Sequence record: MK327933.1
From: Escherichia phage vB_EcoM_G2285
Reading direction: 5' to 3' (one strand)
DNA length: 64,000 bases
Part shown: positions 1-64,000 of the stretch, piece by piece
How the letters are laid out: each line of letters begins with the position of its first letter
Position numbering within the stretch: the first letter of the stretch is position 1
The notes under the pieces: model-generated
The model's database searches: none
What the model was told of the DNA's origin: nothing
Seen by the model: only the letters and a program-made list of their open reading frames with translations
Program-made: the position numbers and the translations under genes

Positions 1-2214
1 TTATTTGGCCGCTTCCACGGCCTTCATGAATTTAACGATTTGAGCGACCTGTTCTTTGGAAAGAGTACCACGTCGTCCCATGTAGTCTGACACAATATGA
101 TAATTGGTTTCGAATTCAATAACCATTTTATCATCATTATCGTAAGCATTATCTTTAAGCTTATCGAAAATTTTAGCACACAATTCTAACTTCTTATTCA
201 GGTCTGTATTAGTAGCACCTGCGAATCGATTCCATCCCCAACGATTATTTACTGTTGAGAGTTTTGCAAAGTCTTTACTGATTTCTTTGTTCTTAGAGCT
301 AAAATACTTACTAAGGAAGTTAAGCTCTTCATTACGAGTAATATGATTCAAATAAGGCTGTGCTCTACGACTTGGTGATACATACTCATCATAATCCACT
401 TTATCGATTAGCGTAATATAGTCATTAATTGATTTTTCGAACAAGCATTCTACTTCACCAAGTTTACGAACTTTCTTAGCAATCTGTGGACGGACTACAG
501 TGAACTCTTTAATACCTGACAAATCAGCAATACGGGTCAAGAAATTAGAGTCATAGTTCAACCAACCTTTATCTGCGTCAAGACATTCAGCATTAGAACG
601 ATTACGAACTATGGCATAACCTTGGATTTCACCAGCTTCACTCGCTGGAATAAAAAGGTCTTCTGATACCCAAACATCGTTTTCATTCTTAAAGAACCGA
701 TGAGCACTCGGCGATTTAGGACGAGGCTCATTAGTCCGTTTCCTGACTTCAATCCATGGCTTAACGATTTGTAAAAGCTCTGAAGTCTTGTACATGTTAA
801 TGTTGTCGCCATCAAAGATAACTTTAAGGCGTTCCAGAAGTTTCATTGCATCTTCGTCTGTAGGGTCAACGAATAGTACACTTTTACCAAAACCGCGTGG
901 AACTTTACCAGTTAATTTAACCTCGTCTTTAGACATTTCAATTGAATTAAGAGCTCGCATTAATGGAACGCGTCCCTTAACGTCGTCAATAACAATTTCA
1001 ACATTTTTAATGTTAATGCCAATCAGACTGTTAATTGAAATGGTTGCCGTTGAGCTACCGCTTTCACGAATACGACGAAGACGAGGGGATTCAACGATAT
1101 CATATACAACGCCAAGGTTGCACCATTCAGGTCCCATTTTAAAACGTTTGTACAACTCAGAATAAGTTAGTTGTTCTTTAGAGTATTTCAGTGATTCAAT
1201 ATTAGAACCGGCTTTTTCCATGTATTTACGAGCGGTATAGCCAAGAGAATCAATTTCACGGAACACATGACGTGGGTATTTACAATCAATCCATTTCTTA
1301 GAATCTTCAGCGAACAATTTAGCATCGATTTCTGCAACGCGTTTATGGATATTTGCTACTGTACGTTTATCAAATGACAATGCTTCACGAGACGGGGCTA
1401 CATCTAGTTCACCCATAGGGAATTTAATATAAGCTGTAGTGCATCGTGTCATCATCCATGTTTGTTCTTTAATAACACTTCCGATTGGATATACAATACC
1501 ACCGTAAACAGCCATGATATTACCGCGTTCACCCCATGGAGCTTCCTTGGCTAAATAAACATCATCGAATTCCGGGAAGTATTTGATATCTTTAACACCA
1601 CGAACTTCTGCAATATCGCCGAGAGGACGCATAACATATGCAATTTCGGATGCAAACTTTTCAAAATCTTCCGGGTTAACCGGTACGACTACTTCTACAC
1701 CCGTACGGTCATCAGGACCCATCTTATCTACAAAGGTCGGCTTAATTTGTGGACCTGTGTCATCTTGGTAGATTACGTAACCACGAACTTCACCGTTGTG
1801 ATAAGATGTAAGGTTAAACGTATCGGTATATGCTAGTGGAGCTTTAGAGCCGAGTCCGAATCCACCAATGAAATCGTTACTCGATGTTTTAGTTGAAGCA
1901 AAATATGAGTTATAGATTCCTGGCTCTTCGTCATTACCTCGAATGGTGAAATCACTCATACCAGGACCAAAGTCTCGAACTACAAAACGTGGGTCTAAAC
2001 GACCTGGAGCCTGAACAATAAACTTATCAGTGCAACCATTAAGAATTTGTCCATCGATACAGTTTGTGATTAATTCGCGTACACAAGCCAATTCTTTGTT
2101 TGTATAAAGGTCATTAGACAAAATCTTATAAACTTTACTATTGCCTTGAATAGTGAATGCTGTGCTCTTACCGCCTGAACCAATAATCGTTTCTTTAGCC
2201 GTTTCAATAATCAT
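1..2214 (-). CDS. rIIA: rIIA protein (lysis inhibition / exclusion-sensitivity), complete
   Basis: 737 aa ORF; N-terminus MIIETAKETI..ELITN matches recalled T4 rIIA (GHKL-ATPase-like); stop codon at 1-3. Confidence 0.88.
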   Translation of the reverse strand: MIIETAKETIIGSGGKSTAFTIQGNSKVYKILSNDLYTNKELACVRELITNCIDGQILNGCTDKFIVQAPGRLDPRFVVRDFGPGMSDFTIRGNDEEPGIYNSYFASTKTSSNDFIGGFGLGSKAPLAYTDTFNLTSYHNGEVRGYVIYQDDTGPQIKPTFVDKMGPDDRTGVEVVVPVNPEDFEKFASEIAYVMRPLGDIAEVRGVKDIKYFPEFDDVYLAKEAPWGERGNIMAVYGGIVYPIGSVIKEQTWMMTRCTTAYIKFPMGELDVAPSREALSFDKRTVANIHKRVAEIDAKLFAEDSKKWIDCKYPRHVFREIDSLGYTARKYMEKAGSNIESLKYSKEQLTYSELYKRFKMGPEWCNLGVVYDIVESPRLRRIRESGSSTATISINSLIGINIKNVEIVIDDVKGRVPLMRALNSIEMSKDEVKLTGKVPRGFGKSVLFVDPTDEDAMKLLERLKVIFDGDNINMYKTSELLQIVKPWIEVRKRTNEPRPKSPSAHRFFKNENDVWVSEDLFIPASEAGEIQGYAIVRNRSNAECLDADKGWLNYDSNFLTRIADLSGIKEFTVVRPQIAKKVRKLGEVECLFEKSINDYITLIDKVDYDEYVSPSRRAQPYLNHITRNEELNFLSKYFSSKNKEISKDFAKLSTVNNRWGWNRFAGATNTDLNKKLELCAKIFDKLKDNAYDNDDKMVIEFETNYHIVSDYMGRRGTLSKEQVAQIVKFMKAVEAAK

Positions 2215-2226
2215 ATTTTTCTCTCA

Positions 2227-2427
2227 TCACAAGTTACGTTTAAAAATTTCTGCTACTTCAAGAAGTTCTTCTTTAGTAGCTGTATCGGTTTGTATTTTAT
2301 ATCGAATTTCTTTAAAGCGTTCTTTAAAGGACTCTGCTGACTCAATATCAAAAAATCTTTGGATAAGCCGGAATTCCCGGAGCACTGCTTTATCAAAAAG
2401 TTCCAAGTCCACGTTATATGTTCTCAT
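2227..2427 (-). CDS. small protein, positional equivalent of T4 rIIA.1
   Basis: 66 aa ORF immediately upstream of rIIA on same strand. Confidence 0.5.
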   Translation of the reverse strand: MRTYNVDLELFDKAVLREFRLIQRFFDIESAESFKERFKEIRYKIQTDTATKEELLEVAEIFKRNL

Positions 2428-2519
2428 AATATTCTCTTCAGTAGATTCCTAGGGCACTATTACTAAAGACCATATAATCTATCATCTTATGTGTAATAGT
2501 GCCTCAGGCTATTCAGGAT

Positions 2520-3620
2520 TTACGCTGTGAAGATTTTATCCCACATCGCAACAACTGCATCTCGATTATACTTCTTCCATACTGCTTCAGCACGTTTAAC
2601 TCGAGCTTCGTATGTGTCAGTGAATTCTAATACAGCTTTTGTGTAAAGCGCAACTACTTCTTTCTTAGGAGTAGAGGAATCAATTTCTACACGCACAGTA
2701 TCTGGGTCGTATTCGAATGTCGCATGAGGATAATCCTTAAAAACTAACTGGATTACAGGGACACCTTTAGAGATGGCTTCAATAGAACTATTCTCTACTG
2801 TACCTGTGTCAGGACACGTATTAATAAGTGCTTTAGCTGTTTTAAGACGTTCCATGATTTCACTGTGTGGAGCATCAATAATAACAGGATATTTAGCTGG
2901 TGGTGCCCATTTACTAGGACAATAACCAATACCATTTTCGCCTAGTGCTTTAATCGCTTCAAGAGCAACATCAGTACGACGCATTTTAGTGTCATAACGT
3001 TGTGCACTAATAATCAGATCAGTCGCCGGAAGAACTTCAGGTTTCTCATTCAAACAAATAACCGGATAATCTTCGGCTTCAAACAACGGATTTGCTCGCC
3101 AATAATCATAATCGATTTTGTCAGTCAGACCTGAAGTCATATAACAATATTTGCGTTCAAATTCACGGAAGGCTTTAGTAGGAGCATAACTCTTACCACC
3201 ATTCTTATGAATTTGAATAGTCTGGTCCCAAATTTGAACAATGCCGCGAGATACCGGTTCAAATGGTGTTGCCATAAAATTCTTATGAACTTTAGAGAGA
3301 CCTGCGTCTTTAATTGCCTGAACGGTTAGTTTAGTCGGTTCCATAGTAACAACAAAATCGTATTCATGGATGCCGGCTAGTTCAACAATCTTACGAGCCA
3401 TAGTATAACTCATACCTAGACTGAATTTAGTCAGATGACCAACAGGATGGTGTGTAACTTTCCAGTCACCAAACGTGTCATTATCAAAGCCGATATAATC
3501 AATATCAGCACCGATGGACACAAGATATTTCAACACATTTAAATGTACTGCTTCAAGACCACCTTGTACACGGTCAGGATTAAATGGGACCGCACGAGAT
3601 GGGATAAACATAACTTTCAT
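2520..3620 (-). CDS. GT-B (GT4-like) glycosyltransferase, candidate DNA sugar transferase
   Basis: 366 aa; C-terminal E-x7-E-type motif TVENSSIEAISKGVPVI typical of GT4 donor-binding domain; N-terminal MKVMFIP..GG..A Rossmann start. Confidence 0.65.
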   Translation of the reverse strand: MKVMFIPSRAVPFNPDRVQGGLEAVHLNVLKYLVSIGADIDYIGFDNDTFGDWKVTHHPVGHLTKFSLGMSYTMARKIVELAGIHEYDFVVTMEPTKLTVQAIKDAGLSKVHKNFMATPFEPVSRGIVQIWDQTIQIHKNGGKSYAPTKAFREFERKYCYMTSGLTDKIDYDYWRANPLFEAEDYPVICLNEKPEVLPATDLIISAQRYDTKMRRTDVALEAIKALGENGIGYCPSKWAPPAKYPVIIDAPHSEIMERLKTAKALINTCPDTGTVENSSIEAISKGVPVIQLVFKDYPHATFEYDPDTVRVEIDSSTPKKEVVALYTKAVLEFTDTYEARVKRAEAVWKKYNRDAVVAMWDKIFTA

Positions 3621-3634
3621 AATTAAGCCTTATT

Positions 3635-3663
3635 AAAATTAAAATGAAGCTCCCGAAGGAGCT
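3635..3663 (-). terminator. rho-independent terminator (stem AGCTCC / GGAGCT, TTCG loop, U-rich tail)
   Basis: perfect palindrome agctcccgaaggagct overlapping gp39 stop, followed on minus strand by TCATTTTAATTTT. Confidence 0.5.
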
Positions 3664-5483
3664 TAGGACATCCATTCTTTACGAAGTTCTGAATCATCAC
3701 CCAACAACATTTCAAAGAGTTCTTTCCAATTTTCAGGAAGTTTAACTACGTCGTACACAGGGTTCTGAATCATTTCACGATACTCTGACTTTTCAAGGGA
3801 GCCTAATCCCTTGATGTATCGAATACTATGCTTAGGCAGTGTATCTTTAACTTCTTCATACTCAGCTACAGTATAAAACCATTTTTGAGTTTTGCCAATT
3901 TGTGCAATAATTACAGGTGTTTTAACAAAGCGAATACGTCCTTGTTCAAACAATTCGGGCCAATTACTAAAGAAAGCAAGCAAAGACGGATAAATACTTC
4001 CAAGACCGTCATGATCGGCATCGGTCATAATTGCAATATTACGATAGTTCGTATTCTCTGCCTTTTCACCAAGAATAAGACCTGTGATAGCACAGATATC
4101 AAAGAGCTCTTTGTTCTTCATCATATCAGCATATGACATACCCCAGCTATTCATCACCTTACCGCGTAATGGGAATCCGCCGTGTAGTTCACGGTCACGA
4201 ACATCAATGAGATAACCAATTGCCGAATCACCTTCTGTTAAGAACAATGTCGTATCTGCATCTTTACCACATTGGTTAGCTTTAATATGCTTATGAACCT
4301 TAGCTTTAGTTGCCTTTTTAGCTGCTTTAGTTTCTGCAGCCTTTTCTGCCGCCAATTTACGAGCTAATGCGGCTTCAATTATAGGCATTAAAACTGCTTC
4401 AGAATTCAAAATATTTTTTGCCAATTTTTTGGTATCTAATTTAATATGCGTCCGAATTTCGCCATAAGGACTTGTTAAACGCTCTTTGGTTTGGGAATCA
4501 AAACGAAGGTTCTTCATTCCACGAACGAACATTAAGAGAGTGAGACATTCCTTGATGCGCGCTTTAGTCACGTCGATTTTATATTTGCGTTTAATAGCCG
4601 GAATTAATTCTTCGCAAATGTCGTCCATCACACATTCAATGTGATGACCACCATTTTTAGTATGGATGTTATTCACATAAGTTAAATGACGGAAGCCATC
4701 TGGTGACCGACTAATGGCAATAGAGCATCCGTCTTGTTCTTGAATGATGGTCTCTTCATCAAATTGTTTAGCAAACTTCTTAAAGTTACCTTGAATCTTT
4801 TTGCCATTAAATTTAAATTCAATACCAGGATAAACGACTGCCAATGTTTGGAGCCGGTCTATAGTAATATCTTGGTATATTTTTTCAAATTGATTCATTT
4901 CAAAATGAGAGAAATCAGGAATAAACTCGACCTTAGTCCCGTTGTTTTTAGACGGCTTAGATTTCCAAGAAATATTATCAGCATTATTAGAACAATTAAC
5001 TGTCAATTCATTTTTACCATCTGAAGTAGTGCCAACAAAAGAGACAGAAAAAATATTTGTTAATGAAGAACCGACACCGTTTTGTCCACCCGTAACACGT
5101 TCTTTGTCGTCACCAAAGTTGCCACCGGCTTTTGTACGTGTCCACGCCGCAACTGGTCCTGGAATTTCTTCTCCTTCAGGAGTAATAACTGTTTCTTGAG
5201 GAATACCTCGACCATTATCTTCAACAGTCACTTTATTAGAATTTAAATCAATACTAACGGAAATTTTATTAGCATATTTGAAATTGGTTCGAATAGCTTC
5301 GTCTACCGAGTTGTCAATAATTTCATCAATTAATTTGAGAACACCTGCAACATATTTAACCTTTTTAAATTCACCAAATAGGAAACGTTCTTGTTCTTCA
5401 TTGGCAACACTTCCAATATACATGCCAGGACGCTTCAAACAATGCTCTTTATCAGATAGCATTTCAATTTTATTATCAATCAT
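3663..5483 (-). CDS. 39: DNA topoisomerase II large subunit (gene 39 with gene 60 fused, GyrB-like ATPase)
   Basis: HCLKRPGMYIGS GyrB-type motif; ~606 aa continuous ORF; start set at ATG 5483 (track start 5498 is TTG). Confidence 0.85.
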   Translation of the reverse strand: MIDNKIEMLSDKEHCLKRPGMYIGSVANEEQERFLFGEFKKVKYVAGVLKLIDEIIDNSVDEAIRTNFKYANKISVSIDLNSNKVTVEDNGRGIPQETVITPEGEEIPGPVAAWTRTKAGGNFGDDKERVTGGQNGVGSSLTNIFSVSFVGTTSDGKNELTVNCSNNADNISWKSKPSKNNGTKVEFIPDFSHFEMNQFEKIYQDITIDRLQTLAVVYPGIEFKFNGKKIQGNFKKFAKQFDEETIIQEQDGCSIAISRSPDGFRHLTYVNNIHTKNGGHHIECVMDDICEELIPAIKRKYKIDVTKARIKECLTLLMFVRGMKNLRFDSQTKERLTSPYGEIRTHIKLDTKKLAKNILNSEAVLMPIIEAALARKLAAEKAAETKAAKKATKAKVHKHIKANQCGKDADTTLFLTEGDSAIGYLIDVRDRELHGGFPLRGKVMNSWGMSYADMMKNKELFDICAITGLILGEKAENTNYRNIAIMTDADHDGLGSIYPSLLAFFSNWPELFEQGRIRFVKTPVIIAQIGKTQKWFYTVAEYEEVKDTLPKHSIRYIKGLGSLEKSEYREMIQNPVYDVVKLPENWKELFEMLLGDDSELRKEWMS

Positions 5484-6159
5484 TAGATTTTCTCTCAAAT
5501 TGCATGACTATATTTTTGTATGAACCTTCCGGAAATCCACGTTTAATGCTTTCTTTAGCAAATTTCCCAACCTTTGGTTTATCCAATTCTAACCATAATT
5601 TATATAAAGCAGATTCATATTCCCATACAGGACTTTTACGATTTTTAAGCCCACACTTTATAAGCGCTTCCTTTGTATGTTTCTTATTATAAAATGGATT
5701 GTTTTTGCCACTCATTGCTTTAGAATGTTCCGGGCGCTTAATTCCATACATCGGATTAAGATTGCCTTTCTTGATAATGGATTGTAGTTCAATAGTTTCT
5801 TCAGAGTGATTGTGTCCATAAAATGGATTTAACTCTTTTGAAACATCCATACCAAAACACCCATCGACTGTGGCATAAGACATGTTGAAAAATTTTTCAG
5901 ATTTAACCACATTATGCAATTTCTGGTAATACAACTCACAAAACGTCGCTTCTTCCCGTGTATCAAATTCGCCAATAATACATGAATCAAATAAATGAGG
6001 ATTATCTTTTATCTCTTTATCATAAATTTGTTTATATTTTTTCGACTTTACCGTACCATGATAGTAATTGTTTGTATGTTTATCAAGATAAGTAGACCCT
6101 ATATAAAACGGTGGCAACTTATCGCCTGTGTATATTGTTAAGTATGTTATGTATTTCAT
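5476..6159 (-). CDS. GIY-YIG homing endonuclease (Seg-like)
   Basis: N-terminal YLTIYTGDKLPPFYIGST GIY-YIG motif; NPxYG (NUMOD-like) repeats; C-terminal DNA-binding region. Confidence 0.7.
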   Translation of the reverse strand: MKYITYLTIYTGDKLPPFYIGSTYLDKHTNNYYHGTVKSKKYKQIYDKEIKDNPHLFDSCIIGEFDTREEATFCELYYQKLHNVVKSEKFFNMSYATVDGCFGMDVSKELNPFYGHNHSEETIELQSIIKKGNLNPMYGIKRPEHSKAMSGKNNPFYNKKHTKEALIKCGLKNRKSPVWEYESALYKLWLELDKPKVGKFAKESIKRGFPEGSYKNIVMQFERKSND

Positions 6160-6180
6160 AAAGGTATTCTATCGTCCGAA

Positions 6181-6208
6181 ATCTAAAGCAAAAAGGGCCG
6201 AAGCCCTT
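6181..6208 (-). terminator. rho-independent terminator
   Basis: minus strand AAGGGC-TTCG-GCCCTT followed by TTTTGCTTT; overlaps stop of upstream ORF. Confidence 0.6.
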
Positions 6209-6632
6209 ATTTAAATTTAATTTTCTGAAGTGCATCAATTGCAGCTAAACGCCCTTGTTCACTTTTAACTGTAATGACCACATCGCCTGATATGATCACC
6301 GAGCCATCAACAAATTCTATAGAGCCTTTTTTGAAATCGACAGCTGTATCTGGTTCCTGAACTTCTTCAAAGAATTTAAATTCTGCACCATAAAGCAGAA
6401 TATCGCCTTGCATACTATGAATAGTTCGGCCATAATCGCCTACGGCTTCTACAGCAATCATCGAAACGCCGTAACCAATCATCTCTTCCACAATAAAATC
6501 TTTGGACAATAAAGTAGTATGCAGATTAGTATTAAGACGTTTACCAGTCGTATTAAGAATTCTCAAGAAATTATCTTCTTGTCCTTTGATAATACGATAT
6601 TTCTTACCAACTTCAAAACCTTTAAAAGCCAT
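6207..6632 (-). CDS. hypothetical protein
   Basis: 141 aa ORF in minus-strand gene train. Confidence 0.5.
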   Translation of the reverse strand: MAFKGFEVGKKYRIIKGQEDNFLRILNTTGKRLNTNLHTTLLSKDFIVEEMIGYGVSMIAVEAVGDYGRTIHSMQGDILLYGAEFKFFEEVQEPDTAVDFKKGSIEFVDGSVIISGDVVITVKSEQGRLAAIDALQKIKFK

Positions 6633-6634
6633 AA

Positions 6635-6814
6635 TTAACCCTTCTTAAGTAAGTCGTAAAAACCACCGTTCACATGTTTAGGAGCAGAAACCCGACGAGT
6701 AGACAGACGATGACATTCAGGGCAAACATCGTTTTCTCGTTCAGAAATCCTTTTAATTTTTTCATATTCATGGCCACAATCTTCAGATTGGCATTTATAG
6801 TCGTATAACGGCAT
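6635..6814 (-). CDS. zinc-ribbon protein (FmdB-like CxxC...CxxC), 59 aa, absent from ORF track
   Basis: hand translation [59 protein letters not shown]; two CxxC pairs. Confidence 0.6.
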   Translation of the reverse strand: MPLYDYKCQSEDCGHEYEKIKRISERENDVCPECHRLSTRRVSAPKHVNGGFYDLLKKG

Positions 6815-7227
6815 TATTGTTCCTTAAAGTGAGCTTTCAACATTTGATACAAAGACCATGCCTGGTCATTATTTTCGATAGTAATAGTCATCACAGGAAA
6901 TTCAGACAATTCGCCAAGTTCACCAGAATCTTGCTCTTCAGGCGCTTGATACGGATTTTCAACTTCGTCAAAGAATTCTGCTTCATTCGTGGAGAGCCAG
7001 ATAAAGTTTTCATCAAGGATATCACCGCCTGTTGCGTATCCAACCATGCCAGTAGATGTCACAATTTTAGTAGGACGACCAAGATGGTCAACATCTAATA
7101 CTTTAAATGGTTCCATGCCAAGACGTCGTGCATAAATCCCATTATCAGTGTGGTCTTTAATAAACTCTTCTTGGGCACGTTTATCTTTAAATTGGTACCA
7201 TGAGTTAACGCGGAATTTATTAGCCAT
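6814..7227 (-). CDS. hypothetical protein
   Basis: ORF; start chosen at ATG overlapping upstream stop (TAATG). Confidence 0.45.
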
Positions 7228-7454
7228 TAGTAAGTTTCCTTCCAATAAGTTGTACCGTTTTCAGTGATTTCACGGAAGATACCATAGATAGGCATTTCAT
7301 CGCCGAGTTTTTCGTAAACGTAAACCACTTCAGTGTAGCATAAAAATTCAGCCCAGTTTTTCTGTACAACAACTAAATCAGGATTAAACAGAACATCTTC
7401 AAACTCATCGATGTTTGAATCAGTAGTTACGTTTTTAATGATTTGACGTTTCAT
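7227..7454 (-). CDS. hypothetical protein
   Basis: start set at internal ATG with SD AGAGGAGAA; track N-terminal extension runs through the promoter. Confidence 0.45.
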
Positions 7455-7482
7455 AATATTCTCCTCTTGTTTTGATAGGTCT

Positions 7483-7511
7483 ATAGTATCATAGACCATA
7501 GTTGTTGTACA
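7483..7511 (-). promoter_or_regulatory. early-type promoter (-35 TGTACA, 17 bp, -10 TACTAT)
   Basis: minus strand TGTACA-N17-TACTAT then AGACCTATCAAAACAAGAGGAG..ATG. Confidence 0.45.
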
Positions 7512-8036
7512 TCATTTTAGCAAAATAAAATCAACTTGTTCAGCCAATGAACGTCTAAACATTAATTGACAACTTCCGAGGATGAAATCAGGTGCTTCAT
7601 AGACCGCGATGTAGTATCCTTTAGCTTTCAAGAGTTCAACATCCACCTGGTCATCAAACCATGCATAAACCGCGTCAACACTTTCAAATCCAAAATAGAA
7701 CCCTTGAGCCCAATCTTCGTTCAATTCAAATGTGTGCTCAATTCTATAGTATCTTAAGATATTTTGTTCAAGGAGTTTGTCTTCATTTACTGTAGGACGA
7801 TTAGGGACATTATAGTTGTCGCCGTGATGGTAGAAGTTACCTGAGATTATTCCATGTTTATCAAGGAACTCCCATGTTTCTTCAGAGTTGTCGGTGCCCG
7901 ACCAACCGTATGGCGAGCGAGGTTCTTTATTCCAAGAGGTTTCCCAAATTCTGACGGCTTTACCGTCTTCAATAGCAATTCCTGGTAATGATTCACGTTG
8001 AGTACAAAAACTACGTTCTACGCGGTAAACTAACAT
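7512..8036 (-). CDS. hypothetical protein
   Basis: 174 aa ORF with SD GAGGAGAA upstream. Confidence 0.5.
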   Translation of the reverse strand: MLVYRVERSFCTQRESLPGIAIEDGKAVRIWETSWNKEPRSPYGWSGTDNSEETWEFLDKHGIISGNFYHHGDNYNVPNRPTVNEDKLLEQNILRYYRIEHTFELNEDWAQGFYFGFESVDAVYAWFDDQVDVELLKAKGYYIAVYEAPDFILGSCQLMFRRSLAEQVDFILLK

Positions 8037-8062
8037 ATTATTCTCCTCTGGTTGATATGGTT

Positions 8063-8091
8063 ATAATATCAAAACCAGAGGAAAAGTAAAC
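8063..8091 (-). promoter_or_regulatory. early-type promoter (-35 GTTTAC, 17 bp, -10 TATTAT) inside palindrome
   Basis: minus GTTTAC-N17-TATTAT; arms CCTCTGGTT/AACCAGAGG flank the -10. Confidence 0.5.
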
Positions 8092-8095
8092 AACT

Positions 8096-8515
8096 TTATG
8101 CAAAAGATGCTGGACAATATTTTTTGATTTGGAACTCAGGAACTACCATGAACTGTCCAGCGAAAACGATGTTATAAAGCTTAACACCATCTTCTACCCA
8201 TTGGTCCGAAATAAAACCGGCAACTTGATTCGTTGTCCATGGAGACCCGTCAGTTGCAGCAGCAATAGTAAATTCATGGTCTTTTACAACTAAAACAGAC
8301 CTGCACAGTTTCCATTTGAACGCACGTTCTTCTGGCTCAATGAACTGGCTTTTAACGTAACCAATGTTACCATCGGCGTCACGAACTTTAACTTCGTTAC
8401 GTCCAAAAACCGGATCACTCACAGAAAGAACTTCAACCAACTTCCCAGCAACTTTAGAGCGAGAAGCATCCGATACGTGTACATAATCACCTGTAGAGAG
8501 ATTCACAATATTCAT
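8096..8515 (-). CDS. hypothetical protein, tandem paralog A
   Basis: 139 aa; shares GFISDQWVEDG.KLYNIVF block with next ORF. Confidence 0.55.
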   Translation of the reverse strand: MNIVNLSTGDYVHVSDASRSKVAGKLVEVLSVSDPVFGRNEVKVRDADGNIGYVKSQFIEPEERAFKWKLCRSVLVVKDHEFTIAAATDGSPWTTNQVAGFISDQWVEDGVKLYNIVFAGQFMVVPEFQIKKYCPASFA

Positions 8516-8524
8516 AATAATTCC

Positions 8525-8980
8525 TTAAGCTTTACGAGGAGACACATAGCGAGTGATTTCAGATTCTTTAACAACTCGGAAGTCACCTAAGAATACGATA
8601 TTGTATAACTTTTCACCATCTTCAACCCATTGGTCACTAATGAAGCCACACATGGTATCAGTTGTGCTTGGATAACCGTATTCATCGATGAAGTCAAATT
8701 CTTTATCAGTCTGGAATTCAACACCTTTACACAAGGCCCATTTGAACTGTACATTAGGTTCAGTAGAAGCAGATGGAGCGCTCACACGAGTTTCCAGGAA
8801 TTTAGGACTTACGTAAGCGTACTGAGTATCCTGACGTCCAAAACTAGGAATGATTCGAACTTTAACTTCTTTAATACGTCCCATGCCATTTGTGCGAAGT
8901 CCGACAACTTCAACCAGACGACCTGCGGCTTTAGACCGGGATGCAGTTGATACAAGAAGGATTTCACCAATAGTAATCAT
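8525..8980 (-). CDS. hypothetical protein, tandem paralog B
   Basis: paralog of 8096-8515; start set at internal ATG because track extension overlaps promoter -10. Confidence 0.55.
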   Translation of the reverse strand: MITIGEILLVSTASRSKAAGRLVEVVGLRTNGMGRIKEVKVRIIPSFGRQDTQYAYVSPKFLETRVSAPSASTEPNVQFKWALCKGVEFQTDKEFDFIDEYGYPSTTDTMCGFISDQWVEDGEKLYNIVFLGDFRVVKESEITRYVSPRKA

Positions 8981-9001
8981 ATTTTTTCTCTCTTTGTTTA
9001 A

Positions 9002-9031
9002 GTTGAATTCATTATACTCCATCCATCCTTG
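9002..9031 (-). promoter_or_regulatory. early-type promoter (-35 GTTTAC, -10 TATAAT with TGGAG extension)
   Basis: minus GTTTAC-N18-TATAAT; spacer holds palindrome CATCCAAGGATG. Confidence 0.5.
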
Positions 9032-9045
9032 GATGTAAACTGGTT

Positions 9046-9723
9046 TTATCGCTGTTTTACACTTAACGGGTCAGGATTCTCAGGGACATCTTCAAGGCCA
9101 AGCGCATAACGCTGAGCATATTTTAACATCAAAATATCTTTAGCACAATCATGAATACTATCATGGGCAACGAATCCTTTTAGCGTACCCATCGGTAATG
9201 GACATATACTTAATCCTCGTGTCAACGAGTAAGCTTCGATTGCCGTACGAATATCACGTTGAGCCCAGAATTTAACCGGTTCTAATTTATCAGTATCAAT
9301 ATCTGGTTCAAGAACACCTTCATCACGATAGAGGTCACGAATCAAATCGACCAAGATCGGGAAGTCAAAGCTCATACCACGGCACCACATCTGTGATTTC
9401 CATTGGTCAACTTTATTAGCTCGGCAATAATCTAAAAAGATTTTAATGCCTTCAAGCGTAGTGACATCGTCTTCAGACGGAGCCAAGTTTTTACGTGCTT
9501 CAGTCGATTGTTCTTTCCACCATTTCATAGTGGATTTAGCGAAAACTCGCTTCCCTTTCTGAGAAGCTAAATTAAATTTAATTCGCTTACCTCGTTGAAC
9601 AAGTTCTTCAAATGATTCAACAACTTCAGGGTCGGAATTATATGCAATAACCGCAAGGTCAATAACAGCCGCTTTTGATGTATTGCCGAATGTTTCAAAA
9701 TCTATAATAACATCAGTGCTCAT
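9046..9723 (-). CDS. dexA: exonuclease A
   Basis: 225 aa; MSTDVIIDFETFG..AVIDLAVIA..CRGMSFDFPILVDLIRD matches recalled T4 DexA. Confidence 0.88.
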   Translation of the reverse strand: MSTDVIIDFETFGNTSKAAVIDLAVIAYNSDPEVVESFEELVQRGKRIKFNLASQKGKRVFAKSTMKWWKEQSTEARKNLAPSEDDVTTLEGIKIFLDYCRANKVDQWKSQMWCRGMSFDFPILVDLIRDLYRDEGVLEPDIDTDKLEPVKFWAQRDIRTAIEAYSLTRGLSICPLPMGTLKGFVAHDSIHDCAKDILMLKYAQRYALGLEDVPENPDPLSVKQR

Positions 9724-9732
9724 AATTTTCTC

Positions 9733-11046
9733 TCAAATAAAATGGACGTCAAAACGACCACGAGTTGTGCCGACATATAGTAATTGTTTGGCTAATTCTG
9801 AATCGGCATAATGGATACACGGTGTATAAACAAAGGCCGTGTCAACAGACATACCCTGGGCCTTATGGAAGGTTGATACTGGTAATGCCTTCACCTTAGT
9901 GAACATACGTTTAGCATCCCAGAATTCGCTCCACGGGGCTTTACCACCTTTATTCCAGAATTTGTATGTTTCTGCGGTCTTAGCCAAAAACAAATTGAAT
10001 TTATAAAGCTCTTCTTCAGAAGAAATAACCTTTATATCCTCGCGGACGTATTCTTCATCATCCCCATATGTTTCTACTGTAAGATTCCAGTATCGTATCA
10101 TATATTCGCCTGAAACACCACGTGCTTTAACGAATGTAGACGTTTCTACAGCATCTCGAATACGAACGAATTGTCCGTTATTGAAAAGCATTTCAGTCAT
10201 ATTTTTGCCATCTAGCTTGTACGTCTTAGTAAACGGCTCTTGTAGAACAATGACTTCGTCTTTAATAAATGGTTTTTCTGTTTCAAGAAGTTTTCGGCGA
10301 ATAATTGAATTTAACTTGTCCACTGACTTATTTGTGAATGCCATCATTCGATTTTCGAAAAGGTCTTCAGGAGTTTTAACGACGTTAAAATAGTTCATCA
10401 TATACGATTTAAGGTCGGTATATCCGTGAACACCGTGTCCATCAACTACTTTATCGTAAATCCATTTGCCATTACGAATATCAGTCGCAACATCAATAAT
10501 TGGTGCATTGCTACGTTTAACTTCTGTAAGGTTGCATTGCACGAAGTCTTTGTGAGTGAAGAAAGGACTTAGATACGCAGTTGATTCGCCTGGGTCTACC
10601 GGACGAATCTGACATCGGTCGCCGATTCCAATTACTGTACACCATTTAGGGATACTAGCTAACATTATTTTAAAAAGAGAACGGTCGCACATTGACGCTT
10701 CATCAAATAACAGTACACGGCACAAGGCTAAGTCGGGAACCTTTTTCTGTTCAAACAATACGTTTTCTTCGTATGTAGTTGGGTTGATTTTAAGAATGCT
10801 ATGAATAGTCGATGCTTCTTGACCCGCAAGTTTGCTTAGAACCTTTTTAGCAGCATGTGTAGGGGCTGCTAAAATAATACCTGATTCTCCAGAAGAAATA
10901 AGGGCTTCAACGATGAATCTAGTAAGGGTTGTTTTACCTGTACCAGCAGGCCCATTAATAGTTACGTGTTGTTTCTTTTCTTTAATAGCGTTCATAACAA
11001 CGTTGAAGGCGTTTTTCTGGCCTTCAGTCAAATCATCAAATGTCAT
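9733..11046 (-). CDS. dda: Dda DNA helicase (SF1B)
   Basis: 437 aa; MTFDDLTEGQKNAFN..INGPAGTGKTT Walker A; near-colinear with recalled T4 Dda. Confidence 0.93.
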   Translation of the reverse strand: MTFDDLTEGQKNAFNVVMNAIKEKKQHVTINGPAGTGKTTLTRFIVEALISSGESGIILAAPTHAAKKVLSKLAGQEASTIHSILKINPTTYEENVLFEQKKVPDLALCRVLLFDEASMCDRSLFKIMLASIPKWCTVIGIGDRCQIRPVDPGESTAYLSPFFTHKDFVQCNLTEVKRSNAPIIDVATDIRNGKWIYDKVVDGHGVHGYTDLKSYMMNYFNVVKTPEDLFENRMMAFTNKSVDKLNSIIRRKLLETEKPFIKDEVIVLQEPFTKTYKLDGKNMTEMLFNNGQFVRIRDAVETSTFVKARGVSGEYMIRYWNLTVETYGDDEEYVREDIKVISSEEELYKFNLFLAKTAETYKFWNKGGKAPWSEFWDAKRMFTKVKALPVSTFHKAQGMSVDTAFVYTPCIHYADSELAKQLLYVGTTRGRFDVHFI

Positions 11047-11354
11047 CGTAAAGTCCCTGCAATTGGAATACTAACAATACGGCCTGTGTCCAGGATTCGT
11101 TGATACAATTTTTGCGTCTCCGCATCTAGTTTAACGTGTTTCATTTCAAGCTTATTAAACCAGAACTTACGCGGAGTTTCGACCATTCTTAGAACTCCCA
11201 TTTTTAAATCTGTTTTATACTGTGTTTTCAAAGTATCGAAAACTTTATCTGCAATATCCTTTCTAAAAAATACTGCAGGACGATGCTCATCAAGTGGAAC
11301 CGGGGCAGTAAATCCTTCCATATCTCGATAAACTATTGCATATACATAAACCAT
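11043..11354 (-). CDS. hypothetical protein (dda.1 position)
   Basis: 103 aa ORF overlapping dda start by 4 nt. Confidence 0.5.
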   Translation of the reverse strand: MVYVYAIVYRDMEGFTAPVPLDEHRPAVFFRKDIADKVFDTLKTQYKTDLKMGVLRMVETPRKFWFNKLEMKHVKLDAETQKLYQRILDTGRIVSIPIAGTLR

Positions 11355-11356
11355 AA

Positions 11357-12103
11357 TTAACCTTTAATCAGTTGGAATAATGATGCGCTAAGCGGTAAGC
11401 CACGTTTCAATTTTAATTTACCAATGAAACCAATCTTTTCAAAACGTTGCAGACCTTGGATAACTTTATCATATGTGTCGAAAAGCGATTCAGCGTCAGT
11501 TAATTTAGTTTTAGTTTTCCAGTCAGAGCCTTTAAGAAGAACGTTGAGTTTAGTAAGTTCATGGCCTTCTGCTTGATGTGAGCCATTAATGCGTGCTTTC
11601 AAAGCAACAATTCTAAGTTTAGATTCGTTAGATAAAGGTTGATTTTTCATCATGTTCGCCATATGCTTAACACGATTTTCACGTTTTGCTCGGATTTTTA
11701 AAATAGTACCATAAACATTTTTAATTTGAGCCCATTTCTTCTCGTCGAGATTAAGTTTCTCTACTTTACGGGCAGAAGGATTAGCGATACGTCTTGCAAT
11801 GGCATCACGTTTCTCAATAAGTTCTTCTAATGACAAATCAGAACGAGCCGTGTTATATTTTTTCTTAACTGGGATAACATTACCTTTAATGTAGCCGATA
11901 TCGTTATTAAAACGTTCTAAGGATAATTTCTCACCTTCAACAGAGTTATTAAAGGATTCACCTGAGTAAGCGCAGACCTTTTGATCAAGAATGTTTTTAA
12001 GGTAATTAAAGTCTAAGTTAAAATCCTTAGAGCGTCTCTTCGCAGAAGCTCTGGTGTGGTCAAGACGACGATTGATTTTGTTAATTTTATTATTTGATAA
12101 CAT
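11357..12103 (-). CDS. hypothetical protein, positional equivalent of T4 srd
   Basis: 248 aa basic protein between dda.1 and the ADP-ribosyltransferase gene; identity to Srd not verified. Confidence 0.4.
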   Translation of the reverse strand: MLSNNKINKINRRLDHTRASAKRRSKDFNLDFNYLKNILDQKVCAYSGESFNNSVEGEKLSLERFNNDIGYIKGNVIPVKKKYNTARSDLSLEELIEKRDAIARRIANPSARKVEKLNLDEKKWAQIKNVYGTILKIRAKRENRVKHMANMMKNQPLSNESKLRIVALKARINGSHQAEGHELTKLNVLLKGSDWKTKTKLTDAESLFDTYDKVIQGLQRFEKIGFIGKLKLKRGLPLSASLFQLIKG

Positions 12104-12255
12104 AATATTTTCCTCTGTCTTACGGACGTTAGGTCATTTAGCTGATAAGCTTATAATATCATGCCCTCAGGTAGTGTACACTCTTTTTTCATAAAATGCT
12201 TTAATTTTTTATGTGTTATAATGGTTCTGAGTTCCATCCGGTTATTCCAATTCAG

Positions 12256-12864
12256 TCAGTAACTGACAATAGACAGATTCCAGATTGTATAATTTCCATC
12301 TTGAATAATAGAATCTACACGCAGTGTAGTCCCTATAGGGAGCATAAATTCACATTCGTCAGATATAAGTCTAGCATTAGACCGTCTTGTCGCTTCAGGG
12401 AAAGCTCCATTGAACTCACAAGATGGCGCAGCCAGAATCATGTTAAGCATATGTTCACGGAAGTTGAAAGCAAATGGTGCATCTTTGATGCAGAACATAT
12501 TAAATGTTCCGTAAAAATTATACGAAGCAAAGTTACGTGCTACACCGAACACTGGACTGAAGCTCATTACTCTGTCAAATTTAATAATACTACCAATGCC
12601 TTTATCATCGAGTGTGGCCATAGTTTTCTTAGAGATTCCACGATACATTGTCTCAGGAACAGAAGACGACCAATTTCTACGAACAATTGCACTTAAATCT
12701 TGTTGGATGCTATCGGGCTTGTTTTCCATACACTGCCACAGTACACTTTGTTCAATGTCACTGAATTGCTCATCGATTTTGTACTGAAGCATATCTTGAT
12801 ATTCAGGGCATTGAGCACGACGAACCATTTCTTCAATTTCACACTCGTTATACGGCATAAACAT
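12256..12864 (-). CDS. ADP-ribosyltransferase (ModA/ModB-like, R-S-E class)
   Basis: 202 aa; YRG (Arg), SFS (STS-like) and ECEF (ExE-like) motifs in the expected order. Confidence 0.55.
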   Translation of the reverse strand: MFMPYNECEIEEMVRRAQCPEYQDMLQYKIDEQFSDIEQSVLWQCMENKPDSIQQDLSAIVRRNWSSSVPETMYRGISKKTMATLDDKGIGSIIKFDRVMSFSPVFGVARNFASYNFYGTFNMFCIKDAPFAFNFREHMLNMILAAPSCEFNGAFPEATRRSNARLISDECEFMLPIGTTLRVDSIIQDGNYTIWNLSIVSY

Positions 12865-12891
12865 TTAGGTTTCTCCTGTGGTTGATAAAAG

Positions 12892-12921
12892 TATAGTATC
12901 ATCGTCTGTAGAGTTTGTAAA
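12892..12921 (-). promoter_or_regulatory. early-type promoter (-35 GTTTAC, 18 bp, -10 TACTAT)
   Basis: minus GTTTAC-N18-TACTAT then ATCAACCACAGGAGAAACCTAAATG. Confidence 0.5.
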
Positions 12922-13274
12922 CTAAAAATTCAACATTTTTAAATGAATGATTTTGTATAATCGAGATAAAGGGGTCATATTCTAAGTCTTCAATTTCCAC
13001 AATCTCAAATCTAGAGATACCTGAGACCATGTACTCTTGTTCAAATTGACATGTCATGATAGAACCTCCATTTAAAGATAAGCCTATCATAACACGAGAG
13101 GAGGGAATGTAAACTACTTTTTAAGCTTTCCTACTAAAGGACCATCAGGACCAGGTTGTTCTAACATGAATAACGATGCTTTAAAAAGCAATGTCAACCC
13201 TTTCACCATTCGATACCATATCTCAAAGTCTTTTTCCTTGATTTCTAGTAAGAATTTCTCTTTAAATTTCTCTT

Positions 13275-13463
13275 TCATTTCCAAGGACTCCATGGTGGAG
13301 GGTCATCATAATAAGACGCTAGGTCTTTCAGGACTTCTAACGGTAAACTAAAGCCGTGTCGTTGTATAATACTATCTAGTTCATCAACAAGTTCACTACG
13401 ATGCACTTTAGGAGCCTCAACTTCAGGCTCGTCAAACATACTCATAAGGTCCATATTATTCAC
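13275..13463 (-). CDS. hypothetical small protein
   Basis: 62 aa ORF in tight minus-strand array. Confidence 0.4.
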   Translation of the reverse strand: MNNMDLMSMFDEPEVEAPKVHRSELVDELDSIIQRHGFSLPLEVLKDLASYYDDPPPWSPWK

Positions 13464-13920
13464 CTAAATAAAAACTAGGCTGCTCGGAGAATGTTTCTAG
13501 CGCTACACCTTTTGTCTTAAAAAATTTCCAAATAGCTCGTTGCAAATGGATTAAATCTGCTAATGATGTAATAAAGTATTTTTTGGCAAAATACTTATGG
13601 TCTCGCTTTTCAAACAAGTCTAAACGCTTTTCAGGATTCACATAAACGGCATTTTCCGTAGATTCATAACCTAAGTCCTTTATGCCTTCTTCAAGACTAA
13701 ACGGAGAATTTTTAGAATGAGTAATAGCTCCAACTCGCTCTACACGAATTTTGTAACCTTTAGGAATCTGCAATTTGCAGAATTCTTCTACGATATATTG
13801 CGGATTATTTAGACTTTTGTTAATGAGAATAGCTATTTCTAGTGGAGTCTTATCTTCTACTGGTATATGTTTAAATGACTTGGCTTCAAGCAAATACATT
13901 TTAAATAACATAGCATCCAT
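13456..13920 (-). CDS. hypothetical protein
   Basis: 154 aa ORF. Confidence 0.5.
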   Translation of the reverse strand: MDAMLFKMYLLEAKSFKHIPVEDKTPLEIAILINKSLNNPQYIVEEFCKLQIPKGYKIRVERVGAITHSKNSPFSLEEGIKDLGYESTENAVYVNPEKRLDLFEKRDHKYFAKKYFITSLADLIHLQRAIWKFFKTKGVALETFSEQPSFYLGE

Positions 13921-14126
13921 TATAATTTCCTCGATGGTTCACCCATATAAAGTTTTACAATACGTTCGCCTTCATCTTCGATGAGCTTTTCTTCATGTTT
14001 CTGGAATTCTTTAGCCATATTCTCTTCAAGAACATCCAGCCAATCTTCTGGACCGACACCATCATTCAAGCTTTTAAACCATTTTACTATTCTGTTCATT
14101 CGCAGCTCCCTGAGCTTGAACCACAA
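13920..14126 (-). CDS. hypothetical small protein
   Basis: 68 aa ORF, start overlaps downstream gene. Confidence 0.4.
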   Translation of the reverse strand: MWFKLRELRMNRIVKWFKSLNDGVGPEDWLDVLEENMAKEFQKHEEKLIEDEGERIVKLYMGEPSRKL

Positions 14127-14419
14127 TCAGAATAACTTGACCCAGAATCACCAGGCCAAGACGATACGTATGAATGATTATAACTTGAAGAGCTTGAAGC
14201 ATTCGCCTGGTTTGTTTTTAGACGAACAACTTCTTCCATCATTCCATCACCAATATATTCCCAACTTTTTTCATGTGTATCAGGAATAGGCATCATCCCT
14301 TCGCCTGGATTAACAGCAAACAACTTCTTCAGCATCGTAAGCATTAATTGTTCCTCGAACAAAACGAACACCACCATCATCCCAACGGATTTCGGCATTA
14401 AATTTGACGTCTTCACCAT
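14096..14419 (-). CDS. hypothetical protein (true start probably internal)
   Basis: 107 aa track ORF overlaps next ORF by 110 nt; Ser-rich C-terminus. Confidence 0.3.
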   Translation of the reverse strand: MVKTSNLMPKSVGMMVVFVLFEEQLMLTMLKKLFAVNPGEGMMPIPDTHEKSWEYIGDGMMEEVVRLKTNQANASSSSSYNHSYVSSWPGDSGSSYSDCGSSSGSCE

Positions 14420-14537
14420 CCATCATGAATGAGTGTACGACTACGTCATCATAATATCCAAGACCGTATTTCAACGAAACTTCTTGTGCAATCAAAGCGC
14501 CTAATGTGTTATTAGGTTTAATCCAACGATTTAACAT
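14310..14537 (-). CDS. hypothetical small protein
   Basis: 75 aa ORF. Confidence 0.4.
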   Translation of the reverse strand: MLNRWIKPNNTLGALIAQEVSLKYGLGYYDDVVVHSFMMDGEDVKFNAEIRWDDGGVRFVRGTINAYDAEEVVCC

Positions 14538-14600
14538 AATGTTCTCCTCTTGAGTAAGTAAGAATATCTTAACATAGTTTTTAGTGGATGTAAACTCTAG

Positions 14601-14630
14601 AAACGAAAAAAGGAATCCCGAAGGATTCCT
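14601..14630 (-). terminator. rho-independent terminator after soc
   Basis: minus AGGAATCC-TTCG-GGATTCCT followed by TTTTTCGTTT. Confidence 0.65.
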
Positions 14631-14638
14631 TAAATTAT

Positions 14639-14875
14639 TTAACCACTTACCGGTGTAGGGGTAAACATTGCAGCGTTCTTAGTTTTCCAGTCGGCGGCAT
14701 CAGTTACTACAGTAGTGTAAGCAGCTTTTTCAGATGGGAAAGTCTGATAATGAGCATCAGCAATCCGATGTTCGTTTGAATAAATCTCAAACGGTACAGA
14801 AACTTCCATACCTTTAACTTCTTTACCTTCACCCGCAGGATGCGTAAAGGTTTTGATGTTTACATAACCACCCAT
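14639..14875 (-). CDS. soc: small outer capsid protein
   Basis: 78 aa; GYVNIKTF..AHYQTFPSEKAAY matches recalled T4 Soc. Confidence 0.88.
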   Translation of the reverse strand: MGGYVNIKTFTHPAGEGKEVKGMEVSVPFEIYSNEHRIADAHYQTFPSEKAAYTTVVTDAADWKTKNAAMFTPTPVSG

Positions 14876-14906
14876 AATTAACTCCTTTGTTGTTTAATTA
14901 CAGGTG

Positions 14907-14914
14907 TATTTATA
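14907..14914 (-). promoter_or_regulatory. T4-type late promoter TATAAATA
   Basis: plus-strand tatttata about 35 nt upstream of soc start. Confidence 0.5.
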
Positions 14915-14920
14915 ACTTAA

Positions 14921-15442
14921 TCAGTAACCATTATCCTGGCGTTCAAAGTTGTGTTGGTTTTTCAAGTAATACAGTTTAAAGATTTCTTCAGCAGAAAGAC
15001 CTAGACCTTGGAACATATTCAGAACAAAGTGGAGGATATCAATCATCTCGAATTTAATTTCAAGCTGGTCTTCAGGGGACAGTTCATCGATACGACGATT
15101 ACGATATTCAGCATGTTGTGCTTTCCATGGCTTCCATACAGAGCTAGCGGCTTTTTCACCATTGCTCATACCACCAAGTGAAGTCAGCAGTTCACGGAAT
15201 TCATCATCAATATAATCTTTCTGATTACGCAACCAATCAACAACATCACCAGCAGTGGCCAATTCATCAGGATGTTTGTTATGTTCAGGCTTGTCATTTG
15301 CCAGACGAACCTGTAAAGATTTCTGCATATCAAGCATTACCTGCAGTGGGTCTTTATCTTCGTGAATCAGAGCATTAAAATAAGCTTCTTCTGCTTTATC
15401 AACACCAGAAATAAGTTGTGAACATTCGTTAAAGTGCGCCAT
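14921..15442 (-). CDS. 56: dCTP pyrophosphatase (dCTPase/dUTPase, MazG-like)
   Basis: MAHFNECSQ.. and C-terminal LYYLKNQHNFERQDNGY resemble T4 gp56. Confidence 0.8.
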   Translation of the reverse strand: MAHFNECSQLISGVDKAEEAYFNALIHEDKDPLQVMLDMQKSLQVRLANDKPEHNKHPDELATAGDVVDWLRNQKDYIDDEFRELLTSLGGMSNGEKAASSVWKPWKAQHAEYRNRRIDELSPEDQLEIKFEMIDILHFVLNMFQGLGLSAEEIFKLYYLKNQHNFERQDNGY

Positions 15443-15531
15443 TATTTTTCCTTTCAATTCAGTATAAGAGAGTTAATTCTAACATTAATTTTATAAAGCG
15501 TAATAAATAATAAGGTAACTAAGGAGATATT

Positions 15532-15729
15532 ATGTTTAAACTTCCATCGTTAATCAACGCTATTAAAGGCAATAAAAAGAAAACTGCTATCGCTGCAATA
15601 GTTGTAGGTGGCATTATTTCATGGAACTTCGGGATTGCACCATTGTTAGTTGCCCATGGTGTTATGGTTCCTTCTGTTCCATTGGATACTGTAGTTGACC
15701 TAGCTTTTGCTGTTATAGGGCTGGTCTAA
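15532..15729 (+). CDS. small hydrophobic membrane protein
   Basis: 65 aa plus-strand ORF with strong SD AAGGAGATATTATG; two hydrophobic segments. Confidence 0.45.
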   Translation: MFKLPSLINAIKGNKKKTAIAAIVVGGIISWNFGIAPLLVAHGVMVPSVPLDTVVDLAFAVIGLV

Positions 15730-16748
15730 ATTTTAGAATACTGAGATAATCTCATTTTAGCATGCAACCCACTTGAAATATTCTGTTTCATATATTCTAA
15801 AATTTCTTGTGGTGTTGCATTTTCTTTCATTACCATATCATTCACATCCTTTGATCTCCATGGAGCTCTATCCCAGAACATGACACGTTCGCCTGCATCA
15901 ACTAATCGCTTCATGCGAGCTATAGTATCCGGATGCCTAGGTTCATTATCCATTACCCATACCCGACGTTCTTTAAATGGTACCACATCTAAATCTATTG
16001 AGCCGCCTGTAATAGCGATTGCATTGGGTATGAATAAACTATCAATAGGGCCTTCCATTACCCAGACGTCTCCTTCCTTAACACGTTCAACACCATAAAT
16101 TTTTGTTGCAGACTCAAACGCTTTAATAGTGATATATTTCTGAGGAGCATCTTTACGAAGTGCACGTCCTTGGAATGACTCGGCCTTCCCGTCTTTATTA
16201 AAAATAGGAATCACTAAACGTGGTTCGGGAATCTCTTTCTTATACGTACCAGGTTGAATCTTGTTGACCAATTTGGGCCATTCTAATGTGAACCATAATC
16301 TGTTCCATGATTCTTTAGGAATGCATCGAGACTTAACATATTTCACAATAGGATGCTCTTCAGGCAGCTTGTCCAGACGAGAACAAGACGGCAAAGAATT
16401 TATAGTCTTTTTCTCTGGCTCCGGCTTGGCTTCAGGAACCTTTTCAATCTTTGGTTCCATTCTAGCTTTTTCTTTACGAACTTCCATTAGATATTCGCGA
16501 TAAAGCTCTTCATCATACTCTTTTAAGTATCCGGAAATTGTATTGTGGTATTGACAGTTATAGCAATGTACATTGCCAGGAGTACCGCCATAATACCATC
16601 CACGAGCTTTCATTGCATCTGTCTGGGAGTCGCCACAAACTGGACATCGAAATGTTAATTTAAATGTGCTTGAATTATTGATTTGTCTAAAACGAGGTAG
16701 GTGAGAAAACGCACGATAAGCAAATTCATTATCTATCCATTCAGCCAT
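15726..16748 (-). CDS. 61: DNA primase
   Basis: 340 aa; zinc ribbon CPVCGDS..CYNC and colinearity with recalled T4 gp61. Confidence 0.93.
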   Translation of the reverse strand: MAEWIDNEFAYRAFSHLPRFRQINNSSTFKLTFRCPVCGDSQTDAMKARGWYYGGTPGNVHCYNCQYHNTISGYLKEYDEELYREYLMEVRKEKARMEPKIEKVPEAKPEPEKKTINSLPSCSRLDKLPEEHPIVKYVKSRCIPKESWNRLWFTLEWPKLVNKIQPGTYKKEIPEPRLVIPIFNKDGKAESFQGRALRKDAPQKYITIKAFESATKIYGVERVKEGDVWVMEGPIDSLFIPNAIAITGGSIDLDVVPFKERRVWVMDNEPRHPDTIARMKRLVDAGERVMFWDRAPWRSKDVNDMVMKENATPQEILEYMKQNISSGLHAKMRLSQYSKI

Positions 16749-16787
16749 AGTATTCTCCAGAGGCCTTAAATTAATAAGGCCATCTTA

Positions 16788-17282
16788 TCACAACTTATTA
16801 ATATTTACTTTAATTCGCTTTCTTTTCTTGGAAGGAATTTGTTCTGGACCTTTATTTACAATTGCACCCGTAGTAGTTCCTGATGCAATAGCTTGAGGAC
16901 TGCCGTCTGAATCACCAGCAACCATATCCTCAAATAAAGGGAGTTCTTTAAATATTTCTTTCTGTTGTTCTTCCGTAATGTTATAGCGTGAAGCTACAGC
17001 ACTCCAGGCAGACATCATTGAGGCCATTCCATTAAGACCTGGAACAGTGCTCATCATTCGCTTCATTGAACGAACTGAAGCATGAAAAGGTGTATACGCA
17101 GCTTTCTCTTCGGGAGTAGAAGGACGTTTAAGAACACTCCCACGTTCATCGATGATTTTGGCTTCATACGCTTTCCATTCGGTAAAAGGTTTTTGCATTA
17201 GTCGAATAAACTTATATGCGTAAACAGAATCTATTGCAGTGTTAATAATACCCATAGGTACCTCCTGAGTATATTTAATCAA
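16788..17282 (-). CDS. hypothetical protein (61.1 position)
   Basis: 164 aa ORF. Confidence 0.5.
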   Translation of the reverse strand: MIKYTQEVPMGIINTAIDSVYAYKFIRLMQKPFTEWKAYEAKIIDERGSVLKRPSTPEEKAAYTPFHASVRSMKRMMSTVPGLNGMASMMSAWSAVASRYNITEEQQKEIFKELPLFEDMVAGDSDGSPQAIASGTTTGAIVNKGPEQIPSKKRKRIKVNINKL

Positions 17283-17472
17283 TTACAAAGATTGCTTTGT
17301 CACCATTTATATCTGTGACTTCATATGTAGTGCCTTCATACTGTGGAATATTCCAAATTACACCATCATTAGCTTTTACGCTAATATGGTATTGGTGTTT
17401 TGAAACAACTTCATAATCTTCAAAACTTGTAAAAACACTAATTTTAGAACCAGTGCAAATTGCAGTAGTCAT
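17275..17472 (-). CDS. hypothetical small protein
   Basis: 65 aa ORF. Confidence 0.45.
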   Translation of the reverse strand: MTTAICTGSKISVFTSFEDYEVVSKHQYHISVKANDGVIWNIPQYEGTTYEVTDINGDKAIFVID

Positions 17473-17473
17473 T

Positions 17474-18133
17474 TTAACCTCGATTCATAAATGCATTAAA
17501 TATTTGGTCATCAACAGAAATTTCTAATTCAACTTCAATTGCTTCAGCCTTTTCTTCAGGTGGTAATTCGTATCCACACACTACAATTTTTTCATCGATA
17601 TCAAAATATACAGAAGCAATACGATTAATGTTATTTTCAGTTAAGTCTAAATCAACATCAACATCTTTTTGACCTACACTTAAAGGATAACTAATACGGG
17701 TTATTTTATTATCTTTAACAAAGAGTCCACCAACATACTCTGTACTACGTTTGAAGTTTACACGTTTCCGAAATGAAAGATATGATGCATCTTTACCATG
17801 AGCCCTGCTCATAGGACATAATGAATAACTAGAATAAGAGATGTCAAATCCTACACCTTCAATATGAGCCAACGTGTCATGATTAAACCAATTATAATCA
17901 TATGCCAAATCCATTATATTGTAATATGTGAAAGGCACAGGATTAACATCATATGTTGTACCTTTAAAATCTGCCCAGGCAACGATTTCGTTATCTTTAA
18001 CAATTACAAAAATTACACCGAGATGGTATCCGTTATTATTTTCATTCGGCGTTATATTATAACATTGTGCATTAGGAAATTTACCATATTTAAATGGCGC
18101 ATTTTTGTGCATATAATAAATCATATTATTCAC
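17474..18133 (-). CDS. hypothetical protein
   Basis: 219 aa ORF. Confidence 0.5.
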   Translation of the reverse strand: MNNMIYYMHKNAPFKYGKFPNAQCYNITPNENNNGYHLGVIFVIVKDNEIVAWADFKGTTYDVNPVPFTYYNIMDLAYDYNWFNHDTLAHIEGVGFDISYSSYSLCPMSRAHGKDASYLSFRKRVNFKRSTEYVGGLFVKDNKITRISYPLSVGQKDVDVDLDLTENNINRIASVYFDIDEKIVVCGYELPPEEKAEAIEVELEISVDDQIFNAFMNRG

Positions 18134-18419
18134 CTGTGATTTCGGTTACGATATCTTTGTTATCGAAATTAGGGTCACAATACAAAACATAGTTGTACTG
18201 CATGATACCGCCAGACTTAAGTTGTTCAACAACTTTATTAACCATATTAGGACGGTCTCGTTTAGTGATGTTCATGATATCAGAGAAGATTTGTTGTTCA
18301 ACATCTTCTTGATTTGCAGTCATTGACCACTCACAGAGGTCTTTATCATAACCTGCCGTAACTGGAGCTGGTGCACATGATACTGCAAGTAAGATTGCTG
18401 CCAATGATAACTTTTTCAT
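18126..18419 (-). CDS. sp: Spackle periplasmic protein (lysozyme inhibitor, superinfection exclusion)
   Basis: 97 aa; signal peptide, GYDKDLCEWSMTA..GGIMQYNYVLYCD matches recalled T4 Sp. Confidence 0.85.
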   Translation of the reverse strand: MKKLSLAAILLAVSCAPAPVTAGYDKDLCEWSMTANQEDVEQQIFSDIMNITKRDRPNMVNKVVEQLKSGGIMQYNYVLYCDPNFDNKDIVTEITGE

Positions 18420-18448
18420 TTTAACTCCTTAGTTGATTTGATAGGACT

Positions 18449-18478
18449 ACTATACTATAGTCCATCTATAATGTAAAC
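18449..18478 (-). promoter_or_regulatory. early-type promoter (-35 GTTTAC, -10 TATAGT in palindrome GGACTA..TAGTCC)
   Basis: minus GTTTAC-N18-TATAGT then CAAATCAACTAAGGAGTTAAAATG. Confidence 0.5.
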
Positions 18479-18482
18479 AAGT

Positions 18483-18731
18483 TTATTCTTTTTCGCGAAT
18501 AATAATTACTTGTTGAGGCTGCTGAGCAGATTTCTTTTCGGCAACGATAGACCAAATTAAAGTTCCAATCCAACCAATCATCGTCCAGTTAAAGAGTAAA
18601 GATACAAAGAAGATTGCTGTTGTGCTTTTTGTGCCACGAATAAGTGTTATTACCCAAGGCAACATGTAAATGATGATTGAACCAATACCTGCGATTAAAA
18701 CTGCTACTGAACTAGCTACGAATAATTCCAT
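18483..18731 (-). CDS. superinfection-immunity-family membrane protein (Imm-like)
   Basis: 82 aa, two TM segments, PWVITLIRG..NWTMIGWIGTLIWSI pattern typical of Imm family. Confidence 0.5.
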   Translation of the reverse strand: MELFVASSVAVLIAGIGSIIIYMLPWVITLIRGTKSTTAIFFVSLLFNWTMIGWIGTLIWSIVAEKKSAQQPQQVIIIREKE

Positions 18732-18792
18732 GTTAATTTCCTCTTGATTTGTTATGTTTATAGTATCTTGTTTTAACTTTGGTGTAAACCAA

Positions 18793-19161
18793 TTAATTAA
18801 ATTTGTTTAAACGTTCAATACACTGGACGTAGTTATTCGCGATTTGTTTCTGGGTAGGCTCTTTACCAGTTGTTTCAACATAGCGAATGAATGCGATTTC
18901 AGTAGCCCGTAAGCAATGTTCTTTAACGCGTTGTTCTTTTGACAATGCTACAGTATCAGAGTCACGATAACGTTGAGCACGGGCATCAGCTTGAATCATT
19001 CGATTACCTACAGTAACCGGGTCTTCCACTTCAACTTTAGGTTGTTCATATTGTTTAACATTCGGATTGTAAATCAGTTGGCCAACATTATTAGGGATAA
19101 AGCCATGAGCACCACATCCGGTTAATCCAAATACCATTGCTAAAGCGATTAATTTTTTCAT
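18793..19161 (-). CDS. lipoprotein
   Basis: 122 aa; signal peptide with lipobox LTGC. Confidence 0.6.
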   Translation of the reverse strand: MKKLIALAMVFGLTGCGAHGFIPNNVGQLIYNPNVKQYEQPKVEVEDPVTVGNRMIQADARAQRYRDSDTVALSKEQRVKEHCLRATEIAFIRYVETTGKEPTQKQIANNYVQCIERLNKFN

Positions 19162-19232
19162 TTCAATTTCCTCTGTAGTTGATAGAAAGATAGTAACACA
19201 GTATGTGGGGCTTGTAAACAGTTATTTTAAAA

Positions 19233-19421
19233 TTATCGAAAATCTGCTTCGAAAACTTTCTCGTCATTAATAAATGCTTTAACTAATGCATTGTTCACTT
19301 CAGCAAGTTGTACCGTAACCCACTCGATTTCTTCGCGATCACCTGATAACATGATATCTTTAGTGAACATCTCACCGCTTTTAAACCAACCGATAAAAGT
19401 AACTTTAGTTAATTTGCTCAT
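19233..19421 (-). CDS. dmd: Dmd antitoxin (discriminator of mRNA degradation)
   Basis: MSKLTKVTFIGWFK..MFTKDI..YAEVNNALVKAFINDEKV matches recalled T4 Dmd; start set at internal ATG. Confidence 0.82.
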   Translation of the reverse strand: MSKLTKVTFIGWFKSGEMFTKDIMLSGDREEIEWVTVQLAEVNNALVKAFINDEKVFEADFR

Positions 19422-19735
19422 ATTTCCTCGCAAAATGCCCATTCAGCATGATAAACTGTAGCGCCTTTAGTATTATTCATTTGAACTACGTCTACCGGAG
19501 AAATTACTCGATAGAGACGTGGTTCACCTCCATAAGAGCGTGCTGCTCGTCCTGCATAAATCTTTGCTAAACCGATATCTTCAGTAAAGAATACACGATC
19601 CAAGTTTTTCTTACGTCCAGTTTCAGACAGAACTCCTGTTTCTTCAGGAGGACAAAGCATGTTTTCGATGTTAGCTGAACTACTTGAACCGTGATAAAAA
19701 ATCTTAAATTCTGCTTTACAATCGATGGTTTTCAT
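19418..19735 (-). CDS. Arr-like ADP-ribosyltransferase-fold protein (candidate)
   Basis: 105 aa; FYHGSSS.. (HG[ST] motif), VFFTED, YRVISP blocks align to recalled Arr rifampin ADP-ribosyltransferase. Confidence 0.45.
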   Translation of the reverse strand: MKTIDCKAEFKIFYHGSSSSANIENMLCPPEETGVLSETGRKKNLDRVFFTEDIGLAKIYAGRAARSYGGEPRLYRVISPVDVVQMNNTKGATVYHAEWAFCEEI

Positions 19736-19761
19736 TTTGTTCTCCAGTAGTTGATAGGTCT

Positions 19762-19790
19762 ATAATAACACAACTACTGGAGAAGTAAAC
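19762..19790 (-). promoter_or_regulatory. early-type promoter embedded in 14-bp-arm palindrome (arms 19740-19753 / 19771-19784)
   Basis: minus GTTTAC-N17-TATTAT; downstream arm CAACTACTGGAGAA contains the SD. Confidence 0.55.
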
Positions 19791-20165
19791 TTAAAAATGT
19801 AATTTAGATATATCTGCGTTGATTTCGTTTTGGTTTGCGTCATATGCAATTAAACGAACCGCTTTAGATGGGTCATTCAATGCATAGAAATGATGGAACA
19901 TTGCTCGAACGATATCACCATTTACGAGTTCTACCTGGATAGGAGAACCTTTTTCGAGTTGGAAATGTTCATAAGCTTTGATGGTTCGTAGATAATCAAG
20001 TTTTTGATTTCCAGCTCCAACTATTTGTACGATACGTTTGCCTGTGTTTTCCATACGAGATACAATAGATTTAGGAGCAAGAATAACGTAGGTTGCCAGC
20101 GGAGAAACTACTTCAACAGTTGTGTTTTCGGTGATTGCAGTAAAAATTGCTTGAGACATATTCAT
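19791..20165 (-). CDS. hypothetical protein
   Basis: 124 aa ORF between gp41 and dmd, not in the T4 backbone as recalled. Confidence 0.5.
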   Translation of the reverse strand: MNMSQAIFTAITENTTVEVVSPLATYVILAPKSIVSRMENTGKRIVQIVGAGNQKLDYLRTIKAYEHFQLEKGSPIQVELVNGDIVRAMFHHFYALNDPSKAVRLIAYDANQNEINADISKLHF

Positions 20166-20194
20166 AATGTTTTCCTCTTGGTTGGTGTAAGTAC

Positions 20195-20224
20195 ATCATA
20201 TCATGCCTAGAGGAAGATGTAAAC
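20195..20224 (-). promoter_or_regulatory. early-type promoter (-35 GTTTAC, 18 bp, -10 TATGAT)
   Basis: minus GTTTAC-N18-TATGAT then CAACCAAGAGGAAAACATTATG. Confidence 0.4.
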
Positions 20225-20230
20225 CCCGAA

Positions 20231-20250
20231 AGGAGACCGAAGTCTCCTTT
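20231..20250 (-). terminator. hairpin terminator after gene 41 (T-run stronger on plus strand)
   Basis: AGGAGAC-CGAA-GTCTCCT with TTTTT on plus strand; TTCGGGGTTT on minus. Confidence 0.45.
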
Positions 20251-20253
20251 TTA

Positions 20254-21696
20254 TTAAAATTTTAACTCGTTGGCTAAGCTATCTAGGTCAGCACGTGTTG
20301 CTTTGGCTTTACCTACGCGTTCCGTACGATTCATCTCTGCCTGACGCATCTGAGCACCTGCGTTTTCATTTACTGTGTTAGGTGTGTTCATGCCTTCTTG
20401 CTCAATCTCAACCCATTTCTGGTTGCCTTTACGTACACCCATCAGGAATTTATTCCACTTATTCTTATCACCATATCGTGATTTGATTTGTTTGATAAGT
20501 TGTTGTTCAGCTTGTGCAAGTTCTTCGGTTTCAATTACGGCCAACATGAAATCTGCCGTTGCTGGTAAACCTGCTGATTCTGCAATATCACTCATGTTCA
20601 TGTCTGAAGCATCCCATGCTGCACGTCCTACTTGAGCTGCAGTCCATAGAACTGTTTCAGATTCTACTGCTAATGCACGAAGTTCTTCTGCGATAGCTTT
20701 AACTAATGTGTAGCTATTTTCAGTGTAAACTCTGATACGACAAGACCCACAAATACCTAAGTAATCAACCATGATTACAGATGGTACAAAGTTCTTCTTA
20801 AGTTTTAACTCATTAAGCAATGCACGGAATGTATTAGCGTTAGCTCCGCCAGTAGGATACTGTTTAACTACTAAACGTCCTAATGTGGATTTTGAACGCC
20901 ATTTTTCCATCTTGGCTTTATATTCAGCATAAGATACGTTACCATCATCGATATCATCGAGTGATACGTCAAGCATGTTTGCATCTATACGCTTAGCACA
21001 AACTTCTTCAGCCATTTCCATGGAAATATAAAGAACGTTATGACCTGTTTGAAGATAATCTGCAGCAAGTGAACAAAGGCCTAAAGATTTACCGACGTTA
21101 ACACCAGCCATTAAAACGTTTAGTGTACCGGTTTCTGCGCCGCCTTTGGTGATTTTATTCAAAATGTTTAATTTGAACGGGACCTTACGTGCTTTATTTA
21201 GATAAGAAAGCCAGCGTGCTTCGTAGTCTTCCATCCAGTCGTGTCCAACATAACTATCGAACGAAATTGAAAGTGCTTGACGCATAATATCAGGAATAGC
21301 TCCTACGTCAGGCATTTTCTTGTTACGTTGTTCTGGAGGTAGTTCAGCATTAGACTGAATCTCAATGATTTTGGATGTAGCATTATACATCGCTTTTTGC
21401 TGGACATATTTCTCAGTTTCTTTAACCAACCACTCATGGTCTTCAGGAGTATCAGCCAATTTTTCAATTAGGTCTGAAGTTCCTTTATATTCGGCTTCAG
21501 TTAAAGAACTGTTATCTAAAGCCACCTTTAACGCATTGATAGATGGCATTGCATTATATTCGTTAACGTGGCTCTTTATAATTTTAAAGACATTTTTTGC
21601 CGGTCCACGCTCAAAATACTCAGAATCCATATAAGGCCAGACCTTAGAAAAATAAGCCTGGTCGTATACTAGATGAGACAAAATAATTTCTACCAC
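20254..21696 (-). CDS. 41: replicative DNA helicase (DnaB-like)
   Basis: 480 aa; MVEIILSHLVYDQAYFSKVWPYMDSEYF and near-colinear with recalled T4 gp41. Confidence 0.95.
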   Translation of the reverse strand: MVEIILSHLVYDQAYFSKVWPYMDSEYFERGPAKNVFKIIKSHVNEYNAMPSINALKVALDNSSLTEAEYKGTSDLIEKLADTPEDHEWLVKETEKYVQQKAMYNATSKIIEIQSNAELPPEQRNKKMPDVGAIPDIMRQALSISFDSYVGHDWMEDYEARWLSYLNKARKVPFKLNILNKITKGGAETGTLNVLMAGVNVGKSLGLCSLAADYLQTGHNVLYISMEMAEEVCAKRIDANMLDVSLDDIDDGNVSYAEYKAKMEKWRSKSTLGRLVVKQYPTGGANANTFRALLNELKLKKNFVPSVIMVDYLGICGSCRIRVYTENSYTLVKAIAEELRALAVESETVLWTAAQVGRAAWDASDMNMSDIAESAGLPATADFMLAVIETEELAQAEQQLIKQIKSRYGDKNKWNKFLMGVRKGNQKWVEIEQEGMNTPNTVNENAGAQMRQAEMNRTERVGKAKATRADLDSLANELKF

Positions 21697-21705
21697 GATA
21701 ACTCC

Positions 21706-22047
21706 TTAAAAGAATTTAAATTTTTTCTTGGTTCGTTCATTAAAAGCTTGTTGTACTTGCATTGTAACACATTTTTCAACGTGTGGTGCAAGTTCTGCTT
21801 TTCTGTCCTGGTCAAGAACTGCAAAGTCCATTACGATTTTACCATCATCCCAGTCTAGTTTTGTAATATAGACTATATGATGGGAACCGTCTTCAAGTGT
21901 AATCAGAATCTCTTGAATGACATTTTCCATTGCTGAACGGACAATTTTAAGAGATTCATTAAACACTCGTTCTTTGCGAATGTCCTCCCCTTCCGAAGAA
22001 GGGGAGTCATCAACGATTTCTAGATTTAAATCATCGAGATTATTCAT
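21706..22047 (-). CDS. 40: gp40-like protein (head vertex assembly chaperone position)
   Basis: about 113 aa between uvsX and gene 41; positional call. Confidence 0.5.
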   Translation of the reverse strand: MNNLDDLNLEIVDDSPSSEGEDIRKERVFNESLKIVRSAMENVIQEILITLEDGSHHIVYITKLDWDDGKIVMDFAVLDQDRKAELAPHVEKCVTMQVQQAFNERTKKKFKFF

Positions 22048-23212
22048 CGAAATCTTCCATTTCGTCAAGGTCGTTTTCTATATCTGCTGCAGACGGAGCA
22101 TCAGAAGTTTTAACCGGAACTTTAGTTGTTGCTTTGCAATTAATAAGGTCATTAACAGCGTCATCAACTTCTTTAATAGAAGAGATAGCACCTAGTTTAT
22201 ATTTAGTTTCAATTGCATCTCGGAAAGGTTTGTGTTTAAACAACGGCCCCCAGAATTCTACACAATCAGTAGCTTTAGCACGCCATGATTTTTCTTCACG
22301 AATCATTTCGCCTGTTTCTTCGTCAAGGAATTCACGAGCATACCACCCGGCTTTAGGCTTAACTACAAAACCAATTTCAGTTGCCATTTCTAACAAGCCG
22401 CTGAATGGGTCGATACCACCATCGAAATTAACCGTGATCGGGAAAGTAGATTTTTCTTTAACAGTACGAGATTTTTCTGCTTTCAACGTGAAGTCATAAC
22501 CGGTCAATTCTGTACCTTCTTTAACCTGACGTTTAGAGATAAAGAATACAGTGTTAGCAGAGTAAAGAATACCTGTACCACCACCCATAATCTCTTTAGG
22601 ATATAGTCCGCCGATTTCCATTGCGGTATGGTTAATTGCAACACACGGAATATCTTTAATAGTCAGATACGGGGTCACAATGCGGAACAGAGATTTAAGT
22701 GCCTTAGCACGAGACATATCACCTACAACTTTCTCGTTCAACGCATCTTCGGTTTCTTTCTTAGATGCAGTATTACCGATTGAATCGATAAAGATAATAA
22801 CTTTATCACCCCGTTCAATCGCGTCAAGCTGATTAGTCATATCAACTTTAAGTTGTTCGACGGATTGAATCGGAGTATGAACTACACGGTCTAAATCAAC
22901 ACCCATTGAACGAAAATAAGATTCTGAAGCACCGAATTCTGAGTCATAAAACAAACAGATTGCATCTTTATATTTCTTCATATATGCTGCAACCATAGTT
23001 AGTCCAAACAGTGTTTTAAAATGTTTAGAAGGTGCAGCAAAAATAGTTAAGCCTGATTGCAACCCGGCATTCAGTGCACCACCTAATGCAATATTCAACA
23101 TCGGAATACGAGTAGGGACTTCATCACGATTATTAAACAGCTTAGACTTAGTCAAGTCTGCAGTCATTTTAGAAGTAGAAGCTTTAATCAGACGAGATTT
23201 TAAATCAGACAT
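22040..23212 (-). CDS. uvsX: UvsX recombinase (RecA-like)
   Basis: 390 aa; MSDLKSRLIKASTSK.., GPSKHFKT Walker A; colinear with recalled T4 UvsX. Confidence 0.95.
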   Translation of the reverse strand: MSDLKSRLIKASTSKMTADLTKSKLFNNRDEVPTRIPMLNIALGGALNAGLQSGLTIFAAPSKHFKTLFGLTMVAAYMKKYKDAICLFYDSEFGASESYFRSMGVDLDRVVHTPIQSVEQLKVDMTNQLDAIERGDKVIIFIDSIGNTASKKETEDALNEKVVGDMSRAKALKSLFRIVTPYLTIKDIPCVAINHTAMEIGGLYPKEIMGGGTGILYSANTVFFISKRQVKEGTELTGYDFTLKAEKSRTVKEKSTFPITVNFDGGIDPFSGLLEMATEIGFVVKPKAGWYAREFLDEETGEMIREEKSWRAKATDCVEFWGPLFKHKPFRDAIETKYKLGAISSIKEVDDAVNDLINCKATTKVPVKTSDAPSAADIENDLDEMEDFDE

Positions 23213-23310
23213 TGTATTTTTCCATAGGCATCATTATATTTTACTCATGTTTAAAAGATAAGATGATTATATACTAAGGGTTATACAGCATTTAAAACTT
23301 TAAATGGCTC

Positions 23311-23859
23311 TTAACGAGCCCATTTGATGATTTCTGTAATCAAATCATTACGTTCGCTTGCATTAAATCCTATAACTTTGTTAGCACCATCATGATTAAG
23401 TAATTGATACGTTTGGATTTCGTTATGAATTGCAAACTCTTCAAAATATGAAATGACTGTATTAAAACCGAATGAAGACAAAGTAATAAGGTCGTCTTCA
23501 AAACTTTCAGTCATTTCGTTACGTGTTAAAATAATTGTGAACACATCATGGTTTTGGCAAAGACGAACATAATCCTGTTCATAAACGTCAAGAACCGAGT
23601 CCGCATCTTGTCGAATACGTCCATAAACCCAGTTACTAATATATCCACGGTCTAACAGATAAATCTTAGTAGGGTCTAAATAATTCAACATCGTTTCGAA
23701 ACAACCAACTTCATTTCGAGACTTAACATCGAAACGTCCATCAACTGTTCGTTTAGGGAAATCAATCTTTACATATCTTTCACTAATTTCCATTATGTCA
23801 TTAATGAAAGTTGTTTTACCAGCATTATCCGGGCCATCTACTAAAATAATTTTAGCCAT
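23311..23859 (-). CDS. P-loop nucleotide kinase-like protein (dNMP/thymidylate-kinase fold)
   Basis: 182 aa; Walker A VDGPDNAGKTT, downstream LLDRGY (DRY-like) motif. Confidence 0.5.
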   Translation of the reverse strand: MAKIILVDGPDNAGKTTFINDIMEISERYVKIDFPKRTVDGRFDVKSRNEVGCFETMLNYLDPTKIYLLDRGYISNWVYGRIRQDADSVLDVYEQDYVRLCQNHDVFTIILTRNEMTESFEDDLITLSSFGFNTVISYFEEFAIHNEIQTYQLLNHDGANKVIGFNASERNDLITEIIKWAR

Positions 23860-23860
23860 T

Positions 23861-24760
23861 TTATTCCTCGATTACGACATCTTCATATTTAGGTATATTA
23901 TACGGTGAAGAAATTAAAGCATTAAAGTAGATGAACTCACCAAGACCTGGATGGAATACTTCTTCAGGATTTTCGAAATATTGAATCTTCGGACGTCCTT
24001 TAAGAATTTGATAGTACTCAGTTTTAGTTGGTTTAAAAATTCGAATCAGCGCTTCTTCAGGATACTTATTTCTGTCGAAGCTATTATTTGGATCGGTTAT
24101 ATAAAGCGGTTGACCTAATTGAATTGCACATTCAACCACTTGTTCAAAACGATAGCATGGGTCACTAATTCGAAACGGATGAAAAATACCATCTAGATGA
24201 ATAGGAGCCAAATCACCTACAAGACGCTGCATGATGGAAGGACGTATAACTTTCTGCGTTACGATAATCTTATTACCATCGGCACCAGCGTTAACCAGCA
24301 CTTCTTTTTGACGTTCATTCAACACAGTAGTTTGAAGTGAACGATTAACCGACAACATGTCGGTTTTTAAGAATTCGTCAATATAAAAACGTGGTTTATT
24401 AGGGTCTGCCGTGATATTGAAATTGAATTCCACATCAAAAGCGCCGTCATATCCAGTGATATCTGTGATTAGAAAATCACAATCATAATAAGCAATTAAT
24501 GAATCAACCACAAATTCATTTTCAGACCAGAAATATTTACGAGTGTTATACGCGTTATCTTTATACCATAATGGAACAAACTTAAATTCCGGGAAAAGAC
24601 GTTCGCATTCTTTAATATCAGATGCATTACGTGGATATGTAATCACATCACCTGGATTAGCACGGTGCAAATGAAGTTGGAAGTTGCCATCCTTAAGGAT
24701 AGCATACTGTCCAGTTTCATAAGACCGCATACTCAAGATTGGTACGCGGAAAATAGCCAT
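23861..24760 (-). CDS. hypothetical protein in the position of T4 beta-glucosyltransferase
   Basis: 299 aa; tightly coupled to flanking genes; no recognised motif. Confidence 0.5.
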   Translation of the reverse strand: MAIFRVPILSMRSYETGQYAILKDGNFQLHLHRANPGDVITYPRNASDIKECERLFPEFKFVPLWYKDNAYNTRKYFWSENEFVVDSLIAYYDCDFLITDITGYDGAFDVEFNFNITADPNKPRFYIDEFLKTDMLSVNRSLQTTVLNERQKEVLVNAGADGNKIIVTQKVIRPSIMQRLVGDLAPIHLDGIFHPFRISDPCYRFEQVVECAIQLGQPLYITDPNNSFDRNKYPEEALIRIFKPTKTEYYQILKGRPKIQYFENPEEVFHPGLGEFIYFNALISSPYNIPKYEDVVIEE

Positions 24761-25476
24761 TAGTCAAGGAATCCTTTAACATAATCAAAATCACGTTCAA
24801 ACACATGGGCACTTACCATGGTATGAGTATAATCACCAACTTCTACACCACATTCGTTAGCGATATAATGAAGTAATTTTCCTTGGAGATAAAAATCCAA
24901 CTGCATAACAACAGCACAGTTCTGGGAACGCATATGACAGTGGGTATAAAGCTTACCATCACGAATATAATAAGTCACTGAGTCAGTACATGGATATTCA
25001 AGCGTTTCGTCCGAATCAAGCAAAGCCTGATCAGAACTTTCTAGAATTTGGAACACAACTCTTCGAGAGTTAGGCTTCTCTTTAAGTTCTTTTAGAAGAG
25101 CTGGTAATTGGGCCGCAATGCGAGGACCATAGAAAGTGTTGAAGTTTGCCGGCAAAACATCTGATTTTGGTTTAGAAATAAATTTAGCGACATTAGGATA
25201 TGCCTTAAACGCTTCTTCTGCGTTGGTACCACCAGAAATCATAAACTTCCAGAAGTCTTCGGCATATTCATAAGAGATGCGGTTAATACGTGGGTCGGTC
25301 ATTTTGAATGATGATGGAGTGTCAACAACTACTGTCATAGACCCAATTTCATTACAACGTCCAATACGAGAATCAGTTACGAATTCCGGGTTTTCTAAAA
25401 TTTCACGATTGACTGCTTTAAAGGCGGTTTGAAAATCTGCGGCTTTGATATATTTCATTGTGTTATGTTTTCCCAT
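24760..25476 (-). CDS. thymidylate-synthase-family pyrimidine hydroxymethylase (gp42-like, divergent)
   Basis: 238 aa; NSRR, YPCTDS (catalytic Cys), HMRSQN blocks of TS/dCMP-hydroxymethylase fold; N-terminal half unlike recalled T4 gp42. Confidence 0.6.
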   Translation of the reverse strand: MGKHNTMKYIKAADFQTAFKAVNREILENPEFVTDSRIGRCNEIGSMTVVVDTPSSFKMTDPRINRISYEYAEDFWKFMISGGTNAEEAFKAYPNVAKFISKPKSDVLPANFNTFYGPRIAAQLPALLKELKEKPNSRRVVFQILESSDQALLDSDETLEYPCTDSVTYYIRDGKLYTHCHMRSQNCAVVMQLDFYLQGKLLHYIANECGVEVGDYTHTMVSAHVFERDFDYVKGFLD

Positions 25477-25505
25477 GTTTACCTCAATACAATTTATTAT
25501 ATACT

Positions 25506-25530
25506 CAATTCATAAAGCTTATTTGAATTT
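25506..25530 (-). promoter_or_regulatory. middle-promoter-like element (MotA-box-like AAGCTTTA, 11 bp, -10 TATAAT)
   Basis: minus AAGCTTTA-TGAATTGAGTA-TATAAT then GAGGTAAACATGG. Confidence 0.4.
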
Positions 25531-25653
25531 CTTAGCGATGTTGATATAACGTAAAGCTTCAGCATCAATACTTCCAAGAACACTATGAAGAAATGCATCA
25601 GCGTAGTATTACAATTGAACAGGTTCTTTAATCACTTTAGCCGCTTTGGTTTT

Positions 25654-25677
25654 AAAAAGGCCCATCAGGGCCTTTTT
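25654..25677. terminator. bidirectional rho-independent terminator
   Basis: perfect palindrome AAAAAGGCCC-ATCA-GGGCCTTTTT, T-runs on both strands. Confidence 0.7.
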
Positions 25678-25754
25678 AAGAATTTGTTCGTTAGTGTTCA
25701 GTTTCGTAGTCAAAATCTCTTCATTAAGTTGGTGGTTAAAAGTTTTTCTAGAAA

Positions 25755-26915
25755 TCATTCCGGGTACCTCAAAGCGTCATCAGAGTTAGTTATATCAATA
25801 ATAGATATAGAGTTTTCTGCTAACCCGGTTTTAGATAATTGACGTTTATAATATCTTTCACAATATGTACACGTCGTCCCGCAGATTTCATTAGCACAAT
25901 CGAAATCTGGATGTCTGAACCACCTTTTTTCTAAAAAGCCATCTAACAAAGAGGTTTCAATATTTACTGTATGTGAAAACTCTGTCTCATTTTCAAGAGT
26001 GAAAATGGTCTCTAAAGGCTTCCACAGTTCTAACAAATTACCTTCAAACTTTTCAGAAGCATAAGCTTCAAGAACTTTCAAAATGTAGTCTGTGCTACCT
26101 GTACGTCCTGAAACTTTGAATTGAGTGATACCAATATCATTATAAAGTTTCAAATCTTGAGGACGAACAAAACGAGTTCTCAACCAGTTAAATGGATCTG
26201 TATCACGAGCTTTAATACAGTGCTGCATTGGATATCCATTTAAAGATTTGGCATCATCAGCTGTAACATCAGTACTATGGAAAATATAGCAAGAGTCACG
26301 ATAACTACAATGTGTTGTATACCCTTTACCAGCATTAGAACAGAACTCATTTACAAGAACTTCAAATATTATATTGTTCTTATTGCAAAACTCTGCTGCA
26401 CGCTTCAGGAAAGAAACTGAACGGTTCTTATGAATTCCACAGCAGACCTTTTTGATATTATATTGGTCATGCAAGTATTTGATTTGAGTTACAGCATCGA
26501 CATGTAGAATTGTTGAAACTTCAATCTCAATATCTTTATTGACTTCACGAACAATTTCCATAACAACAGGGTTAGCGATAGTAATACGCCATACGCCTAT
26601 TGACCAAAGATACTGAACATAATCCTGAATAGCTTTCTTCTTCCACTCAACTAGTTCTCTTTTTGAACCAGGATTTATCGTGTTGAGTGTATAGTTAAAG
26701 CAAATACCTAATTCGTTACAACGTTTAACGTAATCTTCTAACATCTTTTTGTCAACGTCAGGAAGCCTAAAATCAGGTCTGGCTGCTACAAAAGCCATTT
26801 CTCTTGTAGAGCCGTATACTTCGTTTATCAAGCTATTAGGATAAGTTTTATTGAGCTCTACGATTTTATCAAGAAGAGCTAAATCAAAATTCGTTCCGAT
26901 TTTAAAAGTATTCAT
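25755..26915 (-). CDS. Cys-rich enzyme of unknown function (weak peptidase-U32-like resemblance)
   Basis: 386 aa; C-terminal C-x4-C-x3-C-x2-C cluster plus VCCG, CSNAG, HCSYRDSC. Confidence 0.5.
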   Translation of the reverse strand: MNTFKIGTNFDLALLDKIVELNKTYPNSLINEVYGSTREMAFVAARPDFRLPDVDKKMLEDYVKRCNELGICFNYTLNTINPGSKRELVEWKKKAIQDYVQYLWSIGVWRITIANPVVMEIVREVNKDIEIEVSTILHVDAVTQIKYLHDQYNIKKVCCGIHKNRSVSFLKRAAEFCNKNNIIFEVLVNEFCSNAGKGYTTHCSYRDSCYIFHSTDVTADDAKSLNGYPMQHCIKARDTDPFNWLRTRFVRPQDLKLYNDIGITQFKVSGRTGSTDYILKVLEAYASEKFEGNLLELWKPLETIFTLENETEFSHTVNIETSLLDGFLEKRWFRHPDFDCANEICGTTCTYCERYYKRQLSKTGLAENSISIIDITNSDDALRYPE

Positions 26916-26972
26916 TTTTTTTGCATCTCACGTTAATTGACGCGATGGTTTTTGCAGGTCTTACTTAAATTA

Positions 26973-27374
26973 TTATAGATTCGGTTTATACGATTTAAAT
27001 GTTTCGAATTCGCCTTTATTCATAAGAGCTTTGAATTCGTCAGGACGCATAGCTTTGTCGTCGATAATCCAATCATATACTGGTTTATGTGTTAGCAAAT
27101 TATGGTACTTCAAACCAATGTTTTCCAAGTTCTGAATCAGACTTGGGAGAATGTCAATTGCTATACGACCAGGACCTACTGACTTCATACCGCGAGCAGT
27201 GTAAAGCGTTATGGTATGCCCTGCATCATACAGGGCATTAATGGCAGACACCATTTCGACGTCAGGTTTGAAGTTCACGTAATCACGATTGTTATTCCAC
27301 TCTGTTATACAATCATCGACATCAAAACAAAGATTAAGCATGTTTTCTACACGGTGCATTAGATTCGTTCCCAT
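26973..27374 (-). CDS. HAD-superfamily phosphatase
   Basis: 133 aa; motif I LCFDVDDCIT (DxDx[TV]) near N-terminus; alternative start 27359 overlaps upstream stop. Confidence 0.6.
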   Translation of the reverse strand: MGTNLMHRVENMLNLCFDVDDCITEWNNNRDYVNFKPDVEMVSAINALYDAGHTITLYTARGMKSVGPGRIAIDILPSLIQNLENIGLKYHNLLTHKPVYDWIIDDKAMRPDEFKALMNKGEFETFKSYKPNL

Positions 27375-29044
27375 TGATGAGTGATATCGCCACCGATTGG
27401 ACGATAGGAAACACCAGTTTCTTTATCAGTTAGTACCCATTTACCAGGATTTTTTGTAATCAGAGTAGCCGTTACAGGTTCTGCTACGTCATAACTAATA
27501 GAGCCGTCCTGAAGTACACGGCCCATATTACGTAATTGCTTAGTCAGAAGTTCCATACCTTTATAATATGCGGCTACCGCTTTAAGTGGATTATTCTTAA
27601 AATAACCACCTAATGCAATCCAGATAATTGCCACTGCCAAATGATGATACTCGTTAAATGAACTCATCTTTCCATATTTGTAAACTAATGGATTGATGTT
27701 AATAGTCACATTACAAGTTGTTTCATCAATAGTAAACTGGCCCCAGGTCGGATTAGCGTTGAATTCATCATAACCTGAAACAGCATAAAGCACTTTAGCT
27801 TCATCATACAATTTTGGCCCGTAAATCTTGGTTTCGCCAAAATATCCACGAGGGTCGATAAACTTGACTTCGCCGTTATCAGTAATCATAGTATTACTGA
27901 AGTTCGGGTCACCATGAATAACAGAGTACTGTCCCTGAGAACGGTTATGATAGCGAATAAGATGTTCTAAAGCTTGTTTCAGCATTGGCTTCAGACGTCC
28001 AATCTTAGTGTAGTTCACATGTGTGATTTTACCAAATGAATCAATCAATGGTTGAATGCTTTCACAACGATCAATAACTTTCGTATAGAATTCTTTAGTG
28101 AAATCACGACGAACAGTTTCAGGACTTACAAAATAAGTGTCTGTGCTGAATTTCAGTGCATCTAAAATTGCATCAACAATTTGTGGACGAGCAAGACTTG
28201 ATTTGGATTTAATATATTCAAATGCCGGCTTACCTTTAATGCGTTCCATTTCAAAGTTATTTTCATTAACAGAAACTAACTGAGGAACTGAATCTGATTT
28301 CACTTTAAGATACCATGAAATCTCATCTTTCTGAAGAGCTCGACCTTGTTCGGTTAATGCGAATTTAGTTACAGTTTCTTCACCAATTTCAACTGCATTA
28401 AAACTACGATTAAGTTCACGAACTTCATGGGCCTTTTCAAGTTTAGGCATATCACCAAGGTCGATGATATTCATAAGCTCTGATTTATTGAATGCGCCGC
28501 TGTAAAGGAATTCTACGAAATCACGTCCTTTGCAGTATTCATGAATTTCCTCATCAGTAGAACCCATGTAGAATTCCCAGTCTTTGAACTGATAAATTCC
28601 TACAACATTACCACCTGTTGAACCTACGTTAGTGATATTTTCACCGTCGAAATTATATCGACATTCGTCACCCTTAACATAGATTGCGTTAACATTCCAA
28701 GACCATGAACCAAAATCTGGAATAATATCACACCAGTTAACAATTACGTTATGGCCGTCTAAATCTTTGTGTAATTTAGCAAGAGCATAAGCAGAACCAT
28801 ACGCTTCATCAACTGTACGAATAGTCACATTGAACCCTTCTTGCTCACAATAAGCTCGAACAGTTTCAGCAAATTTTGAATGAACTACTACAATAATTTC
28901 ATCTGCGCCAAGGTCAGAATAAATTGTATACAAATTGCTCAGAATAGTGTCTTGTTTATAGTTAACAAGCACCTTGGGAATATGATGCGTTATTGGATAT
29001 AAACGAGTTGCCAGACCAGCACCAAGAATAACAGCTTTTTTCAT
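27359..29044 (-). CDS. bifunctional sugar-phosphate nucleotidyltransferase / APH-like kinase
   Basis: 561 aa; N-terminal ILGAGLATRL NTP-transferase motif; C-terminal VIHGDPNFSN..IDPRG kinase catalytic-loop-like motif. Confidence 0.6.
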   Translation of the reverse strand: MKKAVILGAGLATRLYPITHHIPKVLVNYKQDTILSNLYTIYSDLGADEIIVVVHSKFAETVRAYCEQEGFNVTIRTVDEAYGSAYALAKLHKDLDGHNVIVNWCDIIPDFGSWSWNVNAIYVKGDECRYNFDGENITNVGSTGGNVVGIYQFKDWEFYMGSTDEEIHEYCKGRDFVEFLYSGAFNKSELMNIIDLGDMPKLEKAHEVRELNRSFNAVEIGEETVTKFALTEQGRALQKDEISWYLKVKSDSVPQLVSVNENNFEMERIKGKPAFEYIKSKSSLARPQIVDAILDALKFSTDTYFVSPETVRRDFTKEFYTKVIDRCESIQPLIDSFGKITHVNYTKIGRLKPMLKQALEHLIRYHNRSQGQYSVIHGDPNFSNTMITDNGEVKFIDPRGYFGETKIYGPKLYDEAKVLYAVSGYDEFNANPTWGQFTIDETTCNVTININPLVYKYGKMSSFNEYHHLAVAIIWIALGGYFKNNPLKAVAAYYKGMELLTKQLRNMGRVLQDGSISYDVAEPVTATLITKNPGKWVLTDKETGVSYRPIGGDITHQWERI

Positions 29045-29085
29045 GTTGAAGTCCTCATTGGTAAGTAGGAGTATTGTACACTATT

Positions 29086-29229
29086 CTAGTTAAAGCATTC
29101 ATACTTTGCTTGTAGTCCAATCATAATCCATCCAATCACAAGTGTTGGAATCATTACCGGAGCCGTTAAGCTCCAGTAGATAGTCATGAAAAGCATCAAT
29201 AGTAAAAGTCCTATTGTTATTGCTTTCAT
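29086..29229 (-). CDS. 47 aa hydrophobic membrane peptide, absent from ORF track
   Basis: hand translation MKAITIGLLLLMLFMTIYWSLTAPVMIPTLVIGWIMIGLQAKYECFN; ATGA overlap with upstream stop. Confidence 0.4.
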   Translation of the reverse strand: MKAITIGLLLLMLFMTIYWSLTAPVMIPTLVIGWIMIGLQAKYECFN

Positions 29230-29861
29230 TGTTCGCCTCGTAACATGGCACCTAGTGCACCGCCTGGATGGAACTTAAGGAAGTCATTAGAGGTAAATCC
29301 ACGTTCAGACGAAAGGTTGATAGCAAACGTATCGATAAGCGCTAACAACAATGTAGTTGACATCGTCGGAGCTAAAGAGTTCTCGTCAACTTCTACCGCG
29401 ATACCGGTACAGAACGTATAATCAAAAAGAGCTTCGTATTCTTGTGGAATGTCTGGGTTACAATGCAACAGAATCTGTTTGACGTTCGGACGAATCATTT
29501 TAAGATGCTTAGCCACGCCTATCATTTCTTCAGTCTTACCAGAACGACTGATGTGAACTAATACATCATTAGGTGCAATAAATCCTGCATCACCGTGAGA
29601 ATAATGCCCAGTGTTCAAGTACATACTCGGGATACCGAGTGAAGCAAATGTCTCAGAAGCTTTAGTTGCGATATTAGCATTCTTACCAACACCTGTAATA
29701 ATTACTCGGCTTTCATAATTACTAAGTCCAGGGCGTCGAAGAGTTTCTAGAATAGCATTATAACGAGCAGGGTTTTGACTAATTACTTCGGCCATAGTGG
29801 CCAAAGAAGAAGCTTGTTTTATGATTGCGTCAATAGCGATAGTAATAGGAGTAGTTTTCAT
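29226..29861 (-). CDS. SIS-domain sugar-phosphate isomerase (arabinose-5-phosphate isomerase-like)
   Basis: 211 aa; ITGVGKNANIATK, HGDAGFI, ISRSGKTEE, APTMSTT, FHPGGALG match KdsD/GutQ SIS-domain blocks. Confidence 0.7.
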   Translation of the reverse strand: MKTTPITIAIDAIIKQASSLATMAEVISQNPARYNAILETLRRPGLSNYESRVIITGVGKNANIATKASETFASLGIPSMYLNTGHYSHGDAGFIAPNDVLVHISRSGKTEEMIGVAKHLKMIRPNVKQILLHCNPDIPQEYEALFDYTFCTGIAVEVDENSLAPTMSTTLLLALIDTFAINLSSERGFTSNDFLKFHPGGALGAMLRGEQ

Positions 29862-29901
29862 ATTTCTCTCATTTAATTAGTTTACCGTCCATGGCATTAT
29901 A

Positions 29902-30905
29902 TCAAAAATCGAACATATCGAACAGAGATGCTTTCTTCTCGTAATCGAGTTTCGCTGCTGATGTGAATCCTTCAAGTGGTTTAATAAATGTCTTCTCAAG
30001 GAGAACAGTGTAGTCCATCCAATGAAGTACATCGTCTTTAATTAAATCTGTGATTTCAGTACCAGAAGGCCATGCGATACATTTATCACCGAATGGGTTT
30101 CCTTCACGTAAAGGCAGAACATATACTTTTTCACCTTCTACAACTTGCGGTGCATCGATATTACCTTTGATAGCCCGGTTATACGTCAGAATTCCACGAA
30201 TATGGAACGGGCATTTAGGACCAGGGAATCCACCGACGTCATATTTAGCAATGTTATTCGCAGAAGATACCGACGCGATGCTAATATAATTCAATTGACG
30301 GAATTCTTTTTCAAACTCTTTAAAATATTCTTGTAATGATTCTTCGCCTTCCTGAAGCATACGACGAATACATTCCTTAAGAGCTTTCTGTACTGCTTTA
30401 GGAGTCGAAGATTTCTGAGTCTCTAGACCCATGATTTTAAGCTTAGGTTCAGCGTATCTGGTTCCTTCCATATCCCACACGTTTAATGCATAACGTTTCT
30501 TACCAGTCCAGAATCCACCAATACCTTTAGAACCAAGCGGAGGACCAGCAATAGCTTCTCGGTCCATGAACATCAAATGTTGTTTATTGTTCATGTATTC
30601 ACACATTTCACGGAAACCTCTATCAATAGCTGGTTCCATACGTTCACGTGCAAACTTATCTAAGAAGTCTACCCAATGGTTGGTATCACGGAATTTAGAT
30701 TCACCAACCTTATCAATAATTTTATCTGCAGATACGTAAATGGAGTCTGTATCACCATAAAGAACGAAAGCTTCACCTTCTGTACCACAAACTTCATTCA
30801 GATATTCATTAACTTTACGTTCAATCCACTGTAAAGCCATTTGACCAAATGTTGTGATTGCAGTAGCATTACGCAAATCGTAATAACGGAACCAAACGTT
30901 ACCCA
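29902..30905 (-). CDS. 43: DNA polymerase gp43, cistron B exon 2 (palm/thumb, YGDTDS)
   Basis: translation from GNVWFRYYDLRNATAIT through YGDTDS to ..FDMFDF matches recalled RB69/T4 gp43 C-terminus; 5' boundary set at inferred splice site. Confidence 0.85.
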
Positions 30906-31137
30906 CATTATGTTCGACTGAGGTCGTTAATCTCAGCCCGGAATTATATCCAGCTGCATGTCGCCATGCAGAGCAGACTATATCATCATCTTTATAGATG
31001 CTATGCGCTTCCACCCACTTGGGCGTACTCCTTTCGGATAGTCGTTGCACGTTCCTCATAGAGGCTTCGCTCAGGATTGTCTACTAGAGATGTCCCCTGA
31101 ATTCACATAGTTTAAAGTGCGCCGAGTTATTTGGTTA
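30906..31137 (-). ncRNA. group I intron (td/nrdD-like, ORF-less, 232 nt) in gene 43
   Basis: interrupts motif B codons (..LYGAL | GNVWF..); core elements CTCTAGTAGACAATCC and GATATAGTCTGCTCTGCATGGCGACATGCAGC; starts TAA after exon U, ends ..CATAATG. Confidence 0.75.
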
Positions 31138-31306
31138 ACGCACCATACAGACTATTAATAAGCAATTTACGGTTAATCTGAGCCGTATTACCTGCTACTT
31201 CAGCCAATTCGCAGTTTTTAAGATGTTGTTCTAAATCAGCTTTGCTTAAGGACTTGAGATAAGAAATTTCATCTTGTGAAAAGTCTTGAGTGTATGTTAA
31301 ATTCAT
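31138..31306 (-). CDS. 43: DNA polymerase gp43, cistron B exon 1 (motif B)
   Basis: ATG overlapping HEG stop (TAATG); encodes MNLTYTQDF..NTAQINRKLLINSLYGA, the polymerase K-x3-NSxYG region. Confidence 0.7.
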
Positions 31307-32127
31307 TATATTTTATTCCTACAGTTATCAAAGTGCCAACGTTTCATACCAGATAATATACCTTCTTTACCACAGTGCGGACACGTTGCTTTAATCTCTT
31401 TAGCTTTAGCCCAGTATTCTTTCTTAGAGTCTGAAAGGGCCTTATTATGGGCTTCCGAATTGGTTTTGCCTAATCTTGTTTTAACTATATTAGGATTCTC
31501 TGAAATTCTTTGCTTCATCCTAGAAGACTGTTTAGAACGTTGTTCTTTCGACCAGCCATCAGATAAAACTTTCTTTTGTTCTTCAGTTTTGGTTGTACCG
31601 AAGAGATGGGATTTATTTTTAGAATAGTATTCTTTGAGACCTATAGATTGTTTTAACGAAGTTTCAGCAGAATGCTTTGTTCCTATTTTATTTTTACTTG
31701 CTACAGCCCAATTGGCTGCTGCTATGGCTTTATACTTTTCAGGATTTTTGGCTATAGTGATTTTAATAGAATCTGAAACCTTTTTAGCAATCTCTTGGGA
31801 CTTCATAGGATTTGGTAGATTTAAAGAATTTACATAATCCCAACCGCCTTTACCACCAGGATTAAGATTATATGTATCATTTCTTTTTACAAAATCTTTA
31901 TCTACAATTTTAGCTTCAAGGGCATAAGCTTCATCTTCATTATCGAATACTTCCAAAATGGTCTTTTGGAGATTTTCTATACCGTATTTTTCAACGGCTG
32001 CTTTAACAACAGGTCCAGAACCGCGGTAAATATCGTTTTGATTAGACTCATCACACTTATGAACACCTACATAAATTTTACCATTAACGACATTAGTAAT
32101 TTGGTAAACAGTATAAACAGTTTTCAT
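31306..32127 (-). CDS. GIY-YIG homing endonuclease inserted within gene 43
   Basis: VYQITNVVNGKIYVGV GIY-YIG motif; C-terminal CPHCG..MKRWHFDNC zinc finger; start set at ATG with SD GGAGG. Confidence 0.75.
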   Translation of the reverse strand: MKTVYTVYQITNVVNGKIYVGVHKCDESNQNDIYRGSGPVVKAAVEKYGIENLQKTILEVFDNEDEAYALEAKIVDKDFVKRNDTYNLNPGGKGGWDYVNSLNLPNPMKSQEIAKKVSDSIKITIAKNPEKYKAIAAANWAVASKNKIGTKHSAETSLKQSIGLKEYYSKNKSHLFGTTKTEEQKKVLSDGWSKEQRSKQSSRMKQRISENPNIVKTRLGKTNSEAHNKALSDSKKEYWAKAKEIKATCPHCGKEGILSGMKRWHFDNCRNKI

Positions 32128-32153
32128 AATATCCTCCATTAGTTGATAAGACT

Positions 32154-32183
32154 ATAATACCACATCCTTGTGGTATTGTAAAC
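32154..32183 (-). promoter_or_regulatory. early-type promoter for the intragenic endonuclease
   Basis: minus GTTTAC-N18-TATTAT then AGTCTTATCAACTAATGGAGGATATTATG. Confidence 0.45.
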
Positions 32184-33703
32184 TATTTTGAAGCCAAAAT
32201 CTCTTTAATTATTTCAGCATTTCGCTGTGCAGCCAACATGTAGCGCTTATGTTCTTTACGCTGCAAGAATACCTTAGTGATTTCTGTTGGAATCACACCA
32301 TCACGGTCTTTATAATACATCATGCCGTTAGGAGAGCAACTGTACACATCTGAAGGACGTTCGGCGATTGCGTTAATATACTCATGCAGTGGAGCTACTT
32401 TAAACGTTCCTGCTATTGTTTCCGGGCTAATATTCACTTGGCGAATAATACTTGGATACAGAGATGTAAGGTCGAAACTCATTACATATTTGTATCGATT
32501 TGGAATAGGTTCCTTAACAAAAGCGCCAGGATAAGGTTGAACCGGGTGAGAACGACCTTGTGGAATCACCTTGTTCTGCTCTTTAAGGCTATTAAAAATA
32601 ATAGCATCCCATGTTTTAATTGGGCTAAACACAGATTGAATCTGTATCTTAGCATAATAACCCATGTCCAAGCTCAAGTTGATGAACTGACGCTTAGCAT
32701 CAATTTGCAATACACGATACACGTCGATAATGTTATAAGAAATATATCGTTGGTGATTGCTTTCACGAAGCTTAGAAATAGGGCCGTCATATTTCAGTTT
32801 ACCAACGTTCAATTCAAATTCTGAAATGTAATCCAGAGAATATGACGGTTGATTGGTAAAAGAGAATTTTTTGTAAAGGTCAATGTAATCAAGAACAGAG
32901 ATACCGAACAATGTAATGATTTCACGAGAACCATACATGTTTTCGATAACTTTAACACGAGTTTTACGATGTGGTGACAACCGTTTTGCTGTGGATTCGC
33001 CAAAAATATTCTTGATTCGGTTATACACATATGGAATATCAAATGACTCAACGTTCCATCCAGTCAAAATGACAGGAGTTTTCTGTTGCCAGAAGTTGAG
33101 ATATTCCATCAACAATTCTTTTTCGTTATCGAACGGCATATAAATGATTTTATCGATAATTTCAGATGGAACTTCATCACCGCCTTGTTCTTGAAGCTTA
33201 GCAGCGATTTCAATAGACCATTCTTCTACATTACCATACGGAGAATTCAATAGATCAAATACATAGAACCTGTCGTCAATTGAGTCATAATGGGTGATAG
33301 CATCAATCGGATGTTTTGCTTGTGACGGCTCAGGGAACCCATCCGGAGATGTTACTTCGATGTCGAAGTTAGCCACACGAATTTTTGTATGGTCGTATTT
33401 GATTTCATAGTTATAAGTGTCAGACAAATACGCCAATTTGAAATCGTCCATGCCAAGTGCTTCAAGTCCGATATCTTCCATGCGTTTAATCCATTGGGAG
33501 GCATCACGCATATTAGCGAACAGCTTACGAGTACACGGCTTACCGTAGATATCGAAATATTTCGTAGCCTGACTTTCTGGACAATGAGCAAACAGTGATG
33601 GTTTATATTCTACTTCACGAGTACGTTCACGGCCATTAGAATCGATGTAACGTTCAAAAATTGAATCACCAATCTGTTCAACCGTTAAGTAAAATTCTTT
33701 CAT
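32183..33703 (-). CDS. 43: DNA polymerase gp43, cistron A (N-terminal and 3'-5' exonuclease domains, motif A)
   Basis: 506 aa; MKEFYLTVEQIGDSIFERYID..FDIEV..YNIIDV..DLTSLYPSII matches recalled RB69 gp43 N-terminal half; ends at in-frame stop. Confidence 0.9.
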   Translation of the reverse strand: MKEFYLTVEQIGDSIFERYIDSNGRERTREVEYKPSLFAHCPESQATKYFDIYGKPCTRKLFANMRDASQWIKRMEDIGLEALGMDDFKLAYLSDTYNYEIKYDHTKIRVANFDIEVTSPDGFPEPSQAKHPIDAITHYDSIDDRFYVFDLLNSPYGNVEEWSIEIAAKLQEQGGDEVPSEIIDKIIYMPFDNEKELLMEYLNFWQQKTPVILTGWNVESFDIPYVYNRIKNIFGESTAKRLSPHRKTRVKVIENMYGSREIITLFGISVLDYIDLYKKFSFTNQPSYSLDYISEFELNVGKLKYDGPISKLRESNHQRYISYNIIDVYRVLQIDAKRQFINLSLDMGYYAKIQIQSVFSPIKTWDAIIFNSLKEQNKVIPQGRSHPVQPYPGAFVKEPIPNRYKYVMSFDLTSLYPSIIRQVNISPETIAGTFKVAPLHEYINAIAERPSDVYSCSPNGMMYYKDRDGVIPTEITKVFLQRKEHKRYMLAAQRNAEIIKEILASK

Positions 33704-33715
33704 TTAATTTCCTTT

Positions 33716-33731
33716 AGACGAGTTATTGTCT
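33716..33731 (-). promoter_or_regulatory. gene 43 translational operator-like hairpin
   Basis: minus AGAC-AAUAACUC-GUCU 15 nt upstream of ATG; loop matches the recalled T4 gp43 operator loop. Confidence 0.45.
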
Positions 33732-33762
33732 TTTGTTTGTTGATGAACTTATTATACTCCAA

Positions 33763-33780
33763 ATGGGACCGAAGTCCCAT
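33763..33780 (-). terminator. hairpin after regA (ATGGGAC-TTCG-GTCCCAT), followed by TGGAGTATAAT promoter-like -10
   Basis: perfect 7-bp stem with TTCG loop; weak U-tail. Confidence 0.4.
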
Positions 33781-33784
33781 TGCT

Positions 33785-34153
33785 TTAATTACCAATTGTA
33801 TATTTTGCTTTCAAAGTCCAGTCATCTTTCTGTTTAAAAGAGATAACACGGAAGTTATTAGTCAGGCCAAACAGATCTTCACGAGCAGAGTCTTCAATAA
33901 CAATCAAGCCCCAGTCTTCAAGCAACTGAGCAATCGAATCACGTCGCTGATAGTCTTCACCATCAATATCAACCTGACGTCCGTCCATACGCAACATTTC
34001 TTTAAAGTGGACGATGTAGTATTTACCTTGCTTTTGGAGGATATGACAGGACTGATAAAGAACTTTATCCTTGTTATTAGCGATGCCCATACGGGTCAAA
34101 GTCTCTTTGACTTTCAGAAAATCTTCAGGGTTCTTCAATTTAATTTCAATCAT
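33785..34153 (-). CDS. regA: RegA translational repressor
   Basis: MIEIKLKNPEDFLKVKETLTRMGIANNKDKVLYQSCHILQK matches recalled T4 RegA. Confidence 0.9.
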   Translation of the reverse strand: MIEIKLKNPEDFLKVKETLTRMGIANNKDKVLYQSCHILQKQGKYYIVHFKEMLRMDGRQVDIDGEDYQRRDSIAQLLEDWGLIVIEDSAREDLFGLTNNFRVISFKQKDDWTLKAKYTIGN

Positions 34154-34155
34154 TT

Positions 34156-34719
34156 TTACCATTCCAATGCTAATTTTTTAAATTGTTTTTGTTCTTTCAC
34201 ATTTTTTGTAACTTCTTTGAGAAACTCATCAGTGACCATGGCCTTCAGTTCTTTAAGGACTATTGGCAACTTGTTATTTTTTTCAAGGAGCCGCTTATAC
34301 TCGGTAGCATCATTCATGTTGATTGTGTAATGTTTCATCAACAGTTTGATAACTAGTAACTCTGAAGTGTCTTCGACTAGTTTAGCCCATTTAGAGAATC
34401 GACGACCACGCGGAATTGCTGCCATCATATAGTTGAAGTGCGCTTCATCACTTAATTCAGAACCGACTAAGTTCATCATGTAAACAGCTGGCATACATTC
34501 TGGGAACTGGGATAATGAGTTCTCAACCATAAATTTTGAGTAGTCGACCTGAGCAATTGACATAGATTTCTTTTCATTAATAGCATTAATGATTTTAAAG
34601 AATTCATTCTCAGGTTTTTCTTTAAACATATCAGCACATTTTTGAATCGCATCAGCATCATTAGACTTCCATGCAATTTGGTGCTCGTTAAGTTGGACGT
34701 CATCATCAAATAAGTTCAT
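34156..34719 (-). CDS. 62: clamp loader small subunit
   Basis: 187 aa; position and length match T4 gp62. Confidence 0.8.
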
Positions 34720-34720
34720 A

Positions 34721-35683
34721 TTATTTCCAAGTCAGTTCGCAGGTCAGTTGAAGAAGCATATACATAACATGTAATTCAATATTACTTGCTAATCCATGAA
34801 ACTTATTATTTTCGCCTGCAATTTCATAAAGCGAAATAATACTTTTACCTGGTGCAACTTTGTCATAACACTCAGAAACTAATTTATCGATGAACCATGA
34901 ATAATCAGCGGCATATTTTGGAGCTAACGCACGAAGCTGTTTGATATCTTTATTTTTCATTGCTTCTATGACATCATCTACCGTGCCACGATCATTGGTT
35001 ACAATCGACAAAATACCTGCATCAAGAACACCTTTAGACGAGTACTGGTCTAATTGACCAATTGTACGTCGAAAGTCCGGGAAGTTCTTTTTAACCAGAG
35101 CTGCAACAACTTTCATATCAGCGATTTCGATATTTTCGTTCTTACAGATTTCAACCATGCGATGAATCATTTTCTTCATCATTGAGATTTTATCTTCTTC
35201 GGTTGGACGTCCGAATTCGATAACTCGACAACGACTACGTAACGGTTCGATAATTCCATCGATGTTGTTGGCAGTAATAATAATAGAACAGTTACTAGAG
35301 AATTCTTCCATGAATGTACGAAGGTGACGTTGTGATTCAGCGAGGCCACTACGGTCAAATTCATCAATAACAATAACTTTAGGCTTGCCTTCCATTGAGA
35401 CTGAACGAGCGAATGCAGTTAATGGGCCACGCACAAAATCAATCTTACAATCAGAACCGTTGACGAACATCATTTCGGCATTGATATCATTACATAATGC
35501 TTTTGCTACGGTTGTTTTACCTGTACCAGGAGAAGGAGAGTGTAAAATAATATGAGGAAGTTTTCCTTTAGATACTAAAGACTTGAATGTTTCATGGTCA
35601 TACGCAGGCAGAATACATTCGTCAATGGAAGAAGGACGATATTTCTGTTCTAGAATGTGTTCTTTGGAATTGATAGTAATCAT
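34721..35683 (-). CDS. 44: clamp loader large subunit (AAA+)
   Basis: 320 aa; Walker [11 protein letters not shown], Walker B VIVIDEFD. Confidence 0.92.
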
Positions 35684-35758
35684 GTAATTTTCCTCATTAT
35701 CATTAAACTGGAGGATTTCTCCTCCATAATCGTATCACAATAAACGTAAAGCTTTGAC

Positions 35759-36445
35759 TTAGAAGTCGTGAGTAGAATCGGCTTCCATCGCAATAACATA
35801 ACTTACTTGAGAGCTTTCAAACTTAGCTGCAACTTTATCACCAGCTCCCCACAACATTACTTTATAGTTACCTGGCTGGATTTTCATATTAGCCATATTG
35901 ATTACGAAGTTAAAGTTGTTAGAACCATCATAATCGGTAAGAGTCAAAGAATACTTAGGACGAGTTAGTCCGGAATCTTCAACTTTATTATAGCCATTGA
36001 TAACAATTTTACCATCTTTATTTGTAATAGCAATTGTATCAATCTGAAGACCACGTGAAACTCGAAGCAATTGTTGAAGGTCTTCGGCTTTAATTTCAGT
36101 AATCACAGAAGCCACTGGGAATTGAATTGGCTTATTAGGAAAAACAATGGTGCTCTTGTCAGCGGCAGGCCAATAAACTGTGGAACGTGTATCTGCAATT
36201 TTAATATTACCATCAGTGTGCATTGAAATTTCAGCATCGTCAGACACTAGACTCAAAATGCTTAAGAAGCTATTCAAATCATAAAGTGCTACGTCAAAAT
36301 CAATTTCATCAGAGATATTTGCTTCCGCATAAGTGGTGCCATTAACTGCACGAGTCATAATAAATTTACCTTGACTCAGCAGAATGCCAGAGTTAATAGA
36401 AGCGAAGTTTTTCAGAATATTTACGGTTTCACGGCTAAGTTTCAT
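35759..36445 (-). CDS. 45: sliding clamp
   Basis: 228 aa; MKLSRETVNILKNFASINSGILLSQGKFIMTRAVNGTTYAEANISD matches recalled T4 gp45. Confidence 0.93.
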   Translation of the reverse strand: MKLSRETVNILKNFASINSGILLSQGKFIMTRAVNGTTYAEANISDEIDFDVALYDLNSFLSILSLVSDDAEISMHTDGNIKIADTRSTVYWPAADKSTIVFPNKPIQFPVASVITEIKAEDLQQLLRVSRGLQIDTIAITNKDGKIVINGYNKVEDSGLTRPKYSLTLTDYDGSNNFNFVINMANMKIQPGNYKVMLWGAGDKVAAKFESSQVSYVIAMEADSTHDF

Positions 36446-37340
36446 TTAGGTTTCCTATTAGCATAATAATTTGTCCAAGACCGGATAGCACCTTGGTATG
36501 ATTCATCATTAAAACCATGCTGAATTGCATGTTTTCTAAATGTAATATAACTTGGTTTTCCTAAAGCAATCCACAATTCCTTTAATTTTTGTTCATGAAA
36601 TATCCATGTACCTCTAGCTTTAGATTTTCTGAATTTATCCTTAAATTCTTTGGTTGCATTTCTTTTCGAAGCTGCGATAGAGGCCTTTGCTCTATTTTCA
36701 GGTTTAGACCAATACAATGTTTTAGATATTTTTATTTTATCTTTAACATTAGGAGAATTCATTATATCTTTAAATTTTAAAGCAAAATCTCTATCGCTAA
36801 ACATTTTTTAGAACGAATAGAAACTTTCTCTCTTCGTTCTTTGGTCCAATATGTTTTTTGAAATTCTCTAATTGCGTTTAAATGATTCTCCGACAATTTG
36901 CAATTTTTTCTAACACCGACGTAATCTTCATTTATTTCGTTTTTAGAAAGTTTTACTATTTTGCCTGTTTTTAAATTTTTATACGGTGCGTATCCTTTAG
37001 CTGATATTCTAGACTTCTCGTTAGCATAAGCCTTATTAAAATATTTTTCATTTGAAACGGCTTTAACATTGAGTTGGAATAGTCTTTCTATTCTTCTAGG
37101 GTCTAATGTGGTTTCGCCTAAAATTTTTACAGAATATTCGCCTTGGTCTATTAATCTGTTATATAAAGGAGAATACGAGGAATTAACACTACCGGTATAT
37201 ATTTTACCGGTAGAATCTTCAATAATATCCTTTCCATTAAAATGACACGAAACTTTAGAACCTATATAATAACACGGGTATTCATTTTTAATCTCACGAT
37301 TATAAAAGGTTATAAGATATATTAAATTCATAATTATCAA
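36442..37340 (-). pseudogene. Seg-like GIY-YIG homing endonuclease split into two overlapping ORFs (36777-37340 catalytic domain; 36442-36804 DNA-binding domain)
   Basis: N-terminal ORF has YLITFYNREIKNEYPCYYIGSK GIY-YIG motif; C-terminal ORF aligns to C-terminus of the 5476-6159 endonuclease (W..L..LW..L.KP..F.K..I..GF..SY); frames differ. Confidence 0.5.
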
Positions 37341-37753
37341 GCAGCAACCATTTGCTTTTTAATAGCTTCAGGCAGTGATTCAATATATTCTGGAATTTTA
37401 GAAGCAACAATTTCGCCAGCTGCAATTAGTTGTTCGTCGGCATCAACACAGTAAAAATCTTCAAGGCGTTCAGAACCGTCTTTATCAAGAACGATTTTAG
37501 CACCTGCTTCGATAGAATCTTTATAGTGCTTACGCATCAAATGAATCCACATATCAGACACATCGTTATCAATAAAACCATAAATCATGAAACGAGTTTC
37601 TTGTGGAAGAGATTGAAGCTTTTTAGCACTTGCGTCATCACAATGCAGGACCCATGCTTTACGAACACGATTATGGTTATGTGGGTTAGCGTCAGTACGG
37701 ATAGAAGTAACTTTCAGATCAGCAGCAGTGAAACCTTTAGCAGTAGTAAACAT
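37337..37753 (-). CDS. hypothetical protein
   Basis: 138 aa ORF. Confidence 0.5.
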   Translation of the reverse strand: MFTTAKGFTAADLKVTSIRTDANPHNHNRVRKAWVLHCDDASAKKLQSLPQETRFMIYGFIDNDVSDMWIHLMRKHYKDSIEAGAKIVLDKDGSERLEDFYCVDADEQLIAAGEIVASKIPEYIESLPEAIKKQMVAA

Positions 37754-37765
37754 ATTATTTCTCTC

Positions 37766-37957
37766 TTATTCGTAGAAGTCGGTAACTGTCCATGCGGAAT
37801 TGCGATTAGACATTATTTTATTATACTCATCTTTAAAAGCAGATTCGAGCATTTGTTCAGTAACAATATGTTCTTCACCTGAAAACGTATTGGTCAAAAC
37901 ATATTTTTTAATTTCAGGGACAACAAGAAGATGTTGACCAGTTGAATACTCCGCCAT
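37766..37957 (-). CDS. hypothetical small protein
   Basis: 63 aa ORF. Confidence 0.4.
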   Translation of the reverse strand: MAEYSTGQHLLVVPEIKKYVLTNTFSGEEHIVTEQMLESAFKDEYNKIMSNRNSAWTVTDFYE

Positions 37958-38034
37958 TATAAATCTCCGAGATTAAAGCAATATAAATAGGTTTATCAAT
38001 TTATCTGTTGCTGTATCAAATAAGGATTTAGTAA

Positions 38035-38751
38035 ATGAATTATAACTCAATATACGAAAAGCTTATCACCAATGCTAAATCAAGAAGTTTAGATGGTTAT
38101 ACAGAACGTCATCACATTATACCACAATGTTTAGGTGGAAGTGATGATGCTTTAAACTTAGTAGACTTAACACCGGAAGAACATTATTTGGCACATCAAC
38201 TGTTGGTAAAAATCCATCCAGATAATGCCTCTTTAATATATGCTGCTCGTATGATGACTATCTCATCTCCTAAAGCAGATAGAAGCAAAAACAAATTATT
38301 TGGATGGCTTCGACGTAAGAATCAAGAAGTTCAAAAGAACAAAGAATTCACTGCTGAAACTCGTAAGAAAATGTCCGAGTCGGCAAAAAATAAACCAAAG
38401 ATTACATGTCCACACTGCGGTTTAACCGGCACTGAAGGAAACATGAGACGTTGGCATTTTGATAACTGTAAACAAGGCCCTACGCCTAAAATAGTAAAAC
38501 TTGATCAAGAAACAAAGGATAAAATAATTAAAACCATGGCCACGAAAATTTGGAAAGAAGATTCTTGCCCGTTTTGTGGCTTAACTACTAAGTTATCGGC
38601 GTTAAAGCCGCATATAAAATTCTGTAAATCAAATCCTAACAGAAAGAAAAAAGAGGACAAGAAAATTAAATGTCCTCATTGCGATAAAATAGGGATCCCT
38701 GCTAATATGCGTCGTTGGCATTTTGATAACTGTAAACATAAGCCTCATTAA
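38035..38751 (+). CDS. HNH homing endonuclease (Mob-like) with three zinc-finger repeats
   Basis: ERHHIIPQCLGGSDDALNLVDLTPEEHYLAH HNH motif; three CPHCG/CPFCG..MRRWHFDNCK repeats; plus strand among minus genes. Confidence 0.8.
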   Translation: MNYNSIYEKLITNAKSRSLDGYTERHHIIPQCLGGSDDALNLVDLTPEEHYLAHQLLVKIHPDNASLIYAARMMTISSPKADRSKNKLFGWLRRKNQEVQKNKEFTAETRKKMSESAKNKPKITCPHCGLTGTEGNMRRWHFDNCKQGPTPKIVKLDQETKDKIIKTMATKIWKEDSCPFCGLTTKLSALKPHIKFCKSNPNRKKKEDKKIKCPHCDKIGIPANMRRWHFDNCKHKPH

Positions 38752-40436
38752 GAGGCTTTCATTACAGTAAATCGTCCAACTTTGCTCATTTGCAAATGCT
38801 GTCCATAAGCTTGTGGGTCATGGTCTCTGTGACTAATTATAAACACGTTTGCATCGGTTAGAGAGTTAAGAATTGTTGAAATAGCTTTAATACCTTCAGA
38901 ATCAGTCGCGGAATCCATGACTTCGTCCATAATTAATGTATTGATTCTAACACCAGAGACCTTTTCAGCAATATCTCGCCATGTAAACAACAACGCGATA
39001 TCAATACGTGCTTTTTCACCTTGACTAAATGAAGCATAACTGAACTCTTCACGGCCACGTGATTTTATAGATTCGTTGAATTCTTCGTCAATAGAAAACA
39101 CGTAATCAGCTTCCATGATTTTAAGATAATGGTTAATCTGCTTGTTGAACAGAGGCACATATTTTTTAATGATAGCACCTTTAATACCAGAATCTTTTAA
39201 CATATCTGTAATAATACCACGATGGTATTTTTCAAGAACGATATCTGATTTTGTTTTAATGATTTTATCAAGTTCTTTTTGAAGCAAAGCTATCTCATCG
39301 GCATGGTCGATAAATTCTGCTGAGGCTTGCTCTATTGCAGCTTTAACTTTCTTAGCTTTATCAATAGTGGCAATCATTGCTTGTTTCTTGGTACGAATAT
39401 CAGATGCAAGGTCCTGTTTAGTCTTAACATTAGCTCTATATTCGTCCACTAGGACACTCAGATTATCTCTGTGACATGTAAGTTGCTCGAATGAGTGATT
39501 ACATTCATGAAGCTTATCGGTAATCTTAGAGACAATAGGATCACCCTGGTGCAACTGTGATGCACAAGTAGGACATGTGCCACCGTCATGATACATCTTA
39601 ATAACTTTGTTATATGAGTCGATTTTAGATTTAATCAAGAATGCTTCTTGTCCTATCTTGTTGAATGCCTCAGTAGGGTCTTCGTCAAGAACGATATTAA
39701 GTAGACGCTCGTTAGCTTCTTCAATTTCTGCTTTTAATGAACGAGCTTCTTTGGCTAGGTCGTCATACATATTCTGTAGACGCGCTACATTATCACCAGA
39801 TAATTTCTTTTGACGTTCGATATTCTCGTTATAAATCTTAATTTGTTGGATAACACCATCTTTCTTGGCATCGAGAACTTGTCCCTGGGAATTAAGTTCT
39901 CGAACTTGAGACTTATTGATTTTATCCATTTCAGCGAGTGTGCCGACTTCTAAAAGGTCTTCGACAAGTTTTCTACGAGCAGGGGTGCTAAGAGCCATGA
40001 AAGGGGTATACCCTGCCGTCCCAAGCACAACGATCTGTTTAAAAGACGCGTATGACATTCCGATGCTACGTTCAAATTCTTCTTGGAAGTCACGACTGCT
40101 GGCAGATTCATCAAGACGAACACCGTCAACGGAGATTTCGAAAATATTGGGCTTTTGGCCACGTCTAATGAAGTATTTTTTATCATCGAATTCCATCCAA
40201 AGCTCAACTAAGAGCTCTTTCTTGTTCGTGCTATTAATGATTTGTCCTTTCTTAACATCACGAAATGGTTTACCGAAAAGTCCGAAAGTAATGGCTTCTA
40301 ACATCGTAGATTTACCACCGCCATTTTTACCTGTGATTAAGGTCTTTTGGACTTTATCTAATTGGATATCGATAAAATTTTGCCCAACAGACATTATATT
40401 TTTATAACGAACACGATTTAATTTAAATGTTTTCAT
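38748..40436 (-). CDS. 46: recombination endonuclease subunit (Rad50/SbcC-like)
   Basis: 562 aa; Walker A GKNGGGKST, coiled-coil middle, C-terminal D-loop region LIMDEVMDS. Confidence 0.9.
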   Translation of the reverse strand: MKTFKLNRVRYKNIMSVGQNFIDIQLDKVQKTLITGKNGGGKSTMLEAITFGLFGKPFRDVKKGQIINSTNKKELLVELWMEFDDKKYFIRRGQKPNIFEISVDGVRLDESASSRDFQEEFERSIGMSYASFKQIVVLGTAGYTPFMALSTPARRKLVEDLLEVGTLAEMDKINKSQVRELNSQGQVLDAKKDGVIQQIKIYNENIERQKKLSGDNVARLQNMYDDLAKEARSLKAEIEEANERLLNIVLDEDPTEAFNKIGQEAFLIKSKIDSYNKVIKMYHDGGTCPTCASQLHQGDPIVSKITDKLHECNHSFEQLTCHRDNLSVLVDEYRANVKTKQDLASDIRTKKQAMIATIDKAKKVKAAIEQASAEFIDHADEIALLQKELDKIIKTKSDIVLEKYHRGIITDMLKDSGIKGAIIKKYVPLFNKQINHYLKIMEADYVFSIDEEFNESIKSRGREEFSYASFSQGEKARIDIALLFTWRDIAEKVSGVRINTLIMDEVMDSATDSEGIKAISTILNSLTDANVFIISHRDHDPQAYGQHLQMSKVGRFTVMKAS

Positions 40437-40681
40437 ATGTATTCTCTTCGAATGAAGTCCTCTACATATTTTAACATGTCATCTCTATCAGCAAAATATT
40501 CATCTAGTTCTGCATACATAACAACACCTGGTGCGTACTCACAGGTAACATACATTGTTCCAAAGAAACGAGGAGTTGATTCCTCGTAATTCTCGGTCCA
40601 TTCAACAATACCAATATAACCGTCACCAATACTAAATTCATGACGATGGATTTCATAATCAGTCTTCGTCATTATACGCAT
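40433..40681 (-). CDS. hypothetical small protein
   Basis: 82 aa ORF. Confidence 0.45.
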   Translation of the reverse strand: MRIMTKTDYEIHRHEFSIGDGYIGIVEWTENYEESTPRFFGTMYVTCEYAPGVVMYAELDEYFADRDDMLKYVEDFIRREYI

Positions 40682-40916
40682 CCTCGATACACGCTTCAGC
40701 CATTTTAAGAATAGAACCAGGAGTATCGTTGTCCATTATATTAAAGCTAAATTCAATAGCCCAGTCGGTGCAGACATGAACTGCTTTAACTTCATTGCCT
40801 TCAACGCGTAATGGCTCAATCCAATACTTAATAGTGTTCTCGAATCCATCATCATCTTTAACGTCCATTTCAACTTCAAGCCTGAGTCCAGCATTGTTAA
40901 ATTCATCTAAAGTCAT
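40659..40916 (-). CDS. hypothetical small protein
   Basis: 85 aa acidic ORF. Confidence 0.45.
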   Translation of the reverse strand: MTLDEFNNAGLRLEVEMDVKDDDGFENTIKYWIEPLRVEGNEVKAVHVCTDWAIEFSFNIMDNDTPGSILKMAEACIEDAYNDED

Positions 40917-41932
40917 TGTGTTGCCTCAATATAAAGTTCGTTGGAATATTTGACCAGCGCTTCTCTGTCTTCGTCTGAGATATCTGGAATCGCGTCAATA
41001 TATTCTTTAATGATATCTTGAAGTGATTTAATCTCGATTTCCTGGTCGTCATCAGATTCAACACTGTTATCAACTTTAGAAACCATACGAAGAGAGTGAA
41101 CTACTTTTTCAAGTTCAGATTCAAACTTAGTCAACTCTGAATCAATTTCTGATACTATAACACGTACGGCTAGATTAGTATAATCAGAATAATTGATTTT
41201 GCCTTTAAACGGATAAGTGATTCGTCGATGCCATGTTGTTTCGTTAGGAATAAATTCCATACGTTCAACATCAGTGTCAAATACCCAGAATCCGCGCGGG
41301 TCGTTCTCATCACCTGCAGTAAGGGTCCACGGTGTCCCAATATATTTGACGTTAGCAGCTTCAGAGATTGTGTGGAAGTGGCCGGACCAGACTTGTTTAT
41401 AGGTCTTTAAGAAATCAGGTTCAAGCCCATGAGACTTCATTCCTTTATAGAAATAAAAGCCATTCAGTTCCCAGTGCCCAACACAATACGCTGCGGAAGA
41501 AGTCTTGATGTGCTCTAAGATTTCACCTGTATTTTCTTCACACATCCATGGAACGATATCAATCAGACATCCGTCAAAATCTACAGTAGTTGGATGTTCA
41601 TAAATAGTAAAGTTTTCAAATTGAGTTAACAATTCAGAAACAGTGTTAGGTGTTATTGTATTCTTAAACGCCATGTCATGGTTTCCTATCGTGACATGAA
41701 CGTGAATGCCTGCTTTAGAAATCATACCAACGATTTCACGATTGAATTCCATTGTACGATGTGTTATTGCTTTACGGACGTCAAACCAATCGCCGTACTG
41801 AATCCAAGTTTTAATCCCGTGTTTCTTAGAGTATTCAATTGCTTGACGAATACCATCACGTTGAATATCTTGAACCCATGGGTCGTCTTGTTTGACTCCG
41901 ATATGGAAGTCGCCTAAGTGCAAAATTTTCAT
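40913..41932 (-). CDS. 47: recombination endonuclease subunit (Mre11/SbcD-like)
   Basis: 339 aa; MKILHLGDFHIG phosphoesterase motif I, GNHD motif. Confidence 0.92.
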   Translation of the reverse strand: MKILHLGDFHIGVKQDDPWVQDIQRDGIRQAIEYSKKHGIKTWIQYGDWFDVRKAITHRTMEFNREIVGMISKAGIHVHVTIGNHDMAFKNTITPNTVSELLTQFENFTIYEHPTTVDFDGCLIDIVPWMCEENTGEILEHIKTSSAAYCVGHWELNGFYFYKGMKSHGLEPDFLKTYKQVWSGHFHTISEAANVKYIGTPWTLTAGDENDPRGFWVFDTDVERMEFIPNETTWHRRITYPFKGKINYSDYTNLAVRVIVSEIDSELTKFESELEKVVHSLRMVSKVDNSVESDDDQEIEIKSLQDIIKEYIDAIPDISDEDREALVKYSNELYIEATQ

Positions 41933-41974
41933 ATTATTTCCTCATTAGTTAATTCATTCTATCATCCGTTTATA

Positions 41975-42002
41975 AAGCAAAAAAGGAACTCCGAAGAGTT
42001 CC
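41975..42002 (-). terminator. rho-independent terminator
   Basis: minus GGAACTC-TTCG-GAGTTCC followed by TTTTTTGCTT. Confidence 0.7.
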
Positions 42003-42175
42003 TATCCACATAGTACACCGTACAGAGGCTCATTTGAACTTTTAAATCGAATGGGCTTGTATGTAATAGTTCCTTCGGCTTTAGCTTTATCATAAGACTC
42101 TTTAAAACGTCTCATTCTTTCTGCTTTGCCTTTACGGATTTTATCGAAATTTTCAGAAGTCGGGATGTTCGTCAT
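42002..42175 (-). CDS. 57 aa basic protein, absent from ORF track
   Basis: hand translation MTNIPTSENFDKIRKGKAERMRRFKESYDKAKAEGTITYKPIRFKSSNEPLYGVLCG. Confidence 0.4.
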   Translation of the reverse strand: MTNIPTSENFDKIRKGKAERMRRFKESYDKAKAEGTITYKPIRFKSSNEPLYGVLCG

Positions 42176-42214
42176 GCATAAGCACCTCTCAGAAAATACC
42201 TAAATCGATTTCTC

Positions 42215-42436
42215 TCATCGTTTCCACCATTTCTTAACTTGAAATGAATCGACCCACACGAGTTGTTTTGGGTCTGCCTTTACAATAGGCGGACAAATTT
42301 CTGTAATAGAACCGTCGTGATATTCCTTTTCAGAAATTTTAACACAAAGAGGACCTCCCAATTTAAGGGTGAACCCGGCGTTCAGCTTCAGACGTTTAAA
42401 CTTTGTTTGAACTAGCGCCATTAATGATGTCCTCAA
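42215..42436 (-). CDS. hypothetical small protein
   Basis: 73 aa ORF in the slot where T4 has alpha-glucosyltransferase. Confidence 0.4.
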   Translation of the reverse strand: MRTSLMALVQTKFKRLKLNAGFTLKLGGPLCVKISEKEYHDGSITEICPPIVKADPKQLVWVDSFQVKKWWKR

Positions 42437-42719
42437 TAGCCTGACGAGTAGTAACCCACTGGATTTTAATTAACTTGTCATTGTATGGTTGTCGTAGAAT
42501 ATCCCGAGATTTCTTAATAGCATATTCGTAAGCTTCGAAGTTGTTTTGAATTGCTGCTTCTTGAGCATGAGCATAAAGACGGTTTAGTTCAAAACGATTC
42601 TTTTTAAGAATCTTTTCGGATTTTTTACGTGCTTCAGCTTCATTTTTCTTTTGGATTTCTTGTAGCATTTTAGCTACTGCATCTTCTGCTTCTTTATTTT
42701 CAATAATCTCGGTAGTCAT
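42396..42719 (-). CDS. hypothetical protein
   Basis: 107 aa ORF. Confidence 0.45.
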   Translation of the reverse strand: MTTEIIENKEAEDAVAKMLQEIQKKNEAEARKKSEKILKKNRFELNRLYAHAQEAAIQNNFEAYEYAIKKSRDILRQPYNDKLIKIQWVTTRQAIEDIINGASSNKV

Positions 42720-42720
42720 A

Positions 42721-42936
42721 TTATCTCATTAAATTAAAATAAAAACGTCCATCCTCTTCAATACAGAACTCATACTCAACCGGAGTCCCATTTATCGAAA
42801 ATGACACGTCATGTGGGTTCAAAGGGTCGATGTCAAAATTAATTTTAAATTCACGACCCAACAGTTTTACCAAATAAGGGATTGCTTCGTCAAAAGGTTC
42901 TTCTAAGTAGTTAGAGATGTCAATTGTCATCCTCAT
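42721..42936 (-). CDS. hypothetical small protein
   Basis: start set at internal Met to avoid overlap with gp55. Confidence 0.4.
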
Positions 42937-43495
42937 ATAAAAAATCCAAACTAGGCGAATCGCTAACAACTTCCTTCTTTTCAGCCCCAGGAGCTTTATA
43001 AGCGGATTCTTCATAATGCGTCATTTTATCGTAGATGTCTTGAATAAACGTTTCATCTACCAACGCTACCATATCATCGTCATGACTGTCGTAGACATTA
43101 TGAACGAAGTAACTATATTTCTTTGCAACTTCCTTACGTTCTTTTTTGATACGTTGGACAAAAGCATTAAAACAAGCTCGAGTTATGTATGCATGTGGGT
43201 TATTGTACTTAGTTTCGTCGAAATTATGAAGTCCCTTAATAGAGGCTTCAATCCCATCTGCAATCATCTCCTGCTTCCAAGACTGGGTATATCCTGAAAA
43301 GTTGAAACGTTTGGACAGGCCTTCGGCGATAAGCATAATTGCTAAACCGATGGTATCATTCTGACGAATAATTTTGTTTGGGTCTTTATTATTTAAGAGC
43401 TCCTTTTTCCACTCGATTATGGCGGCGAGAAGCTCTTTATTATTCACATAGTTATTTTTAGGTTTTTGTTCAGTCATAAGTACCTCTTGGCTCAA
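42920..43495 (-). CDS. 55: late-transcription sigma factor
   Basis: [43 protein letters not shown] matches recalled T4 gp55. Confidence 0.92.
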
Positions 43496-43632
43496 TTCAT
43501 AGGTCTATTATATCATAATATTTAGAGACCTATCTTAAAGCACGAGATACTATCAAAGATACGTGACTTTCATAAAGTTGTCGACTTAAAATTCGCCCGG
43601 CTTTTCTTCAGTTATACTGATTCGAGTTAATT

Positions 43633-43860
43633 TCATTCTAGTTCCTTTGCTGCTTCAAGAGCAGCATCCAACGAATCAAATTGGTCAACGAAATCAATAT
43701 TCAACGCATCGTCAACCGTAGCATATAACCACCATTGTTTGAATTCGTATTCTAGAATAAATCCAGGACCTTCAATCTGAGGAAGACCTAGACTATTTGT
43801 ACCAACTTCGTAACCAGCTAGACGCAGGTCATTAATCAAAGTTTCTGTTAATACGCTCAT
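43633..43860 (-). CDS. hypothetical small protein
   Basis: 75 aa acidic ORF. Confidence 0.45.
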   Translation of the reverse strand: MSVLTETLINDLRLAGYEVGTNSLGLPQIEGPGFILEYEFKQWWLYATVDDALNIDFVDQFDSLDAALEAAKELE

Positions 43861-44189
43861 TTTACCGCCTTAACAATTTTAAGGTCAACGAATTTTTTCT
43901 TACGTTGATTTTTCATACGACGGATAGTCTTTTCAGAGATTTCATGTTTCTGATAAGCTTTAGATTCAACACCAAATGCAGCAACGTCAAATTCAGAAAG
44001 AATATATTGTACTAGAATTTCACGAATAGAATTACGTCCAATTTTCTGGTCGTGTTTTTGCATGATTTCATAAAGACGGAATTCCCACGCATCAAGAACT
44101 TGAGGAGTAACAATATTGCCAGATTCCAGAAGAGCAACAACTTTATCGAAAGCGAAAGAATTAACTACGTTTTTGATTTTAGTAGACAT
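43857..44189 (-). CDS. hypothetical protein
   Basis: start set at ATG with SD GAGGAAAA. Confidence 0.45.
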   Translation of the reverse strand: MSTKIKNVVNSFAFDKVVALLESGNIVTPQVLDAWEFRLYEIMQKHDQKIGRNSIREILVQYILSEFDVAAFGVESKAYQKHEISEKTIRRMKNQRKKKFVDLKIVKAVK

Positions 44190-44258
44190 ATTATTTTCCT
44201 CGGTTATTTTATTATCCAATGAGAGCATTATACTCTGCTCTCAAGAGTTTGTAAATCG

Positions 44259-44471
44259 TTATCCGAACTTTTTAGCGCCTTTCCAGCCTTCGTACATAAC
44301 TGCACAAGTCAGTAGTACAGCGTGCTGGCATTCTTTGTATTTGTAAATCCAGAACCAGCGTAAGAAGTCTTCATCCTCAACGCCGTTGAGTTTCATATTG
44401 GCAAAGAATTCGGCACGTTCTTCACGAAGCTTTTGCGATAACATAGATTCAGGATTCATTTTGTGTTCCAC
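44259..44471 (-). CDS. hypothetical small protein
   Basis: 70 aa ORF. Confidence 0.4.
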   Translation of the reverse strand: MEHKMNPESMLSQKLREERAEFFANMKLNGVEDEDFLRWFWIYKYKECQHAVLLTCAVMYEGWKGAKKFG

Positions 44472-44683
44472 ACCCCATTTTCATCGATGAACTTAATCCA
44501 GTCATTTACAGACCATTTAGTTGTATCGCCCTTTGGATTAACATTTAAAGTATATAATCCCTGCTTAAAAAGCATTCGTTTGATATTCATAATTTCCTCA
44601 ACTGTAACGATAACATTCGTTAGCTTTACGTTTGGCTTCAGTATGAGAAGTATTATAATCATACTCTTCTTTACTGTAAACAT
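44456..44683 (-). CDS. hypothetical small protein
   Basis: 75 aa ORF. Confidence 0.4.
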   Translation of the reverse strand: MFTVKKSMIIILLILKPNVKLTNVIVTVEEIMNIKRMLFKQGLYTLNVNPKGDTTKWSVNDWIKFIDENGVWNTK

Positions 44684-44918
44684 CTTTTTTCAACTTACGA
44701 ACTTCTTTGCGGAGTTGTCGATTCATTTCATTCTTGACTTCAGAATCAACGCCTTTCATACGTTTCCATTTATCTGAGCGGAAAATGTTTTCAACCATGT
44801 CTTTGTGGCTAACACCGTCAGGAGCTTTACGTTTACCAAAATAGTCATAATCACGAACTTTCAAATCTTTACGACGATACGTTTTACCCATAGCTACCTC
44901 AGAGGTTGATTGATACAA
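44598..44918 (-). CDS. hypothetical basic protein (start probably internal)
   Basis: 106 aa track ORF overlaps previous ORF. Confidence 0.35.
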   Translation of the reverse strand: MYQSTSEVAMGKTYRRKDLKVRDYDYFGKRKAPDGVSHKDMVENIFRSDKWKRMKGVDSEVKNEMNRQLRKEVRKLKKDVYSKEEYDYNTSHTEAKRKANECYRYS

Positions 44919-45309
44919 CGCGTTTGATAAAATTCACTTCACTTACTGAAAGGTCTTTAAGACCGATTGATTCTAAACGCTGAATAAAAGTCAACATTGG
45001 GATATAGTCCCAATGTGTTTTAGACGTTTGATAAGTACGGACGCCATTAGCAATTTCAACGTTCAAATCGGAAATGGTAATGAATATCGGACGTTCGTTA
45101 TTTACATTAAGAGATAGAACAACTTTCTTCGAATTCAGACTAATCATTTTGTTTTCCTCTGTAGTAGATGATGCTAATCTTAACATATCTATCGAGGATG
45201 TAAACTGTTTTATGAAAATATTTTTGATTTGAGAGGGGCACAAGGAGATAGTGAAGTGAAGATTCCAATGGATTATATTAGAAATGAGATAAAGAAGACC
45301 AGGCGGCAC
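44899..45309 (-). CDS. hypothetical protein
   Basis: 136 aa ORF. Confidence 0.45.
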   Translation of the reverse strand: MPPGLLYLISNIIHWNLHFTISLCPSQIKNIFIKQFTSSIDMLRLASSTTEENKMISLNSKKVVLSLNVNNERPIFITISDLNVEIANGVRTYQTSKTHWDYIPMLTFIQRLESIGLKDLSVSEVNFIKRVVSINL

Positions 45310-45313
45310 CTGG

Positions 45314-45622
45314 TCAATCTTCTATGATATCAGAGTCATATCCTAATGAAATCAAGGACTTTTTAAACTCTGCAATATTCTTTTGTTTCTTATCATTTAA
45401 AAATATGACAGGATAACGAATATTAAGTGAAGTGAATCCAGCACGTTTAGCAAGAGATACGATTAAAGGACGGTCATATTCAATCTTACCATTATTAGTG
45501 AGGACTTTATAAAATGTATAAGGAGCATTGAGCTCCTTTAAAAGTTTTGTAACAGTATAACATCCTGGACAACGTCCAACTTCTTCAGGGATGCCATAGA
45601 TTTCAATCTTGTTGTGTTCCAC
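45314..45622 (-). CDS. nrdH: glutaredoxin-like protein NrdH
   Basis: 102 aa; CPGC redox motif near N-terminus; adjacent to nrdG/nrdD. Confidence 0.75.
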   Translation of the reverse strand: MEHNKIEIYGIPEEVGRCPGCYTVTKLLKELNAPYTFYKVLTNNGKIEYDRPLIVSLAKRAGFTSLNIRYPVIFLNDKKQKNIAEFKKSLISLGYDSDIIED

Positions 45623-45624
45623 AA

Positions 45625-45837
45625 TTATTCCTTGCCAAGAACAGAATTCAGTTTATTAGTAATTTTGTCCAAACGTTCATTGAATTCGCTGGAGGATAAA
45701 CCCTTTTCCGGAGAAATTAAACTAATCACGAAAAATACAACAGTAAAAGGAATAAGAAAAATAGCTCCAACTGCCATAAACAAAAAGAACGTTACAGTTG
45801 TAAGAAAATCAGCTAAACCTTTACGAAATTTATACAT
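45625..45837 (-). CDS. small membrane protein
   Basis: 70 aa, two hydrophobic segments. Confidence 0.45.
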   Translation of the reverse strand: MYKFRKGLADFLTTVTFFLFMAVGAIFLIPFTVVFFVISLISPEKGLSSSEFNERLDKITNKLNSVLGKE

Positions 45838-45947
45838 ATTTACCCTTAATTAACTAAGCATTGATAAGCACTAAACTATATTGCGAATAAAATTCTGGAC
45901 CAAAACGAAAAATCATATCATTTATAGTATCCATAATGTAATTCAAT

Positions 45948-46418
45948 TTAATCATGTTTCCACACCCCATTGGTATTTAACCAAAGTCGCTGATTATCTG
46001 ATCCTCGCCACAGCTTTTTAGTCGGAAGATTTTTCTCATACTTCCCATCAATAATAACATCAACATATTTAAGCATTTCTAGCTGTTTAATATCTTCAAA
46101 CTTATATCCTGTCCACAACCAAATGCTTTTATTGGGATAAAGATTTTTTACTGTTTGAACAATGCAATGAATAACATCTCGGTTATCAGGATAGAGAGGG
46201 TCACCTCCGGTTATAGTCAATCCTTCTATATAATCATTATTCAAACATTCAATTAATTGTTCTAGTGTTTCACCAGTGAATGGAATACCATTTCTAGCAT
46301 TCCATGTTGATTTATTATAACACCCTTCACATTTATGCAAACAACCTGTAACGAAAAGAACGACCCTGCAACCAGGGCCATTCACAAAATCGCAAGGATA
46401 AAATCTATCATAATTCAT
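45948..46418 (-). CDS. nrdG: anaerobic ribonucleotide reductase activating protein (radical SAM)
   Basis: 156 aa; C-x3-C-x2-C motif TGCLHKCEGCYN. Confidence 0.88.
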   Translation of the reverse strand: MNYDRFYPCDFVNGPGCRVVLFVTGCLHKCEGCYNKSTWNARNGIPFTGETLEQLIECLNNDYIEGLTITGGDPLYPDNRDVIHCIVQTVKNLYPNKSIWLWTGYKFEDIKQLEMLKYVDVIIDGKYEKNLPTKKLWRGSDNQRLWLNTNGVWKHD

Positions 46419-47694
46419 TGGTGTTTAACCCTATGCATTATTTCTTTATTTTTACCGAGATTAAATCCGCGTTCGTTCGGATTTCCCAAATAACCGCATG
46501 TTCTTCTTATGGTGTTCATCTTTTTAGGATCAGTTTCTCCGCAAACTGAACAAACAAATCCGTTTTCAGTAGGAGTCATTTCATGGGTACTTCCGCATGT
46601 AAAACATTTATCTACTGGCATATTAACACCAAAATAATCTAAATGTTGTGCAGCATAATCCCATACGGCCTCAAGACCTTTTAAGTTATTTTTCATATCA
46701 GGAAGTTCAACATAAGAAATGTGGCCACCTGTCGCAATGAAATGATATGGTGCTTCACGAGAAATCTTTTCAAACGGAGTAATATTTTCTTCTACTGAAA
46801 CATGGAAACTATTAGTGTACCAGCCTTTATCAGTGACATCCTTTACACTTCCATATTTTTCTGTATCAAGTTTACAGAAGCGATAACAAAGGTTTTCAGC
46901 AGGAGTCGAATATAAACTAAAAGCAAACCCAGTTCTTTCAGTCCACTGTTTAAGATGAGCATTCATTTTAGTTAAAATTTCCTGTCCAATATCACGACCG
47001 ACAAGAATATTCAATTCATGAATACCAATGTATCCTAGGGACACTGAACTTCTACCGTTTTTAAATAACTCAATTATGTCGTCATCAGGTTTAAGACGAA
47101 CCCCGAATGCACCTTCTTGGTAAAGAATAGGAGCAACAGTCGCTTTAACTCCTTTTAAGGAACTAATTCTACACATCAAAGCTTCAAAACACAAATCCAT
47201 TCGTTCATTGAATAATTCAACAAATTTCTGTTCATTGAACTGTGTTCCAATATAAGAATCTAACGCGATGCGAGGAAGATTCAATGTTACAACACCAAGA
47301 TTATTACGTCCATCAAGAATTTCATTACCAGTCGAATCTTTCCATACGCTCAAGAAACTACGGCAGCCCATTGGAGAAACTGGAACTGAAGAACCGGTAA
47401 TAGCTTTATTATTCTTAACCGAAATAATGTCAGGATACATTCTTTTGCTTGCACATTCTAACGCAAGTTGTTTAATATCATAGTTCGGATCATCTTTATA
47501 AAGATTAACACCTTCTTCAACAAACATAACAAGCTTAGGGAAAATAGGAGTTATCCCATCACGACCAAGACCTTTAATCCGATTTTTCAGAATTGCTTTC
47601 TGAATCATTCGTTCAGTCCAGTCAGTTCCAGTACCAAATGTAATTGTTACAAAAGGCGTTTGTCCATTTGAACTGAAAAGTGTATTTACTTCAT
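46415..47694 (-). CDS. nrdD: anaerobic ribonucleotide reductase NrdD, exon 2
   Basis: glycyl radical motif RRTCGYLG and C-terminal zinc ribbon; 5' boundary at inferred 3' splice site so the join reads ..AYE-YEVNTLF.. Confidence 0.85.
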
Positions 47695-47720
47695 CATTAT
47701 ATTCAGCATGAGTCGCAAAT

Positions 47721-48491
47721 TCATGCTCGTTTATATGAAACAACAAAATTTGGATAGTCCATAGATATGCAACGTTCTTTTATAGTGCTAGGATGAAAAT
47801 TTAGCGCTTTAGCTGCTTCTATATAAGACGTATACTTAATACCGTCAACAACCACATATTCAGGAACTTTATGAATAGTAGTCTTAATACTCAAAACAAG
47901 AGGATGAGTTTCGACTTCACTTTCAGTGCAATTTAAATATTCCGCTGCTTTTTTAAAACTTCTAAAAGTTTTATTTTTAAGCTTTATCGATACTTGTTTT
48001 TTACTTTTTCGACTATTGATATTATTTTGCACATGTTCCTTAGATCTTCCGTTTTTAGCATAATATTCAGCTACAGAAGATTTTATATTGTTTTTATGAG
48101 ATTCGGATAACACTTTACCCTTATGAGCATCTCTTAATTTTTGAATATGTTCTTCAGTATCCGGATGCTTATAAAACTTTTTACCGCCTATGGATTTATT
48201 TAAACATTTTTTGCTATAAAAATATTTACGTATGACCTCTTCTTCATGTTTTAATGCATCTTTATAACTATCAAATGTTTTTAAAATTATCCATTTAGTA
48301 GGTGTATCAGTTTTTAAGCGTTCATTTATATACTTAGATGACGTTGTGTAAGTTTTCCAGTTTGTGGGCTTGTTTTTAATTGTTCTAAATTTTTTATAAC
48401 CGATATAAATGTCGCCATTAGAAAACTTAACTAAGTATGTAAATGCGTCTTTATCTTTTATTTTAGTACAACGTCTTTTTATCCATTTCAT
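47721..48491 (-). CDS. intron-encoded GIY-YIG homing endonuclease (I-TevII-like)
   Basis: 256 aa; YLVKFSNGDIYIGYKK GIY-YIG motif; lies in 3' part of the nrdD intron. Confidence 0.8.
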   Translation of the reverse strand: MKWIKRRCTKIKDKDAFTYLVKFSNGDIYIGYKKFRTIKNKPTNWKTYTTSSKYINERLKTDTPTKWIILKTFDSYKDALKHEEEVIRKYFYSKKCLNKSIGGKKFYKHPDTEEHIQKLRDAHKGKVLSESHKNNIKSSVAEYYAKNGRSKEHVQNNINSRKSKKQVSIKLKNKTFRSFKKAAEYLNCTESEVETHPLVLSIKTTIHKVPEYVVVDGIKYTSYIEAAKALNFHPSTIKERCISMDYPNFVVSYKRA

Positions 48492-48520
48492 TGTTTCACC
48501 TCGTATTCATAAGATAATCT

Positions 48521-48528
48521 TATTTATA
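48521..48528 (-). promoter_or_regulatory. T4-type late promoter TATAAATA inside intron
   Basis: about 30 nt upstream of endonuclease start, followed by SD GAGGTG. Confidence 0.5.
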
Positions 48529-48739
48529 CAAGATGACTGCTGCATGTCGCCATGCAGATTAGACTATATCTTCATCTTTCGATGCCGGCCGTTTCGAATA
48601 GCATTAGCTTCTATTCTACACCGCTACATTCATCACGGTTAGTCGTTAGGCATTTAGTTCAAAAGAACATTTAGCACGGGATTGTCTACTAGAGAGGTTC
48701 CCCGTTTAGACCGGTTTTACATGAGCCTGAATTAAATTA

Positions 48740-49277
48740 ACTCATACGCCTGGAATGCATCGTATACGTCTTTTTCTGTTTTAGATTGAGCATAATTCAA
48801 CGCATCAGCGATTTGCCATTTTTCTGCATCTTCAATATGTTTAGCATATGTGCGTTTAACATAAGGAGAAAGTACTTTATCTACATTCGCAAATGTAGTT
48901 CCGCCATACTGGTGTGAAGCAACTTGCGCGGTAATTTGTGCCATAATTGCAGTAGCAACACCGATTGATTTAGGAGTTTCAATCTGTGCATTACCTAGCT
49001 TAAATCCGTTTTCAAGCATTCCTTTTAAATCTACTAAACAACAATTAGTAAATGGAAGAGCAGGGGAATAATCAATATCGTGCACGTGAATAATTCCGCT
49101 TTCATGCGCTTTCATAATAAAAGACGGGACTATATTTTTGGCAATGTGTTTAGACACAATACCAGCCATAAGGTCCCGTTGAGTTGGAAAAACACGAGAA
49201 TCTTTATTAGCATTCTCGTTTAAAAGGTCTTTATTAGTTTTATGAATCAATCCTTCAATTTCTTTTTCAATTGTCAT
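48740..49277 (-). CDS. nrdD: anaerobic ribonucleotide reductase NrdD, exon 1
   Basis: MTIEKEIEGLIHKTNKDLL.. matches recalled T4 NrdD N-terminus; exon1+exon2 = 605 codons. Confidence 0.85.
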
Positions 49278-49747
49278 TTTAAACTCTTTCTAAGCTGCTT
49301 CTTAAATGAAGCTATTAACTGTGTTTTGGTGTCAGATTCATTATATTCAAATCCTCTTTGAAGCATCTCAGCCATCATTTCCTCTTTTCCTAAACGAGAA
49401 AATTCCTTTGATTTATCTCCAACAAAATTAGGATGGATATTATTATCAGAATAATCTTGTTTCAAATAAGCAAGAAGAGATTCAAGCCATTCGAGGTAGT
49501 CGACATCACGACCTTTAAGACCAGAACGGTTGAACTTATGCTTCATTTGACCTTCTGCTGCGTTGCACAGATTACAGAGTAATCCACGAACTCTACCGGC
49601 TTTTGGCCCGTTTAATTCATGGTCGTGGTCAAGATGGTTACCTTGAACATCAGGGTCTAATTCACGGTGGCAAATAGGACACTTACCGTTCTGTGCATCA
49701 TAAAATTTTTGTTTTTCTTCTTTATATTTTGCGCCTGATAATAACAT
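49274..49747 (-). CDS. 49: endonuclease VII (Holliday junction resolvase)
   Basis: 157 aa; near-colinear with recalled T4 gp49 incl. CPICHRELDPDVQGNHLDHDHELNGPKAGRVRGLLCNLCN. Confidence 0.93.
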   Translation of the reverse strand: MLLSGAKYKEEKQKFYDAQNGKCPICHRELDPDVQGNHLDHDHELNGPKAGRVRGLLCNLCNAAEGQMKHKFNRSGLKGRDVDYLEWLESLLAYLKQDYSDNNIHPNFVGDKSKEFSRLGKEEMMAEMLQRGFEYNESDTKTQLIASFKKQLRKSLK

Positions 49748-49786
49748 GATAAACCCTTACCTTAAATAGATAAGGGTATTTATAAT

Positions 49787-49966
49787 TTAGTAAACGTTAT
49801 AAAAGTCTCGATGAAAACGTTTATATTGGCGAATCATTTTCTTAGTAGGACGTGTTACTGAAATAATTGAAGTAGCCATAGTCGGATTGTTTGGAGCACC
49901 AGTCATAACAAATTTCCAGGTCTTCTCCCCGTTTTTTCTTTCAGTATAAATCGTTTCTGTTCTCAT
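49787..49966 (-). CDS. 59 aa protein, absent from ORF track
   Basis: hand translation MRTETIYTERKNGEKTWKFVMTGAPNNPTMATSIISVTRPTKKMIRQYKRFHRDFYNVY. Confidence 0.35.
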   Translation of the reverse strand: MRTETIYTERKNGEKTWKFVMTGAPNNPTMATSIISVTRPTKKMIRQYKRFHRDFYNVY

Positions 49967-49975
49967 AATAAGCCT

Positions 49976-50407
49976 TTAACTTAAACATCTTTCTAAATAT
50001 TCGATGTATTCCGCTGCAGCTTGCATCAGATTACCTTCATAACCGTCATTATTTTCTTGACCAGCTAATTTAGCTAAAGCATAAGAAATACGTTCACCTT
50101 CGAATTCGCCAAGTCCACCATCACAAACTACTTGGTCAATTTCTTCGAGTTCATCTATTGAATGGGATTCCCAGAAGCACCAAAGAGAAGTATCACGGTC
50201 ATAGATGCAAAGTTTCTCACCTGTGTTCAACATCACTTCGATAATGCCATGGTCGCCATACCCATCTTCGGTAGTAGTACCAATTACCTTGATGATTGTA
50301 TCTTTCTTTAATTCAGGAAACTTATCTTGGAGTTCTTCATCTTCTTTAACAATCTTGAACCATTTACCGCGAGTTTCAGAAATATTCATAACCATACTCC
50401 ATATCAA
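49976..50407 (-). CDS. hypothetical protein (pin/49.x position)
   Basis: 143 aa acidic ORF. Confidence 0.45.
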   Translation of the reverse strand: MIWSMVMNISETRGKWFKIVKEDEELQDKFPELKKDTIIKVIGTTTEDGYGDHGIIEVMLNTGEKLCIYDRDTSLWCFWESHSIDELEEIDQVVCDGGLGEFEGERISYALAKLAGQENNDGYEGNLMQAAAEYIEYLERCLS

Positions 50408-50508
50408 TTAATTCATTTATTGAAGGTTCATCATAACATGGTTCTTCGTCGTTGTAAACTGTTTCGACGTCTGGCTCAACAGTCTCCCATCGAGCCGAAT
50501 ACCATGGT

Positions 50509-50844
50509 TTAACCGCGGAACTTATTGAGCTCTTCATAATCAATCCAGGATTCTAGTCTGGATGGCAAAGCAGATTCAATGTTCCACAGAAGATCTTCGA
50601 TGGCTTGTAGGCGATTATATTCTTCAACAGTAATAGTAACCATTGTTTCAGGCTTTTTAACCATCATGTCATTCATCAGAATGTACAGGTCTTCACAAAC
50701 AGCCAGGTCGTCCCATGTCCATATTTCAGCATCTCGAACCAATGAAGTCGGAATCGAATTTAAAACTTCAAGCTTAGTAGGAGCGTCAGGGCCGAGAAGA
50801 GTTGCTACAAATTTATATGCTTTGGCGAAATCAATATCGTTCAT
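50509..50844 (-). CDS. hypothetical protein
   Basis: 111 aa ORF. Confidence 0.45.
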   Translation of the reverse strand: MNDIDFAKAYKFVATLLGPDAPTKLEVLNSIPTSLVRDAEIWTWDDLAVCEDLYILMNDMMVKKPETMVTITVEEYNRLQAIEDLLWNIESALPSRLESWIDYEELNKFRG

Positions 50845-51104
50845 TTAAAATATTCTCGCAGTTGGTCAAATCCGCCAATGTGACTTCCGTCAGGAGCAAA
50901 CACTTGAGGCATAGTCAATCCGACTTGCGATTCACGTCCAAGCTTAACAAGAAGCTCAGTAATTTTCTCATCATCGAACACACCTTTTTCCGGCATAACA
51001 TTAATGAATTCGAATGGTTGTTTCTTAACAGTCAGCAATCGTTTCGCATTATCACAATAAATGCATTTATGAATAGTAGAGTCATACCCATACACTTTAA
51101 ACAT
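50841..51104 (-). CDS. nrdC: thioredoxin NrdC
   Basis: MFKVYGYDSTIHKCIYCDNAKRLL.. matches recalled T4 NrdC; CxxC redox motif. Confidence 0.9.
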   Translation of the reverse strand: MFKVYGYDSTIHKCIYCDNAKRLLTVKKQPFEFINVMPEKGVFDDEKITELLVKLGRESQVGLTMPQVFAPDGSHIGGFDQLREYFK

Positions 51105-51510
51105 TATTTTTCCTTTCATCGATTAAATATGCAATGCCAAATACAATACATGTAATAAAACCTGTGATACAGATAGAAACCAACAACACTGTACCAAAGA
51201 ACCAAATCAAGTTATCTTTAGTAGTTTGTTTGATATCCATCTCACGAATTTCTATAGCTATCGTATCACCTTTATTCAGAAGCGTATAAAACGATGGCGA
51301 TACACGCCTGTCAAAAACTCGTCCTTGTTCATCTTTATAGACTGCAATAAATTCTAATTTAGAATATTTTCCTGTAGATTGACCTGAGATTAATTCCACT
51401 ACCTCCACAGGAATTACTTTAGTTTCCATGTAAGTATTCTGGCTGCTCCAAATGAATGGAATAATGGCAAAAACTAAAGCTGTGATAAAACAACGAAGGC
51501 TATATCTCAT
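51097..51510 (-). CDS. membrane protein
   Basis: 137 aa, N- and C-terminal TM segments. Confidence 0.5.
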   Translation of the reverse strand: MRYSLRCFITALVFAIIPFIWSSQNTYMETKVIPVEVVELISGQSTGKYSKLEFIAVYKDEQGRVFDRRVSPSFYTLLNKGDTIAIEIREMDIKQTTKDNLIWFFGTVLLVSICITGFITCIVFGIAYLIDERKNNV

Positions 51511-51785
51511 TATAATGTTCTCTCAAATTTGTGGAAGCATTTACGGCATTTCAATTTCAGGTTATCAGTGGTCCAGTTAACCAGTTGGACTTGGATAGTT
51601 CCACATTCCGGACATGGATGTTTTGCTGCCGATTTGGCAGCATTTTCACGTCGTTCAACCATTTTCATGATTTCGTTCCATGCCGGAGGAACGAACTCTT
51701 CTTCACCGTGGATTTTATCTTGCTGAACAAATTCAATCTTTGAACTATCGTCAATAAACTTAACCAAGCGGTGATTAGTGCTCAT
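51510..51785 (-). CDS. zinc-ribbon protein
   Basis: C-terminal CPECG..CRKC; start set at internal Met. Confidence 0.45.
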   Translation of the reverse strand: MSTNHRLVKFIDDSSKIEFVQQDKIHGEEEFVPPAWNEIMKMVERRENAAKSAAKHPCPECGTIQVQLVNWTTDNLKLKCRKCFHKFERTL

Positions 51786-51814
51786 ATCAATATCCTCTAA
51801 AAGACGTAGTTTCA

Positions 51815-52765
51815 TTATAAAACCTCAATGGCATTTCGTAAACCATCCGCTTTCGCATTCAGAGCTTTTAACGATTTAGTTTGTTCTGCAATCTGGGCTT
51901 CGACTTCTTTCAGACGAGATTTGAGATATTCGCGTTCTTCTCTTAAGTTATCAACTTTTTCTGCTTTAGGTTCTTTAATAGGCTTAGGTTTATACGTATT
52001 AGGGTTCTTCAGTTTAATTTGAATGCGTGAACTGTATAACATTGAACCATTATCTTCGGTTTCATCATACATTTCTACTACATCCATAGTCTGTAACATC
52101 GTACAAAGTTTATAAGACAGCGAACGAACGGTTTTGTTGTGCTTATTAATTTCTTCGGCTTTCATGATACCGAGATTACGTGAGTAATAATAAGGAACCT
52201 GGATATCAATTGACAATGATGCGTTACCATTACCGGTTGGTTTGAATACTGCAGTAACCCAATCTTTAACATGAACTTTATTTGTACGACCGTCGCCGCC
52301 TGTGAATAATTTACGTGAATGTTTAAAAAGCATGTTCACTTGGTTATTGAATTCACAAGCAAATTTATCAGCAAATTTAGTTTCAGGAATGGTAGATAAC
52401 CAATCAGCCAAATGGGTCTTTTTAACATCGTTAATAATAGTAAATTCAACTAAATCAGTTTTAGATGTCACAGATTTAATAAAGCTCGGCTTCATAAAGT
52501 TTTTAATGTTATCGCGAGCTACAGTAGAAGATAATAAACGAGAACGTTTGAACCATTGAAGCAGCGTCCCTAATGAATGAGAATACGCATTCTGTGTATC
52601 TTTACAGATATGATTTTCTTGACCTGTGTATGTACAAAAATCGCGAAGAATACCACTTACTACATCTCGGTGTGGAATATCAAATCCTAGTGCACCAGCA
52701 GCGCGCTGAGCATGAACGTTAGCGATAAGACCGGCAAAGTATTCAATGTAATGTGAACGTGTCAT
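51815..52765 (-). CDS. hypothetical protein with C-terminal coiled coil
   Basis: 316 aa ORF. Confidence 0.5.
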   Translation of the reverse strand: MTRSHYIEYFAGLIANVHAQRAAGALGFDIPHRDVVSGILRDFCTYTGQENHICKDTQNAYSHSLGTLLQWFKRSRLLSSTVARDNIKNFMKPSFIKSVTSKTDLVEFTIINDVKKTHLADWLSTIPETKFADKFACEFNNQVNMLFKHSRKLFTGGDGRTNKVHVKDWVTAVFKPTGNGNASLSIDIQVPYYYSRNLGIMKAEEINKHNKTVRSLSYKLCTMLQTMDVVEMYDETEDNGSMLYSSRIQIKLKNPNTYKPKPIKEPKAEKVDNLREEREYLKSRLKEVEAQIAEQTKSLKALNAKADGLRNAIEVL

Positions 52766-52793
52766 AATATTTTCCTCTCGTTAAGATAGGTTC

Positions 52794-52822
52794 ATTATAC
52801 TCCAACCATCCTTGGTTGTACA
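52794..52822 (-). promoter_or_regulatory. early-type promoter (-35 TGTACA, 17 bp, TGGAG-TATAAT)
   Basis: minus TGTACA-ACCAAGGATGGTTGGAG-TATAAT. Confidence 0.45.
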
Positions 52823-53818
52823 TCATTCCTTAAGAAGTTTTACTACCTGAATAAGATTAGCTCGTTCTGTTTTATTTTTACCATTTAAGCCTGCTAATCG
52901 TGAGATTTCATCGTCAGTCTGTTGAATAGTTACATTAAGTTCGTTAATCAAAGCTTCAAAGTATTTGATTTGCTCAGCATGTTTTGATTCAAATTTCTGA
53001 ACCGGAATAACGTCTTGGTTTAGTTCATCAATAAGGTCTTTAAGAGCATCTTCTTGGTTGATATCATATTCAACTTCTTTTATTTCTTCAACGAGCTCGT
53101 CTTTATATCTAACGTCTTTTAGTCCTGGTGCTGGTCCTGAAATCTCTTCTTTAAGAGTACAAACATATCCAATACGGTATCCAATGCCGTCTCGCTTGAT
53201 ATCAACTTCGTCGATAAATCCACAATGTTTAAGACCAGAGCCGATTAGGTTAAAATATCCTTGACGTCGTCCTTCAAACGTTACACGAACTACTAAGACA
53301 GTTTTGCCACCAACCTTTTGAAGCTCACATTTATAAAAGTCCGTTGAACCTGAATAACGTGGGTGAGTTTTAAAGTTCATCTGACGATCTAGGCCCATTT
53401 GTAAACGTGCTGTTACGGCCAGAAAACGTGTTTGGTTCTCGTTAAGATGAGCAACAATCCGTTTCAAAGGCATTTTACACTGTTCACGACCGAACAAATC
53501 AGTACGTCCTAGATTACGCAGGATATTGTTAGAGTTAATCATCGACAGAACGTTAAGTTTATTCAGCGCGCTGAAGATTCCATCAGCCATTGATTTTCCA
53601 TAACCTTTACACGCTTTAATAAGTGCTCGCGGCAGATTAGTATAGATTTCAGACGGCATATGAAAATCAAATTTACTAGTCAGTAATTGATGAACTTGGA
53701 TAGCAATTTGCTCATAATTAAGTGCTCTGCGATCGTTATGGTCTTTAAACCACACTTTAATCTGTGAAGCACATAAACCGTTAATTTCATGTTTTACCGC
53801 ATCAGATGTAATGCTCAT
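52823..53818 (-). CDS. hypothetical protein with C-terminal coiled coil
   Basis: 331 aa ORF. Confidence 0.5.
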   Translation of the reverse strand: MSITSDAVKHEINGLCASQIKVWFKDHNDRRALNYEQIAIQVHQLLTSKFDFHMPSEIYTNLPRALIKACKGYGKSMADGIFSALNKLNVLSMINSNNILRNLGRTDLFGREQCKMPLKRIVAHLNENQTRFLAVTARLQMGLDRQMNFKTHPRYSGSTDFYKCELQKVGGKTVLVVRVTFEGRRQGYFNLIGSGLKHCGFIDEVDIKRDGIGYRIGYVCTLKEEISGPAPGLKDVRYKDELVEEIKEVEYDINQEDALKDLIDELNQDVIPVQKFESKHAEQIKYFEALINELNVTIQQTDDEISRLAGLNGKNKTERANLIQVVKLLKE

Positions 53819-53880
53819 AACTATTTCCTCAGATTGAATTGGAACTCAAAACCATTATAACCCGTCCTTGGGTAAAGCGT

Positions 53881-54408
53881 TTATGCGTGAACCGTCTTTA
53901 AACGTTCTTCAAATTTCCGAAGAGTACTAATACGTTCTGCTTTCTGTTTTGTATAGTTTGCAATACGTTCTGAAGTGAGAGCGTATCGTTCGTTTACTGT
54001 TTCTTTCATGAAGTCAGGGATTTCACGAGAAGCTTTAATTTCATCAAACTTATCGAGTACTGCCTGGTCTTCAGCGATTAAATTTTCGTACATCTCGATA
54101 TCTTTCTTGATAAACTCGATATCTTCCTGGGTTACTTTGGATAAACGAGATGCTTTATCCTTTTTGTACTGCTCGTTAGTTTCACGAGACCAGAATAATG
54201 TACGTTTTTTGTTAGTGTTTTTGTAGACTTCCACAATTCCAACCGAATCGATGATAACAATCCAATTCCAGCGAGATTTGAAAATCTGACCTCCGTCCAC
54301 GGTAATCTCGTTACCATAAGCAATGTCATTAAAGAACTTACTTTGTGCTTCAGATTTAAATTTACCGTCGTTATAATTTACCAGGTTGAAAATATCTTTA
54401 GCGTTCAT
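53881..54408 (-). CDS. hypothetical protein
   Basis: 175 aa; SD GGAGGTAAAAC before ATG. Confidence 0.5.
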   Translation of the reverse strand: MNAKDIFNLVNYNDGKFKSEAQSKFFNDIAYGNEITVDGGQIFKSRWNWIVIIDSVGIVEVYKNTNKKRTLFWSRETNEQYKKDKASRLSKVTQEDIEFIKKDIEMYENLIAEDQAVLDKFDEIKASREIPDFMKETVNERYALTSERIANYTKQKAERISTLRKFEERLKTVHA

Positions 54409-54435
54409 GTTTTACCTCCAGTAGTTGATAGGTCT

Positions 54436-54464
54436 ATAATAACATAACCATAGACCTTGTAAAC
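54436..54464 (-). promoter_or_regulatory. early-type promoter (-35 GTTTAC, 17 bp, -10 TATTAT)
   Basis: minus GTTTAC-N17-TATTAT-AGACCTATCAACTACTGGAGG. Confidence 0.5.
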
Positions 54465-54466
54465 AA

Positions 54467-54754
54467 CTAAAAGAAACTTTTTTCGGTATTTTTTCCACTG
54501 AACCAAACAGACTTCGGGATTTTTTGTAATTTTTCAGATTTAAGTTTCTCTTCCTGTTCTTTCTTATATACACCCTTGTCGTACTGGAGCATCTCTATGG
54601 CATTCTTTTGCAAACGATCTAAGGTAATTAAGGCTTTAGTTTTTCCTTTCAAGGAAGAGTCCTGGCGAACCTCCTCGCTATATTGCATCGTAGAACTAAC
54701 CATACGATGAGCATAGAGTTCGACTGCGGCTTTAATTTTTTGCATAAAATCCAT
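54467..54754 (-). CDS. hypothetical small protein
   Basis: 95 aa ORF. Confidence 0.4.
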   Translation of the reverse strand: MDFMQKIKAAVELYAHRMVSSTMQYSEEVRQDSSLKGKTKALITLDRLQKNAIEMLQYDKGVYKKEQEEKLKSEKLQKIPKSVWFSGKNTEKSFF

Positions 54755-54892
54755 AACATATCCTCTTTGATTTGTACATCATTATTTTTAAATATTTCTA
54801 TGCCCTCAGTAGGTTCCTGGTGTCCTTATTTGAGGTAAGCCATATGATTATTCATCTTTATGGCTTTTGTTACCTCAGAACTTCCTATAAGC

Positions 54893-55873
54893 TTATTTCA
54901 GTAAAGTTACTTCAGAGATTTCCTCCCAACCATCTTTGTCAGTTGAAATAAAATCTGCTACATAAAGAGCCGTACGTAATGATACATTGCGAAGACGAGA
55001 TACGTTAGCCTTCATCCAGGACAATGCTTTGTACGTTTCTGCATCAGTCAGACCACGTTTCTGCATCATGTCAGTAGATAATATTACATCTTCAACTCGA
55101 ACCATAATCTCTTCATTAGAGTGTACTCCAAGGTCGAGATACACTGAACGAGATACTAAAGCTTGAAGGTGAGGAGCAAGTTTCGAACCACGTTCTAACT
55201 CTTTATCGATATCAACGTTTGTAATGAAAACGATAGTACCTTCAAACTCAAATTCTTTATCGATACCCTTATCATCAAGATAAGATGATGCAGTGCTCCA
55301 GCAAACTTTGCGTTTATCACCGGTATCTAATGCTGCTTTAAGAAGGTTCAAGATGTCCATATCTGAGAATACGTCAACGTCGTCGATTAAGAGAACGCTG
55401 TCTGCATCACGGTTGAGCCAAAGTTGTTCGTAAAGGCCAATACCAGAGATTTTACCATTAATGCTTTTGTATTTGATGAAACCATTATCATTAGCATTAT
55501 TAAGTGCTTTATCCAGAGAATACGTCTTACCAATACCGGCTGCACCTGAAATAATGAGTGAACGAATTTTGCCATCGATAATGCCATTCGTCATCATGTT
55601 CATTACTTTAAAGCGTTTGTTGATACGAGTTTTCATATCTTCAGTGCTTTCAACAACTGCAACTGGTGATGTCTCAACTCCTTCCATTACGATGTCTGAT
55701 TTGAAGACCCATACTCCACGTTCAGAACCATCAATCATAACGAAAATTTTACCATCACCTAAGTGGGAACATTCAGGATTAAGCTTTGCCGGGAACCAGG
55801 TCTTTGTGGCAACATAAGAACCAGAGATTTCGTTATTACGATAGATACCTTTTTTGATTTGAACATTGAACAT
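54893..55873 (-). CDS. P-loop ATPase
   Basis: Walker A GAAGIGKTYS and Walker B VLLIDDVD; start set at ATG with SD GGAG. Confidence 0.55.
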   Translation of the reverse strand: MFNVQIKKGIYRNNEISGSYVATKTWFPAKLNPECSHLGDGKIFVMIDGSERGVWVFKSDIVMEGVETSPVAVVESTEDMKTRINKRFKVMNMMTNGIIDGKIRSLIISGAAGIGKTYSLDKALNNANDNGFIKYKSINGKISGIGLYEQLWLNRDADSVLLIDDVDVFSDMDILNLLKAALDTGDKRKVCWSTASSYLDDKGIDKEFEFEGTIVFITNVDIDKELERGSKLAPHLQALVSRSVYLDLGVHSNEEIMVRVEDVILSTDMMQKRGLTDAETYKALSWMKANVSRLRNVSLRTALYVADFISTDKDGWEEISEVTLLK

Positions 55874-55911
55874 TTTATTCTCCAATTTACTCATTTCGTT
55901 TCGATAGGTCT

Positions 55912-55940
55912 ATAGTATCATATCCTAAAAGCATGTACAC
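55912..55940 (-). promoter_or_regulatory. early-type promoter (-35 TGTACA, 17 bp, -10 TACTAT)
   Basis: minus TGTACA-N17-TACTAT-AGACCTATC. Confidence 0.45.
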
Positions 55941-55992
55941 TACTTTTTTAAAAATATTTTAACCCCCTAAAGGGACCCGAAGGTCCCCACAT

Positions 55993-56259
55993 TTACTTAT
56001 CGCACTTAGCAACATAATTAGGCATATCACAGAATACGGAGCGAGTAACTACTCGGCCCTTTGACCATGCTTCAGTTGCTTGTCCGGCCGTGCTATTAAT
56101 ATAGCTTGATCTAATGTTCTCAATACCCTGAGAATGTGATGCATTTACCGAACCGTTAGAAGGCCCAGAAGACTGGTTACCACCAGCTCCTGCGCCCGTG
56201 GTAGCACCAACAGAGAATGCCATCATTACTGCGAATAAACCAATTACTAATTTTTTCAT
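55993..56259 (-). CDS. secreted small protein
   Basis: 88 aa with signal peptide MKKLVIGLFAVMMAFSVGA. Confidence 0.5.
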   Translation of the reverse strand: MKKLVIGLFAVMMAFSVGATTGAGAGGNQSSGPSNGSVNASHSQGIENIRSSYINSTAGQATEAWSKGRVVTRSVFCDMPNYVAKCDK

Positions 56260-56286
56260 ATTTACCTCAAGTTAATGGTTATTTAT

Positions 56287-57276
56287 CTATTTATAGTAAG
56301 AATTATGATTTTCGAGATAGACTTGCTCAAGGAAGTCGTCCCAGAAACTCATATCTACTTTTTGTTGCATACCGTTCTTAGCGGCTTGTTCTGACGCATG
56401 TTCAACTTGGTCAACGATATCTTCTAGGAATTCTTGTACAGTTTTAAATGTATGTTTACCAAGCTTAACATCGAGAATAAATGGAGCATCCTGAAGTGGG
56501 TAAACCAGGTCGCCGGTTTTGTAAATTTCCAATAGTTGAAGTCCACCACGACATGCATGACTCAATGCTTTCCAGTCAATACCTTCGTTGGCTTCGGCCT
56601 TACGAGCACGTTCACCATAGTTCTCTTCCAGTTTAACCAGGATGGCATTGAACTCTTTATTGGTTAACGTGTCTTGGAATTTACGGTCTAACAGATTATA
56701 GAATGTTTGCTTACCTGTTTTCTCGTTTTCGGTTTCAACCCACGAAGCAAATTCACCTACAGGCAGAACATTCTTCATATGTGATAAACGAATTACTGCA
56801 CCATTATCAAAGTATTGTCCCCATTCATTAGAACGTTTAAGGGCTTGACGAAGAACAGCCAGTCGAGAACCCTTGACACCGTATTTAGAAGCTTGCTTAC
56901 GGACATACCCTAAATAAGATTTCATGTTAGTGGTATAGAAACGAGACCTGTTATCTTGAATATACTTCCATACATCAGGCAAATCAGATTTAACTACTAG
57001 ACTTGGTGGAGTGTGAAGCATATCTAATGCGACGGTTTCACCATCCGCAGCTAGTTTAAAGAAATATTTGAGACTATACAACTCATGGTCTACGTCGTCT
57101 TTTGTGTTCTTAGAAGATGTGTTATTCGTGTTCTTGCTCATGTGTTCTTTAACGTTACCGGTCAAGATATCACGAGCATGAGGGACATAAATTTCTTTAA
57201 AATCGACATCAGATTCAGGAGTAGACGTTCCATAAAGGTGGCTACCAAAGTAGCTTTTCATAATTGTTTTCATCAT
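56287..57276 (-). CDS. pol-beta-superfamily nucleotidyltransferase, function unknown
   Basis: 329 aa; FGSHLYGTSTPESDVDF = GS-x10-DxD minimal NTase signature. Confidence 0.55.
   Translation of the reverse strand: MMKTIMKSYFGSHLYGTSTPESDVDFKEIYVPHARDILTGNVKEHMSKNTNNTSSKNTKDDVDHELYSLKYFFKLAADGETVALDMLHTPPSLVVKSDLPDVWKYIQDNRSRFYTTNMKSYLGYVRKQASKYGVKGSRLAVLRQALKRSNEWGQYFDNGAVIRLSHMKNVLPVGEFASWVETENEKTGKQTFYNLLDRKFQDTLTNKEFNAILVKLEENYGERARKAEANEGIDWKALSHACRGGLQLLEIYKTGDLVYPLQDAPFILDVKLGKHTFKTVQEFLEDIVDQVEHASEQAAKNGMQQKVDMSFWDDFLEQVYLENHNSYYK
56288..56295 (-). promoter_or_regulatory. T4-type late promoter TATAAATA
   Basis: about 30 nt upstream of the secreted-protein ORF. Confidence 0.45.
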
Positions 57277-57746
57277 TTAGCCTTATATTCAAGAGTAAGA
57301 CAGACTTTTTCTTTACGAGCTTTAAGGTATTCACCTATTAATGATTTCTTACGTTCAATAGGCTCAAGTCCATTTTTAATTCGTTCTTGGTTTTGCGCAA
57401 TGAGCTCAATTTCTTTATAATATTTTCTGTCGTTATATTTGTCTAACAACCAAGACGGACCAATTACTAACCCGGTAGCAATAAAAGCCATGACTGCTAC
57501 AATTAAAATGCCTACACCAATTGAGGCTGGAACTAATGTCCATAGACTGCTAAAAACAAAGAATTTAGTTAAAATTTCCTGGCCAACGATTGTGACTGCT
57601 GCTAAAATCGCAAATCCAATAATTGAAACAGCCAATACCGGGATTAACGTTTTCCAAAAATAAGCACACAACGTTTTCGGACGATTCCATGTACTATTGA
57701 ACGCGGCATAAATTTTAAAGTGCCAAGAGTTTTCATTGATAATCAT
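57273..57746 (-). CDS. membrane protein
   Basis: 157 aa, multiple TM segments. Confidence 0.5.
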   Translation of the reverse strand: MIINENSWHFKIYAAFNSTWNRPKTLCAYFWKTLIPVLAVSIIGFAILAAVTIVGQEILTKFFVFSSLWTLVPASIGVGILIVAVMAFIATGLVIGPSWLLDKYNDRKYYKEIELIAQNQERIKNGLEPIERKKSLIGEYLKARKEKVCLTLEYKAK

Positions 57747-57755
57747 AATAATTCC

Positions 57756-58286
57756 TTATTTCAAAGTTGGGATAATAGAATCGAGATAAGCTTTAAGAGC
57801 AACTGCCTCATCTTTGTCTAATGTAATGATATGTTGACGAAGGTCATCAATTTGGCGAATAACTACGACATCACCATCTTCATAAGAAGGATTAACGCCT
57901 AGGACTGTTGTATAGTCAGGGCGGTCCTGATTTGTAATAAAAGCATTACGGCATTTAGCCCATTGAAGTTTGGCCTTTTTGGCTGTTTCAGATTCCATTA
58001 ATTCTTTCACCTTAGTGACGAATGTTTTCCAATTATTAATAGAAAAACATTCATCTTCGGTTTCGATATTAACCCCACTATAAAGTCCGTGATAAAAACG
58101 AACTTGAAGGTCTTCATCAATGTTAATTACAGATGCATGACCGGGTGGATTGAGTTTCAAAATCTTGTCTAGTTCCATAGGAAGAATAGTAGCAGCATCA
58201 TCTTCTTGTGTCAGAACATACACATAACCACGTTTTTCGATACATAAATCACCGAACAACTCGGTTGTTTCAATTACAGTTTTCAT
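57756..58286 (-). CDS. hypothetical protein
   Basis: start set at first ATG (track start is TTG). Confidence 0.5.
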   Translation of the reverse strand: MKTVIETTELFGDLCIEKRGYVYVLTQEDDAATILPMELDKILKLNPPGHASVINIDEDLQVRFYHGLYSGVNIETEDECFSINNWKTFVTKVKELMESETAKKAKLQWAKCRNAFITNQDRPDYTTVLGVNPSYEDGDVVVIRQIDDLRQHIITLDKDEAVALKAYLDSIIPTLK

Positions 58287-58287
58287 A

Positions 58288-58467
58288 TTATTCACCAATT
58301 AAAGTTTCAACAAAATTCACCAAAGCATTCTGGCACGCATCAACCTGATTTTCATAAAAGTCTCCGGTATCATTTACCGCATGGTAAGCTACATCATTCA
58401 AATCTGAATCGGCTTCACGTAAGTCACGGATAAGGTCCATCAATTTTTCAGCTTGTTCACGGGTCAT
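58288..58467 (-). CDS. 59 aa acidic protein, absent from ORF track
   Basis: hand translation MTREQAEKLMDLIRDLREADSDLNDVAYHAVNDTGDFYENQVDACQNALVNFVETLIGE. Confidence 0.35.
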   Translation of the reverse strand: MTREQAEKLMDLIRDLREADSDLNDVAYHAVNDTGDFYENQVDACQNALVNFVETLIGE

Positions 58468-58602
58468 TTTACCATACTCGCTTCAATAAGATTCATTACA
58501 CCATTTACCATGTTATAGGTAAACATCGGATAATTGTATTGTACTACAACATAAGCGATAAGCAAAAGTTTCATTTTGTTCTCCATTTGTTTTGGTAGGA
58601 CT

Positions 58603-58632
58603 ACTATAACATAATCCTACCAAGTTGTAAAC
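58603..58632 (-). promoter_or_regulatory. early-type promoter (-35 GTTTAC, -10 TATAGT in palindrome TTGGTAGGA..TCCTACCAA)
   Basis: minus GTTTAC-N18-TATAGT. Confidence 0.45.
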
Positions 58633-58865
58633 TACCGATTGTGTTTTAAATGTTGATAAAGTTCTTCAACTTGTTTAGGGTCCAAAACAATTAAGTCATT
58701 TTCTTGACGAAGATAAATCCATCCCTTATCCCCAGGGCCATTTTTACAAAACATCACCACCATATCATCATCTTCAGCGCTTTCAGGTAAAAGTTCAAGT
58801 ACACCGTCTTCAGATTTTCCAGTATAATCGTAAAGCATAATATCCTCACATAATCTCGTTAACAT
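58632..58865 (-). CDS. hypothetical small protein
   Basis: 77 aa ORF. Confidence 0.45.
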   Translation of the reverse strand: MLTRLCEDIMLYDYTGKSEDGVLELLPESAEDDDMVVMFCKNGPGDKGWIYLRQENDLIVLDPKQVEELYQHLKHNR

Positions 58866-59025
58866 ACATTTGCAATTCGGTGTGGGCTTCGGCCATCTTT
58901 TTCATAGCTCTGTTAATGTCGATGTCTCCATCTTCGCAACCATGAGCATTTTCCCAATCAGATACCGCATTAGCGTACTCTTCAATCAAAAACATCAACT
59001 TAGAAATTTTTTCTTTACGTGACAT
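58846..59025 (-). CDS. hypothetical small protein
   Basis: start set at ATG after SD AGAGGAGAA. Confidence 0.4.
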   Translation of the reverse strand: MSRKEKISKLMFLIEEYANAVSDWENAHGCEDGDIDINRAMKKMAEAHTELQMYVNEIM

Positions 59026-59052
59026 AACGTTCTCCTCTAGTAAGTAAGGTTT

Positions 59053-59081
59053 ACTATAACACAACCTGAGGAGAAGTAAAC
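59053..59081 (-). promoter_or_regulatory. early-type promoter (-35 GTTTAC, 17 bp, -10 TATAGT)
   Basis: minus GTTTAC-N17-TATAGT then ..CTAGAGGAGAACGTTATG. Confidence 0.45.
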
Positions 59082-59126
59082 TGCTAAATGCAAAAAAGCC
59101 CCAACCGTAAGGAAGGGGCTAGTAAA

Positions 59127-59429
59127 TTAGATAGATGTAGGCTCTAATTTTATTTTCATGAACTCGGCAAATTGTCTGGCAGTTTTTATGCCTTGTTCAT
59201 GACATTCAAATGCATCATCACAGGGGCTATTTTTGTAATGCTTTGCCATATACTTATAGAATTTTTCAGAATTCTCGACATTTTGAATTTCAAACAAAGT
59301 ATATACGTTTTTAATCCCTGATTCCATAAAGTTATCAAAATATGGGTCGATATATGCAGTACCAACGATAGGAGTTGTTGCTGCAAAAAACCCCAGCATC
59401 GCCATGACAGCTATCGCTCTTAAGGCCAT
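59127..59429 (-). CDS. rI: lysis inhibition regulator RI
   Basis: 100 aa; MALRAIAVMAMLG.. signal-anchor, DPYFDNFMESGIKNVYTLFE.., KNSPCDDAFEC match recalled T4 RI. Confidence 0.85.
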   Translation of the reverse strand: MALRAIAVMAMLGFFAATTPIVGTAYIDPYFDNFMESGIKNVYTLFEIQNVENSEKFYKYMAKHYKNSPCDDAFECHEQGIKTARQFAEFMKIKLEPTSI

Positions 59430-59441
59430 ATAGGCCTCCTG

Positions 59442-59675
59442 TTAATTTTGGCCAGTATTTATTTTTCGCCTTTGGACGGCCTTAACATCTGTGAGGTATT
59501 TTTCCAGCTTGCGCTTGCGTGTATAATCAGCTTTAGAACCAGTTTGACGGATATCCTCGTTTAAATGAGAAATAGAATGTCCTAATTCTCTTCGGATTTC
59601 ATCTAATTGGGTTACAGTAAGATTACGAAGTTGTCTTTCGTTTAATTGCTGCATATATACCTCTTGGTTAGACAT
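59442..59675 (-). CDS. hypothetical small protein
   Basis: 77 aa ORF. Confidence 0.45.
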
Positions 59676-59681
59676 TAGTAT

Positions 59682-60263
59682 TTATAACAACCCTGTCAAA
59701 TCATTCCAATGCTTCCGGCATAATGACACATATCTATCAGTATCACCAATTTCAATTTGACTGCCATCTGTAATTGGAAGTCCGTCTTCCGTGACTCTAG
59801 CTACCATTGTGGCCTTTTTACCGCAATGACAGACACCTTTAAGTTCAACAAGCTTATCGGCAATAGCCATTAATGCTTGAGAACCTTCAAATAGATTACC
59901 TTTAAAATCTGTTCGTAGTCCATATGCCATTACCGGCACATTGTATACGTCAACAATACGACTAAGTTGATACACCTTTTCAGTAGTTAAGAACTGAGCT
60001 TCGTCAACAAATACGCAGTGAATATCCTTTTGTGCTGCAGCCCATTTATAAAATTCAAAGATATCCATGTCTTTTGTAATTATATTGGCGTCCTGACGAA
60101 TACCAATACGAGAGACTATTTCACCTTTTGAATCGCGAGTATCAATAGCCGGTTTAAGAACTAATACACCCATGCCACGTTCTTTATAGTTATGTGCGGC
60201 AGTAAGTAATGAAGCAGACTTACCAGCGTTCATAGCGGCATAGGTAAAAATTAAACTAGCCAT
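59682..60263 (-). CDS. tk: thymidine kinase
   Basis: 193 aa; Walker A AAMNAGKS, VDEAQF, C-terminal zinc ribbon CHCG..C. Confidence 0.92.
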   Translation of the reverse strand: MASLIFTYAAMNAGKSASLLTAAHNYKERGMGVLVLKPAIDTRDSKGEIVSRIGIRQDANIITKDMDIFEFYKWAAAQKDIHCVFVDEAQFLTTEKVYQLSRIVDVYNVPVMAYGLRTDFKGNLFEGSQALMAIADKLVELKGVCHCGKKATMVARVTEDGLPITDGSQIEIGDTDRYVSLCRKHWNDLTGLL

Positions 60264-60272
60264 AAGAGTCCC

Positions 60273-60455
60273 TTATAGTGAATTCACGTAGTCAATGAGT
60301 TCTTGTTCTTTCCTGTCAAATGATTCCAACAATGCTTGATATTCTTCGACCGTCAAAGGAGCATATTCATCATACGCATTGGTGGCTGCTTGTTCATCTA
60401 ATAGGTCATGGATAAGTTCGAACAGTTTAGCTTTCTCTTCTTTAGTTAATTTCAT
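60273..60455 (-). CDS. hypothetical small protein
   Basis: 60 aa acidic ORF. Confidence 0.4.
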   Translation of the reverse strand: MKLTKEEKAKLFELIHDLLDEQAATNAYDEYAPLTVEEYQALLESFDRKEQELIDYVNSL

Positions 60456-60946
60456 TTAGGTTCCCAATCAACAATCACAATTTCTAGTTTAGTGGAATAC
60501 GTATCTAAAATCTCTTCGATGACATCCCAGTTTCCACCACCAATACCTGCACCAATTCTTGGCATATAAATTACAGGCTTTGTTATCTTATTCTTTCCGA
60601 ATTCATTTAATTCTATTATACAATTCATTAAAGCATAGTACTCAAAATTAGGTCCCGGCTCAAACTGCGTATAAAGATTAAAGCAATAAGCTTTATGGGT
60701 CTTAAAATATTTTTCATAAACCGAATAAGTCCCGAGTTTAGACTCGTCTCCGAATTCGGTTTGAAGTTTATCGGCTTCTAAAATTTTTGGATAAGCCTTT
60801 GCTAATTGACCTGCCACACCGGCGCCCATTGTATGAAAACAATTACACCCATGAGCTATATTATTACCTTTAGAAAACAGGGCGACAATATCGCCCTTGA
60901 TATAGTTTTTAATCACTTGCTGCAAGTCCTCTAGTATAAGAGTCAA
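60452..60946 (-). CDS. macro-like / Rossmann-type nucleotide-processing domain protein
   Basis: 164 aa; HGCNCFHTMGAGVAGQLAKA and PRIGAGIGGG glycine-rich loops resembling macro (or LOG/SLOG) domains. Confidence 0.45.
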   Translation of the reverse strand: MTLILEDLQQVIKNYIKGDIVALFSKGNNIAHGCNCFHTMGAGVAGQLAKAYPKILEADKLQTEFGDESKLGTYSVYEKYFKTHKAYCFNLYTQFEPGPNFEYYALMNCIIELNEFGKNKITKPVIYMPRIGAGIGGGNWDVIEEILDTYSTKLEIVIVDWEPK

Positions 60947-61256
60947 CTAGACGGTCCACCATAGAATTGCATGCTGCCTTATCTTTAGGTTCCGCCACCG
61001 AGCATTCTAATATTTGCCATTTTTTATAGTATCTTTTAATTAAGGTAGACGCCTTGAACCTACTAGACGCCCCATCTTTTTCTCCGTCTTTATACGCATA
61101 TAACAATTTTTGTGAAAAATCTACTTTACACTCTTGACTTTTACCGCAATAATCAGACGCTGTTCTGTTTGTATACTCCGTTACATCGGTATATGTAGTA
61201 TTAGCAAGAGCATTAAATGAAACCAAGCCAACTATTAAAGCCAACATTTTGGTCAT
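60909..61256 (-). CDS. secreted protein (vs position)
   Basis: 115 aa with signal peptide. Confidence 0.45.
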   Translation of the reverse strand: MTKMLALIVGLVSFNALANTTYTDVTEYTNRTASDYCGKSQECKVDFSQKLLYAYKDGEKDGASSRFKASTLIKRYYKKWQILECSVAEPKDKAACNSMVDRLVDSYTRGLAASD

Positions 61257-61795
61257 TCTTTTATTTCCAGTAGTTTATTTGATTTAAGGTAATTAGCCTT
61301 TTCTAGGACTTCAGAAGCATATTTACTTCCAGCACTTGTCTTCCATCCCGCATTATATGAGGATATAGCTTTTCTTATATCCCCGTTATGTATATTTAAC
61401 CAATAAGAAAATTCGATATAAGCCCATCTGGCTGAATTAGACCGCTTAGATAGCATTTTCTTAATTTGGGCATCAGTCATATTATAACCAAGCTGGTTAA
61501 TTCTTGCCCTCATTGTTGGTAGATAATTTTGGAACATTCCATACGCATGGTGACCTTTCTTATCTTTAAGATTAATACCGGCAGATGATTCCTGCCATAG
61601 TATTGCGGCCATTATGTATCCAAGTCCTTTCTTATGCATATTTTCATGCGTTTTAAATTTTCCATCCTTAGAAAACTGTTCCCCAAACTGATAAGCATAA
61701 TTCAAGTTATCGAGTTGGACATTACTAAAAGTATGCTCGGAGCTATGTGCTGATAACGAAAGAGCAAATAGACCAGCGAGTAGTGCTTTTCTCAT
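61253..61795 (-). CDS. lytic transglycosylase-like protein
   Basis: 180 aa; signal peptide; ILWQESSAG ... YGMFQ SLT-type catalytic Glu-Ser and GxMQ motifs. Confidence 0.6.
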   Translation of the reverse strand: MRKALLAGLFALSLSAHSSEHTFSNVQLDNLNYAYQFGEQFSKDGKFKTHENMHKKGLGYIMAAILWQESSAGINLKDKKGHHAYGMFQNYLPTMRARINQLGYNMTDAQIKKMLSKRSNSARWAYIEFSYWLNIHNGDIRKAISSYNAGWKTSAGSKYASEVLEKANYLKSNKLLEIKE

Positions 61796-61803
61796 GTTTA
61801 CCT

Positions 61804-62262
61804 CTAGATTTTAATCACTGCTTTAGAAGCTTTTCCTGGTAGTCGTTTACTGTTAATAATAGCCATTCTACATTGAAGAGTCTTCATTTTGAATGCTGGA
61901 TTTTCGCGACAAACTGTAAGTCCTAACCAAAGATTTCCATCAGTTATTTCTAAACGGCCCGGGCGATATTCGACACCTTCGACAAAATCTTCATCAACAT
62001 CTGGACGTGCCGGCATTGATAAAAATTCTGCAACTTCTTTAACATGATTTTTTACTTTATGAAATAATTCAAAAACGTAATTCTCATCTATTTCTCTCTG
62101 GATGGCACGATCTAAGAGATGTTGAGAATACTTGATATGAAAGCCTGGTAGTCCAAGAGACTTTGCAGCATCTTTTATACCGGCATTTATTTTGCGGAAC
62201 TCCGTTTCAAAGATTCGACGGAGTTTATTACGGCGGATAAAAACGTCTGAATTGATAGTCAT
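61804..62262 (-). CDS. regB: RegB site-specific endoribonuclease
   Basis: MTINSDVFIRRNKLRR..YSQHLLDRAIQREIDE..GVEYRPGRLEITDGNLWLG matches recalled T4 RegB. Confidence 0.92.
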   Translation of the reverse strand: MTINSDVFIRRNKLRRIFETEFRKINAGIKDAAKSLGLPGFHIKYSQHLLDRAIQREIDENYVFELFHKVKNHVKEVAEFLSMPARPDVDEDFVEGVEYRPGRLEITDGNLWLGLTVCRENPAFKMKTLQCRMAIINSKRLPGKASKAVIKI

Positions 62263-62290
62263 TTTGATTTCTCCTCTAGTTGACAGGTCT

Positions 62291-62319
62291 ATAGTAACAC
62301 AACTAGAGGAGAAGTAAAC
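62291..62319 (-). promoter_or_regulatory. early-type promoter embedded in 12-bp-arm palindrome (arms 62271-62282 / 62300-62311)
   Basis: minus GTTTAC-N17-TACTAT; downstream arm CAACTAGAGGAG contains the SD. Confidence 0.55.
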
Positions 62320-62323
62320 TACT

Positions 62324-62581
62324 TTATTGATAAAATGGAGTTAAAGCCCAAGATTCTTTAGATACCATATTGGCGAAATGCCTCATCTCTTCGATTTGGC
62401 GACGACGCTGGTCAGCATAGTCTTCTTCGCCTTCTTCCTTACAATCTTCAAGGTCTTCTTCAAGATACTTTAAGTATTCACTACAAATTTTGTTGACCTT
62501 TTCTTGAAAGTCCAATAACCCAGTAATAGTAGAAGCCATTAGTATTTTTCCTCGGGTCGAAATACCGCACGACATGCCCAC
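62324..62581 (-). CDS. hypothetical small protein
   Basis: 85 aa ORF. Confidence 0.4.
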   Translation of the reverse strand: MGMSCGISTRGKILMASTITGLLDFQEKVNKICSEYLKYLEEDLEDCKEEGEEDYADQRRRQIEEMRHFANMVSKESWALTPFYQ

Positions 62582-62973
62582 ATGCTGGCTTCTTTTAGAT
62601 GTTGCTTAGCATACTTAAGAGCCTGCACTGCATCCATATCTTCTTTGGTTTGTTGCTCTGTTTCATTTTCTTTCAAGATATATGCTTCTTCAATCAGAGC
62701 ATCAAACAACAATCCAAGACGGACTTCAGCATCTTTAATAGCGTTCACTTTACCGATTTTATCATCGGTATGCGGCTTGTAGCCTTTGATGTCTTCAATC
62801 GACATAAGGAATTTCCTCATCTGTGGCAAGGTCATATTCGACCAATTGGATAGGCTCATTAATACCATATCCACGTACAGTGATATCAGTTGTCGGATAG
62901 TTTCCAGTAATATCACCCGTTCTAAATGCTTCAATGAATGATTGCTCGCCTGAGCAACTAAACCAGGCGGCAA
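62539..62973 (-). CDS. hypothetical protein (true start probably internal)
   Basis: 144 aa track ORF overlaps neighbours at both ends. Confidence 0.35.
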   Translation of the reverse strand: MPPGLVAQASNHSLKHLERVILLETIRQLISLYVDMVLMSLSNWSNMTLPQMRKFLMSIEDIKGYKPHTDDKIGKVNAIKDAEVRLGLLFDALIEEAYILKENETEQQTKEDMDAVQALKYAKQHLKEASMWACRAVFRPEEKY

Positions 62974-63019
62974 AACATTTTAAAACATCTTCAGACCCTT
63001 CTATAATCAATTTAGCCAT
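62795..63019 (-). CDS. hypothetical small protein
   Basis: 74 aa ORF. Confidence 0.4.
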   Translation of the reverse strand: MAKLIIEGSEDVLKCFAAWFSCSGEQSFIEAFRTGDITGNYPTTDITVRGYGINEPIQLVEYDLATDEEIPYVD

Positions 63020-63381
63020 TATAGACTTTCAGTAAAGGTACGAGCGATAACGTCGCGCTGCTGTTCCGGAGTCAGAGAGTTAAAGCGAACTGCATAACCA
63101 GATACACGGATGGTCAGCTGCGGATATTTTTCCGGATGCTTAACTGCATCTTCCAGAGTTTCACGACGCAGAACGTTAACGTTCAGATGTTGACCACCTT
63201 CAATTTTAACTTTAGGTTGATGTTCAATTTCAATTTCACGGGCATTCAAACCGTAGAAAATTTCCGGGTCTACAATAGCGTCTTCTTTAAAAGTCTTAGA
63301 GACAATAATCCGGGCTTGAGTACCGTCTTCAAAATAAATAGTGCCTTTATGTGCACCTTCAAGAATTTGATATGCTTTCAT
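63019..63381 (-). CDS. GrcA/YfiD-like autonomous glycyl radical cofactor
   Basis: 120 aa; C-terminal [60 protein letters not shown] with RVSGY glycyl-radical motif. Confidence 0.7.
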
Positions 63382-63387
63382 ATAACC

Positions 63388-63696
63388 TCAATTAGAAAAT
63401 AAATTTATCCAAGTTTTTTCTTTAATCAAAAATGGGTCGGAATTAAACGCCATTAAACTTTGAGTGATTAATCCCTTAAATGGCCCATCAATAAATTCCA
63501 TTTTGAAATGCGGAATACTAGTCATCAACCGTGCATTAGGAGCAGTACAAAGAACCTGCTGCCCTGCGAACGGACCTTTAGTCAAACGATATCGTTTAGG
63601 TTTAAAATGGTAAATCTCATAATTTTCTACAAGAGCCCTTTTATTGCATACTGGGCTGTTATAACAATACTCAAAAACTTCAATAGTGGTCATCAT
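63388..63696 (-). CDS. hypothetical protein
   Basis: start set at ATG overlapping upstream stop. Confidence 0.4.
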   Translation of the reverse strand: MMTTIEVFEYCYNSPVCNKRALVENYEIYHFKPKRYRLTKGPFAGQQVLCTAPNARLMTSIPHFKMEFIDGPFKGLITQSLMAFNSDPFLIKEKTWINLFSN

Positions 63697-64000
63697 TGCA
63701 TTCCAATCACAAAAAATTGAGGACGAGCAATACCGCCGATGCAATATTTGCTTTTGCAGCAGTGCTGTACTGATTTAATATGGACATTGTAAATCTTATC
63801 CATATCAGGAGCTTTAATAGGCTCGTCAATTATATACAGAATACGAGAAAGCGTTAATCCACGGAATTTAGAACCTTCATTGCCAATAAAACTACGAACA
63901 GAATCAGTAAATAAACGGAATCGAATATCATCGCTAGAATAACGAGAAAATTCTTTTTTAATGTTGCCAACAGAAATTTTAGCATAAGCTGAAGTATTAG
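63693..64000 (-). CDS. hypothetical protein, partial (N-terminus beyond window end)
   Basis: open frame running to the window edge, ending ..FFVIGMQ at TGA 63693-63695. Confidence 0.4.
   Translation of the reverse strand, partial: NTSAYAKISVGNIKKEFSRYSSDDIRFRLFTDSVRSFIGNEGSKFRGLTLSRILYIIDEPIKAPDMDKIYNVHIKSVQHCCKSKYCIGGIARPQFFVIGMQ

Follow-up and report, generated by a model that had tools for sequence, protein, structure and literature searches.

A homing endonuclease gene and an ORF-less group I intron in the split DNA polymerase gene of the RB69-like Escherichia phage vB_EcoM_G2285

The split gene 43 of Aeromonas phage 25 and the locus of vB_EcoM_G2285

Petrov, Ratnayaka and Karam reported the arrangement of the DNA polymerase gene of Aeromonas phage 25 (J Mol Biol 2010 395:457; cited in PMC2988022 and PMC2993671). 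Gene 43 of this phage is given as 43A, IC-UTS, seg43(25) and 43B, the latter with the intron 25.g43B. According to PMC2988022 and PMC2993671, gp43A and gp43B are purified together, with polymerase activity, and a dependence of intron mobility on the free-standing endonuclease is predicted. PMC2988022 also describes phages of the 44RR type, which have the same split site with a spacer only, and the concept of collaborative homing, in which a free-standing endonuclease acts in trans for an intron that has no endonuclease of its own. The combination of a split with an ORF-less intron, which a first-pass annotation of the present locus had singled out as notable, is therefore not new, being already annotated in the RefSeq record of phage 25. 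The architecture is textbook-level for T4 specialists since that description of 2010 and carries no new principle. What is new here is the host backbone, that of a Mosigvirus (RB69-like phage); no paper was found in which gene 43 of an RB69-like phage is split or contains an intron.

The window analysed is the whole stretch of 64,000 nt of Escherichia phage vB_EcoM_G2285 (MK327933.1), in which gene 43 occupies positions 29902-33703 on the minus strand. In the direction of transcription the order is 43A, a 55-nt spacer, the GIY-YIG gene, 43B exon 1, the intron and exon 2 (Table 1). The first-pass annotation had read the gene as two cistrons around an endonuclease gene, and every part of this layout was recovered in its place: the N-terminal ORF ends after 506 codons with TAG, the stop codon of the endonuclease gene overlaps the start codon of 43B (TAATG, the A at 31306 being common to both), and a group I intron lies in 43B ahead of YGDTDS (motif C), which is encoded by exon 2.

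Table 1. Features of the gene 43 locus (positions in the window).
Feature	Position	Strand	Description and evidence
Cistron 43A	33703-32183	-	ORF, 506 aa
Spacer from 43A stop to endonuclease start	32182-32128	-	untranslated; promoter-like site, hairpin, Shine-Dalgarno
Free-standing Seg-like GIY-YIG homing endonuclease gene	32127-31306	-	273 aa; PHROG 314 match, homologues
43B exon 1	31306-31138	-	169 nt; ORF and RB69 gp43 alignment
ORF-less group I intron (IA2-like)	31137-30906	-	232 nt; Rfam RF00028, covariation
43B exon 2	30905-29902	-	palm (motif C), thumb, C-terminal clamp-binding tail; RB69 gp43 identity
Putative imported tract	32294-30901	-	substitutions absent from six Mosigvirus relatives; L105 identity

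Alignment with RB69 gp43, which had been proposed as a check, places 43A on residues 1-503 and the spliced 43B (390 aa) without gaps on residues 514-903. 43A contains the N-terminal domain, the 3'-5' exonuclease, the first fingers helix and, from the palm, motif A (DLTSLYPS). In the protein alignment 496 of its 503 aligned residues agree with RB69 gp43, all seven differences being within residues 441-502, and its end is ...IIKEILASK, with ASK as three residues extra relative to RB69 gp43. 43A matches the Pfam models DNA_pol_B_exo1 (E 4e-29) and DNA_pol_B (E 2e-14) and, across residues 1-503, the RB69 polymerase chains of the PDB, to which the split polymerase is identical or near-identical. 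Exon 1, with an AGGA at 31320..31317 upstream of the 43B ATG, encodes motif B (KLLINSLYG) together with the second fingers helix and the latter half of the fingertip, so that the exonuclease and polymerase domains of a family B enzyme and its motifs A (43A), B (exon 1) and C (exon 2) are all present. The protein encoded by exon 2 is identical to residues 571-903, with 29 differing codons that are all synonymous. Outside the central tract 48 codons differ from RB69 gene 43 and none alters the protein, which is identical to RB69 gp43 outside residues 441-553; judged from these codons, gene 43 outside the tract is under purifying selection, which is strict in exon 2.

The split, between the equivalents of residues 503 and 514, lies inside the fingertip of the fingers domain (residues 472-571; PMC3012046). 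Only the ten residues 504-513 are absent from both halves. The linker between the halves, previously described as missing, is thus lost for these residues, while the rest of the fingertip is kept in 43B in a diverged, foreign form (27 of the 40 residues equivalent to RB69 514-553 differ). Nor does 43B resume exactly at motif B, as had been thought, since it starts 46 residues upstream. Exon 1 has the same length in all split homologues examined, and its nucleotide identity is 49.1% to RB69 and 92.3% to L105, a Dhakavirus-like Logan contig. The tails of 43A and the heads of 43B align with those of phiAS4, phage 25, L105 and L005, a Gaprivervirus contig. As the cistrons are split and the second one contains an intron, the expected product is a two-polypeptide, splicing-dependent polymerase.

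The endonuclease gene, the spacer and the intron

The GIY-YIG ORF extends over 32139..31306 (277 aa), and translation more probably begins with the ATG at 32127, which is preceded by the Shine-Dalgarno sequence GGAGGA (32137..32132) and at whose position the homologues P0001 and P0002 and the L105 endonuclease begin with MKT or MKN. The protein matches PHROG 314 'homing endonuclease' (E 1e-44), and the Pfam GIY-YIG models remain below their cut-offs (SegE_GIY-YIG 23.7 versus 25 bits, GIY-YIG 21.2 versus 22.6 bits). Among 50,697 phage records it is matched best by the gene-43 endonucleases of phiAS4, Aes508 and 25 (E down to 1e-63; 41-44% identity over 97% of the length); identity is 94% to P0001 and 63% to P0002. 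In seven of the seven genomic contexts checked, relatives of the gene directly follow a PolB N-terminal cistron. The PDB holds no sequence match to the endonuclease, and an exact-sequence look-up in a large gene collection had neither the endonuclease nor the 43A of the window on record. The endonuclease is full length and keeps all family-invariant columns, including the C-terminal CPxC...RWHFxNC. Y8, Y19-V-G21, E71 and N87 are invariant in ten family members, and Y8, Y19, E71 and N87 are presumably equivalent to Y6, Y17, E75 and N90 of I-TevI. R35, the candidate equivalent of the catalytic Arg R27 of I-TevI, is present in a column that family members occupy with R, L, M or I, and the invariant H23-K24 may substitute for the catalytic Arg.

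The spacer carries GTTTACA-N17-TGgTATTAT at 32183..32154 on the minus strand, an early-type promoter-like site that fits the sigma-70 type better than any other in the region (10/12 plus TG), with a 9-bp hairpin (32177..32156) within the promoter spacer. Of the earlier claim that the endonuclease gene has its own promoter a good promoter-like match stands, as a match in sequence, and by this motif the spacer carries a putative promoter for the endonuclease gene. The early-type motif was judged by an internal strand-asymmetry test: GTTTAC-N16-18-TAnnnT occurs 20 times on the minus strand and twice on the plus strand, about four being expected on both strands together. Literature support for a GTTTAC early-promoter consensus was not found, and no canonical T4 late promoter (TATAAATA) is present near the endonuclease gene. 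L005 has an analogous promoter-like site with another hairpin sequence.

The Rfam model RF00028 (Intron_gpI, model positions 1-253) matches 31170..30954 with 83.6 bits (gathering score 50 bits; E 7e-21). The ends of the intron were set by the reading frame, the U.G at the 5' splice site and the terminal G, all of which agree with the junction GGTGCGT/TGGGTAAC predicted earlier. In the coordinates of RB69 gene 43 the insertion falls between nt 1708 and 1709, in codon Leu570 at the border of fingers and palm. In P1 the end of the 5' exon (GGUGCGU) pairs with GCGCACU; the U.G pair is found in six of six homologues, two P1 pairs covary with the exon sequence among the six homologous introns, and a G precedes the exon-2 T at the 3' end in all seven sequences. 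The exon bases flanking the intron are GCG T/TG GGT here versus GCA C/TT GGC in six Mosigvirus relatives (the slash marks the insertion site). The two differ at four synonymous sites, and with the bases of the window P1 is paired and has its U.G wobble.

Minimum-free-energy folding of the intron gave no group I fold and barely beat shuffles (z -1.8), as is expected for a pseudoknotted ribozyme, and a comparative analysis was therefore used instead. Over the six homologous introns the helices P1, P3-P9 and P9.1-P9.2 have 95.2% paired cells, and 21 of 64 pairs are altered on both sides, versus 34-45% and 0-3 pairs in slid controls; P4 and P7 are uninformative for covariation because they are invariant. 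The core helices P3-P9, including the P3/P7 pseudoknot, are backed by compensatory changes, and by this comparison the core is intact, group I and IA2-like. A conserved 21-mer of the core matched 78 IMG/VR contigs. In only one of them does a sequence resembling PolB motif B lie close by, on the downstream side of the core and not upstream as in the window, so that the core is common to a broad family of phage introns; these 78 loci were left out of the covariation test. At the Rfam gathering threshold no intron was found in L098, L100, L102, L009 or TH15.

Origin of the central tract

The window is 97-99% RB69-like except for a central tract, which comprises the last ~110 nt of 43A, the spacer, the endonuclease gene, exon 1, the intron and the first 5 nt of exon 2. 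Between nt 1410 and 1713 of gene 43 there is a cluster of private substitutions, which six Mosigvirus relatives lack. Identity to RB69 and L105 is 98.6% and 78.2% over gene-43 nt 1-1322, 78.0% and 81.0% over nt 1410-1509, and 96.9% and 76.3% in exon 2. The tract has a mean identity of ~91% to the L105 cassette (82-97% per 100-nt window in the segment from endonuclease to intron) and has 88 of its 108 private sites in common with L105. The flanks of L105 have 96-97% identity to Dhakavirus PSD2002, but only 76-78% to the window. In the 43A tail the identity to L105 is 81%, with 13 of 22 private sites in common, and by these values L105 is not the actual donor. Coverage of the locus of at least 80% was found in none of 346 matching phage records, the insertion is absent from 153 records at 95-99% identity (none of the ~150 sequenced RB69-like genomes has it), and the exon-1 DNA pattern is absent from IMG/VR and the JGI metagenomes. 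The identity to the L105 tract, the RB69-like flanks and the insertion-free RB69-like relatives together point to horizontal transfer by homing, with the cassette acquired sideways from another T4-like phage. The transfer looks recent, the cassettes of window and L105 being ~91% identical on backbones that are only ~78% identical.

We consider it highly probable that the fingers-domain region of an RB69-type polymerase gene has here been invaded by a composite selfish element, which entered by recombination with a cassette-bearing T4-like phage. This explanation is built on the anatomy of the locus, the fold of the intron, the homology to phage 25 and the mosaic boundaries, and what would follow from it are splicing, assembly of the subunits, activity and target of the endonuclease and use of the promoter. 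The element would consist of the endonuclease gene with its promoter-bearing spacer, the replaced fingertip coding segment and the endonuclease-less intron 169 nt downstream. Translation of 43A would halt at the stop codon in the fingertip, and 43B would be translated separately from the ATG overlapping the endonuclease stop and completed only once the intron self-splices; the unspliced reading frame meets a stop two codons into the intron. Joined non-covalently, gp43A and gp43B would form an active polymerase whose two fingers helices come from different chains. Entry into the RB69-like genome would have come about by recombination during co-infection, most likely through double-strand-break repair after the endonuclease had cut the uninterrupted gene near the intron insertion site, the repair copying the intron, exon 1, the endonuclease gene and ~110 nt of 43A. 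On balance we favour, with less assurance, the more specific reading of a recently completed cross-genus homing event with preserved conversion tract, in which the element passed from a Dhakavirus-like donor into an RB69-like genome and gave a natural two-subunit form of the RB69 polymerase, the most thoroughly studied model enzyme of family B, which would be the first in Mosigvirus among ~150 genomes.

A mosaic of this kind could also be made by an assembler which switched, in conserved stretches of gene 43, between an RB69-like and a cassette-bearing T4-like phage in one sample. The tract boundaries do lie within conserved coding sequence, and neither the exact 43A and endonuclease proteins nor the exon-1 pattern is on record in the collections named above. 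However, the left boundary is patchy, with Mosigvirus-type codons (EHK.Y) interleaved with cassette-type ones and L105 matched at the 13 of 22 private sites, which fits heteroduplex repair and not a k-mer switch. Neither the reading frames nor the P1 context shows a seam, and three backbones besides that of the window have the cassette, those of L105, of L005 and of the Aeromonas phages, so that natural transfer demonstrably occurs; an assembly chimera is very unlikely. Even less credible is a locus without splicing, which would give a three-piece polymerase (43A, a 59-aa peptide and a protein from the in-frame ATG 31059 within the intron) or a dead gene. A 385-aa ORF does run in frame from within the intron into exon 2, and the automated annotations of PSD2002 and phiAS4 call ORFs starting in the intron, but the intron core is intact and covarying, motif B would be left on the 59-aa peptide, exon 2 is under strict purifying selection, and the homologous intron of phage 25, for which a group I type is described, divides 43B in the annotation.

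It is unlikely, too, that the cassette is a fixed and immobile relic, its endonuclease inactive or silent, which persists as restoring the gene needs precise removal. Pfam scores under the cut-offs and the variable Arg column would agree with this, and PSD2002 (intron only) and UP87 (split and intron) are endonuclease-less derivatives, from which it follows that endonuclease genes do get lost. Against a relic stand the full-length ORF with all its family-invariant residues and the recent look of the transfer.

Significance and comparison with known systems

RB69 gp43 is known from well over a hundred crystal structures, and the PDB listing of the matching RB69 polymerase contains 32 distinct sequences. 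As the host enzyme is essentially RB69 gp43, the positions of the split (503/514) and of the intron (codon 570) can be mapped directly onto a structure, and fidelity and nucleotide selection of a natural two-chain enzyme could be compared with those of the single-chain RB69 polymerase; in Pfu polymerase an engineered fingertip split changed the substrate tolerance (PMC3061061). The sharp mosaic boundaries offer a clean natural case of a free-standing endonuclease and an ORF-less intron that appear to travel together, in an element that takes host coding sequence from one genus to another, the cassette being present on Mosigvirus, Dhakavirus-like, Gaprivervirus-like and Aeromonas-phage backbones. 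Annotation pipelines return such a locus as three or four 'DNA polymerase' fragments and an ORF beginning within the intron.

The locus resembles that of phage 25, phiAS4 and Aes508 in the order of its parts, the split at the fingertip after ...AAxRNxExIK..., the 169-nt exon 1, the homologous ORF-less IA2 intron at the identical codon, the endonuclease, which is homologous over its full length, and the hairpin just upstream of the endonuclease ribosome-binding site. It differs from this group (Aeromonas Tulanevirus) in the E. coli Mosigvirus backbone, in the shorter intron lacking P6 or P7.1 extensions (278-347 nt in the phage 25 group), in the overlap of the endonuclease stop with the 43B ATG, which are 2 nt apart in the phage 25 group, and in the early-type promoter-like motif of the spacer.

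Relatives of the cassette occur in unannotated metagenome or SRA assemblies, which do not represent described phages, on backbones differing from that of the window. L105 has the full cassette, with an exon-1 ORF 95% identical in protein to that of the window, the VR7/VR26-like contigs L005 and L006 have the same full cassette (L005 endonuclease 63% identical), and the fragment L007 encodes the 94% identical P0001. Partial versions are also found: Escherichia phage PSD2002 has the intron alone at the same site in gene 43 (94.4% identical), Aeromonas phage UP87 the same split site and the intron without endonuclease, and Escherichia virus TH15 the same split site with another GIY-YIG gene, which has only the catalytic domain in common (39% identity), and no intron.

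As in collaborative homing, of which T4 mobE with the nrdB intron is an example, a free-standing endonuclease gene adjoins an ORF-less intron in a conserved essential gene, and the tract ends 5 nt past the intron. [quoted passage not shown]

Layout of the split gene 43

All parts of gene 43 lie on the minus strand of the window. The N-terminal cistron (43A) matches the PolB exonuclease and polymerase models of Pfam, as well as RB69 polymerase chains in the PDB; aligned to residues 1-503 of RB69 gp43 it is identical at 496 positions, and at its C-terminus ASK is added to the aligned part. The C-terminal cistron (43B) is composed of exon 1, a group I intron and exon 2. Its predicted spliced product of 390 amino acids gives a gapless collinear alignment with RB69 residues 514-903, in which residues 554-903 are identical and residues 514-553 differ at 27 of 40 positions. 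As the fingers domain of RB69 gp43 spans residues 472-571 (PMC3012046), the gene is split at the fingertip, and the intron, in codon 570, sits at the fingers/palm border.

Features of the split gene 43 region
Feature	Position	Strand	Remarks
43A ORF	33703..32183	-	506 codons
Promoter-like site GTTTACA-N17-TGgTATTAT	32183..32154	-	spacer from 43A stop to endonuclease start
Endonuclease ORF	32139..31306	-	277 codons; likely start ATG 32127
59-codon ORF	31306..31127	-	ATG overlaps the endonuclease stop by one base (TAATG)
Group I intron	31137..30906	-	232 nt; boundaries from frame, U-G rule and terminal-G rule
Long ORF, 3' end	stops at 29902	-	follows the 59-codon ORF

The reading of gene 43 in the first-pass annotation is essentially right. 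The ORFs and the RB69 alignment confirm its division into two cistrons by an endonuclease gene, and the overlap of the endonuclease stop with the 43B start is present, with the shared base at 31306. The linker between the two halves, described as missing, is kept in diverged form as residues 514-553; since 43A runs to residue 503 and 43B from residue 514, RB69 residues 504-513 alone are lost. Nor does 43B resume exactly at motif B, its start being 46 residues before it. An AGGA is found 10 nt 5' of the 43B ATG, within the last endonuclease codons, so that translation of 43B need not depend on the endonuclease.

Immediately 3' of gene 43 (27359-29861, minus strand) are the genes for a 561-aa GlmU-like nucleotidyltransferase/kinase and an arabinose-5-phosphate isomerase, both matching RB69-like annotations (arabinose 5-phosphate isomerase and GlmU-like). 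Arabinosylation of RB69 DNA is reported in PMC6024577.

Endonuclease gene and its upstream spacer

The ATG that likely starts the endonuclease is preceded by GGAGGA, and homologues begin with MKT or MKN at the same point. The protein matches PHROG 314 'homing endonuclease' (E 1e-44) and scores slightly below the cut-off of both Pfam GIY-YIG models. Across ten aligned family members the tyrosines of GIY and YIG, one Glu, one Asn and a C-terminal CPxC...RWHFxNC motif are invariant; the residue aligned with the catalytic Arg of I-TevI varies. Relatives are located directly 3' of a PolB N-terminal cistron in all seven genomic contexts examined.

The promoter-like site is the top sigma-70-type match in the region. 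Over the whole window the minus strand, which is that of gene 43 and its neighbours, has 20 copies of GTTTAC-N16-18-TAnnnT and the plus strand two, against an expectation of about 4 for both strands together; the TG extension is present in 14 of the 20. These minus-strand sites include 62319, 59081, 58632, 54464, 50459, 45205, 20224, 19790, 19219, 14595, 13114, 12922 and 8091. The motif looks like the phage's own early-promoter class, to which, given the strand bias, the spacer site would belong. The promoter previously assigned to the endonuclease gene thus stands at the level of sequence, by motif match and strand-biased motif class. No late promoter (TATAAATA) was found near the endonuclease gene. 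Inside the promoter spacer there is a 9-bp hairpin; the VR7/VR26-like metagenomic contig L005 shares this layout, with a different hairpin sequence, and in phage 25 a hairpin has been noted just 5' of the ribosome-binding site of the endonuclease gene seg43(25) (PMC2988022).

Group I intron in 43B

Rfam gives a group I intron match at 31170..30954 on the minus strand (83.6 bits, E 7e-21; gathering score 50), and the intron is without an ORF of its own, as had been proposed. Its boundaries follow from the reading frame, a 5' exon ending in a G-paired U and an intron ending in G; the junction predicted earlier, GGTGCGT joined to TGGGTAAC, matches them exactly. We aligned the intron with five homologues inserted at the same gene-43 codon (Escherichia phage PSD2002, a Dhakavirus, L005 and the Aeromonas phages phiAS4, 25 and UP87) and drew the group I structure (P1, P3-P9, P7.1/7.2, P9.1/9.2). 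As drawn, 95.2% of cells are paired and 21 of 64 pairs are changed on both sides, compared to 34-45% and 0-3 when the 3' partners are slid by 1-3 columns; none of 500 shuffles equalled the observed pairing. The splice-site U.G pair is invariant in the six introns, and covariation links P1 to the exon sequence. In unspliced RNA, 43B would meet a stop codon two codons into the intron.

An in-frame ORF of 385 codons runs from an intron ATG (31059) into exon 2 (29902-31059, minus strand). In PSD2002 and phiAS4 such ORFs have been labelled 'DNA polymerase' by automated annotation; the one in the window is a trap for annotators and unlikely to yield a real product. In P9.2 (30923-30943, minus strand; aligned positions in L002, L003, L005, L095 and L096) the 9-nt loop, AUUAACGAC, has an 8-nt core, UUAACGAC, kept in six of six introns with U or C as second base. 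The P9.2 stem covaries at five of six pairs, and AACGAC is found in J6/7 as well; the conserved loop may form a tertiary contact.

Probable transfer of the cassette and related arrangements

The backbone is of Mosigvirus type and RB69-like; its identity to JK45, AV115 and HX01 is about 97%, and no record matches it exactly. None of the 346 phage records matching the locus covers 80% of it, and the insertion is absent in all 153 records of 95-99% identity. Substitutions without counterpart in six Mosigvirus relatives concentrate at gene-43 nt 1410-1713.

Differences from RB69 along gene 43 (RB69 numbering)
Codons	Synonymous	Non-synonymous
1-440	19	0
441-503	15	7
514-553	9	27
554-570	9	0
571-903	29	0

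When the exon-1 ORF was used as a protein query, it retrieved L105; this 9.5-kb Logan contig carries the full cassette (endonuclease gene, exon 1 and intron), yet has flanks 96-97% identical to Dhakavirus PSD2002. It shares 88 of the 108 window-private tract sites, and the endonuclease gene and intron are 82-97% identical to it per 100-nt window. The donor itself was a different phage, to which L105 is related.

Identity of the window to RB69 and L105 along gene 43
Gene-43 nt	RB69	L105
1-1322	98.6%	78.2%
1410-1509	78.0%	81.0%
1540-1708 (exon 1)	49.1%	92.3%
1709-2712 (exon 2)	96.9%	76.3%

On the right, the tract extends 5 nt beyond the intron, and P1 with its U.G pair is built by the four synonymous changes around the insertion site. 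On the left its limit is patchy: over the last 110 nt of 43A, codons of Mosigvirus type alternate with those of cassette type. Such edges are the pattern expected of break repair against a cassette-bearing donor: on the right, homology would be back at once in the conserved exon 2, and on the left only past the heterologous fingertip and the endonuclease gene.

An assembly chimera is unlikely, as the left boundary is patchy and the reading frames are seamless. Gene 43 might instead be real and go unspliced, and then be in three pieces or dead, which is unlikely with an intact, covarying intron and an exon 2 under strict purifying selection. The endonuclease itself may be inactive, although its ORF is full length and every family-invariant residue is kept.

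Other states of the locus are known. PSD2002 has the intron only, and UP87 the split and the intron without endonuclease. TH15 (L104, MT446392.1, Escherichia virus, Gaprivervirus; an unverified, unannotated GenBank coliphage) has its gene 43 (591-3967) cut at the same fingertip site by a different GIY-YIG gene, without intron; this 232-aa protein resembles the window's endonuclease in the catalytic domain alone (39%). L005 and L006 carry the full cassette on a VR7/VR26-like backbone, with an endonuclease 63% identical. Aes508 (L097, 3319-6280) has the full cassette plus a split intein, annotated in its record around a VSR-like endonuclease gene in 43B, making four kinds of insertion in its polymerase gene. 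In the metagenomic T4-like contig L100 (900-4322) the N-terminal polymerase part lies in ORFs of 402, 274 and 71 aa, 5' of the same endonuclease family, and probably has a further insertion. Shigella phage JK42 (L001, MK962756.1) has about 375 bp of the gene-43 3' end in tandem duplicate (~500-1545), which is either genuine or due to misassembly, and an extra 'hypothetical protein' overlaps its polymerase CDS.

The locus is of value mainly for two reasons: the RB69-type enzyme is the structural model for family B polymerases, and the record of cross-genus transfer is unusually clean. The arrangement is of a kind already known. The abstract of Petrov, Ratnayaka and Karam reportedly describes self-splicing, and cutting of 43B sites that lack the intron. 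The RefSeq record of phage 25 has entries for 43A and a homing endonuclease and labels 43B as 'split by group IA2 intron', so the combination of split and ORF-less intron, singled out as notable by the first-pass annotation, was already annotated there and is cited from 2010. According to two reviews (PMC2988022, PMC2993671), which credit these facts to Petrov, Ratnayaka and Karam (J Mol Biol 2010), the split gene of phage 25 includes seg43(25) and the intron 25.g43B, its two products gp43A and gp43B purify together with polymerase activity, and the ORF-less intron is predicted to move via the free-standing endonuclease by 'collaborative homing'. In phiAS4 and Aes508 the parts are in the same order as in the window. 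The endonucleases of phage 25, phiAS4 and Aes508, the top matches in a set of 50,697 phage records, are 41-44% identical to the window's over the full length, exon 1 is 169 nt in the window and the Aeromonas phage versions alike, and the window intron is homologous to the Aeromonas phage gene-43 introns.

Follow-up and report, generated by a model that had tools for sequence, protein, structure and literature searches.

A compact group I intron next to a free-standing GIY-YIG endonuclease gene in the split DNA polymerase gene of an RB69-type Escherichia phage

Introduction

The closest described counterpart of the locus studied here is that of Aeromonas salmonicida phage 25. According to what two reviews say of it, its intron 25.g43B has no endonuclease gene of its own and was predicted to use a free-standing one (Petrov, Ratnayaka & Karam, 2010, J Mol Biol 395:457, cited in PMC2993671 and PMC2988022). 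The gene concerned encodes a GIY-YIG endonuclease and is named seg43(25)/helc25 in the passages of these reviews dealing with phage 25 (PMC2993671; PMC2988022). The relevant passages of the same reviews also attribute collaborative or trans homing to the cyanophage psbA intron with F-CphI (Zeng, Bonocora & Shub, 2009), and mobilization of the T4 nrdB intron to mobE (Wilson & Edgell, 2009; both cited in PMC2988022 and PMC2993671). Both of these pairs resemble the present locus in that an intron lacking an endonuclease has a neighboring endonuclease presumed to cleave intron-less alleles at the insertion site or close to it; they differ from it in that here, where cleavage is predicted, the host gene also consists of two cistrons, with the endonuclease gene as the dividing element.

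In phage T4, gene 39/60 reportedly contains a MobA cassette with a 50-nt translational bypass. The gene 60 bypass element sits in an endonuclease cassette built on the same plan (bioRxiv 10.1101/2022.08.31.505936). Common to this cassette and the one analyzed here are a split essential gene, a C-terminal tail of the first ORF, an endonuclease gene and a new head of the second ORF re-supplying residues; in both of them, a noncoding insert interrupts the presumed target site and the foreign DNA ends at the insert. The interrupter in the present case is, however, a putatively self-splicing intron and not a bypass element, whereas the metagenomic relatives of the cassette carry hop-like inserts of 5–11 nt in place of the intron.

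The DNA analyzed, called the window below, consists of 64,000 nt of the genome of Escherichia phage vB_EcoM_G2285 (MK327933.1). While the combination of an endonuclease and an intron in gene 43 is already known from Aeromonas phage 25, its occurrence in an RB69-like phage is new.

The Split Polymerase Gene and its Endonuclease

Gene 43 is located on the minus strand and is divided at the tip of the fingers into two cistrons which jointly span the full enzyme. Gene 43A (33703-32183, minus strand) encodes 506 aa comprising the exonuclease domain and the start of the polymerase domain, as identified with Pfam, and corresponds to residues 1-506 of the uninterrupted gp43 of phage JS09 (98% identity); the spliced gp43B corresponds to residues 514-903 (93% identity). 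Exon 1 of 43B (31138-31306, minus strand) consists of 56 codons plus one base and ends in ...CTG TAT GGT GCG T, and exon 2 extends over 29902-30905 (minus strand). Directly 3' of gene 43 (26973-29861, minus strand), two genes match RB69 ORF052c-055c in JS09: they code for a nucleotidyl-transferase-domain protein of 561 aa (27359-29044, minus strand) and a SIS-domain protein of 211 aa (29226-29861, minus strand), and we assume that they may be RB69-specific sugar-nucleotide genes tied to the arabinosyl-hmC modification of the DNA.

An untranslated spacer (32128-32182, minus strand) separates 43A from the endonuclease gene. It contains a 9-bp hairpin (AAUACCACA-AGGA-UGUGGUAUU, 32177-32156) just 5' of the ribosome-binding site (RBS) of the endonuclease gene, and a comparable hairpin is present upstream of seg43(25) in phage 25 (PMC2988022). 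A sigma-70-like match in the same spacer (10/12 positions) is a consensus match only and was not relied upon. No T4 late promoter (TATAAATA) was found near the gene 43 endonuclease gene; the window contains six matches to this sequence, which is no more than expected by chance, and one of them, in the nrdD intron (48528-48521), lies upstream of the ORF of that intron.

The free-standing, Seg-like GIY-YIG endonuclease gene is located at 31306-32127 (minus strand). Its ATG at 32127 is preceded by a GGAGG 7 nt upstream and gives a product of 273 aa, while the ATG at 32139 selected by the ORF finder overlaps this RBS and the homologues align from the second Met: the product is therefore likely to have 273 rather than 277 aa. 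The TAA stop codon overlaps the ATG of 43B (TAATG), and 169 bp separate the end of the gene from the downstream insertion site of the intron, which itself has no ORF. The Pfam scores of the protein fell slightly short of the curated cutoffs, with 23.7 bits for PF19835 (SegE_GIY-YIG, cutoff 25) and 21.2 bits for PF01541 (GIY-YIG, cutoff 22.6), and its homologues have precomputed matches to PF01541, PF19835, and NUMOD3. Residues Y8, Y19/G21, E71, and N87 are invariant in the alignment of 17 sequences of the family, and the C-terminus carries a CPHC...WHFxxC motif. The identity with the GIY-YIG genes located between the polymerase cistrons of the Aeromonas phages phiAS4, Aes508, and 25 amounts to 41-44%, the homologues in phages 25 and phiAS4 being annotated as GIY-YIG. 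At more than 60% identity, no copy of the endonuclease was found in 50,697 phage genomes.

Identity and Boundaries of the Intron

A preliminary description of the locus had recognized a compact, ORF-less group I intron, without giving its strand or its host gene, and named a covariance-model search as a check. This search did find the intron: in a scan of the whole window, the Rfam model RF00028 (gathering score 50 bits) gave a match of 83.6 bits (E 8.5e-20) on the minus strand at 31170-30954. The ends of the match are offset from the true intron ends, since P1 is misplaced in exon 1 and the 3' end is set at P9. The intron itself runs from 31137 to 30906 (minus strand, 232 nt), and these boundaries, which are exact to the base, are fixed by the coding sequence on both sides: the ORF 31306-31127 terminates in ...INSLYGALTK*, and the ORF 31059-29902 includes ...VGNVWFRYYDLRNATAITTFGQ. 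A match to the rhinovirus CRE model at 14169-14257 (minus strand; 31.5 bits as against a gathering score of 45; E 0.029) was also returned by Rfam and is almost certainly due to chance.

When 31138 is joined to 30905, the sequence becomes GCG T|TG GGT AAC and the 43B frame is open over 390 codons. The spliced product reads ...INSLYGAL|GNVWFRYYDLRNA... and is identical at the junction to the RB69-type gp43; the stretch ...LYGALGNVWFRYYD... in the spliced frame is RB69-type gp43 sequence and the motif LYGAL-GNVWFRYYD is restored. The intron, which begins with a U (31137), thus interrupts, in the second of the two PolB cistrons, the codon for the Leu of motif B (LYGA-L-GN). The exon U preceding it (31138) and its terminal G (30906), both of which had been proposed, are borne out by the restored frame. 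In the unspliced RNA, the 43B frame runs into a UAA stop codon formed by intron bases 9-11. The ORF 29902-31059 combines exon 2 with 51 spurious in-frame codons reaching into the intron. This extension (MRNVQRLSERS...) had rightly been regarded as noncoding: it lies inside the intron and the gp43 match to JS09 starts only at exon 2.

RNA Structure and Covariation

Helices P1 to P10 were drawn by hand on the intron sequence (all coordinates refer to the minus strand). The IGS, or 3' strand of P1, lies at 31122-31117 and the 5' strand of P10 at 31127-31123. Structure and covariation both support P3 (31110-31104/31007-31001), P4 (31100-31095/31076-31071), P5 (31090-31087/31083-31080), P6 (31070-31068/31051-31049), P6a (31064-31061/31057-31054), P8 (31000-30996/30991-30987), P9 with its GCGA loop (30971-30965/30960-30954), P9.1 (30953-30949/30942-30938), and P9.2 (30937-30932/30922-30917). 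P7 (31043-31038/30981-30976) was identified from the structure and is invariant in 11/11 introns; in P7.1 (31037-31036/31031-31030, CC-GAAA-GG) only one-sided changes occur, whereas four of the five pairs of P7.2 (31025-31021/31016-31012, CGCCC-AAGU-GGGUG) show compensatory changes. There is no P2 helix. The three strings which the preliminary description had quoted have a single match each in the window, always on its minus strand: GGGGACATCTCTAGTAGACAATCC at 31097-31074, GATATAGTC...TTCCGGG at 30984-30937, and GAACATAATG at 30915-30906. The first of them had been mistaken for the P3/P7 core and is the P4-P5-P4' hairpin, the true P3 being CUAUGUG/CGCAUAG and the true P7 GACUAU/AUAGUC.

For the assessment of covariation, 11 introns were aligned with MAFFT: five gene 43 introns, two td introns without an ORF, and a further four found in T7-like, Vibrio, and roseophage genomes. 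Over the twelve core helices from P3 to P9.2, 94.3% of the cells were found to be paired, versus 33-43% when the 3' partners were slid by 1-3 columns. Compensatory changes on both sides occurred in 34 of the 60 pairs, and the observed pairing and covariation values were not matched in any of 500 shuffles. The minimum-free-energy fold of the intron and its flanks (-73.6 kcal/mol, z = -1.95) was only marginally better than those of the shuffles and did not recover the native pseudoknotted fold; since the latter was not reproduced, this approach was dropped as evidence for the intron.

The guide sequence ACUCG|GCGCAC fits the exons on both sides: GCGCAC forms P1 with the end of exon 1, GUGCGU (31143-31138), including a U-G pair at the splice site, and ACUCG pairs in P10 with the first bases of exon 2, UGGGU (30905-30901). 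The helices of the catalytic core, including the P3/P7 pseudoknot, are all intact, as is the terminal G at 30906. On comparing five other gene 43 introns, we observed that the P1 and P10 pairings track synonymous codon changes in the exons. In the intron of the metagenomic contig L005, P1 (GUGCGU/GCGCAC) is the same as in the window and P10 is UGGGA/UUCCG; the corresponding pairings are GGAGCUU/GAGCUCC and UAGGU/ACUUG in phiAS4, and GUGCGU/GCGCAC and UAGGA/UCCUA in contig L010. This tracking is the strongest in-silico evidence of selection for splicing in the gene 43 introns, and nothing else would account for it. All in all, the intron is an ORF-less group I intron with the td/nrdD type of structure, which is very probably functional and would splice.

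Relationship to the td and nrdD Introns

In introns of the IA2 subgroup (the td/nrdB/sunY type), two additional helices, P7.1 and P7.2, separate the 5' strand of P7 from the 3' strand of P3. Both helices occupy this position in the present intron, which is the IA-type arrangement. The intron can be described as IA2-like in view of these two helices, an assignment supported by its 79-80% identity to T-even td introns. Its core architecture, the P7.1/P7.2 helices, the P7 strand GAUAUAGUC, the P9 hairpin CUGCAUGG(C/U)GACAUGCAG, and the 3' end GAACAUAAUG are the same as in the T4 td, nrdD (sunY), and nrdB introns, from which it differs in its host gene and in having no internal endonuclease ORF. 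With the ORF-less td introns, it shares the whole P9-P9.2 tail, including GAACAUAAUG, but td has a P2 and the gene 43 intron does not. The nrdD intron of the window, with which it had been placed in one family, has in common with it the sequence of the P4-P5 hairpin, the P7 strand, an identical P9 hairpin, and the absence of P2, and shows 70% identity over 187 aligned columns. The td/nrdD type is therefore correct, but the closest kin among T-even introns are the ORF-less td introns and not nrdD.

The nrdD intron mentioned in the preliminary description is real (core 48741-48540, minus strand). It scored 70.6 bits with Rfam when the region was scanned alone, yet the whole-window Rfam scans missed it at both thresholds and found only the gene 43 intron, which means that fast filters lose real matches. 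Its ORF (48491-47721, minus strand) encodes a GIY-YIG/NUMOD1 endonuclease of 256 aa, and the whole element (47721-48741) is 99.9% identical to that of many T-even phages.

Co-occurrence of the Endonuclease and the Interrupted Site

Two samples of loci were compared. The first one, in which the loci were picked via homologues of the endonuclease, comprised 14 distinct lineages, and the site LYGA(L/I)G|N was interrupted in all 14 of them, by an intron in five cases and by a short insert in nine. The second one consisted of 80 metagenomic loci picked by the polymerase motif alone. An ORF of the endonuclease family was present directly upstream in three of these, all three of which were interrupted, versus none of the 77 loci without the endonuclease; the probability of this coincidence arising by chance is 1/C(80,3), i.e., ~1.2e-5. 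In all, 17/17 lineages found with this endonuclease upstream of 43B have an interrupting intron or short insert at the site. A scan of IMG/VR with a profile of the endonuclease mostly yielded unrelated Seg-like genes located elsewhere, and only 5 of the 80 loci obtained in this way contained the polymerase site. The presence of the endonuclease goes with the interruption of the site, as is to be expected if the uninterrupted site is the target and the interruption confers self-immunity.

Origin and Presumed Mobility of the Cassette

The foreign cassette extends over ~1.3 kb (30901..32200, minus strand) and replaces 207 bp of the RB69/JS09-type gene 43. It comprises the 43A tail, the spacer, the endonuclease gene, the 43B head, the intron, and the first exon-2 bases required for P10. 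Based on the BLAST breakpoints, the flanks are 97.2% identical to those of the Mosigvirus JS09 up to 32201 and again from 30903, so that the foreign block ends at the 3' splice site of the intron. The codon comparison indicates that the donor-type synonymous codons for P1 and P10 (GCG TTG GGT, as compared with GCA CTT GGA in JS09) arrived with the cassette, which is covered by none of the 50,697 phage records searched. The order of the elements (43A, hairpin spacer, GIY-YIG gene, 43B exon 1, ORF-less intron, exon 2) is the same as in phage 25, phiAS4, and the Aes phages, and the insertion site (GGU GCG U | intron | UG GGU) is identical to the nucleotide in these phages, where the introns are homologous to that of the window at 76-78% identity and the endonucleases at 41-44%. 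The backbone, in contrast to that of phage 25, is of the E. coli RB69/Mosigvirus type and not that of an Aeromonas phage, and the intron measures 232 nt, as against 347 nt in phage 25, which has a large P6 extension, and 278 nt in phiAS4.

The explanation which we favor, with a probability of roughly 80%, is that the intron is functional and is mobilized by the neighboring free-standing endonuclease. Exogenous guanosine bound in P7 would attack the 5' splice site at the U-G wobble of P1; exon-2 UGGGU would be aligned on ACUCG by P10, and the freed exon 1 would attack after the terminal G at 30906, giving an mRNA from which a 390-aa gp43B working with the 506-aa gp43A could be produced. The free-standing GIY-YIG endonuclease most likely cuts the uninterrupted gene 43 near LYGALGN, and repair from the donor genome would copy the endonuclease gene and the intron together by collaborative (trans) homing. 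The intron may also confer immunity on the donor, since it breaks up the target site. Mobilization by the neighboring endonuclease is most likely in view of the phage 25 precedent, the sharp boundaries of the cassette, and the two comparative samples.

The intron also occurs at the same site in Escherichia phage PSD2002 (Dhakavirus, OK335775.1; 4350-4579 of locus L001), which is the sole one among the 50,697 phage records to carry it. The two introns are 96.5% identical, whereas the exons are only ~80% identical, which shows recent movement of the intron and hence a recent lateral transfer between two T-even genera. In PSD2002, where the record shows two "DNA polymerase" CDS and no intron, the polymerase is unsplit and the endonuclease gene is missing, and the two elements are therefore separable. 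This would fit the idea that they are independent passengers, the endonuclease homing alone on some other target and the intron having arrived separately by reverse splicing or recombination. The endonuclease and the intron are both present in the metagenomic contig L005 as well, and the fact that the endonuclease there is just 63% identical (aa) to that of the window, as compared with 89% for the intron, is in line with separate histories. Independent passengers would not, however, be expected to give the pattern observed in the two samples, where all the lineages with the endonuclease are interrupted and 77/77 loci without it are uninterrupted; both elements are contained in a single foreign block ending at the 3' splice site, and the phage 25 homologue is predicted or suspected, in the parts of the reviews which deal with it, to mobilize its intron (PMC2988022; PMC2993671). 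We therefore regard independent arrival as improbable.

The preliminary description correctly located the endonuclease upstream, outside the intron, but implied that it had formerly resided inside it. This history has its models in the T4 td, nrdD, and nrdB introns, which have internal endonuclease ORFs, as does the nrdD intron of the window. None of the gene 43 introns examined, however, contains an endonuclease ORF or a remnant of one; all the relatives of the gene lie between 43A and 43B, including those in lineages without any intron, and the published course of "collaborative homing" runs in the opposite direction, a free-standing endonuclease being later captured by an intron (PMC2988022). 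An endonuclease that moved out of this intron is thus very unlikely. That the intron is dead and the polymerase made as three polypeptides (43A, an exon-1 peptide of 59 aa, and a product initiated at the intron's ATG at 31059) is hardly credible: although the in-frame ATG-initiated ORF 29902-31059 does exist and a polymerase in two pieces is already tolerated, the core helices, U-G pair, terminal G, and guide are intact and co-varying, motif B, which is conserved, would be broken in two, and the 51-codon extension coincides with conserved RNA helices, JS09 gp43 being matched by 43B only from exon 2 onward.

Another intron was observed at the identical gene 43 site in contigs L010 (3988-4251) and L011. 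The core of the L010 intron is nrdD-like (P7.1/P7.2 region CCGUGAUGAGUGUAGCGGUGUAG), unlike that of the window intron, and its guide fits the same exons, which suggests that intron replacement or core swapping may have occurred. The 43A gene of L010 appears to be further broken by an extra ORF of 274 aa.

Hop-Like Inserts in the Intron-Less Relatives

In T4-like metagenomic contigs which bear a homologue of the endonuclease and lack the intron, a break occurs in the 43B frame, one codon beyond the intron site in the 3' direction. The frame stops right after the Gly/Ala of YGAxG and resumes 5-11 nt further on at a conserved Asn. The inserts (5-11 nt) all have the form of a Gly/Ala codon, a stop, 0-5 nt and a second Gly/Ala codon matching the first, next to which comes the conserved Asn codon. 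The sequence is GCC TAG ATAA GCT AAC in L008 (4930-4946) and L009 (3471-3487), GCC TGA ATAA GCT AAT in L015, GGT TAA GTTA GGT AAT in L012 (~3935) and L041 (~480), GGT TAA TT GGA AAT in L013, and GCG TGA CCCGG GCT AAC in L017 (~3930); the inserts are located at ~3940 in L015 and L016 and at ~3947 in L013, L014, and L033. The shortest junctions are GGT TA GGT AAC in L067 (~3319), L104, and L111, and GGT TA GGC AAT in L070 (~3316). In two lineages the frame is kept, with GGA TAG TTT GGC AAT in L046 (~3322) and GGT TAG GGA AAT in L133, which would amount to a natural "stop-hop"; the inserts of L104, L111, and L133 lie about 21 nt after the start of the NSxYGA motif. In every case, the stop directly follows the first codon, and the codon preceding the resume point agrees with the stopped codon in its first two bases. 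The resumed ORFs are 315-338 codons long.

A simple +1 or -1 frameshift cannot work in L008 and L015, because stops keep the target frame shut all the way to the landing codon. Re-initiation was rejected in the absence of any start codon in the resumed frame ahead of the conserved residues. Assembly errors were likewise discarded: L008 and L009 are identical although they come from independent projects, and many clusters of short ORFs were obtained in a protein search. In this search, carried out with 44-aa exon-1 peptides, 258 clusters were retrieved, and among the 120 listed, ~110 were 44-48 aa long and ended in ...YGAxG. As regards cultured phages with hop-type inserts, the matches listed included only uninterrupted cyanophage polymerases.

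With their take-off and landing signature, as in T4 gene 60, the inserts look like short programmed translational hops. No description of hop-type bypassing in gene 43 was found in the literature searched, and natural in-frame stop-hops were not known at the time of a 2016 review (PMC5009743). The idea that the endonuclease imposes a need for immunity, which is met interchangeably by an intron or by a hop insert decodable only by a short ribosomal hop in at least 12 uncultured T4-like lineages, is one towards which we lean only slightly. In L015 and L016, Pfam matches to intein-splicing domains were also observed in the 43B region downstream of the hop-type insert (4079-5698), and a single polymerase gene may in these contigs combine an endonuclease split, a hop insert, and an intein.

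Implications

As far as annotation is concerned, the ORF 29902-31059 of the window needs correction, and the two "DNA polymerase" CDS of PSD2002 are exons of one gene. The three-part cassette of the Aeromonas phage polymerase gene is also present in an RB69-type phage, in the form of a sharply bounded 1.3-kb block. The strict coincidence between the endonuclease and the interruption makes the idea that interruption equals immunity directly testable. If the reading proposed for the short inserts is true, they would be natural short-distance counterparts, not described in the literature searched, of the T4 gene 60 bypassing, and the intron and the bypass element would be functional equivalents in endonuclease cassettes. 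The hop-type inserts are thus candidate natural translational hops in an essential gene, and may matter more than the intron of the window.

Follow-up and report, generated by a model that had tools for sequence, protein, structure and literature searches.

The gene 43 control region of Escherichia phage vB_EcoM_G2285 is identical to that of phage RB69 and precedes a split DNA polymerase gene

The operator RNA of phage T4 gene 43 launched SELEX, having been the object of the first SELEX experiment. Tuerk and colleagues reportedly described, in 1988, C(UUCG)G hairpins of T4 intercistronic regions. The T4 DNA polymerase, gp43, represses its own translation and binds a hairpin and a sequence overlapping the ribosome-binding site (PMC3014915); like the RB69 polymerase, it is an RNA-binding autogenous repressor (PMC535899). 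The RB69 operator is a 16-base hairpin-loop and that of T4 an 18-base one, with a loop common to both in which the -UAAC- core and the 3' AC are important for binding; the gp43 palm domain is where RB69 operator RNA crosslinks (PMC3014915). That these polymerases bind their operators is taken here from the literature, through two reviews or secondary papers, as is the status of T4 P43 as a mapped middle promoter with its start at 29933 (PMC2988021). Gene 43 is not always a single cistron. According to the summary in PMC2988022 of Petrov et al. 2010, Aeromonas phages 25, 44RR and phiAS4 share the order 43A, GIY-YIG endonuclease, short 43B exon, group I intron and exon 2, and in phage 25 the split products of 43A and 43B purify together as an active polymerase (PMC2988022).

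We analyzed a window of 64,000 nt from Escherichia phage vB_EcoM_G2285 (MK327933.1), reading its control region on the minus strand. Judged from its sequence, the locus belongs to a T4-like phage of the RB69 type (Mosigvirus) and comprises the control region between regA and gene 43. The spacer between regA and gene 43 is 81 nt long and matches the published RB69 control region base for base; the 301 nt spanning the regA/gene 43 junction are 100% identical to RB69 (AY303349), and the leader sits inside a 368-nt block without differences from RB69, in a region that diverges locally by only about 1%. Genes 45-44-62-regA-43 stand in the RB69 order (collinear at 97.4%). The motifs proposed by the first-pass annotation were all located there by direct reading of the minus strand, and comparison with the described gene 43 leaders found that of RB69 identical and that of T4 to carry the same operator loop and the same TTGGAGTATAAT. 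What this analysis established is the sequence identity, where each element lies, and that both hairpins and the -10 box are conserved in evolution. We give a probability of roughly 85% to the explanation as a whole, in which hairpin 1, a P43-like promoter and the gp43 operator make up an RB69-identical control region. As a control region it holds nothing new, being the textbook T4/RB69 case of an mRNA repressed by the replication enzyme it encodes; the element is real and already known, and the unusual part is the split polymerase gene behind it. The features of the control region are as follows.

33785 to 34162, minus strand: regA (translational repressor), 125 aa (Pfam Translat_reg PF01818, E 4.9e-60; collinear with RB69 regA)
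33787 to 33785, minus strand: regA stop TAA, opening the 81-nt intergenic region (direct read)
33762 to 33781, minus strand: hairpin 1, AATGGGAC-TTCG-GTCCCATT (MFE and centroid folds, covariation, RNAalifold)
33751 to 33760, minus strand: GGAG and TATAAT, putative -10 of the gene 43 promoter (homology to T4 middle promoter P43)
33743 to 33745, minus strand: predicted transcription start, 6-8 nt after the -10 (by transfer of the distance between the homologous T4 -10 and the P43 start)
33716 to 33731, minus strand: gene 43 translational operator, AGAC-AATAACTC-GTCT (RB69 identity, covariation, fit to the literature)
33708 to 33714, minus strand: Shine-Dalgarno AAGGAAA, with its AAGGA core at 33714-33710, 6 nt before the ATG (direct read)

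The operator pairs AGAC at 33731-33728 with GUCU at 33719-33716 around the 8-nt loop AAUAACUC at 33727-33720. Its stem ends 1-2 nt upstream of the Shine-Dalgarno AAGGA, and the gene 43A start codon, ATG at 33703-33701 on the minus strand, opens an ORF encoding PolB. The first-pass annotation had picked out this hairpin by its T4-type loop, followed by the Shine-Dalgarno AAGGAAA and an ATG; the latter two were confirmed by direct reading, and the hairpin turned out to be the 16-nt RB69 operator, AGAC-AAUAACUC-GUCU, with the same sequence, position and context (Wang, Pavlov & Karam 1997; Petrov & Karam 2002, as summarised in PMC3014915). Behind the RB69 operator lies a single cistron of 903 aa, whereas here only 43A follows and the remainder of the polymerase comes from a separate, intron-containing cistron. 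T4 has AGCCU-AAUAACUC-GGGCU, with the same loop in the same placement relative to promoter and Shine-Dalgarno, and by homology the mechanism would be alike. The T4 stem (AGCCU/GGGCU) has 5 bp and a U-G closing pair, compared with 4 bp here. In T4, 8 nt separate the -10 from the operator and 18 nt separate the operator from the ATG; the corresponding distances in vB_EcoM_G2285 are 19 nt and 12 nt. Under the proposed mechanism, polymerase not engaged on DNA would bind the operator loop and the adjacent single strand, block the ribosome-binding site and so repress its own synthesis.

Both hairpins are present in the MFE and centroid folds of a 111-nt stretch, the folding energy of which is unremarkable (z = -0.96, not significant); because of this, folding energy alone cannot set the region apart, and the case was built on comparison. 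From an unguided alignment of 12 whole intergenic regions, RNAalifold returned exactly the two hairpins, with compensatory changes at 8 of the 10 pairs, and AAGGA was kept in all of the aligned leaders. For the operator, 19 distinct versions were compared as well, taken from T4-like phages that share 64-100% RegA identity with the window; loops were anchored on the motif only and not on pairing. The hairpin is conserved in these relatives and its stem covaries: stem cells were paired in 85% of cases versus 59.5% in shuffles, 27 cells carried double changes, and compensatory changes occurred at four of five pairs. The covariation score was 0.767 versus 0.286 in shuffles, a value reached by none of 500 shuffles, and sliding the pairing partners as a control lowered pairing to 18-44% and the score to 0.19 or less. 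The loop reads AAU-N-ACUC: bases 1-3 and 5-7 never change, base 8 is C in 90% or more and base 4 varies, meaning that seven of the eight bases are fixed or nearly so.

Exactly one AAT[ACT]ACTC hairpin occurs in the window, 2 nt before the Shine-Dalgarno of gene 43; mononucleotide shuffling of the window (300 rounds) gave an expectation of 0.28 per 64 kb on both strands for this loop with a stem of at least 4 bp. An operator covariance model scored 34 bits here and 14.5 bits (E 0.46) at the next-best site in the window, and it found no second operator in the window, including before 43B; since the model was built with the window's own sequence, only the absence of a second site is informative. 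No Rfam family matched the leader at E up to 1, the sole Rfam find being the group I intron described below. The operator is uniform across T4-like phages of Escherichia, Klebsiella, Yersinia, Enterobacter and others, with the AAU-N-ACUC loop on a freely covarying stem, and because no existing family matched, it could be curated as one.

Hairpin 1 starts 3 nt past the regA stop, where the upstream transcription unit has its 3' end; as RNA it is very stable, with an 8-bp GC-rich stem and a C(UUCG)G tetraloop, AAUGGGAC-UUCG-GUCCCAUU. Its GC-rich stem, C(UUCG)G closure and location right after a stop codon are like those of the T4 intercistronic hairpins, from which no difference was noted, and its function here is putative. 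It had initially been described as a 7-bp stem and named the regA terminator. The hairpin is indeed present, but its stem is longer by one A-T pair, and the name fares less well than the structure. Covariation shows that the hairpin is kept, with its cells paired in 93% of cases versus 74% in shuffles and double changes at seven of eight pairs (24 distinct versions). The U-tract, on the other hand, is weak: the coding-strand tail is AUUUGGAG / UGGAGUAUAA, in which the sole U run is AUUU, partly within the stem, and better U-tracts follow the homologous hairpin in T4 (UUAUUU) and several relatives (UUUUU). Hairpin 1 fails a terminator scan of the coding strand and is terminator-like on the opposite strand only, and in many relatives the homologous hairpin follows an ORF other than regA, namely an extra small ORF. 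"Leaky terminator or 3'-end stabiliser" is thus the safer description, the termination efficiency being one that we infer. Hairpin 1 would close the 45-44-62-regA unit as a leaky terminator, as a barrier to 3' exonucleases, or both, while its DNA occupies the -35/MotA-box position of the next promoter.

It is conceivable, if somewhat against the odds, that hairpin 1 is mainly a protector of RNA 3' ends or a processing landmark and not a terminator. Read-through RNA would then be cut at GGAG by RegB, or nearby, so that the regA mRNA would end in the hairpin and gene 43 would have an mRNA of its own. Besides the weak U-tract and the failed coding-strand scan, such a role would suit the loops found in relatives, which belong mostly to the stable UNCG and GNRA classes (UUCG, UACG, UCCG, GAAA) and point to selection on RNA stability, and it would suit a hairpin that follows whichever ORF lies upstream, regA or the small ORF. 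Many transcripts probably come from upstream and read through the hairpin. The GGAG at 33760-33757 is a possible RegB cleavage motif on such read-through RNA, GGAGUAUAAUA matching five of seven positions of the extended RegB consensus (GG*AGRAYARAA; PMC3014915). The motif is not kept, however, relatives having GUAG, GGGG, UGGG or AGAG, and most middle transcripts resist RegB (PMC3014915). Many relatives also carry four to five U after the stem, like true terminators (UUUUUGG in lineage L008 and UUUUCGG in L021), and the annotators of the T4-like phage G50 label the homologous hairpin a terminator.

Downstream of the operator, gene 43 is split, as the first-pass annotation had noted; the parts in order are 43A, a GIY-YIG endonuclease gene and a 43B with a group I intron.

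32183 to 33703, minus strand: gene 43A, N-terminal 506 aa of DNA polymerase (Pfam DNA_pol_B_exo1 and DNA_pol_B)
31306 to 32139, minus strand: free-standing GIY-YIG (Seg-like) homing endonuclease gene, 277 aa (Pfam SegE_GIY-YIG and GIY-YIG, both slightly under the curated cut-offs)
29902 to 31306, minus strand: gene 43B, with exon 1 at 31306-31138, group I intron at 31137-30906 and exon 2 at 30905-29902

Gene 43A is the only cistron directly behind the operator, and its product aligns to residues 1-506 of RB69 gp43 with 496 identical (98%). A cluster of mismatches at 32200-32399 points to a possible co-conversion tract. The endonuclease stop overlaps the 43B start (TAATG). The 232-nt intron in 43B matches the full model of Rfam RF00028 at 83.6 bits, against a gathering score of 50, and predicted splicing after a U at the 5' boundary and a G at the 3' boundary restores LYGAL-GNVWF and yields a product of 390 aa; this spliced gp43B aligns to residues 514-903 of RB69 gp43 with 363 identical (93%). 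The endonuclease is 41-44% identical to the gene-43 endonucleases of Aeromonas phages 25, 44RR and phiAS4 (44% for phiAS4), and an exact-sequence look-up of it returned no record. Unlike those Aeromonas phages, vB_EcoM_G2285 is an RB69-like coliphage, and whereas it has the operator, the Aeromonas phages with a split gene 43 are without a T4-type operator upstream of 43A; the 39-nt regA-43A spacer of phiAS4 contains a hairpin and a Shine-Dalgarno only, with no AAUAACUC hairpin. The whole cassette was found in no record of a collection of 50,697 phage records and is absent from the RB69-like phages in it. Coverage of the split gene region, or of the cassette itself, reached 80% in no record, not even among the 153 records at least 95% identical on both flanks, which suggests that the cassette is recent.

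An operator placed before a two-cistron polymerase lets one ask, in a naturally occurring construct, whether the entire enzyme is required for RNA binding. Autogenous repression may persist despite the split, as the first-pass annotation suggested, and the two-piece polymerase of vB_EcoM_G2285 may still bind the operator. A tentative proposal, one that we favor at less than even odds, is that the RB69 operator is read by a two-subunit polymerase, such that only assembled gp43A-gp43B binds and throttles 43A alone. The nucleic-acid groove would exist only in the assembled gp43A-gp43B, so that feedback would sense assembled, idle enzyme, and gp43B, without an operator of its own, would be supplied by translational coupling to the endonuclease gene and by intron splicing. 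If true, it would be the first case of a split PolB under T4-type polymerase autoregulation, and would serve as a natural test for assigning the RNA-binding determinants to one half of the enzyme or the other.

The operator might instead be an inherited relic, its RNA-binding partner surface having been lost or made non-repressing by the split and the hairpin being intact only because the split is recent. The leader does lie within the RB69-identical block, and at about 1% local divergence neutrality also predicts zero changes in 81 nt; the apparent recency of the cassette, the missing AAUAACUC hairpin in phiAS4, which has the same 43A/endonuclease/43B-plus-intron architecture, and the existence of T4-related polymerases that do not autoregulate (PMC3014915) all lean the same way. 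We nevertheless regard a relic as unlikely. RNA binding by RB69 gp43 uses the DNA-binding region (PMC3014915, PMC535899), which an active enzyme must retain, the split proteins of phage 25 make up just such an active enzyme, and both gp43A and gp43B remain close to the matching parts of RB69 gp43 at the identities given above.

The P1 loop of the intron contains AAAUAACUCGG, which matches the operator loop and was considered as a second polymerase-binding site but set aside. The 8-mer occurs four times in the window versus 4.3 expected, the site receives no score from the operator covariance model, a hairpin is impossible there without using the P1 wobble G, and the homologous phiAS4 intron has CAUUAACUUGG at this position.

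The promoter elements lie between the two hairpins, with GGAG at 33760-33757 and TATAAT at 33756-33751 on the minus strand. Here the earlier reading of a promoter -10 is supported by homology, since T4 carries the same TTGGAGTATAAT downstream of the same hairpin type and the mapped P43 start lies 5-7 nt after that box; the label "extended" was dropped, the bases before TATAAT being GAG (33759-33757), with no TGn. By analogy with the MotA/AsiA-dependent T4 P43, TATAAT would start a leader of about 41 nt in which the operator hairpin is predicted at roughly +14 to +29. Among the 12 aligned intergenic regions, TATAAT is invariant, no other hexamer of the spacer is fully so, and its spacing from either hairpin changes, a combination that fits a DNA signal read on its own. 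No sigma-70 -35/-10 pair at the gene 43 promoter passes a promoter scan and there is no usable -35, which fits an activator-dependent promoter. We looked for a MotA box as (a/t)(a/t)(a/t)TGCTTtA located 12 +/- 1 bp upstream of the -10; at 13 bp upstream stands TGGGACTTCG, which has an ACTT core with the CTT centre kept and agrees with the consensus at about 4-5 of 10 positions. The corresponding core in T4 P43 is GCTT at a spacing of 15 bp, and T4 P46 has an ACTT core and is still MotA-activated. By analogy, the promoter in vB_EcoM_G2285 may depend on MotA.

Neither the T4 GenBank nor the RefSeq record has promoter or terminator features at the homologous site, and the published computational RB69 lists (Nolan et al. 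2006 supplements) have no early or middle promoter and no terminator at the homologous position, about 33,400; because those lists are consensus-driven, this absence neither supports nor refutes the promoter. In two lineages (L020 and L029) the -10 lies 0-5 nt from the operator stem, so that transcripts would begin at or inside the hairpin, and promoter and operator are therefore not always compatible in a simple way. Despite the missing RB69 prediction, the poor MotA box and these two abutting arrangements, it is very improbable that TATAAT is no promoter here, with gene 43 expressed by read-through only and the box kept as an RNA signal or part of a polymerase footprint, given that the homologous T4 site is an experimentally mapped start and that the hexamer stays invariant at varying distance to the hairpins across 12 lineages.

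The control region of gene 43 occupies an 81-nt spacer, read directly on the minus strand, between an open reading frame (ORF) encoding RegA (Pfam PF01818, E = 4.9e-60) and one that Pfam assigns to the N-terminal part of a family B DNA polymerase. The motifs listed by the first-pass annotation are present on this strand, and their coordinates were confirmed by direct reading:

33787-33785, minus strand: regA stop codon, TAA
33781-33762, minus strand: hairpin 1, 8-bp stem, AATGGGAC-TTCG-GTCCCATT
33760-33757, minus strand: GGAG
33756-33751, minus strand: TATAAT
between TATAAT and the 4-bp hairpin, minus strand: A-rich stretch of 19 nt
33731-33716, minus strand: operator hairpin, 4-bp stem, AGAC-AATAACTC-GTCT
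33714-33710, minus strand: AAGGA
33703-33701, minus strand: ATG of gene 43A

Both hairpins were present in the minimum-energy and centroid folds, and the stretch as a whole folded no better than shuffled sequence (z = -0.96). A 301-nt junction query matched RB69 (AY303349) at 100%, and the same query found 139 records at 99% or more. Over the surrounding 4.2 kb, which holds genes 45, 44, 62, and regA together with the first half of 43, the sequence is 97.4% identical to RB69 and collinear with it, indicating that the source phage is RB69-like (Mosigvirus) and not RB69 itself. When compared with the known gene 43 leaders, the leader in the window was identical to that of RB69 and shared the loop AAUAACUC with T4. 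The region is therefore the known RB69 gene 43 promoter and translational operator, a correct re-identification of an already well-studied element.

The DNA polymerase gp43 of T4 is an autogenous translational repressor whose RNA operator comprises a hairpin and a sequence overlapping the ribosome-binding site. The hairpin-loop is 18 bases long in T4 and 16 in RB69, with the loop common to both; the first SELEX experiment selected predominantly the loop core -UAAC-, and RB69 operator RNA was crosslinked to the gp43 palm domain (PMC3014915). The T4 and RB69 polymerases are both RNA-binding autogenous repressors but differ in specificity (PMC535899). The window element, AGAC-AAUAACUC-GUCU, has 16 bases, as in RB69, whereas the T4 genome reads AGCCU-AAUAACUC-GGGCU, with 18. 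Sequence identity and the 16-base description in the literature identify the element as the RB69 operator, and the first-pass annotation had the gp43 operator loop right. Hairpins with the loop AAT[ACT]ACTC and a stem of at least 4 bp are expected 0.28 times per window on both strands, and the only one observed immediately precedes the ribosome-binding site of gene 43. An operator covariance model detected no further copy anywhere in the window, which leaves 43B, the downstream part of the split gene, without an operator.

Searching IMG/VR with RegA gave 80 loci, and the leader could be extracted from 46 of these, as well as from T4 and RB69, where a gp43 homologue follows regA. Anchoring on the loop motif alone, with pairing ignored, yielded 19 distinct versions of the operator, carried by phages with 64-100% identity to the RegA of the window. 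Loop positions 1-3 and 5-7 were invariant, position 8 was C in at least 90%, and position 4 was A, C, or U, with stem variants GAC/GUC, GUC/GAC, GCC/GGC, UCC/GGA, and ACC/GGU. Stem cells were paired in 85% of cases versus 59.5% in shuffles, 27 cells were changed on both sides, and the covariation score was reached by none of 500 shuffles; sliding the 3' partner by 1-3 columns lowered pairing to 18-44%. Hairpin 1 was 93% paired in 24 versions, a percentage biased by an alignment built from the best tetraloop hairpin, with double changes at 7 of 8 pairs. As a check on this bias, RNAalifold was run on an unguided MAFFT alignment of 12 whole intergenic regions, in which TATAAT was invariant; it returned exactly hairpin 1 and the operator hairpin and no other structure, with compensatory changes in 8 of 10 pairs. 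The first-pass annotation had named a lack of hairpin conservation in related phages, together with a failure of polymerase to bind the RNA, as evidence against its reading, and across the 19 versions the operator hairpin is conserved with compensatory stem changes. The operator was absent in more distant lineages (L046-L049, and L026, which carries an insertion), in agreement with the remark that some T4-related polymerases do not autoregulate (PMC3014915).

In the lineages L020 and L029, TATAAT lies only 0-5 nt from the operator stem, so that the promoter's transcripts would start at or inside the hairpin, and in L020 a 9-nt loop (U + AAUAACUC) is needed for four pairs; a simple promoter-then-operator model does not explain this layout. 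Many T4-like phages carry one or more extra ORFs, about 120 to 380 nt in total, between regA and hairpin 1 (L007-L009, L011-L017, L021, L022, L025, L033, L037, L039-L044, and L070), and hairpin 1, the -10, and the operator are kept together downstream as one module.

Hairpin 1 had been called the regA terminator. The hairpin itself is very stable and conserved, and the loops of its relatives fall mostly into the UNCG and GNRA classes (UUCG, UACG, UCCG, and GAAA), which points to selection on the RNA. The terminator label fared less well, as the coding strand after the stem has a poor tail (AUUUGGAG), the terminator scan was positive on the opposite strand only, and the hairpin is not in the TransTerm predictions for RB69. 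Many transcripts probably start upstream and read through it, which counts against a simple terminator. Also against it, an extra small ORF rather than regA precedes the hairpin in many relatives, making it part of a promoter-proximal module rather than of regA. U-tracts are better in T4 (UUAUUU) and several relatives (UUUUU), and annotators of a T4-like genome labelled the homologous hairpin a terminator. We concluded that hairpin 1 acts as a 3'-end stabiliser, a leaky terminator, or both. The GGAG just downstream agrees with the extended RegB consensus at 5 of 7 positions, and read-through RNA could possibly be processed there by RegB; GGAG is not conserved across lineages.

The bases before TATAAT are GAG and not TGn, so its description as an extended -10 was wrong. 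In the T4 P43 region a hairpin of the same type is likewise followed by TTGGAGTATAAT, and P43 is among the experimentally identified T4 middle promoters, with its start at 29933 (PMC2988021). This start is 5 nt past the final T of the box, 2 nt short of where a canonical +1 would lie. By homology, the promoter in the window is predicted to start transcripts near 33744, whose leader of about 41 nt would carry the operator close to the 5' end. No sigma-70 -35/-10 pair passed a consensus scan at the site, which fits an activator-dependent promoter. T4 middle promoters need a MotA box with the consensus (a/t)(a/t)(a/t)TGCTTtA, separated from the downstream -10 by 12 +/- 1 bp. At this position (13-bp spacing) the window holds TGGGACTTCG, within hairpin 1; it matches the consensus poorly overall, and at its centre stands ACTT, a deviant core also found in T4 P46. 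The site is not among the 32 RB69 middle promoters of a published HMM-based list. The CC31-like lineages L040-L044 have hairpin 1 shifted upstream by about 25 nt, and a separate TGCTAT stands 12-13 nt before their -10, which suggests that the hairpin and MotA box are distinct elements compacted together in T4 and RB69. We infer that the promoter in the window phage would be MotA dependent.

Opposite regA, the plus strand at 33782-33815 carries a near-perfect MotA box, CATTGCTTTA, followed after 11 nt by TATATT, the two together resembling a middle promoter directed antisense into regA. In T4 the equivalent site has a 10-nt spacer, and the published RB69 middle-promoter predictions do not include the antisense site. 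On the gene strand, AAGCAA just 5' of hairpin 1 is conserved even where a different ORF precedes the hairpin.

More notable than the control region is the presence, outside the coordinates first described, of a split/endonuclease/intron cassette of the phage-25 type in an RB69-like coliphage. RB69 gene 43 is a single cistron of 903 aa, whereas the window layout spans 29902-33703 (minus strand):

33703-32183, minus strand: 43A, behind the operator, ending after 506 codons
32139-31306, minus strand: free-standing GIY-YIG/Seg-like homing endonuclease ORF, 277 aa
31306-31138, minus strand: 43B exon 1
31137-30906, minus strand: ORF-less group I intron, 232 nt, complete core (Rfam 83.6 bits; gathering score 50)
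30905-29902, minus strand: 43B exon 2

The endonuclease stop codon overlaps the 43B ATG (TAATG, 31304-31308), suggesting that gp43B may be translationally coupled to the endonuclease ORF. The predicted splice, 31138|30905, has a 5' splice-site U and a terminal intron G, and restores ...SLYGAL-GNVWF.... Spliced gp43B (390 aa) aligns to RB69 residues 514-903 at 93% identity, and gp43A to residues 1-506 at 98%. Aeromonas phage 25 has the same split architecture (PMC2988022), as does phiAS4, where it is annotated and the endonuclease is 44% identical to that of the window; the Aeromonas endonucleases, at 41-44% identity, are its nearest relatives. None of 50,697 phage records covers at least 80% of the cassette, and a large collection has no exact match to the endonuclease protein. 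Dhakavirus PSD2002 has the same intron (93.7% over the matched exon-intron stretch) but neither the endonuclease nor the split.

The first-pass annotation had suggested that autogenous repression is conserved even though the gene is split. The leader lies within a 368-nt block identical to RB69, and with local divergence of only about 1%, its intactness is also expected under neutrality. The 4.2 kb has 110 mismatches to RB69, of which 27 fall within 200 nt beside the insertion (32200-32399), compared with 0-6 per 200 nt elsewhere in 43A. This cluster resembles a co-conversion tract or an endonuclease target that has been recoded, and its co-conversion-like character hints at a recent event. 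In the equally split phiAS4, the 39-nt regA-43A spacer consists of a hairpin and a Shine-Dalgarno sequence without the AAUAACUC hairpin, and so offers no precedent for an operator combined with the split. Counted in favour of function were the assembly of the split gp43 of phage 25 into an active polymerase (PMC2988022), the use of the DNA-binding region for RNA binding by RB69 gp43 (PMC3014915, PMC535899), and the high identity of gp43A and gp43B to the RB69 protein. Retained autoregulation in the split gene is not deducible from sequence, and the intactness of the operator does not amount to evolutionary support for its function.

The intron P1 loop (31137-31117, minus strand) reads UAACCAAAUAACUCGG, containing the operator loop AAUAACUC and the following G; it is identical in PSD2002, whereas phiAS4 has CAUUAACUUGG there. 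As a candidate operator-like site it was rejected, since the operator model gives it no score and the 8-mer is as frequent in the window as expected by chance; the likeness is probably coincidence. A 12-bp hairpin at 32153-32180, within the 43 nt that separate the end of 43A from the endonuclease ORF, overlaps a promoter-like TTTACA-17-TATTAT (minus strand) and may control endonuclease expression.

Follow-up and report, generated by a model that had tools for sequence, protein, structure and literature searches.

A Seg-like homing endonuclease gene split by a one-base frameshift between rpbA and gene 45 of a T4-like phage, probably a recent pseudogene

We analysed a stretch of 64,000 nucleotides (hereafter the window) from the genome of vB_EcoM_G2285 (MK327933; 166,675 bp), a phage from pig manure. 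The phage is T4-like and belongs to the genus Mosigvirus, and on the minus strand of the window gene 46, 45.2, rpbA, two overlapping reading frames (ORF A and ORF B), gene 45 and genes 44 and 62 follow one another in this order. The features of the locus are the following:

35759-36445, minus strand: gene 45 (sliding clamp), the downstream flank, identified from the annotation of relatives
36413-36445, minus strand: first 11 codons of gene 45, with a substitution cluster seen in alignment with empty-site phages; putative target region
36442-37331, minus strand: whole Seg-like homing endonuclease gene, frameshifted allele; adding one A gives a 296-aa ORF
36442-36804, minus strand: ORF B, 120 aa, from an ATG at 36804 to a stop at 36444-36442; endonuclease residues 177-296
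36451-36456, minus strand: AGGAAA Shine-Dalgarno of gene 45, inside the last codons of the endonuclease, read from the sequence
36777-37331, minus strand: ORF A, 184 aa, from the ATG at 37331 shared with homologues to a stop at 36779-36777
36804-36809, minus strand: lesion site, an A6 run (T6 on the plus strand), from the alignment of 10 alleles with run lengths counted directly
37337-37753, minus strand: rpbA, the upstream flank (Pfam PF10789, E = 4.8e-48; annotation of relatives)
37766-37957, minus strand: 45.2, from the gene order of the window
38035-38751, plus strand: HNH-type gene between 45.2 and gene 46, on the opposite strand
38748-40436, minus strand: gene 46, from the gene order of the window

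A preliminary description of this DNA had noted two ORFs in different frames (36777-37340 and 36442-36804), overlapping by 28 nt and located between genes 45 and 46. Both are present on the minus strand as described, with the overlap at 36777-36804. Their placement holds on one side: the pair abuts gene 45, but the other flank is rpbA, and gene 46 is not directly adjacent. The longer version of ORF A (36777-37340) starts from a TTG at 37340, which lies upstream of the start common to all homologues; the rpbA stop precedes that common ATG by 5 nt. With (37331-36804) mod 3 = 2, the frame of ORF B is -1 with respect to that of ORF A. ORF A consists of endonuclease residues 1-176 followed by an out-of-frame tail of eight residues, CLAIEILL, and contains a catalytic domain of the GIY-YIG type and a small beta subdomain, together with the two leading helices of the DNA-binding region, while ORF B contains helical NUMOD3-like repeats and a conserved C-terminal domain. 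Proteins deposited for G2285 are identical to the two products (ORF A, QBO62488.1, 184 aa; ORF B, QBO62487.1, 120 aa).

The end of the endonuclease gene is interlocked with the start of gene 45. Its last codons (N-R-K-x-K) hold the AGGAAA of gene 45, with N292, R293, K294 and K296 invariant in the family, and its TGA stop overlaps the gene 45 ATG (ATGA). The same arrangement of Shine-Dalgarno and start of gene 45 was found in VR26 and ESh25, two phages with a related gene at this site (loci 1501-2388 and 601-1488, respectively). In both, the endonuclease gene shares bases with each neighbour, its start with the stop of rpbA (GTGA / ATGA) and its stop with the start of gene 45, so that no spacer is left at either end, unlike the Mosigvirus allele with its 5-nt spacer after rpbA. 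Promoter, terminator and Rfam scans of the rpbA/gene 45 locus gave nothing above chance. A perfect 9-bp inverted repeat with a 7-nt loop lies within the endonuclease coding sequence (37189-37213, minus strand; CTACCGGTA-AAATATA-TACCGGTAG) and encodes S-T-G-K-I-Y-T-G-S; it was flagged in the terminator scan, but no T-run follows it.

The two frames are the pieces of one split gene, as had been proposed: they align to consecutive residues (1-178 and 176-296) of a single 296-aa protein of a sister phage, at 98-99% identity (E = 1.6e-129 for ORF A and 7.7e-87 for ORF B). The same insert occurs in nine GenBank phage genomes at 98.7-99.6% nucleotide identity (AV111, AV116, JM17, FL18, FL31, AV109, AV114, AV118 and AV115), which together with the window gave a ten-way alignment. 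Five of these nine carriers (AV116, FL31, AV109, AV114 and AV118) have a single 891-nt ORF of 296 aa. In the ten-way alignment one A that all nine relatives have is absent from the window. The run at 36809-36804 is A6 in the window alone; every intact allele has A7, and AV115 has A11. The A7 was counted directly in five relatives and read from the alignment in AV109, AV114 and AV118. At the intact junction the sequence is TCT AAA AAA ATG TTT (S-K-K-M-F). In the window the ATG of ORF B begins with the final A of the run, so that the apparent start of ORF B is the internal codon of Met177. When one A is added to the window gene, a 296-aa ORF results that differs by 2 residues from the AV109 protein. 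The window gene has no second lesion, and its sole private in-gene substitution, at 36990, is synonymous by our own codon reading. Given this lack of further damage, the event is either very recent or not real.

The window copy is not the only broken one. Four distinct indels, all in A-runs, interrupt 5 of the 10 copies, and the other five are intact at 296 aa. The broken alleles are:

Window: A7 > A6
AV115: A7 > A11, in the same run as the window
JM17 and FL18: A6 > A7, near 36860
AV111: A5 > A4, near 36733

The protein cluster also contains fragments of 70, 151 and 246 aa from other assemblies, together with more intact 296-aa copies. Only two homopolymers of at least 7 nt occur in the 64-kb window, and the A7 of the intact gene would make three, which makes this A7 a tract unusually prone to slippage. 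Streisinger-type homopolymer frameshift hot spots of T4 lie in rIIB and in the lysozyme gene. The four lesions listed above resemble them in being changes of A-run length, but they come from natural isolates and were not selected. The A11 of AV115 is a +4 expansion of A7 in an Illumina-sequenced phage and suggests that the A7 tract is truly unstable in vivo. The longest homopolymer in the window is a T8 at 26915-26922; at a nearby T-run (~26949) the window has T5 and AV111 T10.

More distant relatives occupy the same site. A database search returned just four close full-length homologues (292-296 aa, 49-99% identity), which are conserved across the junction and above all in the C-terminal 60 residues. 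By tblastn of phage genomes, the family was found between rpbA and gene 45 in VR26 and TH15 (62%) and at the same site in about 26 Tequatrovirus-type records (57-60%), all of them single-piece except ESh24, an unverified record with T6 > T7. From IMG/VR, a scan contributed VR26 and two distant loci and nothing more. Where the window gene is broken, homologues at 49-63% identity lack an A-run; the VR26 allele has no run of at least 6 nt, and in ESh25, the one Tequatrovirus allele looked at, the only such run is a T6 elsewhere. Since these distant alleles lack an A-run at the break site, the two-frame arrangement is not conserved.

The protein is poorly covered by curated family models. Pfam and NCBIfam gave no match for ORF A, ORF B, the 296-aa AV116 allele (Pfam) or P0001 (NCBIfam), and the GIY-YIG models proper (Pfam GIY-YIG and SegE_GIY-YIG, TIGR01453) did not recognise this protein. 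PHROG 7504 ("homing endonuclease") matched residues 1-137 (E = 2.6e-16). A profile search of 1.8 billion representative proteins yielded 228 relatives, mostly of 280-320 aa. NUMOD3 motifs are present in 44 of the 57 relatives that were aligned, although none was detected in this protein itself, and only 3 of the 57 reached SegE_GIY-YIG (PF19835, E = 3e-4). Sequence searches of the PDB with the single sequence and with a 5-sequence profile returned nothing useful; the 57-sequence family profile found only the DNA-binding domain of I-TevI (1i3j), around residues 168-198 (E = 0.0044). An AlphaFold model built from 4 sequences (pLDDT 57) was too poor for use.

The preliminary description had placed a GIY-YIG domain in ORF A. 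The GIY and YIG motifs appear as L-I-Y5 and Y22-I23-G24 (I23 is at least 90% conserved in the 57 relatives), the alpha/beta fold of GIY-YIG nucleases was recovered, and the closest hit of a fold search was SegG / gp32.1. Y5, P19, Y22, G24, K26, Y45, S48, E82 and N99 are invariant in the family alignment of 57 relatives and fit the GIY...YIG...E...N pattern of GIY-YIG nucleases. The catalytic residues of I-TevI are E75 and N90, and the Arg after its YIG motif is R27. E82 and N99 fit the catalytic Glu and Asn by order and spacing rather than by residue-level alignment to I-TevI, and K26, which is invariant, and R12, which is nearly so, are candidates for the Arg after the YIG motif. When the family was compared by hhalign with an I-TevI sequence, the NUMOD3-like element alone was aligned (probability 48%), so we only infer the equivalences with the catalytic residues of I-TevI.

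A likeness of the C-terminal region to another Seg-like enzyme of the window, also pointed out earlier, was recovered. An intact Seg-like ORF of 227 aa (5476-6159, minus strand; NUMOD3, E = 9e-11) matches residues 246-286 at 34% identity (E = 8e-6) and the N-terminal residues 18-103 at 29% identity. Because this ORF shares both the N- and the C-terminal parts, we file the gene as a Seg-like GIY-YIG homing endonuclease, one whose catalytic domain lies beyond the reach of sequence models.

The Seg endonucleases of T4, SegA-SegG, are free-standing GIY-YIG homing endonucleases of T-even phages. Like them, the gene is free-standing, sits between conserved genes and is present in some close relatives and absent from others; its product joins an N-terminal GIY-YIG-type domain to a helical DNA-binding region that is probably of the NUMOD3 type, and the neighbouring essential gene carries a cluster of substitutions that fits a resistant target. 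It differs from the Seg genes of T4 in that the rpbA/gene 45 locus is unoccupied in T4 itself, in that neither Pfam nor NCBIfam recognises its product, in the C-terminal ~55 residues, a conserved domain that otherwise occurs in only a few Seg-like proteins, among them that of 5476-6159, and in the frameshift of this copy. I-TevI is the td intron endonuclease of T4, and its catalytic domain (PDB 1ln0) and DNA-binding domain (1i3j) are separate structures. The two-part architecture of catalytic and DNA-binding regions is common to both enzymes. Unlike I-TevI, however, the gene does not lie in an intron, the linker showed no zinc finger, and the two tyrosines of the GIY-YIG motifs are spaced by 17 residues, against 11 in I-TevI. 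Identity to the I-TevI catalytic domain is ~19%, and sequence-profile methods do not detect that domain. By analogy with I-TevI, a truncated catalytic fragment without its DNA-binding half would have no site-specific activity.

The insert is present in only a small share of related phages. Nine of 198 matching Mosigvirus-type records carry it, and ~189 of the 198 are empty, with a 42-nt spacer between rpbA and gene 45. In Tequatrovirus, an insert was found in 25 of 625 matching records (about 500 of them at 95% identity or more), and ~95% are empty. Among matching records of the Mosigvirus and Tequatrovirus types, roughly 5% have a member of the family at the rpbA/gene 45 junction. In carriers the 42-nt spacer is swapped for TAATT plus the 891-nt gene. 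Carriers also differ from empty-site phages at the beginning of gene 45, where the cluster (codons 2-11) includes a silent CTG > CTT and a serine switch TCT > AGC; downstream of it, gene 45 of carriers and non-carriers is almost fully identical. A 44-nt stretch of the carrier variant was found at 100% identity in only the nine carrier records (9/9 carriers, 0 non-carriers) among 50,697 phage records, and a parallel cluster separates gene 45 of the Tequatrovirus carrier ESh25 from that of T4.

The predominance of empty sites and the linked gene 45 variant argue for the mobile character of the gene. For Seg enzymes, resistant targets of this kind have been described (review: PMC2988022). By analogy, the intact enzyme would cleave genomes that lack the insert, either at the start of gene 45 or close to it, and carriers would be protected from cleavage by their gene 45 5' variant. 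The linked cluster of substitutions predicts the putative target site of the enzyme.

We consider it probable that the two ORFs are a recently inactivated frameshift pseudogene of a free-standing Seg-like GIY-YIG homing endonuclease. In a minority of T4-like phages, the endonuclease gene would have taken the place of the ~42-nt rpbA/gene 45 spacer: during co-infection, the intact enzyme would cut insert-free DNA near the start of gene 45, and the gene would be copied in by recombinational repair along with the resistant 5' end of gene 45. A one-base deletion in the only A7 run of the gene (A7 to A6 at 36809-36804) would then have left the C-terminal DNA-binding half in the -1 frame; as a result of this change, translation from the normal start ends after 176 native and 8 out-of-frame residues. 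Such an inactivation may be an early step of decay once endonuclease activity is no longer selected. RNA polymerase or the ribosome could still slip on the A6 and yield traces of full-length enzyme, which is plausible because a -1 slip gives the exact wild-type junction S-K-K-M.

The life cycle described for homing endonucleases runs through invasion, fixation, degeneration and loss (PMC2988022). Consistent with it, about half of the near-identical copies are broken by independent frameshifts while the resistant flank is kept; unlike it, no stage of deletion (loss) was seen among the isolates. This snapshot is drawn from isolates of a few pig-waste and wastewater collections, and laboratory propagation or sequencing error may contribute to it.

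The main competing explanation is that the phage truly has A7 and an intact 296-aa gene, and that one A of the homopolymer was dropped from the consensus sequence. What is missing is exactly one base of the gene's longest homopolymer, and neither half of the gene has gathered other damage. One-base homopolymer deletion is the typical residual error of PacBio sequencing, and the source study used PacBio RSII/HGAP for part of its phages. That study obtained its genomes with either PacBio RSII/HGAP or Illumina/SPAdes and does not name the platform used for each phage, so an error of this kind has to be reckoned with. On the other hand, the coverage of MK327933 is listed as 295x, an A7 run in gene 62 (34277-34283) is read in frame, and no other coding frameshift relative to AV111 was found in the aligned ~90% of the 64-kb window. 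Within that aligned part, just two unpaired 1-nt indels fall in real coding sequence, both in this gene and one in each genome. Sister phages sequenced with Illumina also show comparable breaks in the same gene: AV111 and AV115 were sequenced with Illumina MiSeq 2x250 (PMC10844046), and because these two carry other breaks, real frameshifts do occur in it. We therefore judge a real mutation to be the probable source of the missing A and an artefact to be rather unlikely, though a serious contender. A +1/-1 pair of indels at 45174/45225 was considered as a compensated frameshift and dropped, the genomes having different genes or upstream sequence there.

The A-runs of the Mosigvirus allele (A7, A6, A6 and several A5) might instead form a reversible on/off switch for a potentially harmful nuclease, an idea to which we give very little credence. 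Replication slippage would then toggle the gene, and populations would always hold intact and broken copies. The broken share (5 of 10 genomes through four independent events, all in A-runs and counting both A7 > A6 and A7 > A11 at the same run) would then be due to selection rather than to neutral decay, and residual -1 slippage on the A6 would supply a low dose of full-length enzyme.

Besides a frameshift pseudogene, the preliminary description had allowed for expression by frameshifting or as two polypeptides. The pseudogene is favoured by intact single-ORF orthologues and a simple indel; the other two options are improbable, as the split is not conserved. Programmed recoding would make the A6 a functional -1 frameshift or transcriptional slippage site that gives a short catalytic product and the full-length enzyme, which we find hardly credible. 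It is true that a -1 slip of tRNA-Lys on AAA-AAA before the AUG would restore the exact wild-type junction, and the local RNA folds somewhat better than shuffled sequences (z = -2.9). The same sequence, however, is present in intact alleles, so the fold did not evolve for frameshifting. The predicted downstream pairing begins at the AUG itself, leaves no spacer and is AU-rich; a hairpin upstream ends 1 nt before the run; and neither a stimulatory structure 5-9 nt downstream nor an upstream SD-like element was found at the A6. The zero-frame heptamer, U-AAA-AAA followed by U, is not the canonical X-XXY-YYZ, and on slipping there only the A-site codon re-pairs perfectly. The Rfam scan gave no match. 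Conservation points the same way, for the A6 occurs in this genome alone: in the five intact alleles the run is an in-frame A7, the four remaining broken alleles have A7 here (A11 in AV115) and owe their frameshifts to other A-run indels, and more distant homologues (49-63% identity) show no A-run in this place. Nor do homologues share the two-frame arrangement, intact alleles and distant homologues being single ORFs.

It is just as improbable that ORF A and ORF B act in trans as a functional two-piece enzyme, or that ORF B alone binds DNA as a domesticated fragment. Both halves are undamaged, and enzymes of the I-TevI type are modular, with separable catalytic and DNA-binding domains. Yet the frameshift interrupts a predicted helix (164-179) of the helical DNA-binding array instead of separating two domains, other broken alleles have their interruptions at other points, and the family shows no conserved split. 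Production of ORF B would require termination-reinitiation, with either the ATG of 36804 or that of 36768 as its start. Some reinitiation is possible because the in-frame ATG at 36768 sits 9 nt after the stop of ORF A, but neither ATG is preceded by a Shine-Dalgarno. Programmed frameshifting and a functional split enzyme were both rejected for want of conservation.

A recent frameshift pseudogene at this site is, taken alone, a finding of little weight: it presents a textbook selfish homing endonuclease gene early in decay, the phenomenon is well known, and both pieces have already been deposited as hypothetical proteins of vB_EcoM_G2285. For annotation, these two hypothetical proteins can be joined as one frameshifted Seg-like endonuclease gene, and the rpbA/gene 45 family, which has no Pfam or NCBIfam match in the sequences tested, could receive a name. 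The ten near-identical alleles, five intact and five broken, are a natural series for the speed of decay in T4-like phages.

Other endonuclease loci were seen in the window. The HNH-type gene at 38035-38751 (plus strand) is a second free-standing endonuclease, of 238 aa and with zinc-ribbon repeats (PHROG 655, E = 1e-66). Its end runs into that of gene 46, the sequence TATAAATA, a perfect T4 late-promoter motif, stands 46 nt upstream of its start (37982-37989, plus strand), and among the nine close relatives it is present in only FL31. The intact Seg-like endonuclease gene at 5476-6159 (minus strand) lies just upstream of topoisomerase gene 39 (3663-5498, minus strand). Gene 39 is only 80.7% identical to that of AV111, against 93% for the adjoining segments, and in AV111 the opposite flank of gene 39 holds another, different "homing endonuclease". 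The pattern looks like divergence of an essential gene associated with the endonuclease beside it. Finally, at ~12900-13120 the window lacks about 440 bp relative to AV111 in the modA/modB (ADP-ribosyltransferase) pair, and the junction shows a remnant ORF of 73 codons and two single-base differences from AV111.
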